Part shown: in pieces, positions 1-64,000 of the stretch
How positions within the stretch are numbered: position 1 is the stretch's first letter
Layout: every line of letters begins with the position of its first letter
Origin: an uncultured archaeon
GTDB taxonomy: Archaea > Aenigmatarchaeota > Aenigmatarchaeia > CG10238-14 > SCSR01
DNA: 64,000 nucleotides
Direction of reading: 5' to 3'
Assembly (NCBI GenBank): GCA_964539655.1
Contig: CAZIJH010000003.1
Coordinates: forward strand, 12,113 to 76,112
Position numbers and translations under genes: made by a program
The notes under the pieces: model-generated
The model's input: only the letters and a program-made list of their open reading frames with translations
The model's database searches: none
What the model was told of the DNA's origin: nothing

Positions 1-294
1 GATGGATTGGCGGAATGTTTTGAATTTGAAGTTACTGGCCAAACATGCCAATGCGCCAAATCTCTATCCGAAATTGTTGCCAAAAAACTTTGGCGAAGAA
101 TCAAACCAAAACTTAATTTAATTAGTTTAGATCTCTGCAACCAGATCTTTTATGGAAGCAAATATTTTCCTCATTGGGGAGGTTATACTCTTTCGTTTTT
201 AATTGTGAAAAAAAAGAAAGAAGAATTAGGGATTAATTGGAACAAACTTATGCAAATGAATTCAAAAAAATTAATCGGGAACGGTCTTGATTAG
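1..294 (+). CDS. Hypothetical protein, probably 5'-truncated by the window edge
   Basis: Frame is open from base 1 to a stop 2 nt before the SDR start; no family recognised. Confidence 0.5.
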   Translation, partial: DGLAECFEFEVTGQTCQCAKSLSEIVAKKLWRRIKPKLNLISLDLCNQIFYGSKYFPHWGGYTLSFLIVKKKKEELGINWNKLMQMNSKKLIGNGLD

Positions 295-296
295 AT

Positions 297-1019
297 ATGG
301 ATAAAAGAAATGTTGCAATAATTACTGGAGGATCGAAAGGAATCGGATTCGCGACGGCGTCCATACTGGCAAACGAAGGCTACAACATTTCAATTTGCTC
401 GCGAAACAAGAAGGAACTCGCGGATGCCGGAAAAAAATTGAAGGAAAAATTTCCGTTAATCAAAATTTTATCAATCAAAGCTGATGTGAGCAATTCAAAA
501 GATGTAAATAATCTTGTCAAAGAAACTGTGAAGAATTTCGGAAGGATAGATGTTCTCGTCAACAACGCTGGAATACTTGTCTCGAAGCCTTTGTCAAAAA
601 CATCAGAAGAAGAATTCGATTCGACTATCAGCACAAATCTAAAAGGAACTTTTCTCTGCTCGAAAGCCGCGCTTCCGCAAATGATCAAACAAAAAAACGG
701 AACGATTGTGAATATTTCTTCGGGAGCCGGGAAGATGGGATTCGTGAACCTGTCGGCGTACTGCGCGAGCAAGTTCGGGGTGATCGGCCTCACGGAGAGC
801 CTTGCGAAGGAAGTCGCGAAAAATAAAATCAGTGTCGTTGCAATCTGCCCGGGCCCTGTCGATACGGACATGCAAGGAAAATATCTGAAAGATTTCAGCA
901 GCGTGGAACGCGTCGCGGCAAGAATGATGATGCAGAAGCCGGAAGATGTTGCGAAGTTTGTTTTGAAGGTGGTCGAAGGGAAATACAAAAGCGGATCGTC
1001 AATTTTTACGTACTTCTGA
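297..1019 (+). CDS. Short-chain dehydrogenase/reductase (FabG-like)
   Basis: TGGSKGIG, NNAG and YCASK motifs. Confidence 0.95.
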   Translation: MDKRNVAIITGGSKGIGFATASILANEGYNISICSRNKKELADAGKKLKEKFPLIKILSIKADVSNSKDVNNLVKETVKNFGRIDVLVNNAGILVSKPLSKTSEEEFDSTISTNLKGTFLCSKAALPQMIKQKNGTIVNISSGAGKMGFVNLSAYCASKFGVIGLTESLAKEVAKNKISVVAICPGPVDTDMQGKYLKDFSSVERVAARMMMQKPEDVAKFVLKVVEGKYKSGSSIFTYF

Positions 1020-1023
1020 ATTT

Positions 1024-1677
1024 CTAGATGAAATCCTTTTCTCCGGCGTCGGCGGTCACGCGCACATCCACAAGGTTGAATAATTTGAGTTTCAGATTTT
1101 TTGTCGAGACAGCTATCTTGCCGGTCTTGGTGTCAAACAGGACTTCACCGTTGCACAAAAAGTTCTTCATAAAAAATGGTGGATCTTTAATATCACACTT
1201 GATTGAAATTCTCGGAAACTTTTTTCCTTTGTATTTTTTGGCTGGCGATTTTCGAAATCCGTAAATGAATCTTCCGTCGTCGAACGTCCAGAAATTTTTA
1301 TCCATGCCTTTAGGAGACAGGATCGCGCCGAACCACATCAAAATATTTTTCAAAGTGAATCCGAAAAGTATTTTCTCTATTCTTTTCCCGCCACGGACTT
1401 CGTATATCTCGCCTCGCATGTCCTTCCTGACAGAGAACCTGTCGCCGGATGCGATCGAGAAGAATTTCGAAAGCACGCTCATGCTGTTGTCGGACTTTAC
1501 ATTGGCGAACGAGCAGTCCAGCGTGCAAACATCTTTCACTTTTTCAGTGACTTCGCAAGGTATCGTAAACGACACGGTCTCGTCCACTAATTTGAGCGTC
1601 TTGAAAACGCTCGCCTGTATCCTAAGATTCGAAACCACGTAGAATTTCTGGCCTTTTTCGAGCCTGTACTTGAGCAT
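1024..1677 (-). CDS. Hypothetical protein
   Basis: 217-aa ORF filling the space between the SDR gene and the rRNA promoter; no motif recognised. Confidence 0.65.
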   Translation of the reverse strand: MLKYRLEKGQKFYVVSNLRIQASVFKTLKLVDETVSFTIPCEVTEKVKDVCTLDCSFANVKSDNSMSVLSKFFSIASGDRFSVRKDMRGEIYEVRGGKRIEKILFGFTLKNILMWFGAILSPKGMDKNFWTFDDGRFIYGFRKSPAKKYKGKKFPRISIKCDIKDPPFFMKNFLCNGEVLFDTKTGKIAVSTKNLKLKLFNLVDVRVTADAGEKDFI

Positions 1678-1698
1678 ACTTTAGAAAACTTGGCCGTA

Positions 1699-1712
1699 CG
1701 AAAGATTTAAAT
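1699..1712 (+). promoter_or_regulatory. Candidate BRE/TATA promoter for the pre-23S transcript (may also serve the divergent gene)
   Basis: CGAAAGA followed by TTTAAAT. Confidence 0.5.
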
Positions 1713-1784
1713 GTTCTCACTGACTATAAAATTATTACTTCGGTGTCAGGTATGGCAGAATAAAAATCTGCATTGGCCTTTTGT

Positions 1785-1875
1785 CTAGCTGTGATTGTGT
1801 CCCAAAGTTCTGACATGATTCGTATTCTCGATTCAAAATCCAAAAGATGAAGACACCGGACACCTATTGAGCTGG
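1785..1875 (+). ncRNA. Box C/D guide RNA 1 in the 23S 5' leader (D guide predicted for U2552)
   Basis: Terminal stem CTAGC/GCTGG; C GTGATTG 1791-1797; D' CTGA 1810-1813; C' ATGAAGA 1847-1853; D TTGA 1867-1870; guide GGACACCT complementary to 5060-5067. Confidence 0.72.
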
Positions 1876-1957
1876 AATCAAACGGAAGTCCAAAACAAGA
1901 TCTGGTCTGGAGTTTTATGCACATCCGCATCTGCTGCGTTGCGGGTCGAAGAGTGTA

Positions 1958-2061
1958 GGTTGATGATTACAAATTCACTCTGACATATGTGTTGCAAAAC
2001 ATGCGATAAAAAGCATGTTTCGCCGTATGGAAAATGAAGAGCGAACTGTCTACAAGAAACC
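1958..2061 (+). ncRNA. Box C/D guide RNA 2 in the 23S 5' leader (D guide predicted for A2600)
   Basis: Stem GGTT/AACC; C ATGATTA 1963-1969; D' CTGA 1980-1983; internal hairpin; C' ATGAAGA 2034-2040; D AAGA 2054-2057; guide CGAACTGTCT 10/10 complementary to 5109-5118. Confidence 0.75.
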
Positions 2062-2070
2062 GTTAAAATA

Positions 2071-2110
2071 TGACACTATCATAGGATTAAGCTGGTCAAA
2101 GAGGTCTGGT
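2071..2110 (+). other. 5' arm of the 23S processing stem
   Basis: TGACACT-A-TCATAGGATTAAGCTG-GTCAAAG-AGG-TCTGGT pairs with 5431-5469. Confidence 0.9.
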
Positions 2111-4473
2111 TTCAACACCAGCCACTTGGTGGATGGCTTTGGCTTCGATTTGCTGAAGAAGGACGTGCCAAGCTGCGATAAGCTCGGGTTATCCGCATGG
2201 AGGATTCGACCCCGAGATCTCCTAATGGGATTCCTTCTCTTCGGAGAATTCCGCGAGGAATAGGAACGTGGTGAAGTGAAGCATCTTAGTCAACCATGGG
2301 AAAAGAAGACAATAGTGATGTCATTAGTAACGGCGAGTGAAAGTGACGGAGGGCAAACCGAACTTCCGCCGAAAGGCGGCAAGGATGTGGGGTTGTAGGA
2401 CTTGGGTCTTTCTCAAACCGCAGAGTCGAACTTCCCTGGAAAGGGAGGCATTAAAGTGTGACAGCCACGTAGACGAATGCGGGAAAGAAAATGCCGAGTA
2501 TCCTGAATAGCGTTTCTCGGATATGAAGCGCGAACCTGGCAGGATTAACTGCCAACCCTAAATACAAACGAAGTCCGATAGCGTACTAGTACGGTGACGG
2601 AACGCTGAAAAAAACTGCGCGAGCAGGGTGAAAAGAGTCTGAAACCAAGTTGGTATTAGTCAGTCATGGCGCGGAAGGTTCCAGCAGGAAGGAAAAAACT
2701 GCGAAGTTTCAGTACGATTGCTGGATTACAGTGTCATGACGTCCGTTTCGAAAAATGGGGCAGGGAGTTTGCCTCTGCGGCGAGGTTAATCGGTCTAAGC
2801 CGAGAAGCCGTAGCGAAAGCGACAGGGCCGTGACATCGCAAGATGCGTGGGCCGCCGTATGAAAGTGCGGGAAGTCGCTGGGGCAAGACCTGAAGCCGGT
2901 CGATCTAATCCTGGTTAGGCTGAAGTCCTGCGAAAGCAGGGTGGAGGGCCGTTACCGATTGTGAGCTGCCAATCCTTCGGGTGAGCCGGGATTAGGGGTG
3001 AAAAGCCTAACGAGACCGGGGATAGCTGGTTCCTCTCGAAATGCATGTAAGTGCAGTCTGGATCGAGCAGGCCCGTAGGGTAGAGTTACTAATTGGGAAG
3101 TCAAGGGTCGAAAGACCCAGCTTTGCTGTTAAACTCCGAACCTATTGGCTGCGTGGAAGTCTGGAATGAGTTAGTATGGTTAAGCTATACTGTCGAAAGG
3201 GGAACAACCCAAACTGAGGTTAAGGCCTCTAAATGTCAGCTGAACGTAGAAGGGAGTCTGAATCCACAAACAGTAGGGCTGTAGGCTCAGAAGCAGCCAT
3301 CAGTTAAAAAGTGTGTAATAACTTACCTACCGAGGATTTGGGCCCTTAAAATGGAAGAGACTAAGCTGACTGCCGAAACCCCAGCTTGAGAAAGAGTAGA
3401 GAGGCGTGCCGTGTGGACAGAAGCATCTGCGTGAGCAGTTGTGGACCGCGCGGCATTGAAGATCCTGCCATGAGTAGCAACATAGTTGAGTGAGAATCTC
3501 AACCGCCTAAAGGACAAGGGTTTGCCAGCAATGTATGTCAGCTGGCGGTTAGTCGGTCCTAACGCCGCACTTTACCGTAGCGGTGGAAAGGGAAATCGGT
3601 TAATATTCCGATACCATGAGAGTACGAATGCGGCAACGCAAGCCGCGATTCTGACGTTTCCGGATAGGGTGACGCAAGTCAACCGATACAGACCTGTGGA
3701 GTCTTGTAACGAGGAGAAACAGGTCAAAGCGGGAGCAGCCCTGCGTATGCAGGGTTCATCCGATTCCAGGAGCCCGTGAAAAGGAATCGCGGAAGAATCT
3801 TTCATGTCCGTACCGAGAACCGTAACAGGTGTCCATGCTGAGAAGGCAAAGGCGTGTTGGGTGAAACCAGTCTAGGGAAATCGGCAAATTAGTTCCGTAC
3901 CTTAGGTATAAGGAATGCCTGTTTCCCCGCAAGGGGAAGCAGGTCTCAGTAACAAGGGGTAAGCGTCTGTTTAACAAAAACGCAGGAGACTGCTAATGAG
4001 AAATCATGTGTATAGTCTCTGAGTCCTGCCCAGTACTGGTCGGTTAAAACCATTTTCAAGTGGTCTAAGCCCCAGTAAACGGCGGCAGTAACTCTGACTG
4101 TCGTAAAGTAGCGTAATCCCTTGCCGTTTAATTAACGGCCTGTCTGAATGGATTCACGACTTGCCCGCTGTCCCAGGCTGGTGCCCAGCGAAATTGCCAT
4201 TCTGGTGAATAAGCCAGAGACCTCCAGTGGGAAACGAAGACCCCGTAGAGCTTTACTGCAGTTTGTTGTTGTGGTAAAGTTTCTGTTGCATAGCGTAGCT
4301 AGTACCCGTCATAGGCTTAGGTTTTGGCCGAAAGCCGAGGGGAAAGTGTAACACTAGCCTTCAGGGACTTTACTGCTTACCTGCAAAGGGACAGCAGCAG
4401 ATGGGCAGTTCGGCTGGGGCGGTACGACCTTGAGAAGGTATCAAGGTCTCCCAAAGTTCAGCTCATCCGGGGC

Positions 4474-4685
4474 ATGGTGCAAGTCGCATTTTGCCTCGAG
4501 AAGGAGCAAAAGCTTTCTAATCGAGGTGTTTTCGGGAAATTTTCTCAGAAGCTTTGACGCGGTGATTATTACCGTTCCAGTCTGAAACAGAATGAAGACG
4601 GAGGTAGCTGATGAGCGTCCATAATGAGAATTTTTTATCCGAATACATTTTAATTACGATTTGTGATCGATTTGCATCACCCGAC
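4474..4685 (+). other. 23S rRNA BHB intron 1 (212 nt, helix 84 loop)
   Basis: Canonical BHB: TC-CGGG-GC^A / CCCG-AC^A-GA plus 12-bp stem TGGTGCAAGTCG/CGATTTGCATCA; splicing restores TCCGGG-GCAGAAA-TCCGGA. Confidence 0.93.
4556..4619 (+). ncRNA. Box C/D guide RNA 3 inside intron 1 (D guide predicted for U2438)
   Basis: Stem GACGC/GCGTC; C GTGATTA 4562-4568; D' CTGA 4582-4585; C' ATGAAGA 4592-4598; D ATGA 4611-4614; guide GAGGTAGCT 9/9 complementary to 4815-4823. Confidence 0.8.
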
Positions 4686-4857
4686 AGAAATCCGGAGTAG
4701 AGTGCAAACGCAAAAGCTGGACTGACTGGATTCCGCAAAGCGAGGAATCCAGCTGCGAAAGCATGGGTTAGCGATACATCGTGGACTCTTAATGGGTCCC
4801 GGTGGTCTAAGAAAAGCTACCTCGGGGATAATGGGCCCGTGGCCGGTGAAAGCCCAC

Positions 4858-4988
4858 AGTGGTTTTCGCTCCCACATTTGAATCTGATAGCAAGAGCATC
4901 AGTGTTCGGTCAAAAAAGAACACGAACACGGTGTTCTGAACTAGACGATCTTCCAATTCGAAGGAGTTGATATATTCCAAACGGGTAT
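4858..4988 (+). other. 23S rRNA BHB intron 2 (131 nt, helix 89)
   Basis: BHB: AA-GCCC-AC^A-GT / AC-GGGT-AT^A-TT; splicing restores GAAAGCCCACATTGACCCGG. Confidence 0.9.
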
Positions 4989-5087
4989 ATTGACCCGGCG
5001 CGTTGGTGCGTCGCTGTCGGCTCCCCCTCACCTGGCTGTGCAGCAGCAGCCAAGGGTACAGGTGTCCACTGGTTAAAAGGGGACGCT

Positions 5088-5121
<34 letters not shown>

Positions 5122-5430
5122 GCTATCTACTGGAGGTGCTGGTTGTCTGACCGGAAGGAGGAATAAGTACGAAAGGAACATCCCTCCGCGGCCTCTAGTG
5201 TATCGGTTGTTCATTGCAAAGCCGAGCAGCCAAGCCGTGCGCGGATAAATCCTGAAAGCATCTAAGGACGAAACCGCCCGGGAATAATAGACAACCATTC
5301 CGAATCTGACGCGCAAGCGCCGGTAATCGGACAAGGGCTCTCGTAGAAGACGAGTTTGATGGGAGAGGGGTGTAAGATCCAAGATTTCGATCGAGGATTT
5401 CAGCCCGCTCTTCCCAACAGCCTGAGGTTG

Positions 5431-5469
5431 GCCAGACTTTGATAAACAGCTTAATCCTATGAAGTGTCA
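5431..5469 (+). other. 3' arm of the 23S processing stem
   Basis: GCCAGA-CTTTGAT-AAA-CAGCTTAATCCTATGA-AGTGTCA is complementary to 2071-2110. Confidence 0.9.
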
Positions 5470-5474
5470 GACAC

Positions 5475-5485
5475 TTTTTTCTTTT
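5475..5485 (+). terminator. Oligo-T terminator candidate of the rRNA transcript
   Basis: TTTTTTCTTTT immediately after the processing stem. Confidence 0.55.
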
Positions 5486-5578
5486 CATTAAAAATTTCAA
5501 AACAGCGTCAGCTATATTCTCGAGCATCTAAATGTTTAAATATCATTACTCTATCGTAGTTACATCAAAGGATGAAAT

Positions 5579-7042
5579 ATGTCAACCGAATCAACTTCTG
5601 GGGGAAATAAAATTCAGCTAGGCGAGCTCGAAAAATTGCTTGACAAACTTAAGGGAGAAGAAAATATTTTTAGCATCAATAAGACAGGAAAAGACGGAGA
5701 GGAGAAAATAAAAGAGATAAGCGATCTTTTTCTGAGTACCGGATTGAAAGACGTTTCTCGTTTTGACGAAACCCTGCAGAATCTCAAATACAAGCGTTCG
5801 AAAGCAGTAAGCGTGAAGGGAGAGAAAGGTACCGGAAAGTCGACTCTTGTCAGCAGCCTTGTCATGAAAAATTTTTACCAGGGAAATGTGGATGAAATAT
5901 TTTATTTCCGTTATAATCAAGACACGAAAAAATTCGATCAAATATTCAGCCAGAGCAGGGATTCCCCTAAGACAAGGGCGATCTGCCTCGACGATATACT
6001 TTATTTTACGCCGGATTGGACAAGCGGGAAAGTTTCAAATTTTGTGCGCTCTCTCGATAGCGTGTCCTCGTTGTACAAGGAATCGAAGCACGGGACCATT
6101 CTTGTGTACGTTGCAGACGGCCCATCGCTTAACGGACTTTTGGAGATTTACGACAGCGTCACAAGATCCGCAGGAAGGTCAGACGTTTCTGCAAAGCTTC
6201 CATGGCTGCCTCCGACGTCGAAACTTTCAAATCCGAACGAATTTGAAGTTGGCAGGGAATTTTTTGGAAAGACTTATTCCATACTTGGAGGAAACAAGGA
6301 CGATTATCATGCAGCGAACTTGTTTGCAGAATTAATTAGAAAGGATACGGGAATCTTCGCCAATAATCCAAGGCTGTTAAAATACATCATAAATCAAGTT
6401 GGAAATCTGAAGCATGTAATAAATCCGAATTTTTTCTCACACTTAGGAATTACTGAAAAATTGTTGAAAGGTGAAATTACAGTCGAACCTAAAAGCTATT
6501 TCAAATCGGCCCAGCCAATTGTCATGGAATTCTTGAAAAATTTCAACAAATACGATTACGTTGTAAATACAAAAGCCGCGCTCAATGAATTTCTCGGTAG
6601 GTTTGAAGAAGAATATTCTGAAAAATATATCGACAATCTTGTTTCCAGCTTGGATGCACTTTTGACAGAAGATAAAAAAAATGCTAATCTGGATCATTAT
6701 AAAATTTACAAAAAAATTGGGACAGATAGCAACAATTTTGTTTGGTCCGATTTTGGCAGTTACGAAAGAGACATCAGGATGTTAATAAATTCTTGCAGGG
6801 GGGAGCTTGAAAGGATTGGAATAGCAAGTCGTGATTACAGCCCATACAAGCGCAGTCAGATAAAACAATATCAAGAAAGTTACTCGGCTGTAAGAAATGC
6901 TGTTGAAAATTATGTTTCAAAAAATCCTGTGATGTTCAGCCAGCCAGATTCAGACAAATTAAAGGAACTGGCAGAAAATCCGCGGAAGTTCGTATCTGAC
7001 ATCATAAAGAAAAGATTATCTGCGGGAATGCCGGTTTACTGA
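5579..7042 (+). CDS. P-loop NTPase of unknown family
   Basis: Walker A GEKGTGKS, Walker B-like ICLDD. Confidence 0.75.
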   Translation: MSTESTSGGNKIQLGELEKLLDKLKGEENIFSINKTGKDGEEKIKEISDLFLSTGLKDVSRFDETLQNLKYKRSKAVSVKGEKGTGKSTLVSSLVMKNFYQGNVDEIFYFRYNQDTKKFDQIFSQSRDSPKTRAICLDDILYFTPDWTSGKVSNFVRSLDSVSSLYKESKHGTILVYVADGPSLNGLLEIYDSVTRSAGRSDVSAKLPWLPPTSKLSNPNEFEVGREFFGKTYSILGGNKDDYHAANLFAELIRKDTGIFANNPRLLKYIINQVGNLKHVINPNFFSHLGITEKLLKGEITVEPKSYFKSAQPIVMEFLKNFNKYDYVVNTKAALNEFLGRFEEEYSEKYIDNLVSSLDALLTEDKKNANLDHYKIYKKIGTDSNNFVWSDFGSYERDIRMLINSCRGELERIGIASRDYSPYKRSQIKQYQESYSAVRNAVENYVSKNPVMFSQPDSDKLKELAENPRKFVSDIIKKRLSAGMPVY

Positions 7043-7064
7043 ATCAAAAAGTAATTAGGGAAAA

Positions 7065-7094
7065 AGTTTCGAACGAGGTCGTGCGCGGAAACTT
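7065..7094. repeat. 30-bp palindromic repeat, copy 1
   Basis: AGTTTCGAACGAGGTCGTGCGCGGAAACTT, identical to 7711-7740. Confidence 0.9.
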
Positions 7095-7292
7095 GCCTTG
7101 TATGTTTCAGCCCCCTTCCCATCACTCACGTTGAGTTCGGACGACATTTCGTCCTGTTCTCTTTCGAGAACTACTTTTCCCTCGTTCAGGAGGGTCGATT
7201 CCACAACTTTTGTTTTTTTGAGTTGTCATACACATACTCAGTACGCATATGAATACTACATGTTTATTAATTTTGCCATACTGAGTTTTCAT

Positions 7293-7703
7293 ATGAGAAC
7301 TAGGCGTCAGACCCAGAAGTGCTTTATGACATCAACACAAGCAGATTTATTGCCGGTTCTCGCCAAGTACGAAAACTTTACGATTCCTGAATTAGAGGAG
7401 TACTACAAGAAACAAGGCAAAATCTACAGTAAGGCAGTGCTCTACGAGAATATAGATATGTTAACCGGGAGATTTCTTGATGAAGATAAGCCAAGAAATA
7501 TTGATGGTCGCCTCGTTAGAAGTTACAAATTGAATAGCCTCGGAGCTGCTTGGGCATGGTGGCTCTCCTTACCAGACCAAGAAAAACCGGATACAAGGAA
7601 CGCATATACAAACCAGAAGAAGGAGCGCCGGCGGCGACTAATACCACGTGGAATTCTAGGAAGACAATCCGTGGTTTCAGAAAAATCGAAAGAGGAAGAG
7701 TAA
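7293..7703 (+). CDS. Winged-helix DNA-binding protein (start reassigned downstream of the track start)
   Basis: TIPEL...SKAVLYENIDML...RSYKLNSLG resembles a wHTH recognition helix and wing. Confidence 0.55.
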   Translation: MRTRRQTQKCFMTSTQADLLPVLAKYENFTIPELEEYYKKQGKIYSKAVLYENIDMLTGRFLDEDKPRNIDGRLVRSYKLNSLGAAWAWWLSLPDQEKPDTRNAYTNQKKERRRRLIPRGILGRQSVVSEKSKEEE

Positions 7704-7710
7704 TTGAGAG

Positions 7711-7740
7711 AGTTTCGAACGAGGTCGTGCGCGGAAACTT
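7711..7740. repeat. 30-bp palindromic repeat, copy 2
   Basis: Exact copy of 7065-7094. Confidence 0.9.
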
Positions 7741-7759
7741 TCCGTAACAGAAAGAATTT

Positions 7760-8038
7760 TTACCGTATAATCGAGAGCCCAAGATGTATCAGCGCGATTA
7801 TTATCAGGATTATCCCCACCCATCTCGCGAATTTCGAAACTAGCACGAGAACTCCTCCGAACACAAGCAGCAGGATCGGATTCACCTGAACGAGGAAATC
7901 GTAGACCCCTCTGAGCGTCCCAATGAACGGAATTGATGTCTCGTTTTTCGGAACATTGACGGTCTCGTTTGATTCCTGCGCAAAAACAATAGAAGGCGCA
8001 ATCAGCAAAATCATTGCAAGAACGATCAGTAATTTCAC
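7760..8038 (-). CDS. Small membrane protein with signal peptide
   Basis: N-terminal signal-like segment and two hydrophobic helices. Confidence 0.75.
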   Translation of the reverse strand: MKLLIVLAMILLIAPSIVFAQESNETVNVPKNETSIPFIGTLRGVYDFLVQVNPILLLVFGGVLVLVSKFARWVGIILIIIALIHLGLSIIR

Positions 8039-8134
8039 AATTTATTCTATGTAGCCGCTGTCTTATATTCTACAAAAGCTAAATGCTTAAATATAGTCAC
8101 TGTAAGGTAGTTACAAAATATATACGGTGGATAT

Positions 8135-8542
8135 ATGCTAAAAATAAAAGCTGCCAACAAGAAAATGCTTATTCCGGGCGGAGAACTGTACGACACGCTG
8201 TTCACGTTGAGCGTTCCTGAAAACATCAGAGAGCGCATGAAAGAAAAGTTGGAAACGCCGATCAGTCTGGGGAAAGATACAGTTACCGAAATTATTGACA
8301 TGGATCTGTACGAGGACTTTTATACAAACTTAAGGAAAATTCTGGGAGTGAAGGAGCATCCTGATTATTCTTTGCTCGAAATCGGTTACAATGTCAAAAA
8401 TGGATTGTATGACGTGGCAATCAGGTCAATCGATCAGGTGGACTTGGAGAGGATCAAATGGTTTGTTCCGGACTACTTTTCAAGGATACAAAAAATCGTG
8501 ACATGCGAGTCAACTCATTCGAGGGGATTTCATGCCGCATAA
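8135..8542 (+). CDS. Hypothetical protein
   Basis: 135-aa ORF with GGTGG ribosome-binding site; first gene of a coupled run. Confidence 0.7.
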   Translation: MLKIKAANKKMLIPGGELYDTLFTLSVPENIRERMKEKLETPISLGKDTVTEIIDMDLYEDFYTNLRKILGVKEHPDYSLLEIGYNVKNGLYDVAIRSIDQVDLERIKWFVPDYFSRIQKIVTCESTHSRGFHAA

Positions 8543-9005
8543 AGAATTTGCTCGCTTGAACAATTGCAAAGATCTCTGGAACAAGCAGATCGACGAAACC
8601 CGAAAACGTGGAAAAATTTTTAGAAAATCCGACTACATGATAGAATACAAATACACGGGCTCGTTGTTTGGCATTGATTACGAGAATCTGGCGAAACGCG
8701 TTTTCGTCGCGGCGCATCTTAGCGGCCTACCGATAATTTATACAAACCAATCGAAAGCCAGCACCGTCAAGGAAAATCCAAGCAGGGATTATGTAACGGA
8801 ATTCGAAAATTCTTGCGATTACACGGAGACTATTTTCGGCGACAAGAAAAGACATCATCAGATCACTACAGATCCGAATGGGAAAGTTGTAGCGTATCTT
8901 AGAGATGTTTCTCCGAAATTTGCTCAGAGATTTGCAAATTTGCTAGACGAACATCTAAAAGGATTCGGAGCTCCTTCTGTCAACCTGCCAGAGGAGGAAA
9001 TGTGA
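8532..9005 (+). CDS. Hypothetical protein
   Basis: Overlaps both neighbours; GAGGGG ribosome-binding site. Confidence 0.7.
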   Translation: MPHKEFARLNNCKDLWNKQIDETRKRGKIFRKSDYMIEYKYTGSLFGIDYENLAKRVFVAAHLSGLPIIYTNQSKASTVKENPSRDYVTEFENSCDYTETIFGDKKRHHQITTDPNGKVVAYLRDVSPKFAQRFANLLDEHLKGFGAPSVNLPEEEM

Positions 9006-9145
9006 TGCCGGCCAAAAAGATTCTTATTAACCTGACTGAAGATTTGCAGAAAGAGCTGGATGAAAAAGTAAAGTCCGGAAGATTCGTGAGCAGGAGCGAA
9101 GTTATTCGCGAGGCCGTGAGAAAATTTTTGGGTGAGGAAGAATGA
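9005..9145 (+). CDS. Ribbon-helix-helix (CopG/Arc-like) regulator, 46 aa, not in the ORF track
   Basis: MPAKKILINLTEDLQKELDEKVKSGRFVSRSEVIREAVRKFL; start and stop overlap both neighbours. Confidence 0.88.
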   Translation: MPAKKILINLTEDLQKELDEKVKSGRFVSRSEVIREAVRKFLGEEE

Positions 9146-9726
9146 TTGACAGCAAATTCCAAACAAAAGAGCAATTTGAGGAATACATGGAAAAAGTTGC
9201 TGACGTTGTTATAACTCAATATACACAATGTACAAAAGCGCTCCAAAAACTTTTTGAGATCGCACCTGACACTTGTTGGAAAACAGATGGTGTTGGTTGC
9301 TGCAGTATTGGTTTAGATTATGTGGAAGATGGGCTCACTGGACCGGCATACAAGAAAATTATTGAAATGAGAAATAAAGAGCAGCAAAAGATTTTAGTTC
9401 CGGAATGGAAAGAAGAAAGAATCGGTTGGGGTTCTCCCATATTCATGGGCAACAGTAAGTGTGATTACCACAAAGAAAATTCTGGGTGTGTTTTAGGCGA
9501 ACTGAAATCTCCAAGATGCATTGCGCATTATTGCGAAGGTGATTTAGATAGAACTAGCTTCGATTACAACTATATAAAAAATACTCTCATCAAAATTCTG
9601 AACAGTCATTACGATTTGGAAACTGGTTTGTTTGAGCCTGAACGCAATTGGGATTTAGTCAACGAATTCGTAGCATATGTTAACAAGATGGAAAATGAAG
9701 TTCGAAAAATAGGTGAACAAAAATGA
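9142..9726 (+). CDS. Cys-rich hypothetical protein (possible metal-cluster binding)
   Basis: TCW...GCC...KCDYH...GCVLG...PRCIAHYC. Confidence 0.65.
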   Translation: MIDSKFQTKEQFEEYMEKVADVVITQYTQCTKALQKLFEIAPDTCWKTDGVGCCSIGLDYVEDGLTGPAYKKIIEMRNKEQQKILVPEWKEERIGWGSPIFMGNSKCDYHKENSGCVLGELKSPRCIAHYCEGDLDRTSFDYNYIKNTLIKILNSHYDLETGLFEPERNWDLVNEFVAYVNKMENEVRKIGEQK

Positions 9727-10355
9727 CACAAGAAATACGTATTTGGGATCGGGGCCACACATGGGAAGACTGGTATGAAAGTAGATACCTTCCAGTTATA
9801 TTGGAGCATTTTTACAAAACAAGAAATCGTGGAGATGAGCTTACGATATTGGACATAGGATGTTGGAACGGCGGGGGCTTGAAAATTTTGGATAACGGTT
9901 TGGTGGAAGGCGGATTCCAACCATATTCTGTCGGAATCGAACCTATAAGGGAACGTATTTCAAAATCTAAAACCCCTAAAATTCCTGAGACTATTTCGGC
10001 AGTTGCCCAACTTCTTCCGATTAGAAATGAAACTGTGGATTTGATTGTCGCAAACAATGTCATATCACACATAGACAAATGGGAAGTAGGCGATGCCGAT
10101 TTGTCAAAACAGTCTCCTCAGCAGTCTACCTGCATGAAAGAAGTTTACAGAATATTAAAAAGTGATGGATTGTTTGTGGGCACTATAAAGGTTGTTCCGA
10201 ATGAAAAATGCCAGATCAAGCTGCATGATTGGCTGTGCGGCAAACAATACATAGCCGACAAGCAAGCTTTGGCTGAAGCAATGAAAATTACTGATAAATT
10301 CAATAGGGTTTCTGTTGATTGTTACCAAATTTTCGCTCAAGGTGATCATAAATGA
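9723..10355 (+). CDS. Class I SAM-dependent methyltransferase
   Basis: ILDIGCWNG, VDLIV, EVYRILKSDG. Confidence 0.9.
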   Translation: MTQEIRIWDRGHTWEDWYESRYLPVILEHFYKTRNRGDELTILDIGCWNGGGLKILDNGLVEGGFQPYSVGIEPIRERISKSKTPKIPETISAVAQLLPIRNETVDLIVANNVISHIDKWEVGDADLSKQSPQQSTCMKEVYRILKSDGLFVGTIKVVPNEKCQIKLHDWLCGKQYIADKQALAEAMKITDKFNRVSVDCYQIFAQGDHK

Positions 10356-11104
10356 TTAAAGCCGTAATTTTTGATTTGGACAACACATTATTGGACACTG
10401 ATAAAATTTCTGATCAGGCATACCAGTCTTCAATAGAAATACTTAACGAAGCTGGAATAGATAAGAAAATTTTGTCCAAAATCGAAAAAGCATACCGAAG
10501 TGGAAATTCATTCACAAGAGTGATTGAATCATTTAATAAACACATTCGATGCGATGTTTCCGAACGAGCAGTAAGAAATTATTTAGCAAACCAAAATTTG
10601 TCCAAAATAAAACCAATTGATGGCAATTTTGTGGAATACCTTTTGTCCTTCGGAGCTGGACCACAATCCAGCCCAATTGGGTGCGCAGAACCGTATTTAG
10701 TCACTAAAGGATATTCTCATAAACAAAGAGAAAAGGTTTATAGAACGTTCATGATTCCGATTTTTGGTCCCAAAAAAATATTTTACGTCGGCCAGAATGG
10801 AACAAAAGAAAAGGCATTCGAAAAAATTCTGAAAAAGAAAAAATGTCTGCCTTCTGAAATACTTGTCGTTGGAGACAACATCAAGGAAGAAATTTTTGCA
10901 GGGAATAAATTAGGAATGAGGACCATGAGATATTGTTATGGAAGGCATTCGAAAGAAGAATCTCAAAACTCTTTGGAAACTGCTGAAAAGGATGCCGAAT
11001 CACTTCAAGAAGTATTTGAATTTGTCAGAGACGAAAACAGTCCGGAATGGGAGTCTTTACAAAAAGAATATGGAATGACAAATCTGCCGACCAGTAAATT
11101 TTAG
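10352..11104 (+). CDS. HAD-superfamily hydrolase
   Basis: IFDLDNTL, VTKG, VGDNIKEEI. Confidence 0.9.
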   Translation: MIKAVIFDLDNTLLDTDKISDQAYQSSIEILNEAGIDKKILSKIEKAYRSGNSFTRVIESFNKHIRCDVSERAVRNYLANQNLSKIKPIDGNFVEYLLSFGAGPQSSPIGCAEPYLVTKGYSHKQREKVYRTFMIPIFGPKKIFYVGQNGTKEKAFEKILKKKKCLPSEILVVGDNIKEEIFAGNKLGMRTMRYCYGRHSKEESQNSLETAEKDAESLQEVFEFVRDENSPEWESLQKEYGMTNLPTSKF

Positions 11105-11116
11105 AAGGCGAAGAAA

Positions 11117-11671
11117 ATGAAAGAAATAACATATCCCGACCTCCAGCAATGGAAAGCAAATTCGATTGATGCGGCGTTGAAAATAGGTTTGGATCATTCG
11201 CTTTTAACCAGAATCAGAGATTTCAAAGACGTCTCTGCAATAAGGTTGGTTTCCAGAATGGAAGGCGAGGAAAACTTCTTGTTCGGTTATTGCCTGCCTG
11301 ATGTGCAGCTTAAGAAAAAAGGTTTCATTGTTGGCGTCTTTCCGCAGAATTTGTCATGCGACGAGCCGAAAATCTTGTTGGAAAAATTATCGAATCTGAA
11401 CATTGCCGACGAAAAACGGAAGGAAATTGCAGATACTTATCGCAGGATTTCGCCGGAAGAATTTTTCAATATGTATAACCAGAGCGGTATGGATCACGAG
11501 TTGATCGGCCACGGGTTTAATTACCTGAAAGGCGCCGACTGCGGCGAACATGCTGCCTGCAGTACGCAGTTGTTATTGGCCAATTATAGGTCAGAAAATT
11601 CTGAGAACTGGAGAGAGATTAGGAAAATAATGCCAGCTATTTTGACATACGTAGAAAAACAGAAAAAATAA
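11117..11671 (+). CDS. Hypothetical protein with zincin-like HELIGH motif
   Basis: DHELIGHG...GEHAA. Confidence 0.55.
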   Translation: MKEITYPDLQQWKANSIDAALKIGLDHSLLTRIRDFKDVSAIRLVSRMEGEENFLFGYCLPDVQLKKKGFIVGVFPQNLSCDEPKILLEKLSNLNIADEKRKEIADTYRRISPEEFFNMYNQSGMDHELIGHGFNYLKGADCGEHAACSTQLLLANYRSENSENWREIRKIMPAILTYVEKQKK

Positions 11672-11692
11672 TTTTATATCTAATTTTCTGTA

Positions 11693-12682
11693 TTATTTTC
11701 CCGAATAATATTTTCTTTGTACGTAATGCTCGATCTCAGGCATCAAATTCATTTCTTCCCAGATTTCTTTCGCCAATTTTTCTGACGACGCGACAATTAC
11801 ATCAAAAGTATCTTTTGTTCCCAAACCGACTTTTTGATTGGCTATGTCATAGCCGCTCCAGCTTAGGGTTGATCCGCCTGCTTCTTTGATTAACAGATAT
11901 CCTGGACCCAATTCTTCTCCTGTCGCTCTCTTTTTTGGATTTGCGCATGCGTCCGCTGTTATGAACAAGTCGGCACTCCCGTCCGCGACCATTGCAAGAT
12001 GTGCGGCCTTCGATCTGAAATCTCCCGGCAATTGTCCTTCAGCGGAATATTTTGCGAAATAAGGAGCGAATCTTCCCAACATATAACTGTCAGCAAGGTA
12101 TGTCAAAGGCTTGTCGGCTGTAATCGATTTTCTTCCGGATGTTCTCACTCTTTCCACATTTTTCCCGCCGTATGCGAATCTCTCAATTACGTTTGTCCCC
12201 TGTCCTCTTACAGCAGAATAAAGGTTTCCGCTAGGAAAATCTAAAAATCCCGCAGCAAGACATTGGTCAAAGGTTGGATCCGCAGTTTCGAAAACACCGA
12301 GTATGGTTCCGTAAGGCAGCATGTTGCGTCCTTCCTTGAAATTCTTGGTGCCATCAATATCATCAAATACTACAGAATGGGACGATGCTCTTAGTTGGTT
12401 TATTATTGTAGCTTCTTCGACGTCGTCAATCAAAATTGGATAATCGGGAGTGATGTTGACATCGGTTTCGCCCTTTTCCTCGGTGTAAATGACAAGAGGA
12501 ATATTTCTGCTTCTCAGGAATTCGATTACAGCATTGCCGACTATCTCATCGCCTTTAGTTGTGATGTCAATCTGCTTTCCCTGTAGTTGTTTGGCTTCTT
12601 CTCCAGCCTTTTGCAGCGCATCCCAACCGACAAATAGAGCTTCCTTCATCATTTTCTCTGCTTGGTCTAATGATATGCTCAT
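11693..12682 (-). CDS. Inositol monophosphatase/FBPase superfamily protein
   Basis: TKGD, TEE, DDIDGTKNF, LIKEAGG. Confidence 0.88.
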   Translation of the reverse strand: MSISLDQAEKMMKEALFVGWDALQKAGEEAKQLQGKQIDITTKGDEIVGNAVIEFLRSRNIPLVIYTEEKGETDVNITPDYPILIDDVEEATIINQLRASSHSVVFDDIDGTKNFKEGRNMLPYGTILGVFETADPTFDQCLAAGFLDFPSGNLYSAVRGQGTNVIERFAYGGKNVERVRTSGRKSITADKPLTYLADSYMLGRFAPYFAKYSAEGQLPGDFRSKAAHLAMVADGSADLFITADACANPKKRATGEELGPGYLLIKEAGGSTLSWSGYDIANQKVGLGTKDTFDVIVASSEKLAKEIWEEMNLMPEIEHYVQRKYYSGK

Positions 12683-12692
12683 CTAAAACTAC

Positions 12693-13724
12693 CTACAAAT
12701 CGTTTGCGGCCTTCAGCACGGCATCTCTGCCGTATGTTTTGATCAAAGAATACACAGTAGCGACTGCATGTGCTGGGACCCACGGTCCCGGGTTCGTTCC
12801 GTTGAATTCGAAATCCCTGTATCCTACCATGCCAGGATAGTTTGCGTCCTTGTATCCGCCGATTACGGTCTCGGGATTGAACGGAACTGAAAACATTCTC
12901 AATGATTCGTACTTGCTTTTCTTTTGCGTGCTCAAAATCTCGTTGACTTTCAAGTTTGTCTTGTATTCACCGAAAAGTTCTCCGTGCAAATCGTCGCACG
13001 CTCTTCCGACAACGAACAATTTGAAGTCCTTTGTATCGCAAGGTATTCCGGCCTCTTCCTTGATTTCGCGCTGGATTGTCTTGAACGGGTTCGGGGCTCC
13101 GGCTATTCTGTCTCTTAGCGGATCCATGAAACCCGCGGCAGCTACGCCGTAAAGATCCTGATACACCGCAAGCTTCGAGCTTCGTTGCACCATGACAAGG
13201 GCGTGATCCGGCTCTCTTATTATTGCCGAGCTCACGCCGATCGGGTTTGCCAGCACGTCATTCGGATAATGAACATCGACGTTGTATTTTTCTTTTATGC
13301 TGGTCGGATTATCGTTGACGTCCTTGAGTATCTTGTCGTTTAGCGCCTTGTTTGTAGCGGCGTATGTGAAAAACGAAACGGGCGAAACATGGATTACCGG
13401 CCTCTCTTCCTCTCCCAACGCGGAAAAGTTGTAAAGCCTTACCTGCTGTCCGTCGAAAAACATTTTTCCTGTAAGCTCCGCATCCTTCTTTTTCTTTTCA
13501 ACAGTAGCTTTCAGACAGTCCAAAACGTCTTTCGGAAGCCACGAAGAACCTTCAGGATTGTATAACCACTCATTCTTCTCAGCATCGAATCTGAGCTCCT
13601 TCGGGTCAACAGTGTAATTTACAACAAGATCCTGAACACCCCATCCGCCGTCTTCGTAATTTTCCATGAAGCTGTGAAGGGGAATTCTCAATTTTCCGAA
13701 TGTTACTCCTGGGAATCCTGTCAT
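12693..13724 (-). CDS. NUDIX hydrolase (NUDT22-like architecture)
   Basis: AAGFMDP...TIQREIKEEAGI Nudix box. Confidence 0.75.
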   Translation of the reverse strand: MTGFPGVTFGKLRIPLHSFMENYEDGGWGVQDLVVNYTVDPKELRFDAEKNEWLYNPEGSSWLPKDVLDCLKATVEKKKKDAELTGKMFFDGQQVRLYNFSALGEEERPVIHVSPVSFFTYAATNKALNDKILKDVNDNPTSIKEKYNVDVHYPNDVLANPIGVSSAIIREPDHALVMVQRSSKLAVYQDLYGVAAAGFMDPLRDRIAGAPNPFKTIQREIKEEAGIPCDTKDFKLFVVGRACDDLHGELFGEYKTNLKVNEILSTQKKSKYESLRMFSVPFNPETVIGGYKDANYPGMVGYRDFEFNGTNPGPWVPAHAVATVYSLIKTYGRDAVLKAANDL

Positions 13725-13817
13725 AAAACTTTACAAGCAGACGTAAGCATTAATATCCTACCTTTATCCTACCTTATCCGATAATTATAAGAACCTGCTC
13801 GAATCAAGCAATAATTA

Positions 13818-14627
13818 ATGAAGCAGAAGATATCGATAACGATCGAGGAAAAGATTTTGAAAGGAGTAGACCGCCTCGTGGACGGACTTGTGATCCGCAA
13901 CAGGTCCCAGGCCATCGAGCATCTTATACAGAGGATAATCGCTGAGAAGAAGAGCGCGGTTGTTTTCGCCAACGGCCTGCTCACACGCGTCACGGAAAAG
14001 GACTGGTTCAGGGTCGTAGGGAAAATAAACGACGAGCATATTATCGAAAACGTGATACGCGAACTCAGGAAGTACAACTTCAAGGACATTTACATGGTGG
14101 GCGAAAAGAATCTCAACTCGGAAATTTTCAAGATAGTCGGGAACGGGTCCATGCTCGGGGTCGACATCGAATACATAAACGAAAACGGGGTTGTCGGTGA
14201 CAATGAGAGGTTGAAACTTCTTCGCGGAAAAGTAAAGAACACTTTTCTCGTGGTTCCCGGAGAAAACCTGTTCAAAATAAATCTTGACGAATTTTTCAAG
14301 TTCCACATCACTCACGGCGGGCTGATCACGTTGGCCGTCACGTCCCATCACAATCCTGCCAAGAATTATGGGAACATCAAGCTCGACGGGATCAAAATTG
14401 TCGAATATTACGAGAAGCCAGAAAAGACCAAATCTCACATCGTCAGTTCGGGAATTTTTATGGCCGAGCCGGAACTTCTAGAGTACCCCGGCAAGTGGCT
14501 GCCTTTCGATGTCTACCCGAATCTGGTAAGCAAAAATCTCATGTTCGGATTTCTGTTCTCCGGATACTGGTTCGACATAAATTCGAAAAAGGATTTTGAC
14601 GAGGCCCAAAAATATTTCAAAAAGTAG
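13818..14627 (+). CDS. RHH domain fused to a degenerate sugar-phosphate nucleotidyltransferase domain
   Basis: KISITIE...NRSQAIE N-terminus; NYGNIKLDG, YEKP, WFDIN; GxGTR motif missing. Confidence 0.8.
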   Translation: MKQKISITIEEKILKGVDRLVDGLVIRNRSQAIEHLIQRIIAEKKSAVVFANGLLTRVTEKDWFRVVGKINDEHIIENVIRELRKYNFKDIYMVGEKNLNSEIFKIVGNGSMLGVDIEYINENGVVGDNERLKLLRGKVKNTFLVVPGENLFKINLDEFFKFHITHGGLITLAVTSHHNPAKNYGNIKLDGIKIVEYYEKPEKTKSHIVSSGIFMAEPELLEYPGKWLPFDVYPNLVSKNLMFGFLFSGYWFDINSKKDFDEAQKYFKK

Positions 14628-14655
14628 GAGTAAATAGATTTTTGGTTGACACAAA

Positions 14656-16125
14656 TCAGTTAGCAGCTTGGCCGATTGTTTCATTGTTCATGTTGGGTTT
14701 CTTCCTAGACTTCACGATAAAAATTGCGATTATTACGACTGCGAAAATAATTCCGCCCAGCAGGATGTAGTTGGAAGTTATGAACGAGACTATGTCGGAT
14801 CCTTCTTCCGATTTGACAGAACTGATAACGAAAAGTTTGGAAGACTGCTCGGCTTGATCGAAAGTGCCGTCTCCGTTTTCATCAACGCATCCAAAATAAT
14901 TTTTGCTCGACGACGGCGCTGTAAACATCAGGCTGCACCCAGTTCCGGTTACCGAACACGAATTGACGTTTGTCCCGTCGCAGCTGGCTTCCTTCAGATA
15001 GATCGATTTCCCGCCGCAATCTGAAAGTCCTTTGAAGTCTGCGCTGACAACGGAGCCTGTCTGCACAAGATCGAACGACAGTGTCCCGGTGCAATTCGCA
15101 ACAACGCATGATTCGCTGCTTTTCTTGCATGTGCTGTTGACCGAGCACCAGCTGCACGAGCTTTGCAGGCCGCATGTTGAACTGTCAGAATAAGAAGAGC
15201 ATACCACTTCTGGGGCGGATCCGGAGATCGTCTTCGTCGCGGATTTCAATATCAGCCCGGAACTTTTCACGGTCTTTCCGCTCGCGGCCGACACTTTTGC
15301 AGCAATCACCTCGAAGTAATACGTCTGTCCGTTTGAGGTGCTGTTCGACATCTTGTACGAGAAGACTAAATATTTCGTGGAGTTTGCGGGTATAATTTGG
15401 TTTAACCCGACGACCGCTATGATATCGTCCTTCTCGAACTTCTGCAGGCTGACTATCTTGTCGTCCGTGCCAACTTTCCCGTCCAGATCATTGTCCAGAT
15501 ATACGCCGAGAACCGAGACTCCGTCCTTGTCGTTTCCGGTGCCGTACGCCCTGATGTCAAAACTTGAAATCGTCACGTCCTCCTCGCTGCCGGTGTTTAC
15601 TTTCATCTGCATCATTGCTATGTTCCCGTTGTCGCCGTAGTTCGTCGAGTGGTCGGAACTTGTGTTTGCGCCGAGCGAGAATGCGATCGAGGGCGCCGGG
15701 ATGTCTTTCAATGTAAATCCTGCGGCCGACCCGCTGTCAATGTGGTCTCTCGACGCGTTGTATCGTCCGTCGTTCCCCACGTCGATAAGTATATCGTAAT
15801 CGCCGGCTGCTGCTCCAGATACGAGTGCCAATTCTATTTCGATGTGCCCGGAAGTGTTTGTGTTGACGGACCTGTAGCCGAAAAGCCCGCTGATTTCGGA
15901 TCCGTCCGTCGGGGCTCCGCCGTCCTTCACGATGTAAATTCTCACTGCGGTGTTGTTGTTCGTCACGTTGTTGTCCGCATAAACGTACACGCTTTCGTTG
16001 GTGTAAAATGCGCTCAGATCCGCGCCTGTCGAATTTGCTGAGTAGATTGCGGTCGCATGTGCGATCGAAGAGAGCGAGATTGCAAAAATCGAAAACAAAA
16101 GGGCAAATGACGCAAGCTTTCGCAT
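14656..16125 (-). CDS. Secreted Ser/Thr/Cys-rich surface protein with C-terminal membrane anchor
   Basis: Signal peptide, many N-x-S/T sequons, Cys cluster, TM helix plus KSRKK tail. Confidence 0.8.
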   Translation of the reverse strand: MRKLASFALLFSIFAISLSSIAHATAIYSANSTGADLSAFYTNESVYVYADNNVTNNNTAVRIYIVKDGGAPTDGSEISGLFGYRSVNTNTSGHIEIELALVSGAAAGDYDILIDVGNDGRYNASRDHIDSGSAAGFTLKDIPAPSIAFSLGANTSSDHSTNYGDNGNIAMMQMKVNTGSEEDVTISSFDIRAYGTGNDKDGVSVLGVYLDNDLDGKVGTDDKIVSLQKFEKDDIIAVVGLNQIIPANSTKYLVFSYKMSNSTSNGQTYYFEVIAAKVSAASGKTVKSSGLILKSATKTISGSAPEVVCSSYSDSSTCGLQSSCSWCSVNSTCKKSSESCVVANCTGTLSFDLVQTGSVVSADFKGLSDCGGKSIYLKEASCDGTNVNSCSVTGTGCSLMFTAPSSSKNYFGCVDENGDGTFDQAEQSSKLFVISSVKSEEGSDIVSFITSNYILLGGIIFAVVIIAIFIVKSRKKPNMNNETIGQAAN

Positions 16126-16190
16126 ATTATAATTTTGTTGCAGAGGCTTAAACTAGATTCTTTATGTAGCCGAAAATTAAATTTAGATAA

Positions 16191-16817
16191 TTGAGTGTCA
16201 TGAACGAATTTTTCACTTTTGACGAGCGTCTGGAAAATCTTGCGCGCGAGGGAGCGGTCAACGAAGTCAACGGTTTTGTATTTCATGACGACAAGAAGTA
16301 CGGGCTCGCTGCGGAAAGTTTTGCTAGGACGTTGGAAATACTTTTCGACCACATAGATGTGCATGACGTCCGCGAGGCTGCAAGAGAGAAAGTGATCGTT
16401 CTTCAGAAGCATGACGAGATAGAGGAAGATTCTAACTTGGACAAAAAATCGCGTTTGAACGACCCTAGATGGGTGTCGAACGTGCTCCCTCATGCGCAGG
16501 AAGAGGCAAAGCTCCTGAAAATAGATCCCAGATATGCCGACGCAAAAGTGAAATTCTACAGCATGCACGGATCAGGAAATTCCGGATACCTGCGCCAAGT
16601 TTACCTGATGGACAGATATTTCGCGTTGGCCGTGACTGGCCATCTTGGCACCGAACGTGAGACCGCCCCCATTTATTTGGCGGACATAGCTTTCCACGAT
16701 AATCGGACTTTAAACAAATCTAAAGAACATTCCCCTTATGACAAGCAAATGATGTACGAGTGTTACAATATCATCATGATAAATTTGCTCACCAAAAAGC
16801 TGCTGAACAAGCATTAA
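16191..16817 (+). CDS. Hypothetical protein
   Basis: Long ORF with normal composition; start may be the ATG at 16200. Confidence 0.65.
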   Translation: MSVMNEFFTFDERLENLAREGAVNEVNGFVFHDDKKYGLAAESFARTLEILFDHIDVHDVREAAREKVIVLQKHDEIEEDSNLDKKSRLNDPRWVSNVLPHAQEEAKLLKIDPRYADAKVKFYSMHGSGNSGYLRQVYLMDRYFALAVTGHLGTERETAPIYLADIAFHDNRTLNKSKEHSPYDKQMMYECYNIIMINLLTKKLLNKH

Positions 16818-16851
16818 ATTGCGGCAAATTCAAATTTAATATCGAGAACAA

Positions 16852-17406
16852 ATGCTTCCATTCGTGAGCAAACTGCTGATCGCGAAGCAGCTGAGCTTCG
16901 ACAAGGGAAAATTGAAGATTTTCGGCAAGAGGGTCGTAATAATACCAATCGAACTTTTCGAGATGATTATCAAGCTGTCGATGAAGAACAAGAAATTTGA
17001 AAAAGATCTTTATAACGCCATGGAAAATTCTGTTCACCAGTTTTGTATCGATCTCAACAAGAAGCAGCCCTTGAAGAAGGAGGACATGCTCGAAATTCTG
17101 ATGAACTTGACTGAGATGAACGGCTATGGTGAAATAAAAATTGTCAAAATAGATTACGAGAAAAAATTTGCGATATTTAATTTCAAGGGACTGCCTTCGG
17201 AAACATTGGTTTTTGAAAAGCTTGACTCGAAAACTGTCGACAATTACTGGGGAGGCATGCTTGCCGGAGGCATGTCATACATATTCGGAGAGGAAGTCGA
17301 TGCTATCGAGACGCTGTGTATAGTGACGGGAAAGCAGTTCTGTGAATTTGTGGTCGGAAGCAGAAAATTCCTCAACGAGTACAAGAAAAAATATAAAATT
17401 GTCTAA
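16852..17406 (+). CDS. V4R-domain protein
   Basis: GYGEIKI...GMLAGGMS...ETLCIVTGKQFCEF. Confidence 0.85.
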   Translation: MLPFVSKLLIAKQLSFDKGKLKIFGKRVVIIPIELFEMIIKLSMKNKKFEKDLYNAMENSVHQFCIDLNKKQPLKKEDMLEILMNLTEMNGYGEIKIVKIDYEKKFAIFNFKGLPSETLVFEKLDSKTVDNYWGGMLAGGMSYIFGEEVDAIETLCIVTGKQFCEFVVGSRKFLNEYKKKYKIV

Positions 17407-17409
17407 AAA

Positions 17410-17802
17410 TTATTTCAGTTCTTTCAAAGTCTTTATGTCCATTATCTCGTAATATTCTATTTCCTCGCCCTGAATTATTTTGTCTTTCCTTTCTGACGGA
17501 ATGTCAAGCTCCACAACTGAAAAATCTTCCATGTCCATTATCTGGGCCTTGTCTCCGACTATCGCGATGACCTGACCTTTCTTTTTTCCGAGAATCGGAA
17601 CGCTGACAGCCTCGTGCGAGGGCTTCACTATGCTCCTGTTCACGCCGTCAAGCATGCCAGTCGCGTCAACTCTTACTTTCGCATGTCCGTGTTTTCCTGA
17701 AGTTGACACTGTAATCTTGTTGACAAAGCACGGGACGTCGTCAATAAGCACGAACCCTCCCTCTTTCAGGTGGTTGATTGTTGTCGTTGTCTTGTCTGCC
17801 AT
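17410..17802 (-). CDS. eif5a: Translation factor aIF5A
   Basis: STSGKHGHAKVR hypusine motif. Confidence 0.97.
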   Translation of the reverse strand: MADKTTTTINHLKEGGFVLIDDVPCFVNKITVSTSGKHGHAKVRVDATGMLDGVNRSIVKPSHEAVSVPILGKKKGQVIAIVGDKAQIMDMEDFSVVELDIPSERKDKIIQGEEIEYYEIMDIKTLKELK

Positions 17803-17919
17803 CAGAACACTTTACAAAAAATTCGTTATTTGAATATATATAATTGTTTTTGATTTTTCTCGCGTCGCAAAGACTTTTTAATTCTTTTTTCGAATAGTAA
17901 TTCGTTCGGTGGTTAACAA

Positions 17920-18288
17920 ATGAGAATTTTTCTAATCGACATCGACGGGACAATCTGCGAAAATATTAGGAATGAGGAGGGCGCTGAAAGAATGAGGCAT
18001 GCAAAACCATTCGAGGACGCGATCAAAGAATCTAACAAACTTTTTGACGAGGGGCATTATATCTGCTATTTCACCGCGAGAACTGACGATCACAAAAAAG
18101 TTACGGAAGAATGGATGGACGAGCACGGAGTCAAGCGCAACCAGATAATTTTCAACAAGCCGAGGAAGATCGGGAAGTACGACGAGTACCATTTCATTGA
18201 CGACACTCACGTGAGAGCCACGACGTTCAGGGGAAAGTTCACGAAGTTCGTCAAGAAGAACATGGAGATAGAAACTTTCGAGGACTGA
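17920..18288 (+). CDS. Small HAD-like phosphatase
   Basis: IDIDGTIC, FTAR, KP, FIDD. Confidence 0.85.
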   Translation: MRIFLIDIDGTICENIRNEEGAERMRHAKPFEDAIKESNKLFDEGHYICYFTARTDDHKKVTEEWMDEHGVKRNQIIFNKPRKIGKYDEYHFIDDTHVRATTFRGKFTKFVKKNMEIETFED

Positions 18289-18291
18289 AAT

Positions 18292-19152
18292 TTATTTGGA
18301 TCCTGCAAGGATTATCGCGCCGAGAATAAGGATTATCGCGCCGAGAACAGTTTTCCATATCTTGCTCTTGTCCTGGACTTCTTTGAAATAAAACACTCCC
18401 CACGAGACTGCGAATAAAATTGCCAACTGAGTTAGCGGAAATCCGATCGCCAATCCTATCGAGCTTATCGCGAACAGGCTGCTGATGTTTCCGATGTTCC
18501 AAATAATTCCAGACGACATTCCGTTGACAAAATACCTGTTCTCGGATTTTTTCTTGCTGTTCAAAATCGAGATGATGTAAATCGCGAGGCCTGCGAAAAA
18601 TATCCCCAGAGACATTGAAAATATGAAATTGCTCGGTTGCAAATTCGAAAGCCTGAGAGGCATGACGTAGGAACCGAATACCAGTCCGGCTATGGCTGCA
18701 AGCATGATTCCCTTCATTTTGTTTTTTGTCTCGCCAGTTTTGGACGACACGATAAGCGGCATCCCAAGGACCAGCAGTCCTATTCCGATTATTGCGGACA
18801 GGAAATTTTGTATAGCATCCTGAAACAGCAATGTCCCCCACAGGAAGGAGACTATGACGACACCGGCCATCCATATCGGTGCCGCCCTCGACAGTCCTGC
18901 GAACTCGACCGCCCTCGGCGAAATGGAATTTCCTACCGCCCACATTATTCCAGAAATCAGCCCGAAAATTGTGAAATTGAACGAGAAGCCGAGCAGGGGT
19001 ATTGCGATCAATGTCGACAGCAAAATACCGGACGCCATCAGAAGCTGATATCTGTTGACGTCTACTTTTCCGGCCTTTTTGAAAGGTACTAGATAGGAAC
19101 CAAAACATGCGGCAGCCGTAACTGCGAACATCAGTCCCAAAAGTTCGACCAT
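18292..19152 (-). CDS. DMT-superfamily (GRP/GlcU-like) sugar transporter
   Basis: About 10 TM helices, duplicated FGSYxVP motif, GLAIGFPLTQ, FKE. Confidence 0.85.
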   Translation of the reverse strand: MVELLGLMFAVTAAACFGSYLVPFKKAGKVDVNRYQLLMASGILLSTLIAIPLLGFSFNFTIFGLISGIMWAVGNSISPRAVEFAGLSRAAPIWMAGVVIVSFLWGTLLFQDAIQNFLSAIIGIGLLVLGMPLIVSSKTGETKNKMKGIMLAAIAGLVFGSYVMPLRLSNLQPSNFIFSMSLGIFFAGLAIYIISILNSKKKSENRYFVNGMSSGIIWNIGNISSLFAISSIGLAIGFPLTQLAILFAVSWGVFYFKEVQDKSKIWKTVLGAIILILGAIILAGSK

Positions 19153-19188
19153 TAACTAAAATTTAAATTAGACCGGATATAATGCTTT

Positions 19189-19392
19189 CTATCTCGTCGC
19201 CATCATGATGTCTTCTCTCTTCACGGTCACTCTTTTTGCATGATGAGCTGCCGCCACGGCGTCAATTGAAATTTTGTCCGCGAATTCCATCAAAATATTT
19301 TTCATTTCTTTCAAGGCTGAAGTAGAGACTCTTTCGCATCCGGCCTTCCTTGCGATCTTTTCAAGCGGAGCGAGCGGGAAATCTTTCACCAT
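19189..19392 (-). CDS. Archaeal histone
   Basis: PLAPLEKIARKAGCERVS...HAKRVTVKREDI histone fold. Confidence 0.95.
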   Translation of the reverse strand: MVKDFPLAPLEKIARKAGCERVSTSALKEMKNILMEFADKISIDAVAAAHHAKRVTVKREDIMMATR

Positions 19393-19571
19393 TTTTCTCT
19401 GAAAATAATTGCAATTCTGCCGATAAATAATTTTTCCGAAATATTTTGACCTTAATCAAGCTCCAAAACCCAGAAAAGCGGTTCTGTCAAGGAATCTTAT
19501 TGATTTAGGCTTAAAATGAGATTTGTCGCATTTTATTGATATTTTTAAATGTCAAATTTCATTAGTTTATT

Positions 19572-19751
19572 ATGGCTTTTAGTAAACCAGAAGTTCAAAT
19601 GAAATGTGAGAAGTGTGGTTTCACTTGGGTATCACAAGAACAATTTCCAATTAGTTTAAAGCAACTATATGAACAGAATAAAGTCTGTCATAAATGTAAG
19701 AAGGAAAATATAACAATTCTTTTCAAACCTATAGACACATTTAATTTTTAG
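19572..19751 (+). CDS. Zinc-ribbon microprotein (59 aa, IS passenger, not in the ORF track)
   Basis: CEKC...CHKC. Confidence 0.7.
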   Translation: MAFSKPEVQMKCEKCGFTWVSQEQFPISLKQLYEQNKVCHKCKKENITILFKPIDTFNF

Positions 19752-20925
19752 AATTTTCTTTCAAACTATTCCTCAATAAACTTAACCATCTGTTTCTCTC
19801 CAAGTTTAGATTAATTCCACCCGCTTGTGCAGGCGTCATTCCGAGAGAAGAATGCGGTCTGACGAAGTTATAGTAGACTCTGAATCCGTCGGCGAAATTC
19901 TGCTCTCCGCCTTTGAATCCCCTCATTGTCTTGTCGCGTTCCCTGAACGTCCCGTGAAATCTTTCGACGTCGTTGTTGTTAGCCCTCTTGTTTCTGATGC
20001 TTTCGAGCCTTACATGAGACACGACTGGTTTTCTCCACGATTTGTATTCCTTTACTATGGCGTCCCTGTAAGCCTGCAATCCGTCTGTTATGACGAATTC
20101 GGGCTTGGTTTTTGCAACATCTCTCGCCTTAGCGAATATCTGCCTTGCTTCTGGTATAGTCCTCTCGTCAGTAACATTGTTGGCTATCAGGAATCTCGTC
20201 TCCTCGTCCAAGCAGTTCCACACCCATTTCTGACTTCCTTTCGACTTTATCGCCTGCTCGTCCACATGCCAAGCGTCGCTTACCTTCGGCGTGAACTGTT
20301 TGGTGTATTCGTTCATCGAGTCCGTAAATTTCATAAGCCACCTTCTGACCGTCTCGTGATGTATCTTCATGCCGAAAAACTGGTTCAGCGTGTCCGTAAT
20401 CTTCCTCAACGACAGACCTTTGAAATACAAATCGAAGGCAAGCGTGATTATCTTCGGATTCCTTATGTAATTGAATTCGCTGTCCGCATAGAAAGTTCTG
20501 TTGCAATCCCTGCACCAGAATCTCTGCTTCTTCTCGCTCTTGTTTTTCACTTTGCCGTTTCTAATGATGTTCTCCGAACTGCAGAAATGGCATTTATGAA
20601 TTTCCTGTATGTCATCTGCGAATTCCAGATCAGAATCGTCCAATTTGTTCCGCAATTTCAAGAGAAATTCCACTGAATAAATATGCTTACACTTCTGCTT
20701 TCGATACAGGAAGTCTGGACATTCGCATGTCCATTCATTTCGCAGGACTACCTTATATTTTTTGTTGCTCGACTGCGACGGGACTAAGAAAGTCTCTTGG
20801 TTGATTGGTTGGGGACTGTCGCCTCTCGCAAGAATCGAATACCCTCTGACTTCCCTGTCAGTAAGCTTTTTATCCTGAAAATCCACTTTATTAGTAAGTG
20901 GATTGTTGTGGTTGTCTAAGACCAT
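19741..20925 (-). CDS. IS6-family DDE transposase with SWIM and zinc-ribbon domains
   Basis: CECPDF...CKH, CHFC/CRDC, WHVDE, ITDG, NNDVERFH. Confidence 0.95.
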   Translation of the reverse strand: MVLDNHNNPLTNKVDFQDKKLTDREVRGYSILARGDSPQPINQETFLVPSQSSNKKYKVVLRNEWTCECPDFLYRKQKCKHIYSVEFLLKLRNKLDDSDLEFADDIQEIHKCHFCSSENIIRNGKVKNKSEKKQRFWCRDCNRTFYADSEFNYIRNPKIITLAFDLYFKGLSLRKITDTLNQFFGMKIHHETVRRWLMKFTDSMNEYTKQFTPKVSDAWHVDEQAIKSKGSQKWVWNCLDEETRFLIANNVTDERTIPEARQIFAKARDVAKTKPEFVITDGLQAYRDAIVKEYKSWRKPVVSHVRLESIRNKRANNNDVERFHGTFRERDKTMRGFKGGEQNFADGFRVYYNFVRPHSSLGMTPAQAGGINLNLERNRWLSLLRNSLKENSKN

Positions 20926-20951
20926 AGCAATCTACCCCATGTTATTTATTT

Positions 20952-21104
20952 CTAAGCTTCTATCGTGACCTCCACGATTTGATTCTTCCTAAGCCCCATT
21001 TTTTTCCTTACAAGAGGGGGAACCGTCACAACAAAAGAATTGCCTGTCTTCCATACTTTTGCCGTAAAGCTTTTTTGGTTGGTTTTGATTTCACCATTTG
21101 ACAT
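20952..21104 (-). CDS. AbrB/MazE/SpoVT-like DNA-binding microprotein (50 aa, not in the ORF track)
   Basis: FTAKVWKTGNSFVVTVPPLVRKKMGLRKNQIVEVTIE. Confidence 0.85.
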   Translation of the reverse strand: MSNGEIKTNQKSFTAKVWKTGNSFVVTVPPLVRKKMGLRKNQIVEVTIEA

Positions 21105-21376
21105 AATAATACATTGTATTTACAAGTATAAATACTACATAATAATACAAAATTATTTTTTTGTAAGTATTTTGAAAACAATCTTTAAAAATTATAGGAA
21201 AATCATTTTTATAACAAATCATAGAAAAGATTTATAATGATGCAAAACCTAATGTTATTTAGATTGCGGATGAATAGAGGAATCAACCTCAATAAAAAAT
21301 CGTTTTCGTCCAACCAGACGATTTTAAATAGTATGGGGATAATCAATCTATACGCATCGTTTGGAGATGGAAAAAT

Positions 21377-21622
21377 ATGATAGAAACTAAAAAGTATGAC
21401 GACGTCAAATTTGCTTTAGCAGAGAATTTAAAAGGAGAGGCAAAAGAAGCTGCAAAAGCAAAGGGAATAGAAAGTGGATTAGTAGCTGTAGGTGTAAAAT
21501 ACGGCTCCGCTGGACAATGGACTGTCGAAAAGGTCGATGTGAGTCCGACTGACTTCATACAGAAAAAAGCGGAAGAAGAAGGAATCAATCTCAAAGATGC
21601 ATTTAGCATTAATGACGAGTAA
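21377..21622 (+). CDS. Small hypothetical protein (IS passenger)
   Basis: GGAG site upstream; similar by eye to 55768-55977. Confidence 0.7.
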   Translation: MIETKKYDDVKFALAENLKGEAKEAAKAKGIESGLVAVGVKYGSAGQWTVEKVDVSPTDFIQKKAEEEGINLKDAFSINDE

Positions 21623-21632
21623 ACAATTACCA

Positions 21633-22259
21633 TTAACCTGACAGAACTTCTTCAATTTTTTGATTCAATATTTTCTCGATATCTTTGCATAACGGATCTC
21701 TGAATCTCAAAATTTTTAAAACTTCGTCAATATGCTTACATTCGAAACCAACATGTTCTTTCTCCAGACATGCACATGCATTATCGATTAGTTTTTGTGT
21801 ATCAACGTCCCCTGCTGGAACAAGAATAACATAGTATCTGTTGTCCGATGCGACGTTGTCTGCTACCTTTATAGCCGATTCGCGAAGCTTGCTCGCGGTG
21901 ACGTCGCTGAATTCGATATGTTTGAACATAAGTTTTGTCGAGAATGAGTTATGTTTTTCCTCTGGAATTCTTCTCAAAACTTCGCCTTTGCATTTTTCGG
22001 CGGCATGTGTTATCTTTGTATCTTGGATTGCAAATCTTGTGGAGACATAATCATTTATATATTTTGCTTTTTTCCAATGTTCAGTTGAGATGAGACCAAC
22101 ATTTCTGACAATTTCATCAAGTTTCGGTATCGCCAAATTCATCAATGTATGGTCGAATACAAGTCGGACAATTTTTGGCTGTCCATTGATAGTCAAATAA
22201 ATTTCTTCAGTGATAAACGTCTCCGAAGAACCGTTTTCGTTATTCGTTTCAGTGCTCAT
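21633..22259 (-). CDS. Divergent PIN-like domain protein (IS passenger)
   Basis: LVFDHT...ESAIKVA...VILV pattern; tentative. Confidence 0.5.
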   Translation of the reverse strand: MSTETNNENGSSETFITEEIYLTINGQPKIVRLVFDHTLMNLAIPKLDEIVRNVGLISTEHWKKAKYINDYVSTRFAIQDTKITHAAEKCKGEVLRRIPEEKHNSFSTKLMFKHIEFSDVTASKLRESAIKVADNVASDNRYYVILVPAGDVDTQKLIDNACACLEKEHVGFECKHIDEVLKILRFRDPLCKDIEKILNQKIEEVLSG

Positions 22260-22577
22260 TTCTTCTCACCCTGTTCATCATTTGAAGGTCAGCTTCTTCT
22301 TTCGCGTCGCGTGTCAGAAAAAGTGTCCCATGTTGCCCTTTCGGACAGATTTTATTAGTATGCCAATATATTTAATCATTGCATTCTGGCAAACTACGAG
22401 TAATATCCAGTTAATCAGACATATTACGCGAGTATTACCTTAGCCATCAATAAATTACGACATCTTTTCCGTCAATAAAATCCGCGACAGAACCAGAAAA
22501 GCAAAGGTTTAAATGCTTAACGGTTAATAGATTTTAAAGTCTTACGGAAATTAACGTTCACGAAATAGTGATAAAAA

Positions 22578-23519
22578 ATGGCTGCAAAGAAACCAGTTGC
22601 AAAGAGGGGAAACGTCTGCCCGGAATGCGGAAGCACGCAGTTCGTGGAAGATGCGATGCGCGGTGAGTTGGTTTGCGCCAAGTGCGGTCTTGTCCAGAAG
22701 GAAAATATTATTGATACGGGCCAGGAATGGAGGGCGTTCGACAGCGAACAGATGTCCAGGAGGGCCAGAAGCGGTGCTCCTCTCACTTTCACAAAACATG
22801 ACAAGGGACTTACTACGGAAATCGGAAAGGGTCTCGGCGAGCTTTACAAAGTTCCAGCAAGGAAGAGAGCGCAATATTACAGACTGACAAAGTGGCACAA
22901 GAGACTTATCAAATCTAAGGACAGGAATCTTTCTTTTGCATTGAGCGAACTTCAGAGAATCGTCTCGTTCCTCAACCTGCCAAGACCTATTCACGAGAGG
23001 ATTGCTCGTTATTACGAAGAGGCCGTCAACAAGGGTCTTGTTCGTGGAAGATCGATTGAATCCGTCGTCGCTGCGCTTACTTACGCAGTCTCGCGCGAAT
23101 TCGATTCTCCGAGAACTCTTGACGAGATTTCGGAGGCAAGCGGAGTCGAGAAGAGGGAGATCGGAAGGACTTACAGGTACATTGCAAGGGAATTGCAGGT
23201 AAGAATTTTGCCCGCGGATCCTGTCACATTTGTTCCGAGGTTCACATCGATGCTCGGTTTGTCCGACAAGGTCCAGGCGAAGTCAATCGAGATTTTGAAG
23301 AAGGCGAAGAAGCACGACATAACTTCCGGAAAGGGCCCGACAGGCGTCGCTGCAGCCGCGATCTACGTCGCTACTGTCTTGATCGGCGAGAAGAGGACGC
23401 AGAGGGAAGTCGCTGACATAGTCGGCGTCACAGAAGTCACGATCAGGAACAGGTACAAGGAACTCGTCGAGAAACTTGGAATCGAGGAAGAAGTAGAGAA
23501 GAGAGCCAAAGAGGAATAA
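22578..23519 (+). CDS. tfb: Transcription initiation factor IIB
   Basis: CPECG zinc ribbon, EWRAF, GRS, GK.P, VTIRNRYKEL. Confidence 0.98.
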   Translation: MAAKKPVAKRGNVCPECGSTQFVEDAMRGELVCAKCGLVQKENIIDTGQEWRAFDSEQMSRRARSGAPLTFTKHDKGLTTEIGKGLGELYKVPARKRAQYYRLTKWHKRLIKSKDRNLSFALSELQRIVSFLNLPRPIHERIARYYEEAVNKGLVRGRSIESVVAALTYAVSREFDSPRTLDEISEASGVEKREIGRTYRYIARELQVRILPADPVTFVPRFTSMLGLSDKVQAKSIEILKKAKKHDITSGKGPTGVAAAAIYVATVLIGEKRTQREVADIVGVTEVTIRNRYKELVEKLGIEEEVEKRAKEE

Positions 23520-23535
23520 TTTCTTTGGTGATTTT

Positions 23536-23829
23536 GTGTCCGCAGAATTTCAAAAATATCTTCATGATCAAATCGATGATCAATCCGAATCTTTAAGAGA
23601 CGCAGTACTTTATTTGTATTTTAATTTTGACAAAGAAGGAAAAACTTGCGATACAAATAGTTTGAAGTTTACTTCTATCGCTCACCTAGAGCATCAATGT
23701 ATTGAAATGGGTCTCTTTACTTACGACAATCCGACACAAATTTATCTTACACCAATTGCAAGAAAATTTGCGGAAAAAATGGAAAAAGAATTGATGCCTG
23801 CTGAAATTGCATCAATCAAAGATGGCTAA
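23536..23829 (+). CDS. Hypothetical protein
   Basis: GGTGA ribosome-binding site and GTG start. Confidence 0.6.
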   Translation: MSAEFQKYLHDQIDDQSESLRDAVLYLYFNFDKEGKTCDTNSLKFTSIAHLEHQCIEMGLFTYDNPTQIYLTPIARKFAEKMEKELMPAEIASIKDG

Positions 23830-23866
23830 ATCCAAAAATTTATTCTTCCTCCACTAACTAATCATC

Positions 23867-24388
23867 ATGTTTAAGGAAGTTCATCTCGGAGACAAAGGCG
23901 AAACTTCTGTAATCGGAAAGAAAATCGAGAAATGTTCTTGCAACACATCCGCGATAGGATCGATAGATGAATTGAATTCATTCATTGGTTTGGCTAAATC
24001 AAAAATTTCTGATGACAATCTGAAAAATATTTTGGAAAAAATCCAGAATGATTTGTTTGTTATCGGTTCTGAATTGTCAGGAGCCAATGTAGTTTCTATA
24101 TCAAAAATAAATGTTGACTGGATAGAGAATAAAACCAATGAATTGGATAACACACTTCCGAGATTGGATAAATTTATTTTGCCTGGCGAATCGGAATCTT
24201 CAGCCAATTTGCATGTGGCAAGGTCTGTCTGCAGAAGGGCGGAAAGAGAAATCGTGTCATTATCCAAAGAAGAAAAAATTAATTCAGAAGTTTTAAGGTA
24301 CGTAAATCGTTTGTCTGATTTAATTTTTGTCTTGGCAAGAATTGTCGAGAAACATGAAAATGTAAAGGAAAAGATCTGGAAACATTAG
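23867..24388 (+). CDS. pduO: PduO-type ATP:cob(I)alamin adenosyltransferase
   Basis: GDKGET, GSIDELNS, ARSVCRRAER, NRLSD. Confidence 0.93.
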   Translation: MFKEVHLGDKGETSVIGKKIEKCSCNTSAIGSIDELNSFIGLAKSKISDDNLKNILEKIQNDLFVIGSELSGANVVSISKINVDWIENKTNELDNTLPRLDKFILPGESESSANLHVARSVCRRAEREIVSLSKEEKINSEVLRYVNRLSDLIFVLARIVEKHENVKEKIWKH

Positions 24389-25194
24389 CTTCTCATCAAT
24401 CTTTTGAAATACTCTCTCGATTTCACCGCATTTATTTTTTCATTTCCGCCGTGGAACGTTTCGAATGTTACCGTCCCTGAATAATTCATCTGCTTCAAGA
24501 AATTCGCGATGTATTTGAAATTTACCAGTCCTTTTCTCAATGGAAAATGCTCGTCATTTAATCCATGGTTGTCATGCAAATGTACGTGAGTAATTCTCGA
24601 CTTGAAAGTCGACAAGAATTTTTTGATGTAAGACATCCTGCCGTTGATGAAACAGTGTCCTGAATCAAAATTTAATCCAATTCCTTTCACGGAATCCAAA
24701 ATTTTTTTGATATCCGAAAATTCGTGTATCTGATTTTTTCCAGGCATTATTTCCAAAACAATCTCGACGTTTCTTTTTTTCCCGTAATTTACAAGCCGTT
24801 TCAAAATCTGAATATTGTTCTTGATAACTTCTTTCTTTATTTTTTGTTTTCTCAGATCCTGCTGCGAATAAAGATGAACGTTGAATTTCTTGATTCCAAT
24901 CAATTTTGTAGAATCGATTATGTCTTTGCATATGTCAAACCATCCTTCGCGTATTTCCTCGTATGTATTTCCAAGTTCGGAATTCCATGGAGCGTGAACT
25001 GTGGCGAACATGTTTCCCTTTTTGAGGATTTTTTTGATCCTGTTTTTTTGTACAGTTATTTCATTGCTGAACAAAACTTCGGGCTCTATGGAAATTTCCA
25101 CAAAATCAAATTTGTGCTTAGCTACTTCAGAAATTTCCTTGAGGACATCTTTCATCGGATTTGTTGTCGTGCCAAACTTCATCATAAAAAGCAA
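24385..25194 (-). CDS. Xylose isomerase-like TIM-barrel protein (AP endonuclease 2 family)
   Basis: VHAP, FDSGH, HVHLHDN...DEH, TFE. Confidence 0.88.
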   Translation of the reverse strand: MLFMMKFGTTTNPMKDVLKEISEVAKHKFDFVEISIEPEVLFSNEITVQKNRIKKILKKGNMFATVHAPWNSELGNTYEEIREGWFDICKDIIDSTKLIGIKKFNVHLYSQQDLRKQKIKKEVIKNNIQILKRLVNYGKKRNVEIVLEIMPGKNQIHEFSDIKKILDSVKGIGLNFDSGHCFINGRMSYIKKFLSTFKSRITHVHLHDNHGLNDEHFPLRKGLVNFKYIANFLKQMNYSGTVTFETFHGGNEKINAVKSREYFKRLMRS

Positions 25195-25203
25195 TTTTGT
25201 AAA

Positions 25204-26433
25204 TTATTTTTCTTCGGTAATTTCGTCTTTCTTCAATGTCTTTGACAAGTCGTGAATCAATTTTCTAACATGCTCTCTCATATCGTTGATTTCCTTCTCC
25301 GGAATTTTGTCGATTTTCTTTTCGTCGGCCAATTTTTTCATTTCATCAATCTTCTTCCAGATGTCGAAATAATAACCGTCTACCCTCCTCGTCTCGATGA
25401 AATCCTTCTTGAACGCTTCTGAAAGGGGCATCTTCAATTTTGAAATGACTTCCTCCATCGTGGCCTCTTCTGGAATCTTGTGTACTATTTTCAACGCATG
25501 TGTCGCTGCTTTCTGCAAGACTTCTTGCGTTCTCTCCAAAACTTTTTCCTTCTTCCTCAATTCAAGCGCATTCAGGAGACTGAACATTTTTTCTACGAAC
25601 TTATCGGCCTTGTCAAGCCATTCGTCTACAAAAGTGCCCGAAACATCCATCAGTTCCTTGTGTTCAATCTTCTTCCTAATCTCGATTATTTCTTTCAGCC
25701 ACTCGGCATACTCCTTGTCGATTATTCCGGGCTCGACGAGATATTTCATCATTTCTTCGTATGCCTTGTTCGGGACGGGCGGCTCGAGCCCCATGAACAT
25801 CAAAACCGCCTGCGAGCTGTTCAGCATCGCATAGTACGCGTCCTCCGCAAGCATCAAGAGTTTGACAGTCTTTGCGCGCATTATTTTCTTCGGAGCGCCT
25901 TCCATATAATTTTCGATAGCCTCTCTTGTCGCGGGAATCTTTCCCATCTCCAAAAGTTTTTTTATCGGCATGAAGAATCCTGTGTCGTACACTGCGACTC
26001 CTTCCTTGATGAAATTGTAAATTATCGGATGTGCAACGCGCGCATAGTCCCAAAAATCTGTTAGAGTGTAAGACGGCTGCACCGAAATAAGATTTATTTT
26101 TTCCTCTTTTCCGTCGGGAGTCTTGATCGTTATCTTTGCGTCCGAAATGCTGTCCGCAATTTTTTCCAAGTCTCCGTCAATCTTGTCCAACATTTCTGGA
26201 GTGAGCTGCTGCGTCGTGTCGTCGATTACAACAAAAATATCTATGTCGCTCGTCGGCTTGAATTCTGCGCGCGCAACGGACCCCATCATCACAATTGCTT
26301 TTACAAATTTTCCGTATTTCTTCAAAACTTTTTTGGAAAAAGCGTTGACTATGTTCAATCTTTTTTCTTTCGTGTCAGTCGTCGACTTCACTGATTTTGC
26401 TTTTGTTGTTTTTTTCTTTGCCATTTCGTTCAA
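25204..26433 (-). CDS. Minimal nucleotidyltransferase-HEPN fusion (Rx4H intact)
   Basis: GSVAR...SDIDI, YYAM, RKKIEH. Confidence 0.85.
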   Translation of the reverse strand: MNEMAKKKTTKAKSVKSTTDTKEKRLNIVNAFSKKVLKKYGKFVKAIVMMGSVARAEFKPTSDIDIFVVIDDTTQQLTPEMLDKIDGDLEKIADSISDAKITIKTPDGKEEKINLISVQPSYTLTDFWDYARVAHPIIYNFIKEGVAVYDTGFFMPIKKLLEMGKIPATREAIENYMEGAPKKIMRAKTVKLLMLAEDAYYAMLNSSQAVLMFMGLEPPVPNKAYEEMMKYLVEPGIIDKEYAEWLKEIIEIRKKIEHKELMDVSGTFVDEWLDKADKFVEKMFSLLNALELRKKEKVLERTQEVLQKAATHALKIVHKIPEEATMEEVISKLKMPLSEAFKKDFIETRRVDGYYFDIWKKIDEMKKLADEKKIDKIPEKEINDMREHVRKLIHDLSKTLKKDEITEEK

Positions 26434-27287
26434 TCTTCTTCCGGAAGTTCTTCCCCGAGAATTTCTTTTGGAATGAGCTTCTTGAATCTTTCAATCAGTC
26501 CTTTCGCAAGATGCAAAGCCTGGTCAAGATGCTCTGTCGTCACTTCCTTTATTTCTTTGTGGTCTATTGCCTTCCACAATTTGTCGAGGTCCTGGAAATT
26601 TTTGAGATATTTTCTCTCGAGTTTTTTCGACTTCACGAATTTTTCCAAATATTCTATCGCGCCTTTGTAGTCCGGCTGTGCCTTGAAATGGTACATGACT
26701 GCCGCCTGTATTATATCCATCGCGGTATACCTCAATTCGAAAATCATTGATTTGATGTCCATTTTTATTTTCCTGTATCTTGCTTCCGATGCTCTTGCCT
26801 TCAGCGAAATTGTTTCCTCGCTCGGCGGAATCATGCCCATGCTCAGCATTCTCTGCACGGGCTTCACAAAACCTGTATCGTATATCGGCAGTCCGTATCT
26901 CAGAAAATTGACAAGCTCGGGGGAACCCATCTTGACCCACTGCCAGAATTCCGTTATGTTCGTGGTCTGCACGTGAAGGTCTTTCAGTTCGTGCGCGATG
27001 AGATGAAGATGAGATTGAACCTTCTCGAGGTCGTCCGACGATTTAGTCGCAGTGTCGTCCAAAATTACCCACATGTCAGCGTCGCTTCCTTTCTTTATGT
27101 CTCCGCGCACTATTGATCCGAAAACAAGAACCGATTTTATTATGTCCCCGTACTGCCTGCGCGATTCGTTGGTGAACCTGACAGCCTTTGCCATCAGCTC
27201 ATCCTTGTGAGAAAGTTCTTCCTTTTTCTTCTGCTTCTTAGCAAGTTCCACGTCTGCCAGCTCTTCTTCGAGTTTTTCCAATGGCAT
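26430..27287 (-). CDS. Minimal nucleotidyltransferase-HEPN fusion paralog (Rx4H degenerate)
   Basis: FGSIVRG...SDAD, WKAIDH. Confidence 0.85.
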   Translation of the reverse strand: MPLEKLEEELADVELAKKQKKKEELSHKDELMAKAVRFTNESRRQYGDIIKSVLVFGSIVRGDIKKGSDADMWVILDDTATKSSDDLEKVQSHLHLIAHELKDLHVQTTNITEFWQWVKMGSPELVNFLRYGLPIYDTGFVKPVQRMLSMGMIPPSEETISLKARASEARYRKIKMDIKSMIFELRYTAMDIIQAAVMYHFKAQPDYKGAIEYLEKFVKSKKLERKYLKNFQDLDKLWKAIDHKEIKEVTTEHLDQALHLAKGLIERFKKLIPKEILGEELPEED

Positions 27288-27376
27288 AAATATCGTTGGG
27301 ATTTATCTTTATTTAAGTCTTGGCAATCTATTTTGATTTTAAGCCCGCAAAGGCTTTATGAAGTTTAACGTTTATT

Positions 27377-28102
27377 GTGATTAGCATGAAAGCAGTAATA
27401 CTGGCAGGTGGCCTCGGCACTAGGCTGCGCCCGGTGATCGGGAACGGCAATTCCAAGGTGATGATAGAGTACGCCAATAAGCCTCTTCTTCAGAGAACGA
27501 TCGAACTTCTGCGCGACAAGGGTTTCAGCGAAATAGTTCTGGTCGTCAGCCACATGAAGCATAAGATAATGGATTATTTCGGGAACGGTGAAAAGTTCGG
27601 AGTGAAAATTGATTACGCGTTCCAGGCAAATCCGAAGGGCGGGACTGCAGATGCTGTTAGATATGCGAAGAATAAAATAAACGAGGACAAATTTTTGCTT
27701 TTGTACGGAGACAATATTTTCGACCCGTCTAGTATCGAAAAGCTGATGGTCAACAGGTTCGGTTTCGACGGCGTTCTTTGCACCAAGGAAGTTTCGAATC
27801 CCTCTAAATTCGGAATACTCGAAATCAACGGCACGCTTGTCAAAAAAATCCATGAGAAGCCGGAAGTTCCTCCGACAAATTTCGCGATGACCGGGCTGTT
27901 TATTTTGCCGAAAGATATTTTTTCAGCAATCGATCGGACAAAGGTTTCTTCGCGCGGAGAATACGAGCTGACAGATTCGATACAGATTTTGATTGACAGT
28001 GGTAAAAAGATTGGCTACTGCAAACTTTCAGGATATTGGTTAGACCCGCGTGACAAGAACGAGATAGACGAAGCAAACAAGCTGATCAACCAGACCAACT
28101 GA
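27377..28102 (+). CDS. Sugar-phosphate nucleotidyltransferase
   Basis: LAGGLGTRLRP, GTADA, GD, EKP, RGEYELTD; start probably 27386. Confidence 0.92.
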   Translation: MISMKAVILAGGLGTRLRPVIGNGNSKVMIEYANKPLLQRTIELLRDKGFSEIVLVVSHMKHKIMDYFGNGEKFGVKIDYAFQANPKGGTADAVRYAKNKINEDKFLLLYGDNIFDPSSIEKLMVNRFGFDGVLCTKEVSNPSKFGILEINGTLVKKIHEKPEVPPTNFAMTGLFILPKDIFSAIDRTKVSSRGEYELTDSIQILIDSGKKIGYCKLSGYWLDPRDKNEIDEANKLINQTN

Positions 28103-28116
28103 TTTTTAGAAAATTA

Positions 28117-29949
28117 TTATTTTAATTCTTCCTTCTTCCATTCTTCCGGCCTTTTCTTTCCCTCTTCTATCGCGAACTTTCCAAAGAACGTATAGTCCTC
28201 CTCAGGAGATTTAAGCATTCCTTTCAGCGGATCGAAATAATGTTCCTTGATCATCGCAAACTGCCTGTCTGGAGAGTAGAATCCTTCCCTCGACACCCCG
28301 TAAAATTCCATCGGAAGCTTTGTCGGGTCCGTGTCTTTCTCGAGATATTCCGCGATGAGCCTGAGAGACTGGACGCTTGTCTTGATGTATTCTCCGGGAT
28401 TCTGCCCGCCTCCGCGTTCAAAAATGAAGACGCCTTCCTCGAATCCTTTCTTGCGCAGCTGGTACAGCCAATTGTAAATATGTCTCTGGTCCTCGGATCC
28501 GACTTCGATCGGCATGTGCCTGTGCAACGGCGTCGGCGAAAAGAGATGCACTGCTTTCAAAAATTTTCCGACATCTTCCGGCGAGGATTTTATTTCATTG
28601 CTAGGATCAAGCGCATTGTGTATGTAATGCTCGAAATCGATGAGGATCCCGAATTCGTCGGAAAATTTTCTCATGGACTTGACGAAATTGTAAATCTGAT
28701 TCAGGTGGACTATCCTCTGCCTGCCTAGAGCGTACTGCTGCGATAGCTCAGGATTCTCGAACACGAAAGGTATCTTCAATATGTTCATCTTCTCGAACGC
28801 GGTCTTGTAGAAAAATTCCGGAGTCGGTTCGCTGCCGCCGTTTTTTTCCTTCCACAATCTTTCCCTTTCACGTATTGAATCCAATGGTGGCGCTGCTTGG
28901 AAATGTCCCATTATGTAACGGACTGAAACCGCCGCTATCAAATCGGGAGCGCCTGACAAATCGACTTTCCAATTTTCCTTGTCAATCAGCGATCCCTTTT
29001 TTCCGAGTTCGTACTTGTACCAGTTTTTCGCCAGGTTTTCCAAAGTTTCCGACTTGAAAAATATCCCCCACACAGGCTCGTTCGGGTCGTCTTTTTTCAG
29101 CTCCATGTATTTCGCGATGATCAGGTACGCGATTTCTTCGTTGTCGATCTGTCCCTTCGACCCTCTTTCCTTTGTGTGCTCGACCCATATGCGATACATT
29201 ACTTCGCGAGATTTTGCAGGATCCTTTTCGAAAAGAGTCTTCAAGGTATCACGGCCTCCCTTGTGCCCTTCGATTATTTCTTTGAGCAGCTCTTCACCGA
29301 TAATTTTGTCGATTTCTTCTTGAAATTCCTTTTTCACGCCGTAATAGCTGCTGAACATTATCGAGAACGTTTCGAACGGCATGAGAATCTCGAGCAAATA
29401 TTCCTTGAACCATTTTTTCAGTTCGTGCTCCTCGTTTTCGGATTTGCTTTCCCAAAGGCGCGTGAAATCGGAGATTCCGTCAAATGCTACGCTGGCTTCC
29501 GATCTAGTTCTGAACGTTGCTGGGAAAATCCCAATCGGACCAGCATTCGACGCATGGAAGTTTATGAATTTCGGTTTGTATTTTTCATTTTCTTCCTTTA
29601 CGAACTTGAGCCACATGTGGTCGAGATAGTCATGCAATCTTGAATGCGAAATTCTCCAGTAGACTTCGACGGCCGTGTCCCATGCGACTGTCTCGTTGAT
29701 TTCTCCGTGTAAGCTCCATCCTATCCCGAGGCTGTCAACGCCTTGCTGGACCGAAGCCATCCATCCTGGCTGTATGAATTCCGCCGGGCTTTCCACGTCG
29801 ACTTGCACGAACTTCACACCATAAGTTGTAATTGACAAAAATTTTGCGCCTAGCCCGTAAATCAGTTCGGGCGGAGTAGATCCCCCTCCGATCATCGCCA
29901 TTCCGCTCGACACTGCTATCGTATATTTGTTACTTTTCTCATCTGACAT
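28117..29949 (-). CDS. Large TIM-barrel-like hypothetical protein
   Basis: LHGE, FHAS, FEN, IDFEH, AVHL...H, IFE metal-ligand pattern. Confidence 0.7.
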   Translation of the reverse strand: MSDEKSNKYTIAVSSGMAMIGGGSTPPELIYGLGAKFLSITTYGVKFVQVDVESPAEFIQPGWMASVQQGVDSLGIGWSLHGEINETVAWDTAVEVYWRISHSRLHDYLDHMWLKFVKEENEKYKPKFINFHASNAGPIGIFPATFRTRSEASVAFDGISDFTRLWESKSENEEHELKKWFKEYLLEILMPFETFSIMFSSYYGVKKEFQEEIDKIIGEELLKEIIEGHKGGRDTLKTLFEKDPAKSREVMYRIWVEHTKERGSKGQIDNEEIAYLIIAKYMELKKDDPNEPVWGIFFKSETLENLAKNWYKYELGKKGSLIDKENWKVDLSGAPDLIAAVSVRYIMGHFQAAPPLDSIRERERLWKEKNGGSEPTPEFFYKTAFEKMNILKIPFVFENPELSQQYALGRQRIVHLNQIYNFVKSMRKFSDEFGILIDFEHYIHNALDPSNEIKSSPEDVGKFLKAVHLFSPTPLHRHMPIEVGSEDQRHIYNWLYQLRKKGFEEGVFIFERGGGQNPGEYIKTSVQSLRLIAEYLEKDTDPTKLPMEFYGVSREGFYSPDRQFAMIKEHYFDPLKGMLKSPEEDYTFFGKFAIEEGKKRPEEWKKEELK

Positions 29950-29975
29950 TTTTACTTCCCACTTCTAAATTTTTA

Positions 29976-31694
29976 TCAGAAGCCCGCAGAGCTTTTAATA
30001 AATTTCACAATTGGAACATACGCAAAGTTTGCCATCTCTTTGAAATACACCGAAGATACTCTATCGACAAAATCGACTTCGTAATTTCCTGGTTTTATAA
30101 ATTCTATGTTCTGCGCGAATTTGTTCACTATTTTGTCGAGTGTCATTATCGGCCTGTCGGCGGGAGTTTTCTTTTCCTTTACCGGCTCGTCTTTCTTTTT
30201 ATTCAGATAAGGATAGTCTTCTTTGAACATCTCTTCTATCTTTTTTCCGCCTGCAGTTTCGCCAAGCATGTCGCTGATGTACGACTCGAATTCTTTTTCT
30301 TTTATTTTTAGCTCGAGCATCCTGATGAGAATCACATTCTGGGTGTCGAGCGAAAGCTGCATTTGATAACTGGAATCTCCGAAAGTCAAATCTTCGAATT
30401 CGGAACCGTCAGCTCCTCTGAAAACCGTCCTGAACGTCGGGATTTCCATCGTCTGGAAATATTTCGTGGCCTGCCAGCCTTTTTTGGAATAACTACCGAC
30501 AAAATCGTTTCTTACATCAATCAAATCTTTGGTGGTCAATGTGACATTCACATTGTAATTTTCTCTGTAATATTTTTCCAGCTCCCCTCTAAAATAAAGG
30601 ACCCACTTGTCGAGAGGTTCCACGCCTGTCGGGGATTTTTGAATCGTATCCTGCAGTTTCTCGGCTCCCAAATTTTCTCTTATCTCGTCCTTGAATTCCT
30701 GAGGAAAATCCGACTTGGCTATTGAAACTTTTTCATCGATGGCCTCGAAATACGCCTTGTGAAGTTCTGGAATCACAAAAGGTTTCCACGCCCAGACTTC
30801 CGCGACTTCTATCGACACGGCTTGTGTTGAAGGCCTCATCCATGAAACACTTCTGATTATTCCTCTGCCTTCCTCGGTTTCTCCCAGCTCTCTTATTCCT
30901 TTGAACCTCATAATGTACGGCTTCGCCATTTGCCTGTATTCGTCGATCGATTTTTTTCTCGCTTCTACTAATTGTTTTAATCTGACAAATCTTTCCTGAA
31001 CTGTTGTTTTGAACATTTTTTTCCATTCTACAAAAAGTTTGTTTTTTGTTGCAAGCACAACCCCCTCTGCCTCGGTAACATTGTAATCGCTTGAAATTTT
31101 TCTGGGGTCGGTGTCGGATTCTTTGAGACGCATGAAATCGACGATAATTGTCGGCCATCTCGCTGCGATAAGTTTGAGAGCTACGCCTTCGCCCGTATGA
31201 ACGTCGACTTGGTCGATAAATATTGAGCGGAAAGTCTGTAACTTTTCTTTCGCGGTTTTTTCGTCCTTCTTGTCAGCAGCCTTTTCGAGTTCTTCAAAGG
31301 AATCGAGATACTCTTTATACTTTCTCAAATCGTGATTCAGCAATTCGTAATCGCCGACTGATGTCTGTATTCCTGCGAGAGCGCTCTTGATCTGCCCTTC
31401 GAGCTGCTGCTTCTGCTGGACAGTGAGCTGGTAAAATTGCGGATGCACCGGCGAGATTTCCGTCCACTCATCAACTTTGTTGACATCGAATCCCATCTTC
31501 GACAGCTGGAACAAAAGTCCGAAATACAGGCCGCTCGCCTTTCCCAGAGGCAACGTTACATCGATTTCGGTTCTCTGACTGAGCGGTGCGACCTTCCATA
31601 TTCTTCCCGGAACTATTCCTGGAAATTCCGCCGCAAGCCCGATTTTTCCCGAAGTCAGGTGTTTCTGAAGTGTTGTTCCGCAAAAGCTTGACAT
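29976..31694 (-). CDS. Hypothetical protein with coiled-coil region
   Basis: 572-aa ORF in an operon-like array. Confidence 0.8.
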   Translation of the reverse strand: MSSFCGTTLQKHLTSGKIGLAAEFPGIVPGRIWKVAPLSQRTEIDVTLPLGKASGLYFGLLFQLSKMGFDVNKVDEWTEISPVHPQFYQLTVQQKQQLEGQIKSALAGIQTSVGDYELLNHDLRKYKEYLDSFEELEKAADKKDEKTAKEKLQTFRSIFIDQVDVHTGEGVALKLIAARWPTIIVDFMRLKESDTDPRKISSDYNVTEAEGVVLATKNKLFVEWKKMFKTTVQERFVRLKQLVEARKKSIDEYRQMAKPYIMRFKGIRELGETEEGRGIIRSVSWMRPSTQAVSIEVAEVWAWKPFVIPELHKAYFEAIDEKVSIAKSDFPQEFKDEIRENLGAEKLQDTIQKSPTGVEPLDKWVLYFRGELEKYYRENYNVNVTLTTKDLIDVRNDFVGSYSKKGWQATKYFQTMEIPTFRTVFRGADGSEFEDLTFGDSSYQMQLSLDTQNVILIRMLELKIKEKEFESYISDMLGETAGGKKIEEMFKEDYPYLNKKKDEPVKEKKTPADRPIMTLDKIVNKFAQNIEFIKPGNYEVDFVDRVSSVYFKEMANFAYVPIVKFIKSSAGF

Positions 31695-31698
31695 TGAC

Positions 31699-31866
31699 TC
31701 AACCCGCGAAAAGCATGAACGCTCCGACGGCCATCAAGACGAATCCCACAAGAAGTCCACCATGGGCAAGTGGCTTGGGTTGGTAATCGAGTATGAACGG
31801 AAACAAAAATGTAATTACAGCCCCTAGAAACAGGATGCCTGCTCCCGCTATTTTGACGAATACCAT
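31699..31866 (-). CDS. Two-TM microprotein (55 aa, not in the ORF track)
   Basis: MVFVKIAGAGILFLGAVITFLFP...GLLVGFVLMAVGAFMLFAG. Confidence 0.7.
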   Translation of the reverse strand: MVFVKIAGAGILFLGAVITFLFPFILDYQPKPLAHGGLLVGFVLMAVGAFMLFAG

Positions 31867-31922
31867 CGAGATTACCTATAATACTTATTTGTCTTATAAT
31901 AACTAAAATTTAATAGAAGATT

Positions 31923-32450
31923 ATGGTAATTTTCGCGAGGACAAAACTGACTATCGAGGAAGACTGCATGCTTCCGACTCCGAAGCTTCTTCTCAACTAT
32001 TCCGGGCCTAATCCGCAGAAAGTCTATCCGAAAATCATGGAGCTGTTGAAATCCGTGTTGAAGATCAAGCCCGAGAACATACAGGAAAAAAAATTCGAAT
32101 GGAGCCGTTCGGCTGTTCCCGAAAAATTTTCCGGCGAAATAGAGGCGTTCAAGGATCTTGACAGGTTTTCGTACATCCTTCTCTGGGTGGATTTCAGCGG
32201 AAGCGTGAAGCCGAGCAAGGAATTCGGAAAGGAAGGAGACATAAAAGTAGTTATTGACGGGGTTCTGAGGACAGATTATCCGCAGGACACCGTATGGGAA
32301 AGGAGCCTTCTCTACGAAATTTTCAGGTCCGTGTGGCATAAAATTTTTTACGAGGAAAAAAGATTCAGGTACAAGGAAGTCTGCAGGGATTCGATGCTCA
32401 CATTGCAGAACGAGATAAAAAGTTTCCTCAACATTTTGCCGAAGGAATAA
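31923..32450 (+). CDS. Hypothetical protein, paralog of the next gene
   Basis: Shared YxGPNP...FxW...DRF...I.G...TD(Y/F)P motifs. Confidence 0.8.
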   Translation: MVIFARTKLTIEEDCMLPTPKLLLNYSGPNPQKVYPKIMELLKSVLKIKPENIQEKKFEWSRSAVPEKFSGEIEAFKDLDRFSYILLWVDFSGSVKPSKEFGKEGDIKVVIDGVLRTDYPQDTVWERSLLYEIFRSVWHKIFYEEKRFRYKEVCRDSMLTLQNEIKSFLNILPKE

Positions 32451-32489
32451 TAAAAATAAAATTGTGAACTAAAAATCAGAGTTGTTGAA

Positions 32490-33020
32490 ATGGGATTTGT
32501 AATTCAGGACGACGCGCTCGCGCCAAGAAAAGAATTGATTTTGGTATACGACGGACCAAACCCGGTATCGATATATCCGCAAGTCGATCCGATGATGAGG
32601 ACCATTTTCGAAGCCAAGGGTACCCACATGTTCGAACCGGTTTTCAAATGGGACGCATCAGGTGATCCGAGATCTTTTTACATAAAAGTCCAAGTCAAGA
32701 AAGGGATTGACAGGTTCACTAAATTTGAAGTAAACGTTCTTCTCTGGGGCACTCAGCCCGCCGACAAAACGAAGACGGGGAACGTGAAAATAATAATCAG
32801 CGGTTTCGTCAACACGGATTTTCCTGCGAGCAAACTTTTCGAAAAATATCTCTACACGCCGTTTTTCTATCTCTACAACATAGGCTACTACAACAAGATA
32901 CGCAGGCAGTACGTCCAATGGGTCCGCGACGGAATTTACAAGCTCGAGTCGCAGATAAGGCAGAAGTTTAATATGCCGCAAAGCGAAAATCAGTTCAGGC
33001 TCACAGAGGAAGCTCAATAA
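32490..33020 (+). CDS. Hypothetical protein, paralog of the previous gene
   Basis: YDGPNP...FKW...DRF...ISGFVNTDFP. Confidence 0.8.
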   Translation: MGFVIQDDALAPRKELILVYDGPNPVSIYPQVDPMMRTIFEAKGTHMFEPVFKWDASGDPRSFYIKVQVKKGIDRFTKFEVNVLLWGTQPADKTKTGNVKIIISGFVNTDFPASKLFEKYLYTPFFYLYNIGYYNKIRRQYVQWVRDGIYKLESQIRQKFNMPQSENQFRLTEEAQ

Positions 33021-33040
33021 AATAAATTGGTGAATGTATA

Positions 33041-33391
33041 ATGGATTTCGGATTTCTGAAAAAAATTTTCAGTTTTGGGAAAAAGAATGATGACATGTCG
33101 CCGGACGAAATAAAATCCCTCGAAGCGAAATACAGATTGCCTTCATCGTCGCCGTCTCAGCCTTCAATCGCGACAGCAACGACTCCTGCGATTTCAAATT
33201 CCAACTCGCCGTCTCCTTCGTCCGGAAATATTGCTGCCGACAACATCAAGGCTAAGCTGGACCTGATGACCATGCAGATGGACGGGATGAAGATACAGTA
33301 CGAATCGCTGAACCAGAGGCTGATACAGATTGAAAATATGGTCCGCTCTATTTACGAAAGCACGAGGCCTTCTCCCACTTCGAGATACTGA
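33041..33391 (+). CDS. Small protein with Ser/Pro linker and C-terminal coiled coil
   Basis: GGTGA ribosome-binding site; IKAKLDLM...LNQRLIQIE. Confidence 0.75.
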   Translation: MDFGFLKKIFSFGKKNDDMSPDEIKSLEAKYRLPSSSPSQPSIATATTPAISNSNSPSPSSGNIAADNIKAKLDLMTMQMDGMKIQYESLNQRLIQIENMVRSIYESTRPSPTSRY

Positions 33392-33915
33392 TTTCTCGCG
33401 GACGTGTTCAGGTAGTCGTTGCAGTTTTCGCAGATCCAATCCCCGTCATTCTCGACCAGATTGTTGGAATGGTTCTCGCACGTCTCGCAGATGTTTATGT
33501 CGGTGCTTCCCCTTTTCTCGCTCAGCATTATCGGCGAGAGGTTCCTTATTTCGTCTATCATCAGGAATCCTGTTCCTGCGAAATCGAAATTGAAGAGCCT
33601 CACGAAGCTCTGCGCAAGCCACGGATCCTTGAAGAAGATCCACTGGAAGACTTCCTTGACGTAGCAGTAGATGCAGAACACCGAATCGGTCACGTTCCTG
33701 CACTTTATGCAGAATTCCGAATTGTGCTCGCTTGAGAAATGCCTGTCGAGTGAATGATGGAAGGTTTCGAATTGCAAGGCCAGCGCGACGGACTTCGACT
33801 CCATCCATTTTTGGACGTCCTTATGCAGGCAGTCGGCGCATATGAAATTGTAAATTGGCTCCAGACAGATGCTGCAGATCGACGTTTCTTTCATTACGTT
33901 TGTTGCCCAATTCAT
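33352..33915 (-). CDS. Multi-zinc-finger hypothetical protein
   Basis: Six CxxC motifs. Confidence 0.75.
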   Translation of the reverse strand: MNWATNVMKETSICSICLEPIYNFICADCLHKDVQKWMESKSVALALQFETFHHSLDRHFSSEHNSEFCIKCRNVTDSVFCIYCYVKEVFQWIFFKDPWLAQSFVRLFNFDFAGTGFLMIDEIRNLSPIMLSEKRGSTDINICETCENHSNNLVENDGDWICENCNDYLNTSARNQYLEVGEGLVLS

Positions 33916-34105
33916 TCGTTATCATGCTCCTTTCCATCCCGCCTCTATTCTAATATTTTGCGCAATATATATACATTGCCTCTAAAAAAACCGAGAAATT
34001 TTCTTTTAATAACTAAAAAAACTGGCAATAATTGCTAGTAGCCTATAAAAAAACTAAAAAACAAATATAAATATAACCTAGTTTAAAGAATTATAGCTGG
34101 CCCGA

Positions 34106-34669
34106 ATGAAGAGCAAAATTAATTTAGACAATACGAACAGATTCCTCATTTCCGAACTTATCAAAAACGGCAGGGTAAAATATACGACTCTTGCAAAAAA
34201 ACTGAACGTCACGCCCGCCGCGATAAAGGAGCGCATTGAAAGGCTGATTAGGAACAGGGTCATCAGGCCAACTGTCGTCATCAACACGATCGAAATGTTT
34301 CCGATCAAGGCGAATATCGGGGTCGAGGCCGACGCGGAAGGAGTAAATATTCTTGTCAAAAAATTGAGGAACAGCCCGCTCGTCGTTCAGATGACGAGGA
34401 CTTCCGGCAACCACAATTTGACTATGGCCGTAGTCGCCGAAAGCTACCAGCAGCTCGAGATGTTTCTCGACCACCAGATCAGGTCGGAGCCCGGGATAAG
34501 GCACGTCGAAGTCAACATCGGAAACGCGTCTTCCATAGTTCCGGAATTCGAGCAGGTCAGGCTGTTCTACGATCCGGACGTCAAGATGACTCCGTGCGGG
34601 ATGTTCGTGACGGGAAACGAATACTGCGAGTACTGCCCGCAGGAGCAGCCCAAAAAAAGCGTGGAATGA
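34106..34669 (+). CDS. Lrp/AsnC-family regulator with C-terminal Cys cluster
   Basis: LD..NR.LI.EL..NGR...LAKKL HTH; PCG...CEYCP. Confidence 0.9.
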   Translation: MKSKINLDNTNRFLISELIKNGRVKYTTLAKKLNVTPAAIKERIERLIRNRVIRPTVVINTIEMFPIKANIGVEADAEGVNILVKKLRNSPLVVQMTRTSGNHNLTMAVVAESYQQLEMFLDHQIRSEPGIRHVEVNIGNASSIVPEFEQVRLFYDPDVKMTPCGMFVTGNEYCEYCPQEQPKKSVE

Positions 34670-34697
34670 TTTATCTTTTTACGTGCATGGTGATTAG

Positions 34698-35228
34698 ATG
34701 GAGCCGAACGAGAACAAAAAAGAAGGTAAGGTTGAGCTGCTCGACTATCTGAAGAAAAAGATAGAGGACATGCCGGAGACGCAGCGCACGAAAATATTCG
34801 GTGGGATTTTCACGAGAATAATTTCTGTTCTGGCCGCGAGGCTGATAAAGTACGAAGGCTACAGCATAACCAACACTATATTAAAAAGGGAATTGAACGA
34901 GATCGGAAAAAGGGACGCGAAAGTTCTCGCCGAGATTTTCGGAATAAAGGGGAAAGGCCCTGAAAATTCCTCGCAGATTTTGAAAATAGCCGCGCTCATT
35001 TTGGGATTCAAGCTAGACGTGGAAAAAGGAGAAACCGTAGTCAGGGAATGCCCGTTCGCCATGCTAGCAAAAGAAATGAAGGAACCGATGTTATGCAACA
35101 TATGCTCGGATTACTGCCAAGGAATCACGAACGAGATAATTGGGGATAATGCAAAAATTGAAGGAACACATAACATTGAAATGGAAAAGCCCGAGTGCTA
35201 TTTCAGGATGAAAATGAGAACCGAATAG
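34698..35228 (+). CDS. V4R/output-domain-like protein
   Basis: ECPF...LC..C...GI...ECYF. Confidence 0.7.
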   Translation: MEPNENKKEGKVELLDYLKKKIEDMPETQRTKIFGGIFTRIISVLAARLIKYEGYSITNTILKRELNEIGKRDAKVLAEIFGIKGKGPENSSQILKIAALILGFKLDVEKGETVVRECPFAMLAKEMKEPMLCNICSDYCQGITNEIIGDNAKIEGTHNIEMEKPECYFRMKMRTE

Positions 35229-35283
35229 ATTTTTCCGAAAGGGAAAAGGTTTAAATCTGTTTCAATTAAGCATAATAAGTATT

Positions 35284-36414
35284 ATGTCGGAACCTCTTCA
35301 AGTCGGAGCAGGAGAAGAATTGATAAATTTATCCAAAATTCTCGGAACAAAAATTGACAAATGGATTGAAGAAAACATTTTGCCGACAAATTCTCAGCCA
35401 ACTGAAATGTATGATAGCTTGAGAGAATCCCTTGAAGGTGGAAAGGGATTGAGAGAGCTAGCAACTTATCTTGTAGCTGAATCTCTCGGGACCGACCCAG
35501 ATAAAACAATTCCACTCGGGGCTGGCTCAAAGTTTGCACAAACCTCTTTTGTAATATTGGATGGTATCAACGACGATGAATATTTCAGGCGCGGTAAACT
35601 TGCTCTCTTTAGGAGAATCGGCGTTACGAAAGCGCAGCTTGTTTATTCTGAAGCACTTGTTAAATCGTTCCAATGCCTAAATGCTGCGAAACCTATCTGG
35701 GGAGAAAATATTACTGACAGAATTTTGAACATCTGGACACAGATGATGGTGACGACTGGAGAGGGGCAGTATTCAGAATACATGAAGACGATGAAAAGAG
35801 ATTTTCGAAACTGGACCGAAGAAATGTATTTTGCAGATGCGACTGAAAAAGCTGGTGACTACACGCTTGGAACTCCGTTTGCAGCAGGAGCAATTATAGC
35901 AAACAAAGTAAATGGTTATGTAAATGATCTTAGAACTCTTGGAAGAATTGTCGGTGGCAGAGTTTTCCAGCCGATTGACGACGTATTGAATTTGAAATAC
36001 CTATTGACATTGGACCCGCAGTTGTTAATTGGCAAGCGCGTTTCTGATTTACAAAAACTTGAAAAGGAACTGCTTGACAAGATACTTGGTAAGTATGGAA
36101 AAGAACCAGGAGGGGATATTTTAGAAGGAAAACATACTTTACCAGCTAATCATTACATATCACAAATAATGAATAATCAATCAAAATTGGAAAAATTCCA
36201 AAATACTTTTGGAAAAAGAGATTCCTTTTATGATCAAGTTATAGACTTGGTTTACGAAATGAAAGACAAAGATTCAATTGAATATGGAATGATGAGAGCA
36301 AAGGAAGAAAAAGAAAAAATTGGAGTTCTAATCGAGGATAGGTTTAAGGACAGTCTTGATAAAGGAAAGAAAATTATGAACCTTATAGATTTTGTGTATA
36401 ACCGAACATGGTAG
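35284..36414 (+). CDS. Polyprenyl diphosphate synthase
   Basis: GGKGLR, DGINDD...RRG, GQ, FQPIDD, DILEGK. Confidence 0.88.
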   Translation: MSEPLQVGAGEELINLSKILGTKIDKWIEENILPTNSQPTEMYDSLRESLEGGKGLRELATYLVAESLGTDPDKTIPLGAGSKFAQTSFVILDGINDDEYFRRGKLALFRRIGVTKAQLVYSEALVKSFQCLNAAKPIWGENITDRILNIWTQMMVTTGEGQYSEYMKTMKRDFRNWTEEMYFADATEKAGDYTLGTPFAAGAIIANKVNGYVNDLRTLGRIVGGRVFQPIDDVLNLKYLLTLDPQLLIGKRVSDLQKLEKELLDKILGKYGKEPGGDILEGKHTLPANHYISQIMNNQSKLEKFQNTFGKRDSFYDQVIDLVYEMKDKDSIEYGMMRAKEEKEKIGVLIEDRFKDSLDKGKKIMNLIDFVYNRTW

Positions 36415-36449
36415 ACAACTGTTTATAAATTTCCGATTCTTATCTAGAT

Positions 36450-37595
36450 TTGATTGAAATGATCGTCGGGCTTGTAGGAAAAACAAATTCTGGAAAATCG
36501 TCGTTTTTCAAATCCGCGACAATGATCGACGTGGAGATTGCCAACAGGCCTTTCGTTACGATCAACCCGAATGTCGGGACTGCCTATGTTATTGTCGACT
36601 GCGTATGCAGGGAATCAGGAAAGACATGCAGTCCAAAATACGGGATGTGCAAGGATGGCAAGAGATTTGTTCCAGTGAAGTTGGTAGACGTTGCTGGACT
36701 AGTTCCTGGCGCGCACGAAGGAAGGGGACTCGGAAACAAATTTTTGGACGACATACGTCAGGCTTCCGTGCTCATTCATGTTGTGGATTTTTCCGGACTT
36801 ACGGACGAGGAGGGCAGGCCAACGACAGGAAGGAACCCGGAAGACGATATCAAATTTTTGGAGGAGGAAATTGATCTCTGGTTCGCCTCGGTGATACAGA
36901 AAGCCGCTGTGAAGATAGGAAAAGTAAAAACAAAATCGGATATTGTAAATGTGCTTGTAGAACAGTTGAGCGGCCTTGAAATTAAACGTGAACACATTGA
37001 AAATCTTATCGAGAAATTTTCGATTGAAAATGTCAACGAGTTCGCGCGCGAGCTGAGGAAAATTTCAAAGCCGATGATAATAGCGGCCAATAAGATCGAT
37101 TTGCCGGAAGCCCAGGAAAATTTCGAGAAATTAAAAATTTTGAAATCCGTCCCGACTTCAGCAGATTACGAAATCGCTTTGAAAAAAGCCGCCGAGAAAA
37201 ATTTGATAGATTATCTTCCCGGGAATAATTTCGAAATTAAAAACATTTCAAACGAACAACAGAAATCTGCTTTGGAAAAAATAAAAAAAATTGTCGGCAA
37301 GTACGGATCGACGGGGGTTCAGAAATGCTTGAACGATTCCGTATTCTCTCTGTTGAATTACATCGCAGTTTTTCCTGTTGCTGACGCCAACAAGCTAACG
37401 GACAAGGACGGAAACGTATTACCGGATGTTTTCCTTGTGCCTAGCGGAACCACTGTCAAGGAGTTCGCTTTCAAGGTCCATACGACGCTCGGCGAGAAAT
37501 TCATAGCCGGGATAGATGCCAGGACGAAAAAGAAGCTCTCGGCCGATTACCAACTAAAAAATAGGGACATCGTGGAAATTGCGTTCGCAAAATAA
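36450..37595 (+). CDS. ychF: YchF-related Obg-family NTPase with TGS domain
   Basis: GKTNSGKS, PFVTINPN, DVAGLV, NKID. Confidence 0.9.
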   Translation: MIEMIVGLVGKTNSGKSSFFKSATMIDVEIANRPFVTINPNVGTAYVIVDCVCRESGKTCSPKYGMCKDGKRFVPVKLVDVAGLVPGAHEGRGLGNKFLDDIRQASVLIHVVDFSGLTDEEGRPTTGRNPEDDIKFLEEEIDLWFASVIQKAAVKIGKVKTKSDIVNVLVEQLSGLEIKREHIENLIEKFSIENVNEFARELRKISKPMIIAANKIDLPEAQENFEKLKILKSVPTSADYEIALKKAAEKNLIDYLPGNNFEIKNISNEQQKSALEKIKKIVGKYGSTGVQKCLNDSVFSLLNYIAVFPVADANKLTDKDGNVLPDVFLVPSGTTVKEFAFKVHTTLGEKFIAGIDARTKKKLSADYQLKNRDIVEIAFAK

Positions 37596-37623
37596 CATTT
37601 TATAACTAGACATCCAAATCTAA

Positions 37624-38982
37624 TTGTTGGTTATGTATTCTCCTGAAATAGAAAAGGTTCTTAAAAAAAGAAAAATAAAGATAGGTGACTCGATAGAAAT
37701 TGCGAAAGGCGAGGAGACCTACAAGGGAATAATCATGCCGAAGACAGAAGCCGGCGACAAGTCTGTACTTATTTTGAAACTGGAAAACGGCTACAATGTT
37801 GGCATGAGATACGAAAAAACCATGAAATTCAAGCTCGTCAAAAAGGGAACTCCGATAGAATTCAAATCTTCTGGAGAAAGCGTCGAAAAGGATCCTAACA
37901 AGCCGGACGTGTCAATCCTGGGATGCGGCGGTACGATAGCCAGCAGAGTCGAATACAAAACCGGAGCGGTGTTCCCAGCATTTTCGCCGTCCGATTTGGT
38001 AACTTCTTTTCCCGAACTGAAGGAAATTGCGAACATCGACGCGAAAAAAATATTTGACATTTTTTCCGAAGACATGACGCCGGACCACTGGAAAATAATT
38101 GCCGAAGAGGTTGCAAAAGAAATAAAATCGAAAACGGATGGCATAGTGATTACTCATGGCACTGATACGATGCACTACACGTCCGCCGCGCTGAGCTTCA
38201 TGCTGCAAAATCTTCCGAGCCCGGTTGTTCTTGTCGGATCGCAGAGGAGCAGCGACAGGGGGAGCAGCGACAATCTCGTGAATCTCGTGTGTTCCACTAT
38301 TGCCGCCGTGAAATCGGATGTCGCGGAGGTTTCGGTCTGCATGCACGGGGAAATGGACGACAATTTTTGCTATCTGCATCAGGGTACGAAGGTCAGGAAG
38401 ATGCACACGACGAGAAGGGACGCATTCCAATCTATCAACGTGTCGCCGTTCGCAAAAATTTTGTTCAACGAAAAAAAAATCGAATATTTGAGAAACGATT
38501 ACAGGAAGCGTAATTCAAAAGAGAAGTTTGTTCTTGATGACAAGATGAATTCGAATGTCGGAATTGTTTACATTCATCCCGGAATTAAGCCGAAACTTTT
38601 GGAATCAATGAAAAGGGATTACGATGGAATTGTAATAGCCGCTACCGGGCTGGGGCACGTCCCGACAAATCCGTCAAAGGACAAGCTGACAAAAAGTCTT
38701 ATTCCGTCGATCAAAAGTCTTGTGGACTCGGGAGTTCCTGTTGTCATTTCTCCGCAGACAATTTTCGGAAGAGTCGATTTGAACGTTTATTCCTCGGGAA
38801 GAATTCTGAAAGACGCCGGTGTGATCGGCGACGGCGCTGACTGGACGCCGGAGACTGCTATGGTGAAACTGATGTGGGTTCTCGGACACACAAAGAAAAT
38901 GAAAGACGTCAAAGAAATTATGGAAAAAAATATTGCTGGCGAAATATCCGGCCAGATATCCAGCGAATCTTTCCTGGTGTGA
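37624..38982 (+). CDS. gatD: Glu-tRNA(Gln) amidotransferase subunit D
   Basis: GGTIASRV, HGTDT, SQRSSDR. Confidence 0.97.
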   Translation: MLVMYSPEIEKVLKKRKIKIGDSIEIAKGEETYKGIIMPKTEAGDKSVLILKLENGYNVGMRYEKTMKFKLVKKGTPIEFKSSGESVEKDPNKPDVSILGCGGTIASRVEYKTGAVFPAFSPSDLVTSFPELKEIANIDAKKIFDIFSEDMTPDHWKIIAEEVAKEIKSKTDGIVITHGTDTMHYTSAALSFMLQNLPSPVVLVGSQRSSDRGSSDNLVNLVCSTIAAVKSDVAEVSVCMHGEMDDNFCYLHQGTKVRKMHTTRRDAFQSINVSPFAKILFNEKKIEYLRNDYRKRNSKEKFVLDDKMNSNVGIVYIHPGIKPKLLESMKRDYDGIVIAATGLGHVPTNPSKDKLTKSLIPSIKSLVDSGVPVVISPQTIFGRVDLNVYSSGRILKDAGVIGDGADWTPETAMVKLMWVLGHTKKMKDVKEIMEKNIAGEISGQISSESFLV

Positions 38983-38985
38983 AAG

Positions 38986-40425
38986 ATGGAAAATAAAAAA
39001 TTCAGATCGGGTCTGGAGATTCATCTTCAGCTCGACACCAAGCACAAACTTTTCTGCAACAGCCTGACGACGATGAAGGAAAAGGATCCTATAAGAATCG
39101 TCACGCGCAAACAGCATCCTGTCGCAAGTGAACTGGGAAAAATAGACATAGCAGCGCAGCACGAACTTTTGAGAAACAGAATTTTCAAGTACCAAGTTTT
39201 CAAGAACGAGACATGTCTCGTAGAGTTAGATGAGGAGCCGCCGCATCCTTTGAATGTGGAAGCTCTAGAAATCGCGATACAAATTTCACTGATGCTTAAC
39301 TGCAAAATTTCTAGCGAAGTCCAAGTTATGAGAAAAACTGTAATTGACGGAAGCACGCCGACAAGCTTTCAGAGAACGATGATAATTGGCATGGACGGTC
39401 ACATAGATTACAAGGGAAGAAAAGTTCCGATTACGTATGTTGGGCTCGAGGAAGACGCCAGCGCGATAGTCAGCGAGAACGAGAAGGAAGCGGTTTTCAG
39501 ATTAAACAGATTGGGCGTTCCGCTCGTCGAAATCGACACGGATATTTTGGAAGGCTTCACGCCGGAAGAAATTCAGGAGATTGCATTTACAATTGGGATG
39601 ATTGGAAAATCCACAAGAAAAATGAAGCGCGGCATCGGATCAATAAGGCAGGACATCAACATTAGCACGAAAGGCGACAGAGTAGAAATAAAAGGCGTGC
39701 AGGATCTCGGCATGATGTCCAAAATTATAGAAATAGAAATTGACAGACAACTAAGCGCCAAGGAAATTTCCAAGGAAACGCGTTCAGTTAATCCGGACGG
39801 CACAACTAAATTCACAAGGCCGCTTCCTGGAGCAAACAGGATGTATCCTGAAACCGATATTCCTCCAGTAACAATCTCGAAAGAGACAATTCAAAATATT
39901 AAAAAGAATTTACCAGAACCATTGACAGAAAAGTTGCAGAAGCTAAAAACAAAATTCAAACTATCTGATTTGCTTGCGAAAGAAATATTGCGGTCCGATT
40001 ACCTCGATCTTTTTGAAGAAATAATGGGCGGCAATAAATTGGAATCGTCCGTCGTTGCCAACACTTTTGTTTCGGTGCTGAAAGATTTGGAGAAAAGGGA
40101 GAAGATTCCGGTCGAGAGTCTTACCGACGCGCATTTCAAGGAAATTTTCAGTTTGCTATCAGAACGCAAGATTGCGAAGGAAGCGATTCCCGAAATAGTT
40201 AAACACTTGGCGAAAAATCCAGACGAGAAAATTTCAGCTTCGTTGAAGCAGCTGAATCTTGAGCAGATTTCGGAACAGGACATAGAAAAAATTATTCTGG
40301 AAATTTTGAAACAGCCCGGAATAGATCAGAACAAAGCAATTGGGTTAGTGATGAGCAAAGTGCGAGGCAAAGCCGACGCACAGAACGTGATCAAGCTCGT
40401 CAAAAAACATTTCGAGAAAAAATAA
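38986..40425 (+). CDS. gatE: Glu-tRNA(Gln) amidotransferase subunit E (short form)
   Basis: GLEIH, DEEPP, RLGVPLVEI, RPLPGANRMYPETD. Confidence 0.95.
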   Translation: MENKKFRSGLEIHLQLDTKHKLFCNSLTTMKEKDPIRIVTRKQHPVASELGKIDIAAQHELLRNRIFKYQVFKNETCLVELDEEPPHPLNVEALEIAIQISLMLNCKISSEVQVMRKTVIDGSTPTSFQRTMIIGMDGHIDYKGRKVPITYVGLEEDASAIVSENEKEAVFRLNRLGVPLVEIDTDILEGFTPEEIQEIAFTIGMIGKSTRKMKRGIGSIRQDINISTKGDRVEIKGVQDLGMMSKIIEIEIDRQLSAKEISKETRSVNPDGTTKFTRPLPGANRMYPETDIPPVTISKETIQNIKKNLPEPLTEKLQKLKTKFKLSDLLAKEILRSDYLDLFEEIMGGNKLESSVVANTFVSVLKDLEKREKIPVESLTDAHFKEIFSLLSERKIAKEAIPEIVKHLAKNPDEKISASLKQLNLEQISEQDIEKIILEILKQPGIDQNKAIGLVMSKVRGKADAQNVIKLVKKHFEKK

Positions 40426-40428
40426 TTT

Positions 40429-41001
40429 TTAATTCTCGTTGATTATCGGATACTCGTAATCCGTAAAGCAGATTGCGACGATTGCCGTTCCGAATTTCTT
40501 TATCGGCACGGTGCTTCTCGACACAAATTCTATTCCGCGCAAATCATAATCTTCTGAAAACCCGTTTTGAAAAAGTTCGTTCAGGCTCATTTGGAGAGAT
40601 TTTCTCGCTTCCTCTTCGGTTTCTCCTCCGTGGTATTCGCAGACAAGCCCGCCGTACTTTTCTCCGGTCATCTTGTTGTAAAGCCATCCGAAAATAATCG
40701 CGGCTGTCGCGCGTTTTCCCTTTTTGGAATCGGCAGTCGCCATTATTGTTTCCATTACCGAACCGTGCACCAAATTATTCGGCTTCTCGACTCTCTGTGC
40801 AATCGCCGGCAAAATCGAGGAATAAACGATTATGTTGCATTTTTCTATCCCCGCATCCTTGAGCGCCAGATGATAAGAGCCAGCATGGACAGTTATGTCG
40901 CTCTCGCCGACACCCGAGGTTACGAAAAAATCTTTTGGAATTCTGTTTCCGATTGTCAATGTCTTGGACTGAAGAAGAAGAGTCTGCTTGTTTTTTAACA
41001 T
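40429..41001 (-). CDS. pdaD: Pyruvoyl-dependent arginine decarboxylase
   Basis: ALKDAGIEKCNIIVYSSILP with Ser-Ser cleavage site. Confidence 0.9.
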   Translation of the reverse strand: MLKNKQTLLLQSKTLTIGNRIPKDFFVTSGVGESDITVHAGSYHLALKDAGIEKCNIIVYSSILPAIAQRVEKPNNLVHGSVMETIMATADSKKGKRATAAIIFGWLYNKMTGEKYGGLVCEYHGGETEEEARKSLQMSLNELFQNGFSEDYDLRGIEFVSRSTVPIKKFGTAIVAICFTDYEYPIINEN

Positions 41002-41083
41002 TTCCTAGGATCGTGCGTCTCCATCTTTTTGTTAAATAGTTATTATTGCAGGGCTGCTATTTAAATCTATTGGAAATTTTTTC

Positions 41084-41653
41084 TCAAAAAATTTTGTTTT
41101 GCAAACCAAGCTTATCCCTTGCAAGAACAAGTCCAAGGTAAGAATAGCTTAATGTCTCTTCTTTTCCTGTTGAAAATAGATTCAATGCTTCTTCGAAGGG
41201 GATTTTTACAACTTCTATTTTCTCGTCGGAATCGGGATTCTTTTTAGATTCGAACAGTTCACGGGCAAGATAGATGCTCACATTTGATTGGATGCTTGCC
41301 ATGAACAGGCCTGAATATAATTTTTCTAATTTCCTGGCGTCCAATCCGACTTCTTCCCTGAGTTCGTTGTGCGCCTGCCTGATTCTCCCGTCTTCGGTCT
41401 TTTCATTGCACTTGCCTGCCGGAATCTGCAAAACATATTTTCTATGAGCTGTCCTCCACTCTTTACAGAGATACACGTTATTTTCCGAATCTATCGGAAC
41501 AATTGCGACAACGTCTGGCAACTTTCTGTATTCTTGGTCATGTACCGTCCCGTCTCCAAAATCTACTTTTGCCATGACAACCTCAATTCCCCTTTTGTAT
41601 ACGGTCTCTTCACCAAGTATTTTCGGAGTATTTTTTTCTGCCAGTTTAATCAA
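41084..41653 (-). CDS. NUDIX hydrolase (ADP-ribose pyrophosphatase-like)
   Basis: IPAG...AHNELREEVG. Confidence 0.88.
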   Translation of the reverse strand: MIKLAEKNTPKILGEETVYKRGIEVVMAKVDFGDGTVHDQEYRKLPDVVAIVPIDSENNVYLCKEWRTAHRKYVLQIPAGKCNEKTEDGRIRQAHNELREEVGLDARKLEKLYSGLFMASIQSNVSIYLARELFESKKNPDSDEKIEVVKIPFEEALNLFSTGKEETLSYSYLGLVLARDKLGLQNKIF

Positions 41654-42528
41654 CTCGTGTGAATTTCGATTGTGTCCAGATCATTTAATTTGTAATCGAG
41701 CCCGACTTTTTGCCCGCTGAACTTTGTATTGTTAAATACCCGCGCAAACTTAAACGTCTTCAGAAAATCTTTGTGTATGTGGCTCGCAATGTCTTTTACA
41801 GTGGACCCAGCGGGCACAGTCACGGGAGGAACTATTCTCGGCTTGCCGGGAGATTTTGTGTAGACGCGTATCATTCCAAGCTTTTCCCAAATTTTTTCTT
41901 TCAGCTTTTCTAAACCAGTTCCTTCTTTCGCGGACACCTGAAACAATTCTTTTTTCGGCGCGATGTCAGACTTGTTCCCGACAATCAGTATGTTCCTGTT
42001 CTTCACGCCGTTGTCTTTCAGCATGCCAGTTATTTCGGCCAGCTGCATTTTGGTATCCTTTAAAGGATCGAGTAGAATTAAAATCAAATCGCAGCCGTGC
42101 AGCAAGCTTATCGCGTCGCTGTCGAATGTTGACGGTATCTCTATCAGCTGGATCAGCACTCCTTTAAAATCCACCATGCCGACTTTCGGCTCGCTTGTCG
42201 TGAAAGGGTAATCGCTCACCTGGACATTCGCATTTGTCAAAGACGACAGCAGCTGGCTCTTCCCAGAATTTGTGAGGCCCACTATGCAGACCTGCCCCGC
42301 CCCTTCTTTCCTTATCGAGAATTTCGGCTTGGACGAGGTCTTTCCGGATTTCATTTCTTTCAGAATAGCCAGCCTTTTCCTCAGCTGCGCGAGAAGGTTA
42401 TGAGCTCCCTTGTGTTTCGGAAGCGTACGGATCATTTCTTCGAGGGCGCGGATTTTTTCTTCTTTGTTCTTCGCCTGGAAATATTTTTTCTCCGCAAGAT
42501 AATATTCAGGTCCAGCGTTGACCGGCAT
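41650..42528 (-). CDS. DRG-family GTPase with TGS domain
   Basis: PKHKG, GLTNSGKS, YPFTT, NKSD, IHKDF. Confidence 0.92.
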   Translation of the reverse strand: MPVNAGPEYYLAEKKYFQAKNKEEKIRALEEMIRTLPKHKGAHNLLAQLRKRLAILKEMKSGKTSSKPKFSIRKEGAGQVCIVGLTNSGKSQLLSSLTNANVQVSDYPFTTSEPKVGMVDFKGVLIQLIEIPSTFDSDAISLLHGCDLILILLDPLKDTKMQLAEITGMLKDNGVKNRNILIVGNKSDIAPKKELFQVSAKEGTGLEKLKEKIWEKLGMIRVYTKSPGKPRIVPPVTVPAGSTVKDIASHIHKDFLKTFKFARVFNNTKFSGQKVGLDYKLNDLDTIEIHTS

Positions 42529-42555
42529 AAATTAAATTTCCAATTCAAGAATAAA

Positions 42556-43131
42556 TTAGTCCTCTTCTCCCATCGTCAAGTCGGAATCCTCGATTTTGAC
42601 TTCCTTGGTGTCTTCCGTATTTTCTTTCCTTCTCGATCTCGACATGCCGCCAGTTCCCCTGAAAAGGGTGAGCTTGGCTTGCAATATTCTCTGTATCTCT
42701 TCCGGATTTGCCATTCCCTTCATCGTGAATTCGTCCTTGAATCCCCTGATGTCGACGTCCCCGAAATTCATTATCCTTCCCAGTATTCCTTTTTTGACAG
42801 AAACATCGGCGATGTTCTGGATCGGAACGACCAGCCTTTTCTTTCTCAGCAAACCTTCTATCTTCACGATCTCGTTCGTCGTAATGTGGTACTTTCTTAT
42901 GAATCCTTCCATGATGGGCTCTTCCACAAGAAATGAAATGACCGACAGGATTCCAAGAATTATGAAGGTGTCCATCATCTCGTTGATGCTTCTCGGGACA
43001 AGACTGAAGCCTATGTCGAATCGGCCAACAAGCAAAATAAGAAAAGTCGCGACAAGTCCCGCCATTACGTAGTTCCAAAAATACGCTCTTCGCGATGTCT
43101 TGTAAAAAAGTCCCTTTTCCCCGACTTTCAT
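42556..43131 (-). CDS. Membrane protein with bacterial-type PH domain
   Basis: Two TM helices then Y.ITT..I....GL...I.DV.V..GILGRI..FGDV. Confidence 0.85.
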   Translation of the reverse strand: MKVGEKGLFYKTSRRAYFWNYVMAGLVATFLILLVGRFDIGFSLVPRSINEMMDTFIILGILSVISFLVEEPIMEGFIRKYHITTNEIVKIEGLLRKKRLVVPIQNIADVSVKKGILGRIMNFGDVDIRGFKDEFTMKGMANPEEIQRILQAKLTLFRGTGGMSRSRRKENTEDTKEVKIEDSDLTMGEED

Positions 43132-43229
43132 AATCCTAACTTGTGGGATTTAGAATATATTTTTAGAATTTTCAAGAAAGTAAAATAAAAAAATTCTAAT
43201 TTTTGCGATTCAGATTATCTTTTGTATCT

Positions 43230-43616
43230 TTATTCAGATTTTTCTTCAGACTCTTCCTCTTCAGATCCTGTCTCTTCCTCGGCCGTCTCGGAAGTCTCAG
43301 TCGACTCCTCGGCAGTCTCGGTTGATTCAGAAGATGATTCAGAAGCTGCACCGGCTTTCTCACCGATTGCAAATCTGTCTCTCACGTCGGTTATCTTTAT
43401 TTTGGTCTTTTCACCCTGTTTTACGCCGTTTACGAAGACAACGAAGTTCTTGATGCGGGCGATACCGTCACCCTTAGATCCGACTTCGTTTATCTCAACG
43501 TCGTACTCTTCGCCGACTTTGACTGGCTTAGGCAAGTCCTCACGCGGTCCGCCGAAGCGTCTTCCTCCGCCGAATCCTCTGCCACCGCCGAAGTTTCCTC
43601 TTCTTTCAAATCTCAT
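43230..43616 (-). CDS. Single TRAM-domain RNA chaperone with Arg/Gly-rich N-terminus and acidic tail
   Basis: PVKVGEEYDVEI..VGSKGDGIARI. Confidence 0.93.
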   Translation of the reverse strand: MRFERRGNFGGGRGFGGGRRFGGPREDLPKPVKVGEEYDVEINEVGSKGDGIARIKNFVVFVNGVKQGEKTKIKITDVRDRFAIGEKAGAASESSSESTETAEESTETSETAEEETGSEEEESEEKSE

Positions 43617-43757
43617 TTAAATTTCCTCCATTAGTTTACTTGGTTTTTTTTACAATCAAACGTAGAGTCCTTTTCAGAATTAGACTTTTAGTCCTTTCCT
43701 TGAGTTACTCCAGTTCTTTCGTTAATAATCTAGATACTATGACAGGTATTTAAGCTT

Positions 43758-44345
43758 TTGATTCTTCAAAATCTTACTATGCCCGGAAAGAGGAAAGTTG
43801 TAGACGTCTATCTCGAGTCGGCGAGGAAGCTGCGCGCCAGCCTTCCGAAATCGATAATTTTTCTCGGCGCCGCGATGCTCATCTGGCTTTTCGGCACGAA
43901 CATACTTATTCCTCTCGGCACTGGAGTTCTGATATACGACACAGAGACGTCCAAGATAATCAACCTGATCGTGATTGTTTCCATATTCGTCATGATCTCA
44001 GCAACGTTCCGCGAGATAAGGGAGGTCGCCGACGCGAGCGCGGGATTCGTGATATATTTTGTCGGGAACGGAAGGAAATCCGTCGACGAGACGAGGCTCC
44101 ACAAATTGAGAAAGACTTTTAGGAATCTTTCGTACGTCATCCTCGCGTCGATCGTATTTCTGATTTTCAAGCCGATACTCGACGGAATCCATCCAGCGCT
44201 GGCAGGAATAGTTCTTGTCGTGATTTCAATCTGGACGATAATCTCTCTGTACGCGGTCGTGATGGCGATGAGCAGCGAGATCGAGGAAGCTGCGACGTCG
44301 TTCTCGGAAAATTTGGAAAAGCAAATCAAGAAAAAGAAGTCATAA
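43758..44345 (+). CDS. Four-TM membrane protein
   Basis: Hydrophobic helices; start probably 43779. Confidence 0.75.
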   Translation: MILQNLTMPGKRKVVDVYLESARKLRASLPKSIIFLGAAMLIWLFGTNILIPLGTGVLIYDTETSKIINLIVIVSIFVMISATFREIREVADASAGFVIYFVGNGRKSVDETRLHKLRKTFRNLSYVILASIVFLIFKPILDGIHPALAGIVLVVISIWTIISLYAVVMAMSSEIEEAATSFSENLEKQIKKKKS

Positions 44346-44346
44346 T

Positions 44347-45222
44347 ATGACAATTCAAGAAGAAATTGAAAAATTTATAGAAATTTTATCTGCTGGATTC
44401 ATTGGTGCTGGTATTGGAGTTGCTATAACATTTGCAGAGAAAGTAACTTTTGTGGGACTCTTTGTCATTATTTCTTGGATTATGTTCATAGGTGGAATTA
44501 TATTTATCATATCTCGTTCTTTTAGAATCAAAAAATATATTGAATTGAAACTGACAAAAAAATATAGTTTAATTAAAAAGAATAAAACATTCTTAATTAG
44601 AAAATTTTATAATAATAAAAATTGGTACGAAATTTCGCTTATTATACTTACTTTTATTGCAACAATTGCTGCTTTGATTACAACTTTATTTTCATTTTGG
44701 ACTGTAGGGATAGCAAAAGATACATTAATTATTGCTCAAAATAGTTTTCAATTAGAAATTGACCCTACACCGTTATTAGATTCAAAACTATATTACGCTT
44801 TAAACATTATGCCAGAAAATCCACAGATTAATGGTACAATACCTACTCGTTATCCTCAAATAGAATTTAATTTATCAATTGCAAATAGGGGAACTACAGA
44901 TACAGTAGTTATTTTAACTGCAAATTGTACTGGTAATTTTGAAGTAGATCACTCTTATGGAAATACTAAGTTTGCTCAATACTGTGGAAATGGTACTCTT
45001 TTATGGATTGATAGACAAATTTTAGATATTGGGAATAAATTAGAAAAAACATTTTATATAAAAACAAATCATGATCTAATAAATGGAGAGCGTATCAAAG
45101 GTAAAATTATATTTTATATATTTGACCAAACAAAACGTGTTTTTCTAACAAAAGAACTTCGTGTTAATTTATTTGCAACAAATGAAAGCGTATCAGGAAC
45201 TTCTGTAATATCTTACAGTTAG
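44347..45222 (+). CDS. AT-rich membrane protein with a soluble beta-rich domain
   Basis: Three TM helices; abrupt GC drop. Confidence 0.65.
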   Translation: MTIQEEIEKFIEILSAGFIGAGIGVAITFAEKVTFVGLFVIISWIMFIGGIIFIISRSFRIKKYIELKLTKKYSLIKKNKTFLIRKFYNNKNWYEISLIILTFIATIAALITTLFSFWTVGIAKDTLIIAQNSFQLEIDPTPLLDSKLYYALNIMPENPQINGTIPTRYPQIEFNLSIANRGTTDTVVILTANCTGNFEVDHSYGNTKFAQYCGNGTLLWIDRQILDIGNKLEKTFYIKTNHDLINGERIKGKIIFYIFDQTKRVFLTKELRVNLFATNESVSGTSVISYS

Positions 45223-45233
45223 AAATTATTATA

Positions 45234-45248
45234 GCACCGAGGGTGCGA
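45234..45248 (-). repeat. Degenerate copy of the tRNA-Ser 3' end (att-like)
   Basis: GCACCGAGGGTGCGA versus GCGCCGAGGGTGGGA at 47031-47045 (13/15). Confidence 0.6.
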
Positions 45249-45385
45249 CCAGCAGCTTGGACGCGGCTCCTTTGTATACGTGAAGTTCCGCTAGGAACTT
45301 ACTTTCATGTATTGGCCTCACATGCAGAAATAGTTAGCTAATTTAAAATAACAAACATTTAGCTTTTGCTTAACTTTATACAAAT

Positions 45386-46930
45386 ATGTTAGATGATTTA
45401 CTAGCATTATCAAACAGTATTTCCGAACCAATAAAGAATAGTTTACCACCAAGTATTCAACCTTATTCAATTTTAATAATCTTTGCTTCATTATCATCAT
45501 TTTTCGTATTGTTAACATCAATTTTACCATCAATTATCCAATTCTTAAAACAAGAAATTTCTGATTCAAAAGAAAGAGGTAAAATTACAAAATGGTTTTT
45601 ACATTTGGATAATGTACAAAAAATTTTGGGATTAGATAAAGAAAGAAAAGACGAATCAAATTTATTGAAAAGTCAACAAATCATTATTTCTGTTTCGCTA
45701 ATTTTATCTACTTTAGTTATATATCTCATTTCATGGTGGTTGAACGCATTTATTATAATATTTTTTGTTAATGCGATAATATTATTTTTATTGGGTATTT
45801 TTGGAATAGTGTTAACATTCTCACAAATATTCTTTGATAATTCAAAAATTGTTAATGCTTATTACAAATATTTGAGACCAGTAATTTTTTATTTTTCTTT
45901 GGAAGGAATTTTAGCATCAATTGCATTATACCCAAACATACTTAACAAGAATTTATATTTCTTAACATTACTTGCAATATATTTTCTGATACCAATTTTC
46001 ATAGATTTGTTCAGCTTTAGATCCTTTTCTAAAGGACTCTTTGAAAAGAAAATAAAAAATTTAATGATGAAAAATATCGAGAGATTGCCTCAAATTAGTA
46101 TCACTTATGACAATGGAAATATTATACATGGAAAAATTTATAACATATTCAATAAAGATTTTATTGTTCTAAAAAATAGATATAAGGAAACGTTTGCGTA
46201 TTGGAAAAATATTCAATTTATTGAGTCTACAAACAATCTTCCTATTTTAGAAAATTTAAAATTAGTTAAACTCTGTGATAAAGGATTCGAAATTCTTTAC
46301 CAATTAGCAAAATATGTCACAGTAACAAAAGAAGAAGATTTAATTAATCCACGACTTTCTCCAATAAGTCTAGTCTATTCAAACTCATTGATTTTCTTAG
46401 GTTCGGCTTTTAATGATGCATTAGAAGGTAGATACCCAAGTTCAGCTAATAATTTACGGGCCTCATTTGAAGCACATCTGTTACTTGAGAAACTTTATCG
46501 GGCAACAGATGAAGAATTAAAAATATACAAAGAACATAGAGACCCAACTAACGAGAAAACTTTCAATGCTTATTGGGATGTTTTTAGACCTGGTAAAATA
46601 ATGGATTTGCTGCCAGCAGATATCAAAGAAAAGTTTAAACTTGCCTATAAAAGGATGAGCTCATATGCCCATTCTAGTGTATTTGGTATAATAGACAATG
46701 TACAAAAAGAAATGTTAGGAGAACAAAAAATTGTTGCTTTTGGTCCATCTTATCAAAGAGAGCTAACTGAAAGTCGACTTAAGGATATTTTAGCAATGAT
46801 ATGGTTAAATAGTTCAAGTATTTCAAGGATATTTTCTGATAGACTTTCAAATGACATAAAACAAAAAATAAATTTATGGGGTGATAAATTAGAAAATATC
46901 GGTGCATTTAGCAATAGTACTAACGCCTAG
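45386..46930 (+). CDS. AT-rich multi-TM protein with C-terminal HEPN-like (DUF5677-like) domain
   Basis: TM helices; NLRASFEA and YKRMSSYAH motifs. Confidence 0.65.
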   Translation: MLDDLLALSNSISEPIKNSLPPSIQPYSILIIFASLSSFFVLLTSILPSIIQFLKQEISDSKERGKITKWFLHLDNVQKILGLDKERKDESNLLKSQQIIISVSLILSTLVIYLISWWLNAFIIIFFVNAIILFLLGIFGIVLTFSQIFFDNSKIVNAYYKYLRPVIFYFSLEGILASIALYPNILNKNLYFLTLLAIYFLIPIFIDLFSFRSFSKGLFEKKIKNLMMKNIERLPQISITYDNGNIIHGKIYNIFNKDFIVLKNRYKETFAYWKNIQFIESTNNLPILENLKLVKLCDKGFEILYQLAKYVTVTKEEDLINPRLSPISLVYSNSLIFLGSAFNDALEGRYPSSANNLRASFEAHLLLEKLYRATDEELKIYKEHRDPTNEKTFNAYWDVFRPGKIMDLLPADIKEKFKLAYKRMSSYAHSSVFGIIDNVQKEMLGEQKIVAFGPSYQRELTESRLKDILAMIWLNSSSISRIFSDRLSNDIKQKINLWGDKLENIGAFSNSTNA

Positions 46931-47031
46931 TCAATAGCGTTTAAATCTAATTATAACGCCACCACATTTTTCACAGATTCTCGTCTAACCTAAGAGCAAA
47001 AGTTGCAAGCGGAGCTGTATCTGAGATGATG

Positions 47032-47115
47032 CGCCGAGGGTGGGATTTGAACCCACAAGAGCTTGCGCTCGCTGGTTTTCGAGACCAGTGCCATACCGGG
47101 TTAGGCGACCTCGGC
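47032..47115 (-). tRNA. tRNA-Ser(CGA)
   Basis: Acceptor GCCGAGG/CCTCGGC, anticodon arm CTGGT-CTCGAAA-ACCAG, long variable arm, GTTCAAATC; no encoded CCA. Confidence 0.97.
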
Positions 47116-47124
47116 ATCCAATAC

Positions 47125-47811
47125 TTATTGTTTATCTGCAACAGCAAAATCTTTAACTTCGATGTAACCTGATTGTGTTTTGGAATCCCAAATCTTGGTA
47201 AAATCTTTTATGTTAATTCTTTTCTTGAAAATCGGGCAGTCTAAAACAAATGATTCCGCTTCTCCGCCTTCGAATCCGGGATGTATCCCGTACTTCTCGT
47301 GCAACTTTTCAAGATCGCCAATCACTTTGTCGTCAACGATTTTTCCCAGCCAGCTCTCGTCGAATCCTTCAGCGGCGACGGCAGTGATCATAATTTTGAA
47401 GCCTTTCTTGACCTCTTCTCTTAATCTTTCAATCTGGTCCGCCTGCCACAAAGGAGCGATGCTTTGCAATCCAAGTTCCTTACAAATATTATCGACCCTC
47501 GTCTTCTGATAATTGCTCGCCAATGCACCAGAAACTACTCCGTCAATTTCATTTTTTATTTTCTCCAAAACATTTTTCAAATCATCCAATTCCTTTTCTT
47601 TTTCGCCTTCCGTCTCTGCCATTATTTGTTTTATCCCCATCGATTCAGCCTGAAATTTTGTGAATTCAATCAACGGCTTGTGAAACATCCATGAATCTGC
47701 TTTTCTCGGCTTCATCGTGATCAAGTATTTTATCTCGTGCCCTTCTTTCATCGCCTGAAAAATTGCGTAGACAGAATCCTTTCCTCCGCTGAACAAAGCT
47801 GCCAGTCTCAT
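47125..47811 (-). CDS. dph6: Diphthine-ammonia ligase
   Basis: LFSGGKDS, SWMFH, EGGEAES. Confidence 0.92.
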   Translation of the reverse strand: MRLAALFSGGKDSVYAIFQAMKEGHEIKYLITMKPRKADSWMFHKPLIEFTKFQAESMGIKQIMAETEGEKEKELDDLKNVLEKIKNEIDGVVSGALASNYQKTRVDNICKELGLQSIAPLWQADQIERLREEVKKGFKIMITAVAAEGFDESWLGKIVDDKVIGDLEKLHEKYGIHPGFEGGEAESFVLDCPIFKKRINIKDFTKIWDSKTQSGYIEVKDFAVADKQ

Positions 47812-47867
47812 ATAGCATCGTTTAACAGTTTTGAATTTTTAAATCTATCCGATGACACTATAGAGAC

Positions 47868-49403
47868 ATGGGTCTTCTGAAAAATCCGATTGAAATCAGA
47901 GATTATCAAAAAAACATTGCAGAAGTCGCCGGCGAAAAAAATACCCTTGTAGTAATCCCAACCGGAATGGGAAAGACTTTGATTGCAGTTTTGATAGCGA
48001 TAAAAAGATTGGACAAATTTCCCGGCAGCAAAGTTCTGATCACCGCTCCCACCAGGCCGCTTAACGCGCAGCACCAGAAAACCTTCGCGCAATTTACCGA
48101 AATTGCGGACGAGGACGTTGTGCTCGTCACGGGAAAAATAAATCCGGATGACAGGAAGGAAGTTTACAAAAGAGCCGAAGTTGTGATCGCGACTCCTCAG
48201 ACGATTGAGAACGATCTCGAGTCTGGAAGAATTAATCTCGCTGATTTTTCATTTGTTGTTTTCGACGAAGCGCACAGGGCCGTGAAGGATTACGCGTACC
48301 CTTACATCGCCAAAAAATACATGCTGCAGGCGAAAAATCCGCTGATACTAGCGCTGACAGCATCGCCCGGAGGGACGCAGCAGAAAATCAACGAGATAAT
48401 CCAGAACCTTTACATCAAGGCCGTCGAGATTAGGACGGAGATCGACACCGACGTGGAAAAATACGTCAAGCAGATCGAGAGGGAATTCATCTACGTGAAT
48501 TTTCCGGAAGAATTCAAAAAAATAAAATCGCTACTCGAGGAGGTTCTGAAAGACGACCTTTACTGGCTGAAAGAGAAGCATTACATCCCGATGTACAGGC
48601 CGCCGAAAAGAATGCTGATAGCATTGCAGAACAAAATCGGGGCTCGGTACGCGGCGACGAAAAATTACGGGCTGATATGGGCGATCATGCGCTCCGCCGA
48701 AGCGATCAAGCTGGAGCACGCAATCGAGCTGCTCGAGACGCAGGGAATTTCTTTCCTCAACGAATATTTCAAAAGGATTTCGGCAAGCGCGAAGCAGACC
48801 GATAAAAGATTGCTGAAAAACCAGAAAATTGTTGACGCGATAAAAATCGTAGAAGACCTCGATTCGAAAGGGATCGAACATCCCAAGCTGGAAAAATTGA
48901 AAGAAACCGTTCTCCGAATGCAGAAAGAAAATCAGAAAATAAAGATAATCGTTTTCGCGAACTTCAGATCGGCTGTCGACAAGATTACGAAAATTCTGAA
49001 CGATGCCGGAGTCCCGACCGAGACGCTTGTCGGCCAGGCCGTGAAAAACGGGAAGGGAATGACGCAGGAGGAGCAGGTTGATACATTGCAGAGGTTCAAG
49101 GCGGGCGAGTTCAATGTCCTGGTCGGAACTTCTGTGAGCGAGGGAGGGAGTGACGTCCCTGCAGTCGGCTACGCGGGTGTCTGCGAGCCGGTCGCTAGCG
49201 AGATCAGGAGCATACAGAGGCGCGGAAGAGTTGGCAGGCAGGTGACCGGGAAAGTTATCTTCCTCATTACGAGGGACACGAGAGACGAGGCTTACTTCTT
49301 CGCGTCATTGCAAAAAGAAAAAAAGATGAAAGGGATATTGTACGGGATGAAGCAGAGCGGAAAGGTCGGAAGCAAAAAGACTTTGGTTGATTGGGTGAAA
49401 TGA
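47868..49403 (+). CDS. Hef/FANCM-like DEAH helicase (stand-alone)
   Basis: PTGMGKT, DEAH, LTASP, QRRGR. Confidence 0.92.
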   Translation: MGLLKNPIEIRDYQKNIAEVAGEKNTLVVIPTGMGKTLIAVLIAIKRLDKFPGSKVLITAPTRPLNAQHQKTFAQFTEIADEDVVLVTGKINPDDRKEVYKRAEVVIATPQTIENDLESGRINLADFSFVVFDEAHRAVKDYAYPYIAKKYMLQAKNPLILALTASPGGTQQKINEIIQNLYIKAVEIRTEIDTDVEKYVKQIEREFIYVNFPEEFKKIKSLLEEVLKDDLYWLKEKHYIPMYRPPKRMLIALQNKIGARYAATKNYGLIWAIMRSAEAIKLEHAIELLETQGISFLNEYFKRISASAKQTDKRLLKNQKIVDAIKIVEDLDSKGIEHPKLEKLKETVLRMQKENQKIKIIVFANFRSAVDKITKILNDAGVPTETLVGQAVKNGKGMTQEEQVDTLQRFKAGEFNVLVGTSVSEGGSDVPAVGYAGVCEPVASEIRSIQRRGRVGRQVTGKVIFLITRDTRDEAYFFASLQKEKKMKGILYGMKQSGKVGSKKTLVDWVK

Positions 49404-50059
49404 AAATGCAGACTCAAAAAATTCTGAGGGATCCCGGAAAGGTTCACATCATAGGGGACTACAGAGAAAAAGAGGTTATTGCGAATTTGGAAAAGCTCGG
49501 TGCGACCGTCGTCAAGAATTCTTTGGAGGTCGGAGACTTCATCGCAAGCGACAAGGTCGTATTCGAAAGGAAATCCCACAGCGATTTCGTTTCTTCGATA
49601 ATCGACAGCAGGCTTTTCGAGCAGGTTGAAAACATGAGGGAGAATTTCGAGAAAGTTGTTTTGATTATCGAGGGCAGCTCGAACAGGAACATAAGCGAGA
49701 ATGCGCTGTACGCCGCTCTGGCGTCGATCGTTGTCAGGGACGACGTCTCCGTGCTGTCGACAAGAAACCCTTACGAAACGGCGCAGACAATTTTTTGGAT
49801 CGTAAAAAAAGAGCAGGAGGAGCACAGGCACGACATTGTTTTCAAGGTCGGCAAGAAACCCGTAGAAGACAACAAATACAAAGAGATGATTGTTGCTGGT
49901 TTGCCTGGAATCGGTCCGGTAATTTCGAAGAGGCTCCTCGAACATTTCGGATCTGTCGAAAAAATATTTTCGGCGAGCGAGGACGAATTGCAAAAGGTGC
50001 ACGGCGTAGGGAAGATAATTGCGAAAAATATTAGAACTCTGATTACCAAGAAATATTAG
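49391..50059 (+). CDS. ERCC4/XPF nuclease with HhH domain
   Basis: GDF, ERKS, IIEG, LPGIG, VHGVG. Confidence 0.93.
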   Translation: MGEMKMQTQKILRDPGKVHIIGDYREKEVIANLEKLGATVVKNSLEVGDFIASDKVVFERKSHSDFVSSIIDSRLFEQVENMRENFEKVVLIIEGSSNRNISENALYAALASIVVRDDVSVLSTRNPYETAQTIFWIVKKEQEEHRHDIVFKVGKKPVEDNKYKEMIVAGLPGIGPVISKRLLEHFGSVEKIFSASEDELQKVHGVGKIIAKNIRTLITKKY

Positions 50060-50076
50060 GTGAAATCATAAGGTCC

Positions 50077-50496
50077 TTGATCGTCGGCATTGATCCCGGA
50101 ACAACGGTCGGAGTTTCTATTCTTGACACGGAAGGAAATCTGGTTTACACAACGAGCAAAAAGAACGCGAGCAAGAACGACATAATAAGTCTGGTCTCTT
50201 CATTTGGGAGGCCCGTCATAATAAGTTCTGACAAGAATCCGACGCCGAGATACGTCGAGAAAGTTTCTACTTCGTTCGGATCAAAATTATTCTTTCCCGA
50301 ACAGCCGCTGCCTGTCAGACAAAAGCACAAGATCACCCGCGAATTTTTCGACGAGATAAGCAACGCGCACGAGATGGACTCGCTTGCAGCTGCAATAATA
50401 GCCTGGAAAGCGAATAGGAAATCAATAGAAAAAAACAGCAAGAAAGCAGGCGACATGTCCGAATGGCTAAGAAACAACCGAAGAGGAAAGATCTGA
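50077..50496 (+). CDS. DUF460-like RNase H-fold protein
   Basis: IVGIDPGTTVG...HEMDSLAAA. Confidence 0.85.
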   Translation: MIVGIDPGTTVGVSILDTEGNLVYTTSKKNASKNDIISLVSSFGRPVIISSDKNPTPRYVEKVSTSFGSKLFFPEQPLPVRQKHKITREFFDEISNAHEMDSLAAAIIAWKANRKSIEKNSKKAGDMSEWLRNNRRGKI

Positions 50497-51017
50497 ACAA
50501 AAGGCTGAAATCGCTCGCTGTATTTCTCGTCAAGTTGAACCTTCTTGCAATACCGCTCTACGCGATAATTTATTACAATCTCTCGTTCGTCCAGTTCCAA
50601 GATTTTGTCGCGACAATTGCGTTCTATCTCTTGAAAATTTTCGGATACAATTTTTCGATCGAAGGCCACAGCCTCTTCCTTTTTTCTCAGGAACAGTTCG
50701 TGCAGGTGGACATATCGTGGGACTCCTCGGGATGGAAAAGCCTCTACGTACTTTCCGCTCTCGTCGCCGCCACGCCGTCAGTCGTCTGGAAAAGAAAATT
50801 GAAGTTCCTCGCTTTCGCGCTGCCGACATTATTTACCGTAAATATTGTGCGCATACTGACGACGATAATCGTCTCTCTGTCGTTCGGCGCCGAGAGTTTC
50901 GAGAAATACTTCGATTTCATGCACCTTTTCCTGTGGAGCTCCGTTTCTATAATCACAGTACTGGCGATGTGGTACGTTTTCCTCAGAATGGAAAAACATA
51001 ATATTAGGGAAAAATAA
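50463..51017 (+). CDS. Exosortase/archaeosortase-family protein
   Basis: ISWDSSGWKS, NIVRI, FMH and TM pattern. Confidence 0.8.
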   Translation: MAKKQPKRKDLNKRLKSLAVFLVKLNLLAIPLYAIIYYNLSFVQFQDFVATIAFYLLKIFGYNFSIEGHSLFLFSQEQFVQVDISWDSSGWKSLYVLSALVAATPSVVWKRKLKFLAFALPTLFTVNIVRILTTIIVSLSFGAESFEKYFDFMHLFLWSSVSIITVLAMWYVFLRMEKHNIREK

Positions 51018-51032
51018 CTTAATTTAGGTAAC

Positions 51033-52394
51033 ATGGCAACGGATTCTCTCGATGACAAAGTAAAGATGAGTCTTCTGCAGACCGAGAAAAGGCTGGTCGA
51101 GCTCGACATGGCCGTCACGGAGCTCAGGGACCTCAAGGAAAAGCTTGGGGAGTTCGATCCCGCGCAGCTGCAGAAACTTTCCGACATAGACGAGATGAAA
51201 CAGAAGGTCGAGGATCTTGAAGACCTCATCATGGTCGAAAACGCTGGTATCATAGAATTGAAAAACATGATTACCGGAGAATCCGAAAAATCAGCCGAAC
51301 AGGCGCAACAGCCTGTGCAGCAAACTGAAGTCAAGCAGGAACTTCCTCAGGAATTCCACGACAAGATGGCGGTCCTTGACCAGATTCAAGGCAAAGTGAA
51401 AAATATAAATCAGGTCGAGCAGCAGATACAGAACATTTCTTCGGAAATCTCGTCGCTGAGAAACGATTTGACGATTATGAAAACTGTCGCGCCTGGCGTG
51501 AAGCTTGGTCCGGACTTCCAGCTTCTTTCCATAAAGATTGACAATCTGAAAAACATAGTCGACGACCTCCTCACAAGAAAAGTCGAGCTTGACATGAAGA
51601 TGGAAGGCATCGAGAAAAACGTTTCATTTTTGCATTCGATGGGGACTGGCAAATTGTCGGACGACATACGGCGCGAGATCGACATAATAAAGAGAGACTA
51701 CTCGGTCACCAATTCGAGATTGGATTCTCTGGAAAACGTAGCGCACGATATTTCTGAAAACATGATGAAGGTCGAGTCTTCCGTTAGCAAGTTCGAAAGT
51801 TTTGAGAAGGCCTCGGCGTTCGGCAAGGAATTGGAATCGAAACTGGATCAGTTCAAGTTCGTCGAGGGCGAGATGAGGAGGCTGTCAAGCAGGATTGAGT
51901 CTGTGTACGACAACATAGACAAGAGACTGGACAAGATAAAGAACATTGAGAAGAAATTCCCAGAAGTTTTGGAGAGCATAGAAAAAACCAACAGGGAGAT
52001 CGACAGCGTAAAGATACTTGCGTTGGATCGCGCGAAAAAGGAGGACGTCGAAGAGAGAATTTCCGAGATCGAGAAAAAGATACAGCCGAGCATGTCGGAA
52101 GCGCTTAACAACCTTTCGAAGAAAATTGACGAGAACAAGATAATGATTTTGCAGCGTGCGAGGAGGGAAGAGCTGGACGGAATTAGCAGGAGGCTGGGGG
52201 ATCTCGACAAGAAAATCGGATCTGTCAAAAGTGGGAATATTGATGAAAAAATTTCTGAACTTCAGGGTCCGGTTTCGATTCTCAGCGTGCAGATATCCGA
52301 ACTTCTTGGGAGGATCGTCATGCTAGAAAGCAGGCTCGCAAACATGGAAGCCAGCGCCAGGGAAGCGCCGTCCCAGCCTATTATTATAGAGTAA
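51033..52394 (+). CDS. Long coiled-coil protein
   Basis: Heptad-rich throughout. Confidence 0.8.
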   Translation: MATDSLDDKVKMSLLQTEKRLVELDMAVTELRDLKEKLGEFDPAQLQKLSDIDEMKQKVEDLEDLIMVENAGIIELKNMITGESEKSAEQAQQPVQQTEVKQELPQEFHDKMAVLDQIQGKVKNINQVEQQIQNISSEISSLRNDLTIMKTVAPGVKLGPDFQLLSIKIDNLKNIVDDLLTRKVELDMKMEGIEKNVSFLHSMGTGKLSDDIRREIDIIKRDYSVTNSRLDSLENVAHDISENMMKVESSVSKFESFEKASAFGKELESKLDQFKFVEGEMRRLSSRIESVYDNIDKRLDKIKNIEKKFPEVLESIEKTNREIDSVKILALDRAKKEDVEERISEIEKKIQPSMSEALNNLSKKIDENKIMILQRARREELDGISRRLGDLDKKIGSVKSGNIDEKISELQGPVSILSVQISELLGRIVMLESRLANMEASAREAPSQPIIIE

Positions 52395-52433
52395 GGGCAC
52401 AGGTTTATAAGTTTTATATTCGAATTAGATTAA

Positions 52434-54698
52434 ATGCCGGCGGCAGGATCAACGGTAATCATTACAGAGAAGCCCGACGCGATGACGAAGATTGCGCAGG
52501 CGCTATCAAACGGAAAGGCAAAGAAGATTGAGAAAAGGGACGCGTTCTGGTACGAGTTCACGAGGGAGAAAAAGAAATTCATTGTCGGATGCGCGGTTGG
52601 CCACTTGTTTGTGCTCGACACGGTGAAAGACGGAACGGGCTGGAAGTATCCGATATTCAACGTGCAATGGGTGCCTACTCACATCAAGAAGGGCCACGAG
52701 TTCTCGCAGAAATATTTCGAGAACATGCAGGAGCTCGTGAAGAACGGAAACGAATTCATAGTCGCTACAGACTACGACACCGAAGGCGCTGTGATAGGAT
52801 ACAACATCTTGAAACTGATGGCTGGAAAAAACAAGGCAAAGAGGATGAAATTCTCGACAATGACGAAAGACGAGCTGATAGATTCTTTTGAGAACGCCGC
52901 GGCGAACATAGATTACAACCAGGTCGAAGCGGGTCTGACGAGGCACTATCTGGATTTCTTCTGGGGGATAAATCTGACGCGCGCTCTCACTCTTGCGATG
53001 AAAAATTCCGCTGAAAAGGGATTTGCAATTTTATCTACAGGAAGGGTGCAGGGCCCGACGCTCGGCATGCTTTTCGACAAGGAAGCCGAGATCAAGAAAT
53101 TCAAGTCGACTCCGTTCTGGCAGCTCGAGCTGCACGTGAACATGGACAAAAAAGATGTCGTCGCTAACCACGAGGAAGACAAGATCTGGAAAGAGGAACA
53201 GGCGCAGAAAATACTCAAGGAATCGAAGGGGAAAGACGGAGTCGTAAAATCCGTAAAGAAAAGGGAGTACAAGCAGTCTCCTCCTGTCCCGTTCAACACG
53301 ACGGAACTTCAGTCCGAAGCATTCAGCCAGTTCAAATATTCGCCGACGCAAACATTGTCGATCGCGGAAAGTCTGTACCAGGCAGGTATCATTTCTTATC
53401 CGAGATCGTCGTCGCAGAAACTCCCTGCAAACATCGGCTACCAGAAAATTTTGAAGGCTCTCGCGACAATAAGATCTTATCAGAAATTTGCAAACGAGTT
53501 GCTGAATAAGGACAGGCTTGTTCCGAAGGAAGGCGCTCGTGACGATCCTGCGCACCCTGCAATATATCCGACATTCGAAGTCGGGGACATCGGAAAGATG
53601 ACTTCGCAGCAGAAAAGATTGTACGATCTTATAGTCAGAAGATTCCTGGCTGTTTTCGGAGACGAGGCGACAAGGGAAAGCAACACGGTCACGATCGACG
53701 TAGGCGGGAACAATTTTACGGTTGTCGGCAAAAGGACAATAGAGCCTGGATGGACAAGCTATTACGGCCCGTACATGTCGACCGAGGAATTGATCCTTCC
53801 TGAATTGGAGATCGGCGACAAGATAAAAGTCACGAAGCTCGACCTTCTTTCGAAAGAGACGCAGCCTCCTGGAAGATACAGCCAGGGAAGCGTGCTGAAG
53901 GAAATGGAGAAAAGGGAGCTCGGAACAAAAGCAACGCGCGCAGAGATTCTGAAGACTCTCTACGACAGGAAATACATTCTCGGCCAGAGCATAAAGGTCA
54001 CGAAGCTGGGAGAGGCCGTTATAAAATCGCTGAAGGAATATTCTCCGAGGATATTGTCCGAAGAGCTTACGAGGAAATTCGAGGAGGAATCGGAGCAGGT
54101 TCTCGGCGGAAAACTGAAAAAGGAAAAAGTTCTTGACGAGTCGAAGGAAATCCTGACCGACTTGTTGAAGGAATTCAAGGCGAACGAGAAGAAGATCGGG
54201 AAGAAACTTCTGGAAGGGCTGCAGATATCGAGAGAGGAGGAGAGGCATCTGGGCACTTGCGTGAATTGCAAGGTCGGGGAGTTGAAAATTTTGAGGTCGC
54301 GATTCAGCGGGAAATTCTTCGTTGGATGTTCCAGTTATTTCAGGTGCTCGAAATGCGGATTCACCAGGACGGCATGCAAGTGCAAGTGCGACATATGCGG
54401 CGGAGTGAAAGGCAAGTGCAAGGAAGCATGGAAGGACAAGAAATGGAACCCGTCGTGCCAGACAGGATATCCTCTGCCGGGGATGGCGAAGATAATCGCT
54501 ACGGGGAAAGTCTGCGACAAGTGCGGCACTCCGATAATCCAGGTGATCAGGAAGGCGCGGCGCCCGTTCAGGATGTGCCTTGATCCGAAATGCGTGACGA
54601 AGGCGGACTGGGGAAAGAAAAAGGGTGCGAAGAAGAAAGCGGCTGTAGCAGCCGTTGTTGAAAAGTCTCCTAAAGTTGCATCGAAAAAAAAAGTTTAA
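52434..54698 (+). CDS. topA: DNA topoisomerase IA
   Basis: ITEKP, ATDYDTEG, STGRVQ, ISYPR, GTKATR, C-terminal zinc ribbons. Confidence 0.97.
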   Translation: MPAAGSTVIITEKPDAMTKIAQALSNGKAKKIEKRDAFWYEFTREKKKFIVGCAVGHLFVLDTVKDGTGWKYPIFNVQWVPTHIKKGHEFSQKYFENMQELVKNGNEFIVATDYDTEGAVIGYNILKLMAGKNKAKRMKFSTMTKDELIDSFENAAANIDYNQVEAGLTRHYLDFFWGINLTRALTLAMKNSAEKGFAILSTGRVQGPTLGMLFDKEAEIKKFKSTPFWQLELHVNMDKKDVVANHEEDKIWKEEQAQKILKESKGKDGVVKSVKKREYKQSPPVPFNTTELQSEAFSQFKYSPTQTLSIAESLYQAGIISYPRSSSQKLPANIGYQKILKALATIRSYQKFANELLNKDRLVPKEGARDDPAHPAIYPTFEVGDIGKMTSQQKRLYDLIVRRFLAVFGDEATRESNTVTIDVGGNNFTVVGKRTIEPGWTSYYGPYMSTEELILPELEIGDKIKVTKLDLLSKETQPPGRYSQGSVLKEMEKRELGTKATRAEILKTLYDRKYILGQSIKVTKLGEAVIKSLKEYSPRILSEELTRKFEEESEQVLGGKLKKEKVLDESKEILTDLLKEFKANEKKIGKKLLEGLQISREEERHLGTCVNCKVGELKILRSRFSGKFFVGCSSYFRCSKCGFTRTACKCKCDICGGVKGKCKEAWKDKKWNPSCQTGYPLPGMAKIIATGKVCDKCGTPIIQVIRKARRPFRMCLDPKCVTKADWGKKKGAKKKAAVAAVVEKSPKVASKKKV

Positions 54699-54716
54699 TA
54701 AAATACGAATTCAATT

Positions 54717-54971
54717 TTGATTGTGGCAAAAGCGCGGAAGACGAGCAACGTTGTCAATTTTTCATTGATGCTGCTTTTCATAATCGCAGTCGCGGTCGTG
54801 TTCTCTCTTGTGTTCACCAACCTGCTTTTGCCCGTGAACCTGATTTCGTCAAACAACGATGTGAAATTCGTTTTCACAATACTTTTGATATTCTCTTCGA
54901 CAGTGTCGTCGCTCGTGGCGATAATAATTTACCTGATACTGTCCAAGAAGATTTCGACGCTGGGTTTGTAG
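54717..54971 (+). CDS. Two-TM small membrane protein
   Basis: Two hydrophobic segments. Confidence 0.6.
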   Translation: MIVAKARKTSNVVNFSLMLLFIIAVAVVFSLVFTNLLLPVNLISSNNDVKFVFTILLIFSSTVSSLVAIIIYLILSKKISTLGL

Positions 54972-55012
54972 CACCGGGAACAGAATTTTTTATTCCGAAA
55001 ACTTTTTGAGAA

Positions 55013-55405
55013 TTATTTTTTAGAAAGAACAAGCAGCCCGCCGACTATCCCGAGCAGCGATCCGATTAGAAATCCTCCTCCGCTAATCAGGCCGGTTGCC
55101 GAGAAAATCAATATCATCATTCCCCACGTGCTGCTTTCCTTTGGCTTTCCGGAGAGCGTATGCGCTGAATACAAAACCACAAGTCCGGATACGACCCCAA
55201 TCACAGGCAAGTAATAGAATCCGCCCATCATTCCGAATGCGGACATCATTCCGTATCCTCCCATCATGTAGTTCATCATGTTGCCCATGGGACCGTAACC
55301 GCCAAAGCTCATTGGACCGAAACCCAACGGAATCAGGCTTCCGATTAATATCAGGATTCCGCCAATCATCGAAAAATAGAACGGCATGCTCGTGTTGTTT
55401 GACAT
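55013..55405 (-). CDS. Gly/Met-rich membrane protein
   Basis: TM helices, GGGFLIGSLLGIVGG. Confidence 0.75.
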   Translation of the reverse strand: MSNNTSMPFYFSMIGGILILIGSLIPLGFGPMSFGGYGPMGNMMNYMMGGYGMMSAFGMMGGFYYLPVIGVVSGLVVLYSAHTLSGKPKESSTWGMMILIFSATGLISGGGFLIGSLLGIVGGLLVLSKK

Positions 55406-55444
55406 GATTTTCTATACGTATTCCGAATGTTTAAAGTTAATTTG

Positions 55445-55766
55445 CAGGCAGGAATTCAAGCCGAAGGGAAGACCGAGAATGGAATCCGCTCCGCAGACCA
55501 TGCACGTCAGATTGCGAACTCTCAAAGAGAAGCCGAACAACAACCTTGTCGAAAGATTCCATTCGACTTTTAGGGAAAGAGACAAGGTAATGAGGGGATT
55601 CAAAACCAAAAACACGGCACAGATTCTGTCGAACGGATTCAGAAATTATTACAATTTCATAAGACCGCATACAACTTTGGACGGATTGACACCAAGTCAA
55701 GTTGCGAATATTGACTTGCAACTTGAAAGAAATAGATGGCTTAGCTTACTAAGAAAGAAAATATAA
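55445..55766 (+). pseudogene. C-terminal fragment of an IS6-family transposase
   Basis: HVRL...NNNLVERFHSTFRERDK...YNFIRPH...NRWLSLL, homologous to 19741-20925. Confidence 0.88.
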
Positions 55767-55767
55767 C

Positions 55768-55977
55768 TTATTCGTCACTTATTTCTATATCATTGAAATT
55801 TCCTAAAGACAGAAGATATTCTCTAATACCGCCTGTAGAGCTTATTAGTTTGAATTCTTCATGTAAGTCTGGGTTCCTAGTTTCTATAATCACAAGACCT
55901 TCTTTTTTTCCTATAGTTTCTTGTATTTCAAGCGGTAACCTCTCTACTCGAGCCAATTTTGCATATTTTAATGTCAT
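55768..55977 (-). CDS. Small hypothetical protein (IS passenger)
   Basis: Similar by eye to 21377-21622. Confidence 0.65.
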   Translation of the reverse strand: MTLKYAKLARVERLPLEIQETIGKKEGLVIIETRNPDLHEEFKLISSTGGIREYLLSLGNFNDIEISDE

Positions 55978-56047
55978 ACAATCTACAGCTCGTTTTATAG
56001 CTAGTTTAATAATATATATATCTTTCCTAGATTATTTAAAGTTGAAA

Positions 56048-56548
56048 TCATTTCATTACCTCTGATATTATAGCATCATTGAAAGACGTAAAGAATTTTT
56101 TATTACATTGGATTTCGGCATTTGTTATTTTACTAATAAAATCATTTGGTTTCAAAACTTTGATATTTGGGTCTGAAACTTGGTATGAATTTAAATTCTC
56201 AGTAAGAATTATCACAATTCTATTTTTTGCTTCTGATTTAGCTATCCATTTAATTGATTCACTAATATTGTATCCATTAACACCTTCAACAGAATGGTCT
56301 ATCTTATAGATACTTTCAAAATATTTTTTGTGGTCATCATTTAATCGAGTTGATATCCTCGAATATAGTGCTCCTTCTAAAATAACTTCGACAGAAATTT
56401 TTGACATCAAATCAGTTGATAAATCAAATGCTTTCCGTCTGATATCAGCTCCACTACTTTGGATATTTACATCAGTTACAGCTTTCATGATTTCCAATGC
56501 TGGTATTATTGCAATAGTGTTCATAAAAAATTCATTACTCTTATTCAA
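56048..56548 (-). CDS. Divergent PIN-like domain protein (IS passenger)
   Basis: ESIKWIA...IILTENLNSY...IKVLKPNDF resembles a PIN C-terminus. Confidence 0.55.
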   Translation of the reverse strand: MNKSNEFFMNTIAIIPALEIMKAVTDVNIQSSGADIRRKAFDLSTDLMSKISVEVILEGALYSRISTRLNDDHKKYFESIYKIDHSVEGVNGYNISESIKWIAKSEAKNRIVIILTENLNSYQVSDPNIKVLKPNDFISKITNAEIQCNKKFFTSFNDAIISEVMK

Positions 56549-56686
56549 ATAACAATATTTTAACTATAAAAATAGATTAGCTACCGAATTTTGAATAACC
56601 TTAGCAACCTATCTTGACAAAAACTTATTTTAAACAAATTCAACCTTTAACTTGACAGAACCCCCATCCACAATCTTTATATACTT

Positions 56687-56731
56687 TTTATGTTACAATA
56701 AATACTAAATTTATGTTACAGTTGTACTAAA
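56687..56731 (+). promoter_or_regulatory. Tandem operator-like repeat downstream of a TATA box
   Basis: TTTATGTTACA-N4/5-TACTAAA twice, after CTTTATATA. Confidence 0.5.
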
Positions 56732-56743
56732 AAATGTGATAAA

Positions 56744-57172
56744 ATGTCGACCGAAAAAAAGGGAATGCTCATAACGTTCTCCATGAAGACGAGCAAGTTC
56801 AAGAAGGCTTCCGAGAAGACGAAATTCTTCAGGATGCTCTACGGATGGAAGCAGGTAGTCCCGAACGAGGAGAAGACGCAGACGTACGAGTACGAGAGGC
56901 CGGGGATACTCGACGAGATGCCGCACGAGAAAGTCGACCAGTCTTCGTTCATAGTTCCGGAGGACGAGGTGGAAAGGATAACCGATTTTTTCGAGGAATG
57001 GAGCAACAAGGTCATGTGGAGGGCGTTCAAGGTTTTGCTCGAGGAGAACGACATGAAAAAGATGTTCGACGATTTCGAGGAAGCGAACGACGAATTCGAC
57101 GAAGAGGACGCGGAAGGTTATGAAAACGATAGAAACAAGAACAAAAAAAGACAAGTGTTCTTCAGGTTGTAA
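56744..57172 (+). CDS. Hypothetical protein with acidic tail (possible Cas2-like ferredoxin fold)
   Basis: LITFS...FFRMLYG...KVDQSSFIVP; directly upstream of cdc48. Confidence 0.7.
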   Translation: MSTEKKGMLITFSMKTSKFKKASEKTKFFRMLYGWKQVVPNEEKTQTYEYERPGILDEMPHEKVDQSSFIVPEDEVERITDFFEEWSNKVMWRAFKVLLEENDMKKMFDDFEEANDEFDEEDAEGYENDRNKNKKRQVFFRL

Positions 57173-57191
57173 TTTTTGGAGAGAATGAAAA

Positions 57192-59492
57192 ATGGCCGAT
57201 TCAAAAGAGGAAAATGAAATCAGGATAAAGATCGGAGAATTAACCGCGAGGGAAGAAGCGGGAAGGGGAATAGTTAGGATAGATTCCAACGTGCTTTCCA
57301 AACTCAACATCAAGGAAGGCGACGTCATCGAGATCGAGGGCAAGAGGAAAACAGCAGGCATCGCTGTCCGCGCGTATCCGGCTGATGTCGGGCTGAACCT
57401 TGTCAGGATGGACGGAATAACTAGAAGGAATTGCGGAAGCGGAGTCGGGGAGTTCGTCAAGATAAGGAAGGCCGACGTGAAGGAAGGACTCAAAGTTGTT
57501 ATCGCTCCTGCCGAGCGAGGAATGATAATCCACATTTCTCCGAACCTGATCAAGCAGAACATCTACATGAGGCCGATGGTGAAGGGCGACATACTTGTGC
57601 CTTCTCCGGTCGTGCGCAGGAGAAACCGCGGCGGAAATATTTTCGAGGAATTTTTCGGAATAGATTTCGGGATGGACATGGAGAACTTTTTCACGCCGAT
57701 CGCCGGAGAGACGAGATTCATCGTCACCAACACAACGCCTGCCGGAATCGTAAAAATAACGGACGAGACCGAACTGGAAATTTTGCCCGAACTTCCGGAA
57801 TCGATGAAGCTTGAAGAAAGAGCGATTCCTGCCGTTACATACGAGGACATCGGTGGAATGAAACCTGTTATACAAAAAGTTCGCGAGATGGTCGAGCTTC
57901 CGTTGAGGCATCCAGAGTTGTTCGAAAGACTCGGAGTCGAGCCTCCGCGTGGAGTTCTTTTGTACGGACCTCCTGGAACAGGAAAGACTTTGCTCGCGAA
58001 AGCTGTGGCGAACGAGTCCGGAGCGAACTTCATTTCTATATCCGGTCCGGAAATAATGAGCAAGTGGTACGGTGCGAGCGAGGAAAATTTGAGAAAAATT
58101 TTCGACGAGGCGGAAAAAAATGCGCCGACAATTATTTTCATCGACGAGATAGATTCTATCGCGCCGAAGAGGGAAGAGGTTAGCGGTGAAGTCGAACGCA
58201 GAGTTGTGTCTCAACTTTTGACTTTGATGGACGGGCTGAAGAAGAGAGGAAAAATAATTGTCATCGCCGCGACGAACAGGCCGAACGCAATCGATCCGGC
58301 GTTGAGAAGGGGAGGAAGGTTCGATCGCGAGATAGAGATTCCCGTTCCGGACAGGAGCGGAAGATTGGAAGTTTTGAAAATACATTTGAGGAACATGCCT
58401 CTCGCGAAAGATGTTGATCTGAACTGGCTCGCCGAGATAACTTACGGTTATGTCGGGGCCGATTTGTGGAGCCTCGCGAAAGAAGCGGCAATGTCGGCGT
58501 TGAGAAGGGTCCTGCCAGAAATAAAATGGAAGGAAGAAACGGAACTGCCGAGGGAAGTTATTGAAAGGCTCATCGTAACAAAGGAAGATTTCGAAAACGC
58601 GCTAAGAATGGTCGAGCCGTCCGCGATGAGGGAAGTCCTTGTCGAGATTCCAAAAATAAAGTGGGAAGATATAGGAGGACTCGAAGATGTCAAGCAGTCG
58701 TTGAAAGAGATGGTCGAATGGCCGTTGCTGTACGAGGACAGTTTCGAGAGAATGGGAATACATCCGCCTCGCGGAATTCTTTTGTACGGTCCGCCGGGAA
58801 CAGGAAAAACACTTTTGGCGAAAGCCGTCGCGAATGAGAGCGGGGCAAACTTCATTTCGATAAAAGGTCCGGAGCTGAAAAGCAAGTGGGTCGGCGAATC
58901 CGAAAAAATGATCAGGGATCTTTTCAGAAGAGCGAAACAGGTCGCGCCTACGATAATTTTCTTTGATGAGATTGACGCACTCGCGCCGAAAAGAGCGGTA
59001 GGATACGGAGAGCATGTTACTGAAAGCATTGTCTCGCAGCTTTTGACAGAGATGAGCGGTCTGGAAGAACTGAAAGGTGTTGTTGTTATCGCTGCGACAA
59101 ACAGGCCGGACATAGTCGATCCCGCATTGATGAGGCCTGGAAGATTCGACAGGCAGCTTCTCGTGCCCGCTCCTGACGAGAAGGGAAGGTTGGAAATTTT
59201 GAAAGTCCACACGAAGGACATGCCGCTCAAGGGAGTCGACATCAAAGAGCTTGCAGAGAAGACGGACGGATTTTCCGGCGCGGACTTGGAAGCGCTAGCT
59301 AGAGAAGCCGCGATGGATTCGCTGAGAGAAAACATAAAATCCAAGGAAGTGAGGATGAAGAATTTCGAGGACGCTCTCAAGAAAATGGTGCCGAGCATCT
59401 CTAAAGATGTCAGGTCTTATTACGAAAAGTTCATCGAGAGGCAGAGAAAGATAAGGGAAAAGGAAGAGCCGATGCCTGCCTACATCGGATAA
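57192..59492 (+). CDS. cdc48: Cdc48/VAT AAA+ ATPase
   Basis: Two [12 protein letters not shown] modules and an N-domain. Confidence 0.98.
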
Positions 59493-59542
59493 ATTAAATT
59501 TTTAATTTTGATATTTATTTTACAGGCTACAATAATTTCTTT

Positions 59543-60103
59543 ATGCCGAATTTTTATTTGGACATCGAGACTACCGGCAAGGATCCGAAGAGGGACCAGA
59601 TAATAACGATACAGTTCGCGAGATTCGACAGCAGGACTGGAAAACGGATCGGGAATTTGAAAATTCTTAAATCGTGGGAATCCGACGAGAAGGAGATCAT
59701 TAAAAAATTTATAGAAGAGTCTGGGATATCCGATCCGAATGTTTTCTCTTTCGTGCCGGTCGGGTTCAATCTGGGGTTCGAGCACAATTTTTTCATCGAG
59801 AGATGCAGAGTCCACAACCTTCCTGCTATCGACGTGCTTCTCAACAGGCCGTTCATTGATTTGAAATCTTTGTGTGTGATAATGAACAACGGCAGCTTCA
59901 AGGGATCCGGGCTCGACAAGATTACCGGCAAGCCGCACAGCGGAGAAATCGTGCCGAAATGGTTCAGCGAGAAAAAATACGACGAGATTGAAAATTACAT
60001 TGTGAGAGAAGCTCAGGAGTTTGAAAAATTCTGCTCGTGCCTTCACAAAGAACTGCCGGACACCCTCAAGAAATTCAAGTCCTCGTCCGATACCAAAAAA
60101 TAG
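59543..60103 (+). CDS. RNase H-like/DnaQ-fold exonuclease domain protein
   Basis: YLDIETTG, VGFN, FIDL. Confidence 0.82.
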   Translation: MPNFYLDIETTGKDPKRDQIITIQFARFDSRTGKRIGNLKILKSWESDEKEIIKKFIEESGISDPNVFSFVPVGFNLGFEHNFFIERCRVHNLPAIDVLLNRPFIDLKSLCVIMNNGSFKGSGLDKITGKPHSGEIVPKWFSEKKYDEIENYIVREAQEFEKFCSCLHKELPDTLKKFKSSSDTKK

Positions 60104-60106
60104 CCG

Positions 60107-60646
60107 TCAGTTTTTGACTAAATTATTTTTCTCGTTGAAAACGCTGTTGACCAGCATGTTGGCCTTCTCGTTGCGCTCGCGCTCGATGTAAAAATATCTC
60201 ACGCTCGTGAAAAATGTTTCCAGAATTTTCATCTCCATCAGCAGCTTCAGCAGTTCCTGTTTCCTTATCCTGTATCTTCCTGTAATGTGGTTCACGAGCA
60301 GCTCGCTGTCGCTGAATATGTAGATTTTCTTCCTGCAGTATTTCGCGGCCAGCTCGAGCGCCTTTATCGCCGCCTTGTATTCCGCGAGGTTGTTTGTGCC
60401 GTTTCCGATGAATTCCTTGTACTCCTCGAGAATCTTTCCGTAGTTGTCCTTGATTATCACTGCGAACGCGGACGGCCCAGGATTTCCCTTGCATGCTCCG
60501 TCGATGTTGATGTACAGAGACCTTATGTACTTCCCGTTGATCTGCTGCTTCTGCCAGCCCGGATTGAATTTATTTCCAAATCCGTTGCCATTGTTGTTCA
60601 GTTCGCCGTTCATAAATTTTCTTTGCAAAAATAACCCTAATGACAA
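60107..60646 (-). CDS. rnhA: Ribonuclease HI family protein
   Basis: IDGACKGNPGP, TNNLAEY, SDSEL; start probably 60613. Confidence 0.88.
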   Translation of the reverse strand: MSLGLFLQRKFMNGELNNNGNGFGNKFNPGWQKQQINGKYIRSLYINIDGACKGNPGPSAFAVIIKDNYGKILEEYKEFIGNGTNNLAEYKAAIKALELAAKYCRKKIYIFSDSELLVNHITGRYRIRKQELLKLLMEMKILETFFTSVRYFYIERERNEKANMLVNSVFNEKNNLVKN

Positions 60647-60743
60647 TTCAGAACTACCTGCGGTAGTGAAAATTTCTCTTTGCGAACTCGATTGAATAAC
60701 TTTATTTACTCAAAACGGGAAATTTATCTTACGAGGTAATTTT

Positions 60744-61598
60744 TTGACAAGAGTGATAGGAGTCTGCAGCGGAAAGGGAGGGGTCGGAAAGACGACAATC
60801 GTCACCAATCTCGCGGTTGCATTGCACGAATTGGGCCAGAGAGTTCTCATCATCGATTGCAACATCTCCACGCCGCACATGACCTACTACATGGGCGCTT
60901 CGGATTACAAGTATACCCTGAACGACGTGATGCTCGGGAAGGTCGACGTGTCTTCCGCGGTTTACACCCATTACGGGATAAAGTACATACCAGCCTCGCT
61001 CGACATGAAAGATGTTATCGGGCTCGAGCCTACAAGCATAAGGAAACATTTGAAGAAGCTCATCAGTTCCGGACAGGCCGATGTGATAATACTCGATGCC
61101 GCTCCTGGGCTTGGAAGAGAGGCTCTCACTGTTTTGGACGCCGCCGACGAGATACTTCTTGTTACCGGGCCGTTCGCACCCATGATCAACGACGTTTTGA
61201 GATGCTCCGAGGTGCTGAAAGCTGTGAAGGGCGCGAAGAATGTCAATTTGGTCTTGAACATGACGACCGGCGGCACTCACGAGATAAATAACAAGGCTAT
61301 TTCGGAAGTCACCGGCATACCCGTCATCGGACAGATCCCGTTCGATAAAAATGTTCTTTTCGGCATGGTCTCCAAGTCCCCTGTGATGAACTTCAGGCCG
61401 AACTCCGACGCTTCGATAGGATTCATGCAGCTCGCTTCAAATCTGGTCGGACAGCCGTACAAGATTCCTGCAAAAATAAAATTGAAGAACGCGATCACCA
61501 AATTCAAGAATTACATGCTGCCGCAGACCGTTCCAATTTCACAGGACGCGAGAGCGCTCGAAGACGAAATATTTATACAGAAATATTCCAAAAATTAG
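60744..61598 (+). CDS. minD: MinD/ParA-family ATPase
   Basis: SGKGGVGKTT, LDAAPGLG. Confidence 0.88.
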   Translation: MTRVIGVCSGKGGVGKTTIVTNLAVALHELGQRVLIIDCNISTPHMTYYMGASDYKYTLNDVMLGKVDVSSAVYTHYGIKYIPASLDMKDVIGLEPTSIRKHLKKLISSGQADVIILDAAPGLGREALTVLDAADEILLVTGPFAPMINDVLRCSEVLKAVKGAKNVNLVLNMTTGGTHEINNKAISEVTGIPVIGQIPFDKNVLFGMVSKSPVMNFRPNSDASIGFMQLASNLVGQPYKIPAKIKLKNAITKFKNYMLPQTVPISQDARALEDEIFIQKYSKN

Positions 61599-61602
61599 TT
61601 GA

Positions 61603-62394
61603 TTGTTTTTGATGATTGTCAAAATTTTGAGAGCACTGGGAAAATTTGTTTTCAGCATCCTTTTCAGCCTGCTGCTTGTTTCGTCTCTTCTCGTCATGAG
61701 CGTCGCGAATTTCACGGAGTTCGGCAATTTAAATAAAATTGTCGGAAGCCTCATCAGCGGCCAGCTCACCAGCGGTGGCACGCCTGAAGAAATCAGCGCG
61801 GGACTTTTACAGCTGAAAGAACTGTGCGCGTCATCCGAAACGAAATCCATCAGTCTCAGCGGGTCCGGTGAGGATCTCACTTTTGATTGCAGCCAGGTTG
61901 AAAATCTCGACGAAAGCAATGTGGGCGCGGCGATGGGCGGGCAGATTCTCGAGAAAATTTATTACAAGGAGTACGGTTGCGACTTCCTTTCCTGCGTCAC
62001 CCAGTCAGAAAAGCCGAGCATCACGATTTTATTTTCAAAAAATGCGAACGATTTCTTCAAACAAATTCAAATTTACGTTTGGATTGCAACGGCGGTGATT
62101 GGCGGGATACTTTTCTTTTTGATCGAAACATGGTCGGGACGCCTCAGGAGCTTCGGTATAAATTTCATTTTCGTCGGGCTTCCGTTCTTCGTCATGAATT
62201 ACTTCAAGGGAAAATTGCTGAGCGCAGTTCCTGAGCAGTTTGTTGCCGCTGCCGGCCCGCTTCTTGACAGCCTGTTCAAGCCGGTCGAGCAAATCTACAT
62301 GATTATGCTTGTCGGCGGCGTGATTCTTGTCGTTGCTAGCTTTGTTGTCAAGTACAAGATAGAAAATGCTGCAAAATCTTCCCAAATTAAGTGA
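61603..62394 (+). CDS. Membrane protein
   Basis: Four TM helices and a Cys-containing loop. Confidence 0.75.
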   Translation: MFLMIVKILRALGKFVFSILFSLLLVSSLLVMSVANFTEFGNLNKIVGSLISGQLTSGGTPEEISAGLLQLKELCASSETKSISLSGSGEDLTFDCSQVENLDESNVGAAMGGQILEKIYYKEYGCDFLSCVTQSEKPSITILFSKNANDFFKQIQIYVWIATAVIGGILFFLIETWSGRLRSFGINFIFVGLPFFVMNYFKGKLLSAVPEQFVAAAGPLLDSLFKPVEQIYMIMLVGGVILVVASFVVKYKIENAAKSSQIK

Positions 62395-62399
62395 AACGC

Positions 62400-62540
62400 C
62401 TATCCGATATAGCGAATATCCTTTCCGTTTTCCTCGACTATCTCGTTGTATTTCTCGATCTGGGCTTCTATGAAGTCGTCGACAGTTTTGACGCGTCTGA
62501 TTTTCCTGATTCTTTTTTTGATTCTTGGCAACTTCGACAT
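62400..62540 (-). CDS. Basic microprotein ending in YIG (46 aa, not in the ORF track)
   Basis: MSKLPRIKKRIRKIRRVKTVDDFIEAQIEKYNEIVEENGKDIRYIG. Confidence 0.65.
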   Translation of the reverse strand: MSKLPRIKKRIRKIRRVKTVDDFIEAQIEKYNEIVEENGKDIRYIG

Positions 62541-62608
62541 AATATTTATTAGAAGTATAAACTAAAATATCTTTCTATAATTTCGGGCAAAAATCGAGGA
62601 AAAATGCA

Positions 62609-62746
62609 ATGAAATCGCGACAATTCTGCAAAAATCACGGGAAAGTTGAGTTCGACGACATACAGATCAAGAACGGCGGCCCGATCTGCAGGAAATGCTC
62701 GTCGGTTTTGGAATTCGGCGAAGTGAAGCCGAGAAGGATCAAATAA
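62609..62746 (+). CDS. Zinc-finger microprotein (45 aa, not in the ORF track)
   Basis: CKNH...CRKC; GAGG site upstream. Confidence 0.7.
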   Translation: MKSRQFCKNHGKVEFDDIQIKNGGPICRKCSSVLEFGEVKPRRIK

Positions 62747-62750
62747 AATA

Positions 62751-63506
62751 TCAATTAAATTTTTGTGTGTGTTTCTTTACATACTCTTCGTCAAGTTTTC
62801 TTGTCTTTGTAAATTCTACCGCAACATTGTGCTGCTCGGCAGAAATAAGTTGCTCTTGATGCAAGCAATTAATCATGTCAAGAATGTTCATGAGATAGTG
62901 TGTCCTTATGCCATTTGGACTGACTGGAGTTTTGTGCTGCAACAATTCCTCTGGACCGCCCTGTAATCTGGTAAGCAAAACCAACAAATCATCGACTCTT
63001 ACATTTATTCCGTCCTTCTCTGCTTGGTAAATTATGGATTGGATGGCGCCCTTCTTGCTTTTGGACGAAGTTATCAAATCGTCAACCAAAACAATTCTAT
63101 CTCTGTCTCGCATGAACGCTTCCACGTTGCGTTTCATTCCGTAGGCTTTTTCGCCCTCTTCAACATAGCCGACCGGGATTCCCGTCCTTTCCCAGAGCGC
63201 ACCGGCATACAGTTGGCTCGCCTTTGGAATGCTGATGATCAAATCGATATTGTCCGCGCCGATGTCTTCCTTGATCATAAGTTCGTAAGCGTCAACAATG
63301 TGCTCGCCGAGAACCTTTCCATCAACCATCACACGAGTGGACATCATCGGGCGCAAATCAACATAGTACGGGCTCAACGAGCCGTCCGTCAATGTATAAC
63401 AACCGAAATTAATTCCTCCCGCCTGCTTGATGCCGACGCTGATGTTCCTGATTAATTTTTTCCTTTCGTCAGAAATCTGCGCCGTTTTTTGATCCATGCG
63501 TCTCAC
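62751..63506 (-). CDS. pyrE: Orotate phosphoribosyltransferase
   Basis: SPYYVDLR, LVDDLITS; adjacent to pyrF. Confidence 0.88.
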   Translation of the reverse strand: MRRMDQKTAQISDERKKLIRNISVGIKQAGGINFGCYTLTDGSLSPYYVDLRPMMSTRVMVDGKVLGEHIVDAYELMIKEDIGADNIDLIISIPKASQLYAGALWERTGIPVGYVEEGEKAYGMKRNVEAFMRDRDRIVLVDDLITSSKSKKGAIQSIIYQAEKDGINVRVDDLLVLLTRLQGGPEELLQHKTPVSPNGIRTHYLMNILDMINCLHQEQLISAEQHNVAVEFTKTRKLDEEYVKKHTQKFN

Positions 63507-64000
63507 AAATTCCTTGCCATATCTTGCAATATTCCGTAAGCATTTTTACGCATCTCGTCAGGAGTGGCTGGTATAAGTTTGCCGGGGTTTTTTGAATCTT
63601 CGACGTGTGTAATTGTCCTTCCGGCTACAAGAATAGTTGAACCATATTTTATCGCATTACCTGGAGTGAACACCCTATCTTTATTTTGATCTGCTCCGAC
63701 GGCTCCGCCAACGGCCTGTATTCCAGGTGTGACATACATGAATGGTCCATTTAGTTCTGGAACTTGTTTCAAAGCGTACAATTCTGCAGCAGAACAAACA
63801 ACTCCGTCAAGCCCACAACTTTTTGCAAGCTTTGCATAACATACAACTTTATCGGTAACTGTTCCCGGAATTTCTAGTTCTTCATTCAGTTGTTTATCTT
63901 TGATACTTGTCAAAACTGTAACTCCCCAAACATTTGGAATCTGTGTATTGTAAATTTCTGCTCCTTCTCTAGCACCCTGTAAAGCAGCTCTCATCATTTC
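63503..64000 (-). CDS. pyrF: Orotidine-5'-phosphate decarboxylase (partial)
   Basis: VTVLTS, GLDGVVCS, TPGI, DQ, VAGRTI. Confidence 0.92.
   Translation of the reverse strand, partial: EMMRAALQGAREGAEIYNTQIPNVWGVTVLTSIKDKQLNEELEIPGTVTDKVVCYAKLAKSCGLDGVVCSAAELYALKQVPELNGPFMYVTPGIQAVGGAVGADQNKDRVFTPGNAIKYGSTILVAGRTITHVEDSKNPGKLIPATPDEMRKNAYGILQDMARNL

Follow-up and report, generated by a model that had tools for sequence, protein, structure and literature searches.

Only a few rRNA modifications are clearly involved in how ribosomes assemble and function, and Um2552 is one of them. The uridine lies in the A loop of 23S rRNA, which has been described as a hotspot of modification in every domain (PMC7994747), and E. 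coli U2552 is the first nucleotide of that loop (PMC4644070). Two routes to the modification are known. The protein-only methyltransferase RlmE (also RrmJ or FtsJ) makes Um2552 without an RNA guide (Caldas et al., 2000, cited in PMC7994747), and box C/D guides for U2552 have been predicted in five of the seven archaea studied by Dennis et al. (2015; PMC4644070). A short stretch in front of the 23S rRNA gene of an uncultured archaeon had been read, from the letters alone, as a guide with a D box aimed at exactly this nucleotide. The locus thus raises the question of whether a 23S rRNA precursor carries its own guide for Um2552, and whether such a guide stands in for the protein.

The window, i.e., the whole stretch of DNA analysed here, has a length of 64,000 nucleotides (G000:C3:12113-76112) and belongs to an assembly of 0.77 Mb in 23 contigs (estimated completeness about 95.6%). 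The closest matches of its Nop5 protein in the species collection were Candidatus Aenigmatarchaeota MAGs (52-59% identity), and the source is therefore a DPANN-type archaeon. The DNA sequencing runs that contain the stretch are groundwater metagenomes. A 23S rRNA gene was identified on the forward strand (2107-5436; Rfam RF02540, 2430 bits); it is 3330 nt long, compared with 2987 positions in the model. No 16S rRNA gene was found beside it or anywhere in the assembly. Two insertions are present in the 23S gene, at about 4470-4700 and about 4830-4960. The 23S genes of relatives diverge at several sites in domain V, which suggests that introns are frequent.

The 23S leader (1679-2106) is a divergent intergenic region; the upstream gene is encoded on the opposite strand and starts at about 1678. 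The leader strand of the 23S processing stem (2071-2110, forward strand) pairs with the trailer at 5431-5469 (cofold -60.3 kcal/mol), and the element under study (1785-1875) lies in the leader upstream of this leader-trailer stem. A putative BRE/TATA promoter element, AAAGATTTAAATG, was read from the sequence at 1701-1713 (forward strand), placing the element about 50 nt downstream of it. In relatives, TATA-like motifs (TTTATAAAT/TTTATATA) precede a conserved leader start, CGGTGTC, by about 30-38 nt. From its position and from these motifs at the same distance in relatives, we infer that AAAGATTTAAATG is the promoter of the 23S unit. BLAST detected matches of the leader (approximately 1726-1796) to the leaders of G027 (86%) and G024 (81%). 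Together with a motif search in the upstream regions of relatives, it delineated a conserved 5' leader hairpin, CGGUG...CAUUG (1741-1778, forward strand), where the leader is presumed to begin. GGUGUC within this hairpin resembles the A-loop target, and it does not co-vary with the guide.

The leader element and its conservation

Judged by its sequence and by covariation among relatives, the stretch 1785-1875 is a conserved box C/D sRNA in the 23S leader. The sequence-only reading had noted a guide and a D box at this place; both are present, as parts of a complete, conserved C/D sRNA and not as a lone guide-plus-D-box. All parts are read on the forward strand, in the order stem, bulge, RUGA.., 12 nt, CUGA, loop, AUGAAGA, 13 nt, NNGA, stem. 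The 5' strand of the terminal stem (CUAGC, 1785-1789) pairs with the 3' strand (GCUGG, 1871-1875) through C-G, U.G, A-U, G-C, and C-G. Bases U1790, G1791, and U1792 form the 3-nt bulge of a k-turn, the last two of them being the start of the C box variant GUGAUUG (1791-1797), and G1793 and A1794 are the sheared G.A partners. The 5-bp stem, the 3-nt bulge, and the G.A/A.G pairs thus make up a k-turn next to the stem, as is typical of C/D RNAs. Two further C/D features are the presence of internal D' and C' boxes and guide spacers of about 12 nt (12 nt for D', 13 nt for D). The D' spacer (1798-1809) precedes the D' box CUGA (1810-1813), which was assigned from the sequence and the alignment of relatives. 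A 33-nt D'-C' insertion (1814-1846) folds as a small hairpin and corresponds to 3-9 nt in most relatives. It is followed by the C' box AUGAAGA (1847-1853), identical to the C' box of a second unit in the leader and to that of a unit in a 23S insertion, by the 13-nt D guide (CACCGGACACCUA, 1854-1866) with A1862 as N5, and by the D box variant UUGA (1867-1870).

The boxes of this genome are degenerate. With GUGAUUG as the C box and UUGA as the D box, a U.U stands where the canonical pair is G-C. No convincing 23S target was found for the D' spacer, all of its Watson-Crick runs through N5 in 23S rRNA being shorter than 7. An Rfam scan of positions 1650-2150 with E values up to 10 returned chance-level matches only and no family at the gathering threshold; the best of them, snoR10, scored 19.5 bits (threshold 65, E = 6.2).

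Conservation of the unit was followed in leaders, defined as the regions upstream of 23S from relatives of the same family and order. The C/D unit was present in the 23S leader of 36 of the 38 relatives with leader sequence. RUGA in the C box is invariant (37/37 sequences), and the D box ends in GA in 32 of the 37 sequences and in UA in the other 5. Positions 5 and 6 of the C box vary in concert with positions 2 and 1 of the D box (types GC/GU/AU and CG/UA): the combinations observed were GC/GC, GC/GU, AU/AU, GU/AC, and UG/CU, with U.U remaining in other cases, and in family f1 both pairs are standard in 94% of cells. The terminal stem varies from AGC/GCU to GGC/GCC and beyond. When the columns of terminal stem, k-turn pair, and internal helix were counted jointly in 37 sequences, the covariation score was reached by 0 of 500 shuffles, and sliding the partner by 1-3 columns lowered the share of paired cells from 67% to 34-44%. 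An invariant RUGA combined with covarying stem and box pairs marks the element as a k-turn next to a helix, i.e., as a C/D RNA.

A covariance model (R1) was built from the 37 sequences and detected a single copy of the sRNA in G000, the genome that holds the window. It detected no copy in G004, G029, G003, and G005, the weak match in G004 being devoid of the guide. In the class sample the model yielded no convincing match beyond the order, but since the known copy of G040 escaped it as well, it is too insensitive to indicate absence. In G004 and G029, both of genus g5, no A-loop guide was detectable in the leader or elsewhere. These two genomes have the same helix 92, gave no RlmE match, and have kept the second leader unit.

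The element might also be regarded as a leader hairpin with a k-turn, serving as an L7Ae-binding processing signal, whose complementarity to helix 92 is coincidental. The sRNA of G000 does fold as a hairpin in which GUGUCC of the D' spacer (1799-1804) pairs with GGACAC of the D guide. In family f1 the D' spacer (1798-1809; GUGUCC-like) is complementary to the RNA's own D guide (1858-1863), with 82% of the cells of this internal helix paired and double changes at two of its pairs. Nevertheless, the fold energy is unremarkable (z = -1.29; 20 of 200 shuffles fold equally well or better), RNAalifold, run on 18 f1 sequences, predicted no consensus structure, and the guide has been kept in families f4 and f5 although their D' spacers are unrelated to those of f1. 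As described below, guide and helix 92 also covary across clades and orders, and a coincidental match is extremely improbable. The C/D sRNA is the reading retained here, and the complementarity between D' spacer and D guide in f1 is possibly a self-masking feature, not the function of the RNA: pairing of the spacer could sequester the D guide.

Pairing of the D guide with helix 92

The initial assignment of guide, D box, and target was confirmed at every coordinate. The octamer GGACACCT occupies 1858-1865, TTGA follows at 1867-1870, and the complement AGGTGTCC occurs at 5060-5067 and 3827-3834. The fifth base upstream of TTGA is A1862; it stands opposite T5063, the equivalent of E. coli U2552. 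Helix 92, the A loop of 23S rRNA, was located by the Rfam alignment and the guide pairing at 5058-5072 (forward strand). Against the archaeal LSU consensus cgGGc/UGUUC/gCCcg it reads ACAGG/UGUCC/ACUGG, with U5063-C5067 as the loop and U5063, the predicted 2'-O-methylation site, as the first loop base. This helix is atypical: its loop is UGUCC, not UGUUC, and two pairs, the outer A5058.G5072 and the loop-closing G5062.A5068, are flagged as non-standard. It had been proposed that the guide matches this genome's atypical helix 92. The match itself stands; the atypical helix characterizes the class as a whole and not G000 in particular.

The duplex in G000 comprises 8 contiguous bp (N2-N9 with 5060-5067) plus N12 and N13, with mismatches at N1, N10, and N11. 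The 8-mer count in the window is 5, compared with 0.81 expected, and 331 of 1500 shuffled guides (22%) also find, at some place in 23S, a Watson-Crick run of 8 bp that includes N5. At this rate the G000 match alone is not significant, and significance has to come from the relatives. Guide and target were compared in the 30 genomes for which both the guide and helix 92 were available. Because the frame is constant (CACC, 2 nt, 4-nt D box), U2552 stands opposite N5 in 30/30. Positions N3-N6 are likewise paired in all of them, and N2-N9 are fully paired in 26. The exceptions are A.C at N7 (G033 and G053) and N2 (G049 and G044); in several relatives the duplexes extend over 10-12 positions. Loop UGCCC occurs with guide GGGCA in G013, G015, G023, G040, and G045, and loop UGUUC with guide GAACA in G011 and G032. 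Among the loop sequences that were added, that of G001 matched (UGCCC with GGGCA) and that of G018 did not.

A maximum-likelihood tree was computed from 1.9 kb of 23S (36 rows), and the matched guide/loop states were found in separate, well-supported clades. Coordinated double changes distinguish G026 from its sisters G013/G023, G040 and G045 from G060/G050/G054/G056, and G011 and G032 from G031/G010. For guide and loop together, at least three coordinated double changes are thus set against two uncompensated lineages, G033 (with G018) and G053, which have A.C at N7. By covariation, helix 92 is shown to be the evolutionary pairing partner of the D guide, with U2552 in methylation register. Tracking of helix 92 by the guide in relatives had been suggested as a check on the assignment, and compensatory changes were indeed found in at least three clades and in other orders.

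The wider class was represented by a sample of 121 genomes. The atypical helix-92 pattern was found in 39 of them; the canonical pattern was restricted to a 1.9-kb contig of one other genome and to contig C16 of G000. Outside the order, the helix-92 loop is mostly UGUUC. Thirteen leader-side stretches were obtained from other orders, and the 23S start could be located in nine. The guide motif is contained in eight of these nine leaders and additionally in stretch L100; it reads GAACACC + 2 nt + NNGA in eight stretches of other orders, L100 included. At the G065 locus, helix GGGUGUCC is accompanied by the leader motif GGACACCC. The search expression is expected to match by chance about 0.08 times per leader. 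The guide therefore appears to follow its target across the class.

The second copy of the 8-mer (3827-3834, forward strand) had been put forward as an alternative or additional target. Its position 3830 is presumably about E. coli U1621. In G000 the pairing of N2-N9 at 3830 is identical to that at 5063, and an 11-nt stretch, ACAGGUGUCCA, is common to both sites, such that the G000 guide could also, or instead, methylate U3830. The match is specific to G000, and the site is widely variable among relatives: the guide fully pairs N2-N9 in only 3 of 34 genomes. Failure is usually at N6-N7, adjacent to the would-be modified base, and these positions are mismatched in most of family f1. Furthermore, the two extra pairs at N12 and N13 belong to the helix-92 duplex and are absent at 3830. 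The site at 3827-3834 was accordingly rejected as a conserved target, and we regard methylation of U3830 in G000 as unlikely.

Proteins and the predicted route to Um2552

The core proteins of a C/D RNP are encoded in G000, namely fibrillarin (C2:25002-25628, 275.8 bits), Nop5 (C2:25678-26316, 223.9 bits), and L7Ae (C2:8477-8752, 99.7 bits). No match to RlmE/FtsJ exceeded the cut-off in this genome (PF01728, best score 22.6 bits). Three sub-threshold FtsJ matches turned out to be generic Methyltransf_11/23/25 proteins. The search was extended to 61 genomes of the family and order (G000 and 60 relatives, all searched as incomplete MAGs), and RlmE was not found in them; the best FtsJ score, 37.5 bits, belonged to an RsmB/F protein. 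The NCBIfam model rrmJ (TIGR00438) reached at most 20.9 bits in G000 and 26.1 bits in the 61 genomes, with only the SAM-binding part matched. One of the partial rrmJ matches was the fibrillarin of G000 itself. The suggestion that the genome might be without rlmE was thus upheld by both models. True full-length FtsJ proteins (187-200 bits, 200-211 aa) were identified in 2 of the 121 class genomes, G098 and G115, which belong to one genus and are without assembled 23S.

Taken together, we think it probable that the leader C/D sRNA guides formation of Um at U5063 (U2552) in place of RlmE; the methylation step is what we infer. The sRNA would be transcribed within the 5' leader of pre-23S rRNA, upstream of the leader-trailer stem. 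L7Ae would bind the k-turn (stem 1785-1789/1871-1875, 3-nt bulge, C/D G.A pairs) and the C'/D' motif, and Nop5 and fibrillarin would complete the RNP. As covariation shows, the 13-nt D guide pairs with helix 92 along its 5' strand and loop, bringing A1862 opposite U5063, and fibrillarin would then 2'-O-methylate this uridine. In such a scheme the guide RNP would apparently have taken over the job of the protein RlmE in this lineage, and the supply of the guide would be tied to transcription of its own substrate. The sRNA body, protected by the RNP, may survive trimming of the leader. This last step is modelled on established C/D biology: for C/D genes embedded in longer transcripts, survival of the RNP-protected body during trimming has been described (PMC7994747, section 9). 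Several features speak against the scheme, i.e., the 8-bp duplex, the degenerate boxes, the 33-nt insertion, the lineages with A.C at N7, and genus g5 without a copy.

A different role has also been considered, in which a leader RNP of C/D type would act mainly in cis as a folding chaperone or timer, keeping helix 92 unpaired in its 5' strand and loop during assembly, with methylation absent or secondary. The guide is co-transcribed with its target, and the RNA of family f4 also pairs about 48 nt downstream, with 23S 5108-5117. A layout with two nearby targets has been tied to folding (PMC7994747). The A.C mismatches at N7, tolerated in two lineages, point in the same direction. Pairing as such needs no register, whereas N5 falls exactly on U2552 in 30/30 genomes and in other orders; in addition, fibrillarin has been retained and RlmE is missing. 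A function of this kind in place of guided methylation is therefore very unlikely, and methylation of U2552 remains the preferred role of the sRNA.

The RNP type, the target nucleotide, and the N+5 rule are the same as described for the U2552 C/D sRNAs of hyperthermophiles (PMC4644070). The sRNA of the present study differs from them in its degenerate boxes, its covarying non-canonical stem, and its atypical helix-92 target. RlmE/RrmJ/FtsJ acts on the same nucleotide as a stand-alone enzyme, and its gene was not found in G000 and the 60 relatives searched. In yeast, Um2921, the equivalent of U2552, is made with the independently transcribed snoRNA snR52, with the protein Spb1 as a back-up. Both snR52 and the leader sRNA are thus C/D guides at the same A-loop uridine, snR52 being eukaryotic and transcribed on its own. 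Reportedly, Tang and co-workers described in 2002 two k-turn RNAs of Archaeoglobus fulgidus, 16S-D and 23S-D, which come from the rRNA spacers, are formed by leader-trailer ligation, and are without an assigned methylation target. Like the sRNA studied here, they would be k-turn RNAs from pre-rRNA flanks, in their case stable ones, and the two are set apart here by description.

A C/D guide in the intron of an archaeal tRNA-Trp is said to act on its own precursor (D'Orval et al., 2001, cited in PMC7994747). Both that guide and the leader sRNA are encoded in the precursor of their own substrate. The former has a tRNA as its substrate and is located in an intron; the latter is directed at 23S rRNA from a position in the 5' leader. 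The contexts listed for archaeal C/D genes in section 9 of PMC7994747 are independent promoters, ORF overlaps, clusters, tRNA dicistrons, and tRNA introns. A pre-rRNA leader, where the present gene is located, is not among the contexts given there. Our literature search found no C/D sRNA described in an archaeal rRNA leader or in Aenigmatarchaeota, although supplementary files could list such RNAs. C/D-guided Um2552 formation in archaea was already known; the leader location and the class-wide conservation appear to be undescribed. The pre-rRNA leader would hence be an added genomic context for archaeal C/D genes.

An archaeal lineage with a reduced genome appears to secure Um2552 by means of a guide within the precursor of the rRNA to be modified. 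At this locus nature provides a case of a guide changing together with an essential ribosomal loop (UGUCC/UGCCC, G.A-closed, off the archaeal consensus). The locus may also serve as a compact system for the question of whether C/D RNPs act on their own precursor. For annotators, the unit offers a rule by which degenerate sRNAs may be spotted in DPANN genomes.

Further C/D units and transcripts of the locus

A second C/D unit was observed in the leader at 1957-2070. It consists of a stem GGUU/AACC, C box UGAUGA, D' box CUGA, a 50-nt loop, C' box AUGAAGA, and a D-like AAGA. Its guide (2041-2053) can form 10 Watson-Crick pairs with 23S 5108-5117, placing N5 opposite 5111, which corresponds to about E. 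coli A2600 by a gapless count from U2552. Among 38 relatives, 35 have the guide motif of this unit in their leaders; in family f4 the motif serves as D' guide in the very sRNA that bears the A-loop guide. A further C/D-like unit was noted in the first 23S insertion (4556-4620: GUGAUUA, 13 nt, CUGA, 6 nt, AUGAAGA, 12 nt, AUGA). Its D guide can form 9 Watson-Crick pairs with 4814-4822, with N5 opposite 4818, just upstream of the peptidyl-transferase ring GGGGAUAA.

A strict scan for the whole architecture returned six C/D candidates in the G000 genome, three of which lie in the 23S locus; the reversed and the complemented genome gave none. The scan pattern was modelled on the units of the 23S locus, and the enrichment there is biased accordingly. 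Another canonical-looking C/D candidate was seen outside the window, at C3:410. Tentatively, the 23S unit might carry its own guides throughout this class of small-genome DPANN archaea (two in the leader, for U2552 and for about A2600 of the peptidyl-transferase region, and in G000 a third one in the insertion), and these may act in cis on the nascent precursor before the leader is cleaved off, replacing RlmE and accounting for most of the organism's C/D repertoire (three of at most six). We consider such a general arrangement possible, though less likely than not.

Contig C16 of G000 (L098, 2.7 kb) contains an LSU rRNA fragment of bacterial type with a canonical A loop; this contig was probably mis-binned. 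The RNA runs contain only a small share of the words of the stretch. In RNA contigs from four runs, the matches begin at 2099 and lie in conserved 23S. In two runs, contigs from the RNA libraries match from 2099 on with 4 differences and are unlike the window before this position. The junction at 2099 could represent the ligated joint of a circular pre-23S rRNA.

Follow-up and report, generated by a model that had tools for sequence, protein, structure and literature searches.

A probable box C/D guide RNA in the 5' leader of an archaeal 23S rRNA precursor, with A2600 as its predicted target

Box C/D guides are usually treated as separate trans-acting genes. The 23S rRNA leader described here raises the question of whether such a guide can instead be a fixed part of its substrate's own precursor. 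The window, that is, the whole 64-kb stretch of DNA that was analysed, comes from an uncultured archaeon of Candidatus Aenigmatarchaeota, and the element of interest occupies positions 1958-2061. A first-pass annotation proposed that it is a methylation guide or a folding chaperone of the A2602 region, and the sequence and structural features of an archaeal box C/D guide are supported by the analysis.

The window carries a lone archaeal 23S rRNA gene at 2107-5436 (Rfam RF02540, 2430 bits). Its 3330 nt exceed the 2987 positions of the RF02540 model, hence the gene carries insertions. In several relatives (e.g., L036, L042, and L043), domain V is shifted by hundreds of nucleotides, which suggests further insertions or introns in their 23S. 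The 16S rRNA gene is absent upstream of the 23S, and none was found in the 0.77-Mb assembly using the RF01959 profile and a primer-like motif. The leader presents the following features at its two sides:

1701-1713, plus strand: TATA-like box AAAGATTTAAATG, read from the sequence
2071-2094, plus strand: 5' strand of the 23S processing stem, pairing with 5447-5469 in a cofold

The TATA-like box is likely the promoter of a transcript comprising the leader and the 23S, and TTTAAAT-like motifs are found at a similar upstream distance in the four leaders of family f4 that were inspected. When the end of the leader is cofolded with the trailer, 2071-2077 pairs with 5463-5469 and, after a bulged A2078, 2079-2094 pairs with 5447-5462. 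A bulge-helix-bulge-like alternative with bulges of 3 and 2 nt can be drawn around CATA/TATG; the canonical bulge-helix-bulge was not confirmed by the cofold, in which the minimum-energy structure has a 1-nt bulge. The annotated distance of 9 nt between the element and the processing stem was reproduced, with the element ending at 2061 and the cofolded stem starting at 2071. Concerning transcription, RNA libraries were screened in 16 runs, each with at most 0.14 of the sampled words, and contigs of four distant libraries cover the window only from about position 2099 onward. A coding function of the element region was discarded, as the overlapping ORFs are all short and the pattern of conservation is not codon-like.

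The leader (1690-2400) was searched in 61 related genomes, 40 of which gave a match. In the family-level matches, the similarity starts at 2031-2035, which is the C' box, and not at the 5' end of the 23S. Alignments and parsing revealed one architecture in 33 distinct leaders of Candidatus Aenigmatarchaeota, although these relatives are kin and the counts overstate their independence. The common order is a stem of 3-4 bp, a 3-nt bulge, GA, two pairing positions, a spacer of 9-13 nt, CTGA, a loop or hairpin, xTGAxGx, a spacer of 12-14 nt with CGAACTGTCT, nnGA, and the 3' strand of the stem. The 10-mer and the flanking boxes are present in 33/33 leaders of the f1/f5/f6 type and in 4/4 of the f4 type inspected; their absence from orthologous leaders was the observation that the first-pass annotation had named as evidence against itself. 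In the window, the element is composed as follows:

1958-1961, plus strand: 5' strand of the terminal stem, GGTT, pairing with 2058-2061
1962-1964, plus strand: K-turn bulge GAT, 3 nt, as in the parsed leaders
1963-1969, plus strand: C box ATGATTA, in a register backed by covariation
1970-1979, plus strand: D' spacer CAAATTCACT, 10 nt, variable between relatives
1980-1983, plus strand: D' box CTGA (CTGA in 30/33 leaders, CCGA in 2/33, CAGA in 1/33)
1984-2033, plus strand: insert between D' and C', 50 nt, folding as a hairpin (1984-2029) with a GAAA linker
2034-2040, plus strand: C' box ATGAAGA (xTGAxGx in 33/33 leaders)
2041-2053, plus strand: D spacer, 13 nt, holding the guide CGAACTGTCT at 2042-2051, complement of 5109-5118
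2054-2057, plus strand: D box AAGA, non-canonical (family consensus nnGA, GA invariant)
2058-2061, plus strand: 3' strand of the terminal stem, AACC, pairing with 1958-1961

The ends of the element present the geometry of a terminal K-turn: the stem covaries, the bulge has a constant length of 3 nt, and the GA/GA is invariant. The bulge between the stem and the GA measures 3 nt in 33/33 parsed leaders (GAT, TGT, AGT, or AAT); it is followed by the sheared pairs G1965.A2057 and A1966.G2056, and T1967-A2055 and T1968-A2054 extend the non-canonical stem. The C box could also be read as TGATGA at 1961-1966, but this was rejected, as the structure backed by covariation uses the second GA (1965-1966) instead. 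In the accepted register, the C box ATGATTA matches the canonical RUGAUGA at 6/7 positions and the D box AAGA matches CUGA at 2/4. The C box compensates the odd D box, the deviating positions of both boxes pairing with each other.

Alignment of the 33 leaders (A1) provides the statistical side of this structure. The GA of the C box and the GA of the D box are invariant. The four pairs of the terminal stem are paired in 94.7% of cells and three of them change on both sides, giving variants such as GGTT/AACC, GGCC/GGCC, GGTC/GACC, and GGC/GCC. The pairs beside the sheared G.A covary as well (UA, GC, AU, and CG at one position, UA and AU at the other), so that positions 1 and 2 of the D box covary with positions 6 and 5 of the C box. 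Considering the six Watson-Crick positions, 88.8% of cells are paired versus 71.9% in shuffles, five of the six pairs change on both sides (35 cells), and the covariation score was reached by 0/500 shuffles. When the partner is slid by 1-3 columns, pairing drops to 35-67%.

The internal D'/C' pair is formed by CTGA (1980-1983) and ATGAAGA (2034-2040), with a G-C pair between position 6 of C' and position 1 of D' in 33/33 leaders, and in the window it is closed by a hairpin and not by a short K-loop. This hairpin of about 50 nt had been annotated as a replacement of the K-loop, and 1984-2029 does fold as it was drawn, at -16.7 kcal/mol on its own. Inserts of 20-74 nt occupy the same site in 10/33 leaders, the window included, and their sequences are unrelated; the leaders that lack an insert have a D'-C' loop of 3-9 nt. 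In 9/10 insert-bearing leaders the hairpin begins directly after D', and in 6/10 three unpaired nucleotides are left before the GA of C', so that with this 3-nt bulge the K-loop becomes a standard K-turn. In the window, the hairpin and the GA of C' are separated by 6 nt versus the 3 nt of a standard K-turn, which counts against the interpretation of the element as a guide.

Archaeal C/D RNPs work best with spacers of about 12 and 12 nt. The D spacer measures 13 nt in 26/33 leaders, 12 nt in five, and 14 nt in two, and the D' spacer ranges from 9 to 13 nt, with 10 nt in the window. For the complete element, the fold energy is -26.4 kcal/mol (z = -2.35), and 6/200 shuffles fold at least as well. 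The minimum-energy fold pairs 1969-1981 with 2038-2049 (ACA/TGT, TTC/GAA, and CTCT/AGAG); in this model, parts of the orphan D' spacer bind to the C' box and to the D guide, which may be accidental or may mean that the guide masks itself. The D' spacer at 1970-1979 is an orphan in that no run of at least 8 pairs was found on the 23S of the window, where the best runs reach 7 pairs, in a target search that covers the 23S only, the assembly having no 16S.

In some relatives the D' spacer has a recognizable partner. It ends in (A/T)CAGCG in 9/33 leaders (L036, L038, L044, L045, L005, L025, L069, L072, and L075), and in the four of these with domain V available (L036, L038, L044, and L045) it forms 9-10 pairs with the equivalent of E. 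coli ~2500-2510, with N+5 at the equivalent of U2504 or 2503. This D' guide has been lost in the window. It pairs across a divergent stretch (~2497-2503): aligned with E. coli, the equivalent of A2503 in the window (5014) is C, and 2497 and 2499 also differ. A2503 is normally very highly conserved, hence the peptidyl transferase centre of this organism is unusually divergent.

The D spacer holds the central evidence. Its target is:

5109-5118, plus strand: helix 93, 3' strand, including the A2602 bulge (E. coli 2598-2607)

As previously annotated, CGAACTGTCT (2042-2051) is exactly complementary to 5109-5118 and has no further occurrence: the 64 kb contain two matches, on the plus strand at 2042-2051 and on the minus strand at 5109-5118, with 0.14 expected. 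The correspondence with E. coli 2598-2607 also holds, the same 10-mer being present there on the annotated E. coli 23S (2904 nt), and the region from the A loop to helix 93 aligns ungapped to this molecule (L106), with 5111 as A2600, 5113 as A2602, and 5063 as U2552. For the strands of helix 93 at 5109-5118, we presume the pairing scheme of the known helix. The D guide forms 10 Watson-Crick pairs from N+3 to N+12. The first-pass annotation placed N+5 at A2600, and counting from the D box AAGA (2054-2057) leads to the same residue, N+5 being T2049, opposite A5111. The predicted 2'-O-methylation site is most likely A5111, that is, A2600. We know of no report of a methylated A2600.

The match of the 10-mer by itself is at chance level. 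In dinucleotide shuffles of the leader (1690-2106, 417 nt), a 10-mer complementary to the 23S appeared in 563/1000 (56%), with a mean of 0.84, and the real leader has two. The second one (1928-1937 versus 4394-4403) was rejected as a chance match, as only 0-6 nt are complementary in the 15 relatives parsed. The helix 93 10-mer is kept in every relative and the second 10-mer is not, hence it is the conservation and not the match that carries the case. The target 10-mer is identical in 17/17 relatives with domain V captured (3/20 fetched stretches did not show domain V). In A1, the guide columns are invariant or nearly so, and the D' spacer, the loop, and the insert vary. The guide variants among the 33 leaders are an A to G change in two, which keeps a G.U pair with the target, a missing last T in three, and a change of the last two positions in one. 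A second site for the guide lies beside the P loop (4402-4412, 11 pairs including 2 G.U); it was judged secondary as a target, being broken without compensation in 2/16 relatives (L042 and L054). Across the 33 leaders, N+5 falls on A2600 in 27, on C2601 in four, and on G2599 in two. This one-nucleotide shift in 6/33 would fit selection on pairing at least as well as selection on one ribose.

The element is not the only box C/D unit in this transcript:

1785-1875, plus strand: sibling box C/D unit ('guide 1'), with the same build as the 1958-2061 unit
4555-4619, plus strand: compact C/D-like unit inside the 23S, with stem GACGC/GCGTC, CTGA, ATGAAGA, and ATGA

The sibling unit presents a CTAGC/GCTGG stem, a TGT bulge, the D' box CTGA (1810-1813), a 33-nt insert, the C' box ATGAAGA (1847-1853), and the D box TTGA (1867-1870). 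Its N+5 is A1862, opposite T5063, which corresponds to U2552 in the A loop, and U2552 is the target in 10/10 leaders parsed (10/21 were parsed by regex). The ribose of U2552 is reported as methylated in all domains (PMC7994747). The sibling guide covaries with the A loop: GGGCACC faces GGTGCCC in L036, L040, and L044, and GGACACC faces GGTGTCC in the window, L037, and L041. Among the 10 leaders, a compensatory change of guide and target occurs in three and a mismatch in one (L052). Between both leader units there is also a conserved hairpin (~1915-1955, plus strand), present in f1, f4, f5, and f6 leaders, with ATGCA..ATCC as 5' flank, GGGT(C/T)GAAGAG as 3' flank, and a variable loop; its 3' flank (GGTT GAA GA) looks like another K-turn strand.

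The compact unit sits in an insertion of ~230 nt that is found ~140 nt downstream of the P loop. Its D' guide pairs with 4413-4424 through 12 pairs (3 G.U), with N+5 at G4417, which is G2251 of the P loop, and its D guide forms 9 pairs with 4815-4823. With a strict pattern, this unit recurs at the same place in L039 only, among 20 relatives. In the whole genome, a strict C/D descriptor gave 4 matches versus 0-2 in 5 shuffles and missed the sibling unit, and a loose one gave 19 matches versus 5-8 in 3 shuffles, both being too weakly discriminating to count the guides of the genome.

Regarding the protein machinery, the genome encodes fibrillarin (275.8 bits) and Nop5 (223.9 bits), adjacent on contig C2, and L7Ae (99.7 bits), all of them above the Pfam cut-offs. 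No Rfam C/D family reached its gathering score in 1690-2120; the best C/D hit was snoR10, with 19.5 of 65 bits, on the sibling unit, and the canonical units of the f4 leaders gave no Rfam C/D match either. The archaeal C/D families of Rfam are guide-specific, so the lack of a match is weak evidence.

The distribution of the element was followed with a 15-base signature, TGANNNNCGAACTGTCTNNNNGA, found in 48/371 genomes of the class, all of them in one order (28/69 in family f1, 13/23 in f4, and 6/19 in f5), and many of the signature-negative MAGs carry no rRNA, so that misses are not equivalent to absences; the reversed-pattern control gave 0. The window's own genome has one copy. In 30/30 loci fetched from three families, the signature lies 63-169 nt upstream of the conserved 5' motif of the 23S. 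Beyond the order, 2/5 genomes tried from other orders, a small sample, had a match to the 5' end of the 23S, and the helix 93 10-mer (at most one mismatch) was in neither of the two leaders. Genomes L107 and L108, from other families of the class, present elements resembling the A-loop guide ~130-210 nt upstream of the 23S, with a spacer ending in ACACCTA followed by TTGA, and L108 has only the 8-mer CGAACTGT, ~55 nt before the 23S. Leader-borne guides may extend beyond the order.

The f4 leaders have a different arrangement. In the four inspected, there is one nearly canonical dual-guide unit, with the C box and a CTGA D' box on either side of the 10-mer and an A-loop guide in front of the D box. 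In all 14 f4 matches listed, N+5 is A2600, reading CGAACTGTCTCTCTGA. The same guide in the same register in two architectures is, from this comparison of leaders, the strongest single argument that the register matters.

Taken together, 1958-2061 is probably a box C/D guide RNA that forms an integral part of the 23S precursor's 5' leader. This guide RNA would form an RNP co-transcribed with its substrate and is predicted to methylate A2600. The reading as a C/D guide is based on the covarying K-turn stem, the D'/C' pair, the 10-bp guide that is invariant throughout the order, the mostly constant N+5, and the presence of the protein genes. The points counted against it are the non-canonical D box, the absence of an Rfam match, the spacers of 10 and 13 nt, and the orphan D' spacer. 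Concerning A2600 in particular, the shifts of N+5 in 6/33 leaders count against it, as does the fact that the published archaeal helix 93 guides aim at C2606 (PMC4644070).

In the proposed mechanism, L7Ae would bind both kinks, and Nop5 and fibrillarin would assemble there. The RNP would form on the nascent leader and remain linked to the 23S under synthesis up to the cleavage of the processing stem; as transcription reaches the 3' strand of that stem last, the leader RNP would still be attached while domain V is made. As domain V emerges, the guide would capture the helix 93 strand across the A2602 bulge, and fibrillarin at the D box would methylate A2600, which lies five nucleotides away from it, on the 2'-OH. 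At a more speculative level, the pairing may briefly delay helix 93 folding, or set its order, beside the A loop, the target of the sibling unit (U2552), and once the stem has been cut the unit may survive as a small RNP that acts in trans. A chaperone contribution is plausible, as the guide would replace the 5' strand of helix 93 and pair with the bulged A2602.

Sequence alone cannot tell methylation from chaperoning, and the alternative that deserves most attention is a factor of assembly that acts by pairing only. While the rRNA is being transcribed and folds, the leader RNP or the leader RNA by itself would then hold the A2602 bulge together with the 3' strand of helix 93, as U3 or U8 do in eukaryotes, and no methyl group would be transferred at this site. 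In six of the 33 leaders N+5 moves to C2601 or G2599 and the 10-bp pairing is kept, which would fit selection on the pairing, and the degenerate nnGA D box and the unequal spacers point in the same direction. The guide also approximates the 5' strand of helix 93, as we take this helix to pair, plus one U opposite A2602, so that it would compete with the helix. In addition, chaperone roles have been proposed for archaeal C/D sRNAs (PMC4644070, PMC3608112). However, the sibling unit, which also has an nnGA D box, falls exactly on U2552 in every leader parsed, and the unit inside the 23S falls on G2251, hence the N+5 geometry is in use in this operon. Moreover, the f4 leaders keep the same guide in the same register beside a canonical CUGA box, and 27/33 leaders place N+5 at A2600. 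Pairing only is considered unlikely, and methylation guided from the leader remains the preferred explanation.

Another alternative is a C/D sRNA of the usual trans-acting kind, which would take advantage of the strong rRNA promoter, be cut out of the transcript, and act on other 23S molecules, its position in the leader having no mechanistic meaning. Most archaeal C/D sRNA genes have no promoter of their own, and their products are matured from longer transcripts. For maturation, it is reported to be enough that the sRNA is inserted into any transcribed context (Tripp 2017, cited in PMC7994747). Nevertheless, the position is fixed in the 30 loci of three families, the window's own genome (G000) has a single copy, and the units carried by this one transcript are directed at three neighbouring regions of its own peptidyl transferase centre, which together make this alternative quite improbable. 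It differs from the leader-borne, co-transcribed guide preferred here only in acting in trans and not in cis, a point that the sequences cannot settle. Finally, chance complementarity in a leader conserved for other reasons, such as an L7Ae-bound K-turn serving precursor processing only, has in its favour the frequency of complementary 10-mers in shuffled leaders and the lack of conservation of the other leader 10-mer, but it can hardly be the explanation, as no part of the element is more conserved than the helix 93 10-mer, which is placed exactly between C' and D with the spacing of a guide and is also kept, between C and D', in the rearranged f4 architecture.

In a wider and more tentative proposal, which we regard as possible but less likely than not, the 23S precursor of this order would guide its own modification: U2552 and A2600 from the leader, the vicinity of U2504 by the D' guide in some lineages, and G2251 from the insertion in the 23S, in cis, with one guide per rRNA, and before the stem is cut. 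If this is the case, it would be a cis-snoRNA arrangement that is not known to have been described for any rRNA, and it could represent the ancestral state or have arisen in response to genome reduction. The leader guide by itself, if it holds as a fixed part of its substrate's precursor across an order of uncultured archaea with very small genomes, would provide a natural setting in which to ask if rRNA guides act co-transcriptionally and in cis, and it would help to account for the retention of fibrillarin, Nop5, and L7Ae in genomes with no annotated guide genes. It would also mean that a D box reduced to nnGA is tolerated when the C box changes in compensation, which bears on the search for guides in metagenomes, and it predicts Am2600 next to A2602.

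Regarding the literature, no published description of C/D units in archaeal rRNA leaders was found in full-text searches, from which subscription journals were largely outside. The genomic contexts of archaeal C/D sRNAs given in a 2021 review (PMC7994747) are ORF overlaps, clusters, tRNA fusions, and cis-acting tRNA introns, and rRNA leaders are not among them there. On the other hand, helices 90-93 are described as a hotspot for archaeal C/D guides, for which chaperone roles have been proposed (Dennis et al. 2015, PMC4644070). In the same source, the base of helix 93 (C2606) is a predicted target in six thermophiles, and one of these six guides is a dual guide of Nanoarchaeum equitans, aimed at the C2606 site and at alignment position U2826. 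By arithmetic, U2826 is in the A loop, as it lies 54 nt before 2880 and U2552 lies 54 nt before C2606. The D spacer listed under the name of this N. equitans guide in the supplement of PMC4644070 does not look like a helix 93 guide.

The element resembles these archaeal helix 93 and A-loop C/D sRNAs (PMC4644070) in having C/D and C'/D' boxes and guides of about 12 nt on domain V helices 90-93, and it resembles the N. equitans dual guide in that helix 93 and the A loop are combined. It differs from them in lying within the 23S leader and not in a separate locus (leaving aside the position of the N. equitans gene relative to the 23S), in placing N+5 at A2600 and not at C2606, in its nnGA D box with compensating changes in the C box, and in the hairpin that takes the place of the K-loop.

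A precedent for the cis arrangement is found in tRNA introns. The intron-borne C/D guide of halophilic archaea belongs to tRNA-Trp. As in that case, the guide here belongs to a segment that the precursor later loses, its target is in the mature part of the same transcript, and a processing stem of the splicing type adjoins. In contrast, the substrate here is the 23S rRNA, the guide is in the 5' leader, and the target is ~3 kb away versus tens of nucleotides. Such C/D sRNAs in tRNA introns are reported to act in cis (D'Orval et al. 2001, cited in PMC7994747).

The element can also be compared with the eukaryotic chaperone snoRNAs U3, U8, and U14. In 1997, Dennis, Russell and Moniz de Sa reportedly proposed 'U3-like sequences' within 16S leaders (cited in PMC3608112). 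In both cases, as here, the pairing of a C/D RNP or of a leader with the pre-rRNA is thought to order its folding. However, U3, U8, and U14 act in trans, and the 1997 proposal concerns the leader of the small subunit, whereas the unit described in this work is a complete C/D unit in cis on the precursor of the large subunit.

Follow-up and report, generated by a model that had tools for sequence, protein, structure and literature searches.

A bulge-helix-bulge intron in an archaeal 23S rRNA gene with a candidate two-guide box C/D sRNA directed at its own host rRNA

A tiny archaeon from groundwater has a 212-nt insert in its 23S rRNA gene. The insert lies within the loop of helix 84, at positions 4474-4685 of the analyzed 64,000-nt stretch of DNA (hereafter, the window). 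Judging from sequence comparisons, it is very probably a bulge-helix-bulge (BHB) intron that houses a working two-guide box C/D sRNA acting on the 23S rRNA of its own host. The features on which this reading is based are collected in Table 1; E. coli numbering of all 23S positions is taken from the alignment to E. coli rrlH.

Table 1. Features of the intron-bearing 23S rRNA gene (positions in the window; box counts, n = 66, come from an alignment fitted to the sRNA model and hence lean towards that model)
Feature	Positions	Strand	Basis or remark
23S rRNA host gene	2107..5436	+	Rfam RF02540; two inserts relative to the archaeal model
D' target, P-loop (helix 80)	4413..4424	+	12 consecutive pairs; G4417 = E. 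coli G2251 at N+5
BHB 5' exon side	4466..4473	+	exon helix 4466-4467, CGGG 4468-4471, bulge bases G4472 C4473; predicted cut after 4473
BHB intron, 212 nt, helix 84 loop	4474..4685	+	alignment and strict BHB search
Intron helix h', 5' strand	4475..4486	+	12 bp with 4668-4679; in minimum-energy and centroid folds
Outer nested stem TTCTCA	4542..4547	+	pairs with TGAGAA 4625-4630; minimum-energy fold
sRNA terminal stem, 5' strand GACGC	4556..4560	+	pairs with GCGUC 4615-4619; fold
C box GUGAUUA	4562..4568	+	G3A4 kept in 66/66 distinct family members
D' guide UUACCGUUCCAGU, 13 nt	4569..4581	+	pairs with P-loop
D' box CUGA	4582..4585	+	GA kept in 63/66
C' box AUGAAGA	4592..4598	+	GA kept in 57/66
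D guide CGGAGGUAGCUG, 12 nt; core 4601-4609	4599..4610	+	pairs with 4815-4823
D box AUGA	4611..4614	+	GA kept in 65/66
sRNA terminal stem, 3' strand GCGUC	4615..4619	+	fold
BHB 3' side	4668..4686	+	h' 4668-4679, CCCG 4680-4683, bulge A4684 C4685/A4686; predicted cut after 4685
D target, E. coli 2435-2443	4815..4823	+	9/9 Watson-Crick; U4818 = E. coli U2438 at N+5
Second BHB intron, 131 nt, helix 89 loop, E. coli 2477/2478	4858..4988	+	model alignment

The host gene is recognized by the archaeal model of Rfam (LSU_rRNA_archaea) with 2430.3 bits over model positions 1-2987. In the local alignment to this model the insert region occupies 216 nt against 4 in the model, within a hairpin loop, and the alignment to rrlH places the insert between E. 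coli positions 2306 and 2307. After removal of the intron in silico, the alignment across 2306/2307 is free of gaps, and the predicted spliced loop, GGGGCAGAAAUCC, matches the loop of seven intron-less relatives, GGGUCAGAAAUCC. A strict BHB search on the insert has a single solution (h = 2 bp, H = 4 bp, h' = 12 bp), in which U4466-A4688 and C4467-G4687 form the exon helix, CGGG pairs with CCCG in the 4-bp central helix, and the bulges are G4472 C4473/A4474 and A4684 C4685/A4686. The junctions implied by the respective cuts are GGGGC/AGAAA for the spliced rRNA and CCGAC/ATGGT for the intron circle. The minimum-energy fold has z = -3.31, and only 1 of 200 shuffled sequences folds as well.

The original prediction had placed a BHB intron with canonical ends in helix 84, had given the same two junction sequences, and had described two nested stems, TTCTCA/TGAGAA and GACGC/GCGTC. 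The Rfam insert, the rrlH alignment and the single BHB solution all bear out the intron; the ends and junctions agree with the cuts read here, and both stems belong to the minimum-energy fold. The payload was also correctly said to be something other than a homing endonuclease, as no ORF is wholly contained in 4474-4685 and the longest one starting there has 29 aa. A homing-endonuclease intron was therefore rejected: the insert holds no LAGLIDADG-type ORF, and 212 nt is too short for one. A group I intron was rejected as well, since no covariance-model match was obtained at E <= 1; at this threshold, the Rfam scan of positions 4250-5000 detected LSU rRNA and no other family.

The payload is a 64-nt RNA (4556-4619) with the complete two-guide layout: the C box, a 13-nt guide, the D' box, a 6-nt spacer, the C' box, a 12-nt guide and the D box follow each other in this order. 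The C and D boxes, GUGAUUA and AUGA, deviate from the textbook RUGAUGA and CUGA. In this genome the kink-turn pair C6:D1 is U6-A1; among 66 distinct family members it is Watson-Crick in 61, with four pair types (U-A, A-U, G-C and C-G), and the corresponding C'6:D'1 pair is Watson-Crick in 58, with three types. By its motifs the RNA would be classified as an archaeal box C/D sRNA, and it belongs to no curated Rfam family.

Both guides have potential targets in domain V of the same 23S rRNA, where N+5 denotes the fifth pair upstream of the D or D' box. The D' target ends 50 nt upstream of the intron, and the D target starts 130 nt downstream of it. The D' duplex consists of nine Watson-Crick pairs, two internal G.U pairs that adjoin the target pair, and one terminal G.U pair. 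At N+5 of the D guide, A4606 pairs with U4818. To our knowledge, methylation of U2438 has not been reported. G2251 is 2'-O-methylated in bacteria, archaea and eukaryotes and is among the most widely shared rRNA modifications. One study lists it as Gm in E. coli, H. marismortui, yeast, human and Arabidopsis (PMC11542601), and another gives it as a predicted C/D target in three of seven archaea (PMC4644070). The 16S rRNA was not found in the assembly of this archaeon.

When only this genome is considered, the 9-bp D match is equalled by 54 of 2000 shuffled guides and the 12-pair D' match, with G.U pairs allowed, by 89 of 2000. As such matches are reached by 3-4% of shuffles, the single sequence is suggestive only, and it is the comparative data that make the C/D reading solid. 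Among 16 parsed relatives, the C-to-D' spacer has 12 nt in 15 cases and 13 nt in one, and the C'-to-D spacer has 12 nt in 12 cases, 13 nt in one and 14 nt in three. The D guide retains at least 9 contiguous pairs over 2435-2443 in 29 of 38 intron/target pairs (a count that leaves out G006 and five rows without a target, G001 among these), with the GUAGCU-N-box spacing kept. In 30 of 38 introns a 10-mer of the D' guide forms at least 9 of 10 pairs with 2248-2257 and is followed by one base and then by the box; the remaining eight introns all come from one genus with a different D' guide. In genus g5 the D' guide is directed elsewhere, its predicted methylation site being an A some 35 nt upstream of the intron.

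Several changes in the targets are accompanied by changes in the guides. Thus, the substitution C2254>U in the target coincides with G>A in the guide in all four genomes that have it (G008, G022, G066 and G082), target G2436>A coincides with guide C>U in G002, and target C2437>U with guide G>A in G082. Eight genomes with C2442 in the target have an uncompensated D-guide mismatch at 2441. The compact 64-nt C/D RNA of the original prediction is upheld by the boxes, the stems and their family-wide conservation, and its D guide, with nine of nine pairs about 130 nt downstream and T4818 (U2438) at N+5, by the pairing and the numbering. In the same-site introns of relatives, on which that prediction was to be decided, boxes and guides are kept and no ORF is present (44 introns, 43 genomes). 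The putative D' guide to G2251 is an addition, as only the D guide had been described.

Pairing of this kind might also serve a purpose other than methylation. The spliced C/D RNP could act mainly as a folding chaperone of domain V, with little or no methylation, and would separate the P-loop from the 2435-2443 strand until assembly has advanced. Some eukaryotic C/D snoRNAs, for example U3 and U14, act as chaperones and provide a precedent. The position of the intron between its two targets within one domain fits such a role, as do the two G.U pairs adjoining the target pair in this archaeon and the guide mismatch in eight genomes. Still, we consider this role improbable. The distance from the guide core to the box is invariant, with G2251 and U2438 at N+5 in intron-borne and free-standing copies alike, and such a constraint is relevant to methylation and not to mere pairing. 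Besides, G2251 is methylated across the domains of life (PMC11542601), and fibrillarin is encoded in the genome.

The splice motif varies among relatives in a manner expected for paired exon and intron strands. Homologous introns of 83-214 nt occupy exactly the same site, 44 of them in 43 genomes. In 43 of the 44, the central BHB helix has no unpaired position. This helix comes in six Watson-Crick versions, which follow changes in the exon (CGGG/CCCG, GAGG/CCUC, CUGG/CCAG, GUGG/CCGC, UGGG/CCCA and AGGG/CCCU). The h' strands are even more diverse, with 43 distinct ones, every one of them paired. Of the 44 introns, 34 have the strict hBHBh' motif, and nine have an exon helix of only 1 bp. In most relatives the outer helix of the BHB is at the same time the terminal stem of the sRNA.

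We compared the locus with sequence data from three RNA runs and one DNA run. A metagenome DNA contig covers 4397-4715 with zero differences; it probably derives from the source sample and so is not independent. The search for RNA runs yielded none with this organism, the best RNA shares being 0.15-0.17. RNA contigs in two runs (X15 and X17) join 4472 to 4685, skipping 212 nt with two letters that fit either side, and 4857 to 4989, skipping 131 nt. Their exon parts differ from the locus at 7 of 66 and 13 of 173 letters. At about 90% identity, these contigs come from relatives, which may simply lack the intron, and we do not count them as evidence.

The 23S rRNA genes of this group have further inserts. 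The second intron of the host gene, in the loop of helix 89, shows no convincing C/D box set when inspected by eye. Some relatives have a different C/D sRNA in a mini-intron inside the P-loop. The 23S rRNA studied here contains no target for this other sRNA within two mismatches; one 11-pair match is found at the G023 locus (L009:2471).

To trace the sRNA beyond this intron, we used a covariance model built from 17 sRNA copies. Nearly every genome of the order with any match has exactly one, with E-values from 1e-5 to 1e-20. Among 64 same-order genomes with the flanking 23S exon, the sRNA resides in a BHB intron at this site in 43, at another 23S site in one, and elsewhere in 17, where the only copy lies on a different contig or at a distance above 50 kb; three genomes have none, and no genome has both an intron-borne copy and one elsewhere. 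Since most of these genomes are metagenome bins that are not complete, and since stricter filters were applied in the large searches, "none" and "no second copy" stand here for "not found". Intron-borne copies are distributed over families f1 (36), f5 (6), f2 (1) and f6 (1), and free-standing copies over f4 (10), f5 (5) and f1 (2). In the 11 free-standing copies that were inspected, the terminal stem is rich in GC and the flanks are AT-rich and not rRNA; all 17 genomes with a free-standing gene have a bare helix 84. Three genomes from other orders have the sRNA at a third 23S site, likewise inside a BHB intron. Altogether, the same sRNA occupies three positions in domain V (E. coli 2234/2235, 2306/2307 and 2597/2598), each with its own BHB.

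This distribution fits the idea, put forward in the original prediction, that the intron is worth keeping for the host on account of its payload: every intron-bearing genome has its sole copy there, and intron-less relatives have the ortholog elsewhere. As the intron copy is the only one in the cell and the guide is kept class-wide, loss of the intron would mean loss of the guide.

Alternatively, the insert might stay unspliced as an expansion of mature helix 84, with kink-turns that recruit ribosomal protein L7Ae and with guide-like stretches that make intramolecular contacts or have a role in assembly only. The unconstrained minimum-energy fold indeed has the native helix 84 stem extended by the insert and lacks the BHB, the BHB conformer being 4.3 kcal/mol higher, and extra RNA could be tolerated at this helix, which lies at the subunit surface. 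However, a retained insert would not need the 3-4-3 BHB, which is kept in 43 of 44 introns while exon and intron bases of its central helix change in compensation. The free-standing gene in 17 genomes with a bare helix 84, never accompanied by an intron-borne copy, and the two further 23S positions, each with its own BHB, also speak against retention. Finally, a guide paired to the P-loop in the mature ribosome would block an element of the catalytic center. Hence, an unspliced expansion seems very unlikely.

Another possibility is that the intron is a selfish mobile BHB element and that the sRNA is a passenger captured as protection against loss. As an account of origin, this is compatible with a C/D sRNA intron acting on its host rRNA; only in its strong form, in which the host no longer needs the guide, does it compete with that explanation. 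The patchy state across families f1, f2, f4, f5 and f6, the presence of the same sRNA at three 23S sites, and an intron 3' part that varies among strains of one metagenome would fit a mobile element. On the other hand, there is no endonuclease or other mobility gene in the intron, and constrained boxes and guides in a sole copy per genome point to a need of the host, which makes the strong form unlikely. The shuffled guides of this one genome leave some room for chance, by which an AT-rich insert might contain words resembling the boxes and a complement of 9 nt. This reading is refuted by the comparative data, since the covariance model has exactly one match in nearly every genome of the order with any and the boxes and guides covary, and its probability is negligible.

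The most plausible reading remains a spliced intron with a methylation guide, and the genome encodes the machinery for it: the C/D core proteins fibrillarin, Nop5 (adjacent to fibrillarin) and L7Ae, and the splicing enzymes EndA (94.6 bits) and RtcB (537.8 bits). We infer splicing, circle formation, RNP assembly, two methylations and action in cis or in trans as follows. The pre-23S rRNA would be transcribed with the intron, and exon bases of helix 84 would combine with the intron ends into the 3-4-3 bulge-helix-bulge. EndA would cut after C4473 and after C4685, and RtcB would ligate the exons, so that the helix 84 loop is restored, whereas the intron is probably circularized. On the intron RNA, L7Ae would bind at the C/D kink-turn and the C'/D' kink-loop, followed by Nop5 and fibrillarin. 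The D' guide, placed on the P-loop, would then direct 2'-O-methylation of G2251, and the D guide, placed on 2435-2443, that of U2438. As the targets lie near the intron on both sides and within one domain, the RNP could act either in cis, while the transcript is still being made, or in trans, once the intron has been excised.

The distribution of the guide also allows a more speculative scenario, which we regard as rather doubtful. Mini-introns with C/D sRNAs may be mobile "guide-RNA introns": the RNP would dock on its target, the excised and possibly circular intron would be re-inserted nearby by a reversed endonuclease/ligase reaction, and the insertion would later be fixed in DNA. Such mobility would explain why one guide is found both free-standing and at three positions of domain V, why the P-loop mini-intron of some relatives contains a different C/D sRNA, and why the free-standing and intron-borne states exclude each other. 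If true, prokaryotes would have a way of their own to bring modification guides into introns, either in parallel with the intronic snoRNAs of eukaryotes or as a forerunner of them.

Archaeal rRNA introns have been known since 1985; they are regarded either as vehicles of homing endonucleases or as mere hairpins. LAGLIDADG introns, such as that of I-DmoI in the Desulfurococcus mobilis 23S rRNA, are similarly bounded by a BHB and situated in a conserved 23S region (PMC3608112), but the intron described here has no ORF, and its payload is a small RNA. The same review, from 2013, did not decide whether functional non-coding RNAs are produced from rRNA introns (PMC3608112). A literature search, with most subscription journals outside its scope, retrieved no published case of a C/D sRNA in an rRNA intron.

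The closest known system is the pre-tRNA-Trp intron of Haloferax volcanii and Pyrococcus (sR50), in which a two-guide C/D sRNA likewise resides in a BHB intron and has its targets in the exons of its own host. According to the respective studies, its targets are Cm34 and Um39, the splicing endonuclease sets it free, and a circular form of the intron has been found (PMC7994747, PMC7714728, PMC9014305). By comparison, the host here is 23S rRNA, the predicted targets are 50 and 130 nt away from the splice sites, in other helices, and the orthologous guide is encoded, depending on the genome, by a free-standing gene or at one of at least three rRNA intron positions.

A eukaryotic intronic snoRNA is trimmed from the lariat by exonucleases. 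Eukaryotic intronic C/D snoRNAs resemble the present case in that an rRNA methylation guide is located in an intron, has no promoter of its own and is released by splicing (PMC7994747). They differ in having spliceosomal introns and host genes transcribed by RNA polymerase II, with the host not being the target, whereas here the host is the predicted target and release is predicted to depend on EndA. Another related case is the 16S-D RNA of Archaeoglobus and Sulfolobus, which, in work by Tang and colleagues from 2002, was reportedly cut from pre-rRNA at BHB motifs and religated, contains C/D-like motifs and binds L7Ae. This RNA originates from the external spacer, and no methylation targets are known to have been assigned to it; the intron described here lies within the mature rRNA sequence. 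The same P-loop nucleotide is modified by RlmB in E. coli, by fibrillarin with an sRNA in H. marismortui (Gm1950) and by a C/D snoRNP in Arabidopsis (25S-Gm2620). The guides among these are free-standing or located in other host genes, and none inside an rRNA gene is reported in these sources (PMC11542601, PMC4644070).

In summary, the presence of the sole copy of a predicted Gm2251 guide in the intron suggests a simple selective reason for keeping an intron without an ORF. The design in which a guide is placed inside an intron of its own target would be extended from one tRNA to the catalytic domain of the ribosome, and a prokaryotic lineage would have rRNA modification guides carried in introns, as in animals. 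Alternation of the guide between a free-standing gene and introns at three sites offers a natural comparative system, which may serve in the analysis of the coupling of modification and splicing in ribosome assembly and of the origin and movement of introns.

The intron in helix 84 of the 23S rRNA is, judging from its sequence, most likely a spliced-out C/D guide for the rRNA of its own host. The host gene is solitary, with neither 16S nor 5S adjoining, and no 16S rRNA was found in the 23 contigs of the genome. Against the Rfam model, it contains two inserts in hairpin loops, 216 and 133 nt long at points where the model has 4 and 2 nt, respectively. In E. coli numbering, obtained by aligning the intron-less form of the gene to rrlH (NC_000913.3), the first insert falls in the helix 84 loop at 2306/2307. 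Its bulge-helix-bulge (BHB) ends are canonical, with a single solution in a strict motif search. Excision at the BHB cuts takes out 4474-4685 (212 nt), after which the loop reads GGGGCAGAAAUCC; the corresponding loop of seven intron-less relatives is GGGUCAGAAAUCC or a close variant of it. No ORF lies wholly within the intron, the longest one starting inside being 29 aa, and no Rfam family other than rRNA matched the intron stretch.

Features of the host gene, its introns, the sRNA and the protein machinery (window positions; C2, a contig of the same genome)
Feature	Position	Strand	Details
23S rRNA gene	2107-5436	+	Rfam LSU_rRNA_archaea, 2430 bits
BHB exon helix	U4466-A4688, C4467-G4687	+	2 bp
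BHB central helix	CGGG 4468-4471 with CCCG 4680-4683	+	4 bp
BHB first bulge	G4472 C4473/A4474	+	cut after C4473
BHB second bulge	A4684 C4685/A4686	+	cut after C4685
Intron helix	4475-4486 with 4668-4679	+	12 bp
sRNA terminal stem	ends of 4556-4619	+	GACGC/GCGUC
C box	4562-4568	+	GUGAUUA, then 13-nt guide
D' box	4582-4585	+	CUGA, then 6-nt spacer
C' box	4592-4598	+	AUGAAGA, then 12-nt guide
D box	4611-4614	+	AUGA
Second BHB intron	4858-4988	+	131 nt; helix 89 loop, E. coli 2477/2478; central helix CCCA/GGGU
Fibrillarin gene	C2:25002-25628		
Nop5 gene	C2:25678-26316		directly adjoining fibrillarin

The unconstrained fold of 4455-4705 (z = -3.31) contains the 12-bp helix, retains the native helix 84 stem and includes both nested stems named in the original prediction. 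In folding of this stretch, the BHB conformer lies 4.3 kcal/mol higher; Kjems and Garrett are said to have described in 1991 that archaeal rRNA introns typically require such an exon rearrangement for splicing. Of 44 introns from 43 genomes, 43 keep the central 4-bp helix completely paired, in the forms CGGG/CCCG, GAGG/CCUC, CUGG/CCAG, GUGG/CCGC, UGGG/CCCA, AGGG/CCCU and G.U variants. Thus, the intron strand tracks changes of the exon strand. For the outer helix, 43 distinct sequences occur in these 44 introns, and every one is paired. With h set at 2 bp or more, the strict hBHBh' motif occurs in 34 of the 44, the other ten having a 1-bp exon helix (nine) or a mismatch in the central helix (one). 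In three DNA contigs from a groundwater run, the 3' part of the intron (4616-4677) is replaced by 22-27 other letters and the sRNA part is intact, which points to strain-level variation outside the sRNA. The second intron showed no C/D boxes on inspection by eye; a homologue of this insert is present in the relative G017, and the groundwater contigs carry variants of other content.

Every element of an archaeal box C/D sRNA is present, in order, within 4556-4619. The non-textbook U6 of the C box stands opposite the non-textbook A1 of the D box, so the pair beside the sheared G.A pairs is preserved. The D guide was originally predicted to address U2438, and this assignment holds: all nine nucleotides pair with 4815-4823, and the predicted methylation position, the fifth pair upstream of the box (N+5), joins A4606 to U4818, E. 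coli U2438. The D' guide, overlooked in that prediction, forms 12 consecutive pairs (nine Watson-Crick, two internal G.U and one terminal G.U) with 4413-4424 in the P-loop of helix 80, with C4577 at N+5 facing G4417, E. coli G2251. In this genome alone such matches are only modestly unlikely: among 2000 shuffled versions of each guide, 54 matched equally well for D and 89 for D'. G2251 is 2'-O-methylated in E. coli (by RlmB), H. marismortui (by fibrillarin and an sRNA), yeast, human and Arabidopsis (PMC11542601), and in three of a set of seven archaea it is predicted to be targeted by a C/D sRNA (PMC4644070).

Comparison of relatives demonstrates constraint on both boxes and guides. The model-based alignment comprises 71 matches, which reduce to 66 distinct ones (44 helix 84 introns, one intron at another site and 21 free-standing copies). 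In these 66 members, and with a fit to the model that favours high counts, GA is retained in the C box of 66, the D box of 65, the D' box of 63 and the C' box of 57; the C6:D1 pair is Watson-Crick in 61 (U-A 43, A-U 8, G-C 6, C-G 4) and the C'6:D'1 pair in 58 (U-A 31, A-U 18, G-C 9). The fixed distance from guide to box keeps the same two nucleotides at N+5 throughout. Among 38 correctly parsed pairs of intron and target (the misparsed G006 row being excluded), the D guide makes at least nine contiguous pairs over 2435-2443 in 29, has one uncompensated mismatch at 2441 in eight, all with a C2442 target, and has a mismatch at 2437 in one. The D' guide makes at least nine of ten pairs with 2248-2257 in 30 of the 38 introns whose fetched stretch includes the P-loop. 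Compensatory changes link guide and target: C2254>U in the target is accompanied by G>A in the guide in each of the four genomes carrying it, G2436>A by C>U in G002, and C2437>U by G>A in G082.

The remaining eight D' guides all belong to one genus, g5 (G004, G072-G078), and read GUGACCUUUGAUU instead (in G004, L014:1437 and L014:1367). This guide forms 11 pairs in a row with the same rRNA about 35 nt upstream of the intron; thus, it appears to have been retargeted within the host. The covariance model, which would also recognise a G2251 guide belonging to this sRNA family, gave no second match in the g5 genomes.

The helix 84 region was recovered by DNA search from 24 of 40 relatives: an insert of 84-175 nt occupies the exact site in 16, seven have none and one, G039, differs. 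There, the 23S is interrupted upstream of helix 84 by 962 nt that include a long open frame and may be an endonuclease-bearing intron, and the helix 84 loop has about 36 extra bases. Fifteen of the 16 inserts show the full layout (C, 12-13 nt, D', spacer, C', 12-14 nt, D), and in most of these the BHB outer helix doubles directly as the sRNA terminal stem.

The covariance model, built from 16 intron copies and one free-standing copy, matched 75 of all 118 genomes of the order, nearly always exactly once. The exon just 3' of the site was located in 64 genomes; another 14 with a match have this exon unassembled and stand outside the following counts. The sRNA resides in the helix 84 intron with no other copy in 43 of the 64, likewise in a different 23S intron in one (G068), solely on a separate contig or over 50 kb distant in 17, and has no match in three; no genome combines an intron-borne and a free-standing copy. 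These states are patchy across families, with intron-borne copies in f1 (36), f5 (6), f2 (1) and f6 (1), and free-standing ones in f4 (10), f5 (5) and f1 (2). The 11 free-standing copies inspected have GC-rich terminal stems of 5-6 bp in AT-rich flanks, and an Rfam scan of two such loci, L030 (G016) and L131 (G191), found no rRNA. The latter appears to hold two tandem copies. In G017, two near-identical free-standing copies (L052, L061) occur on separate contigs that share their upstream flank, which may reflect duplication during assembly.

When one genome from each prokaryote species was scanned for the exact pattern, 22 places were recovered. All belong to the family of the helix 84 sRNA, 10 copies lying in the helix 84 intron and 12 being free-standing. 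Eleven of the records are titled Candidatus Aenigmatarchaeota, and some of these match the same-family relatives G023 and G021 exactly in intron or sRNA sequence; the remaining titles read archaeon, uncultured archaeon and, once, bacterium. At the phylum level, the covariance model matched 82 of 151 sampled genomes of a single class. None of the best 20 matches outside the order is in helix 84; three, from other orders, lie in BHB introns of 187-204 nt at 23S position 2597/2598 (G143, L128; G192, L133; G202, L134), and the other 17 have flanks that are not rRNA-like (Rfam check on one). In G068 (L093), the sRNA-bearing BHB intron is near 2234/2235, 13 nt before the D' target. The same guide thus occupies three intron sites of domain V, ~2234/2235, 2306/2307 and 2597/2598.

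Five relatives (G023, L009 ~1273-1356; G009, G098, G094 and G092a) have an 84-nt BHB mini-intron inside the P-loop, between the Gs of GGGG, with the central helix GCUG/CAGC. It contains a different complete C/D sRNA (C AUGAAGA, D' AUGA, C' AUGAUUA, D CUGA) and interrupts the sequence targeted by the D' guide of the helix 84 sRNA. In these genomes that D' guide can pair only once the mini-intron is spliced, and hence it must be able to act on a P-loop from which an intron has already been removed.

The 771-kb genome, 95.6% complete, encodes L7Ae, EndA and RtcB in addition to fibrillarin and Nop5. A second L7Ae-family match (C7:18977-19252, 63 bits) contains one in-frame TGA and could represent eL30 or another paralogue, or else a gene that is recoded or broken. 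Beyond the sequence anatomy, we infer splicing, RNP assembly and methylation as follows. EndA would cut the intron out at the BHB, and RtcB would ligate the exons and probably circularise the intron. As a C/D RNP, the intron RNA would direct methylation of G2251 and U2438 in the host rRNA, acting in cis before splicing or in trans after it.

The closest precedent comes from pre-tRNA-Trp, whose BHB intron contains a C/D sRNA that guides Cm34 and Um39 on that same tRNA (PMC7994747, PMC7714728). A 2021 review lists tRNA introns, regions downstream of tRNAs, intergenic regions and gene flanks as contexts of archaeal C/D sRNAs, with rRNA introns absent (PMC7994747), and a 2013 review left undecided whether rRNA introns yield functional non-coding RNAs (PMC3608112). 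Our search of full-text literature, which covered few subscription journals, found no published C/D sRNA within an rRNA intron. We rate the present finding as a guide-bearing rRNA intron that is widespread in one class of DPANN archaea, to which we take the phylum of this genome to belong.
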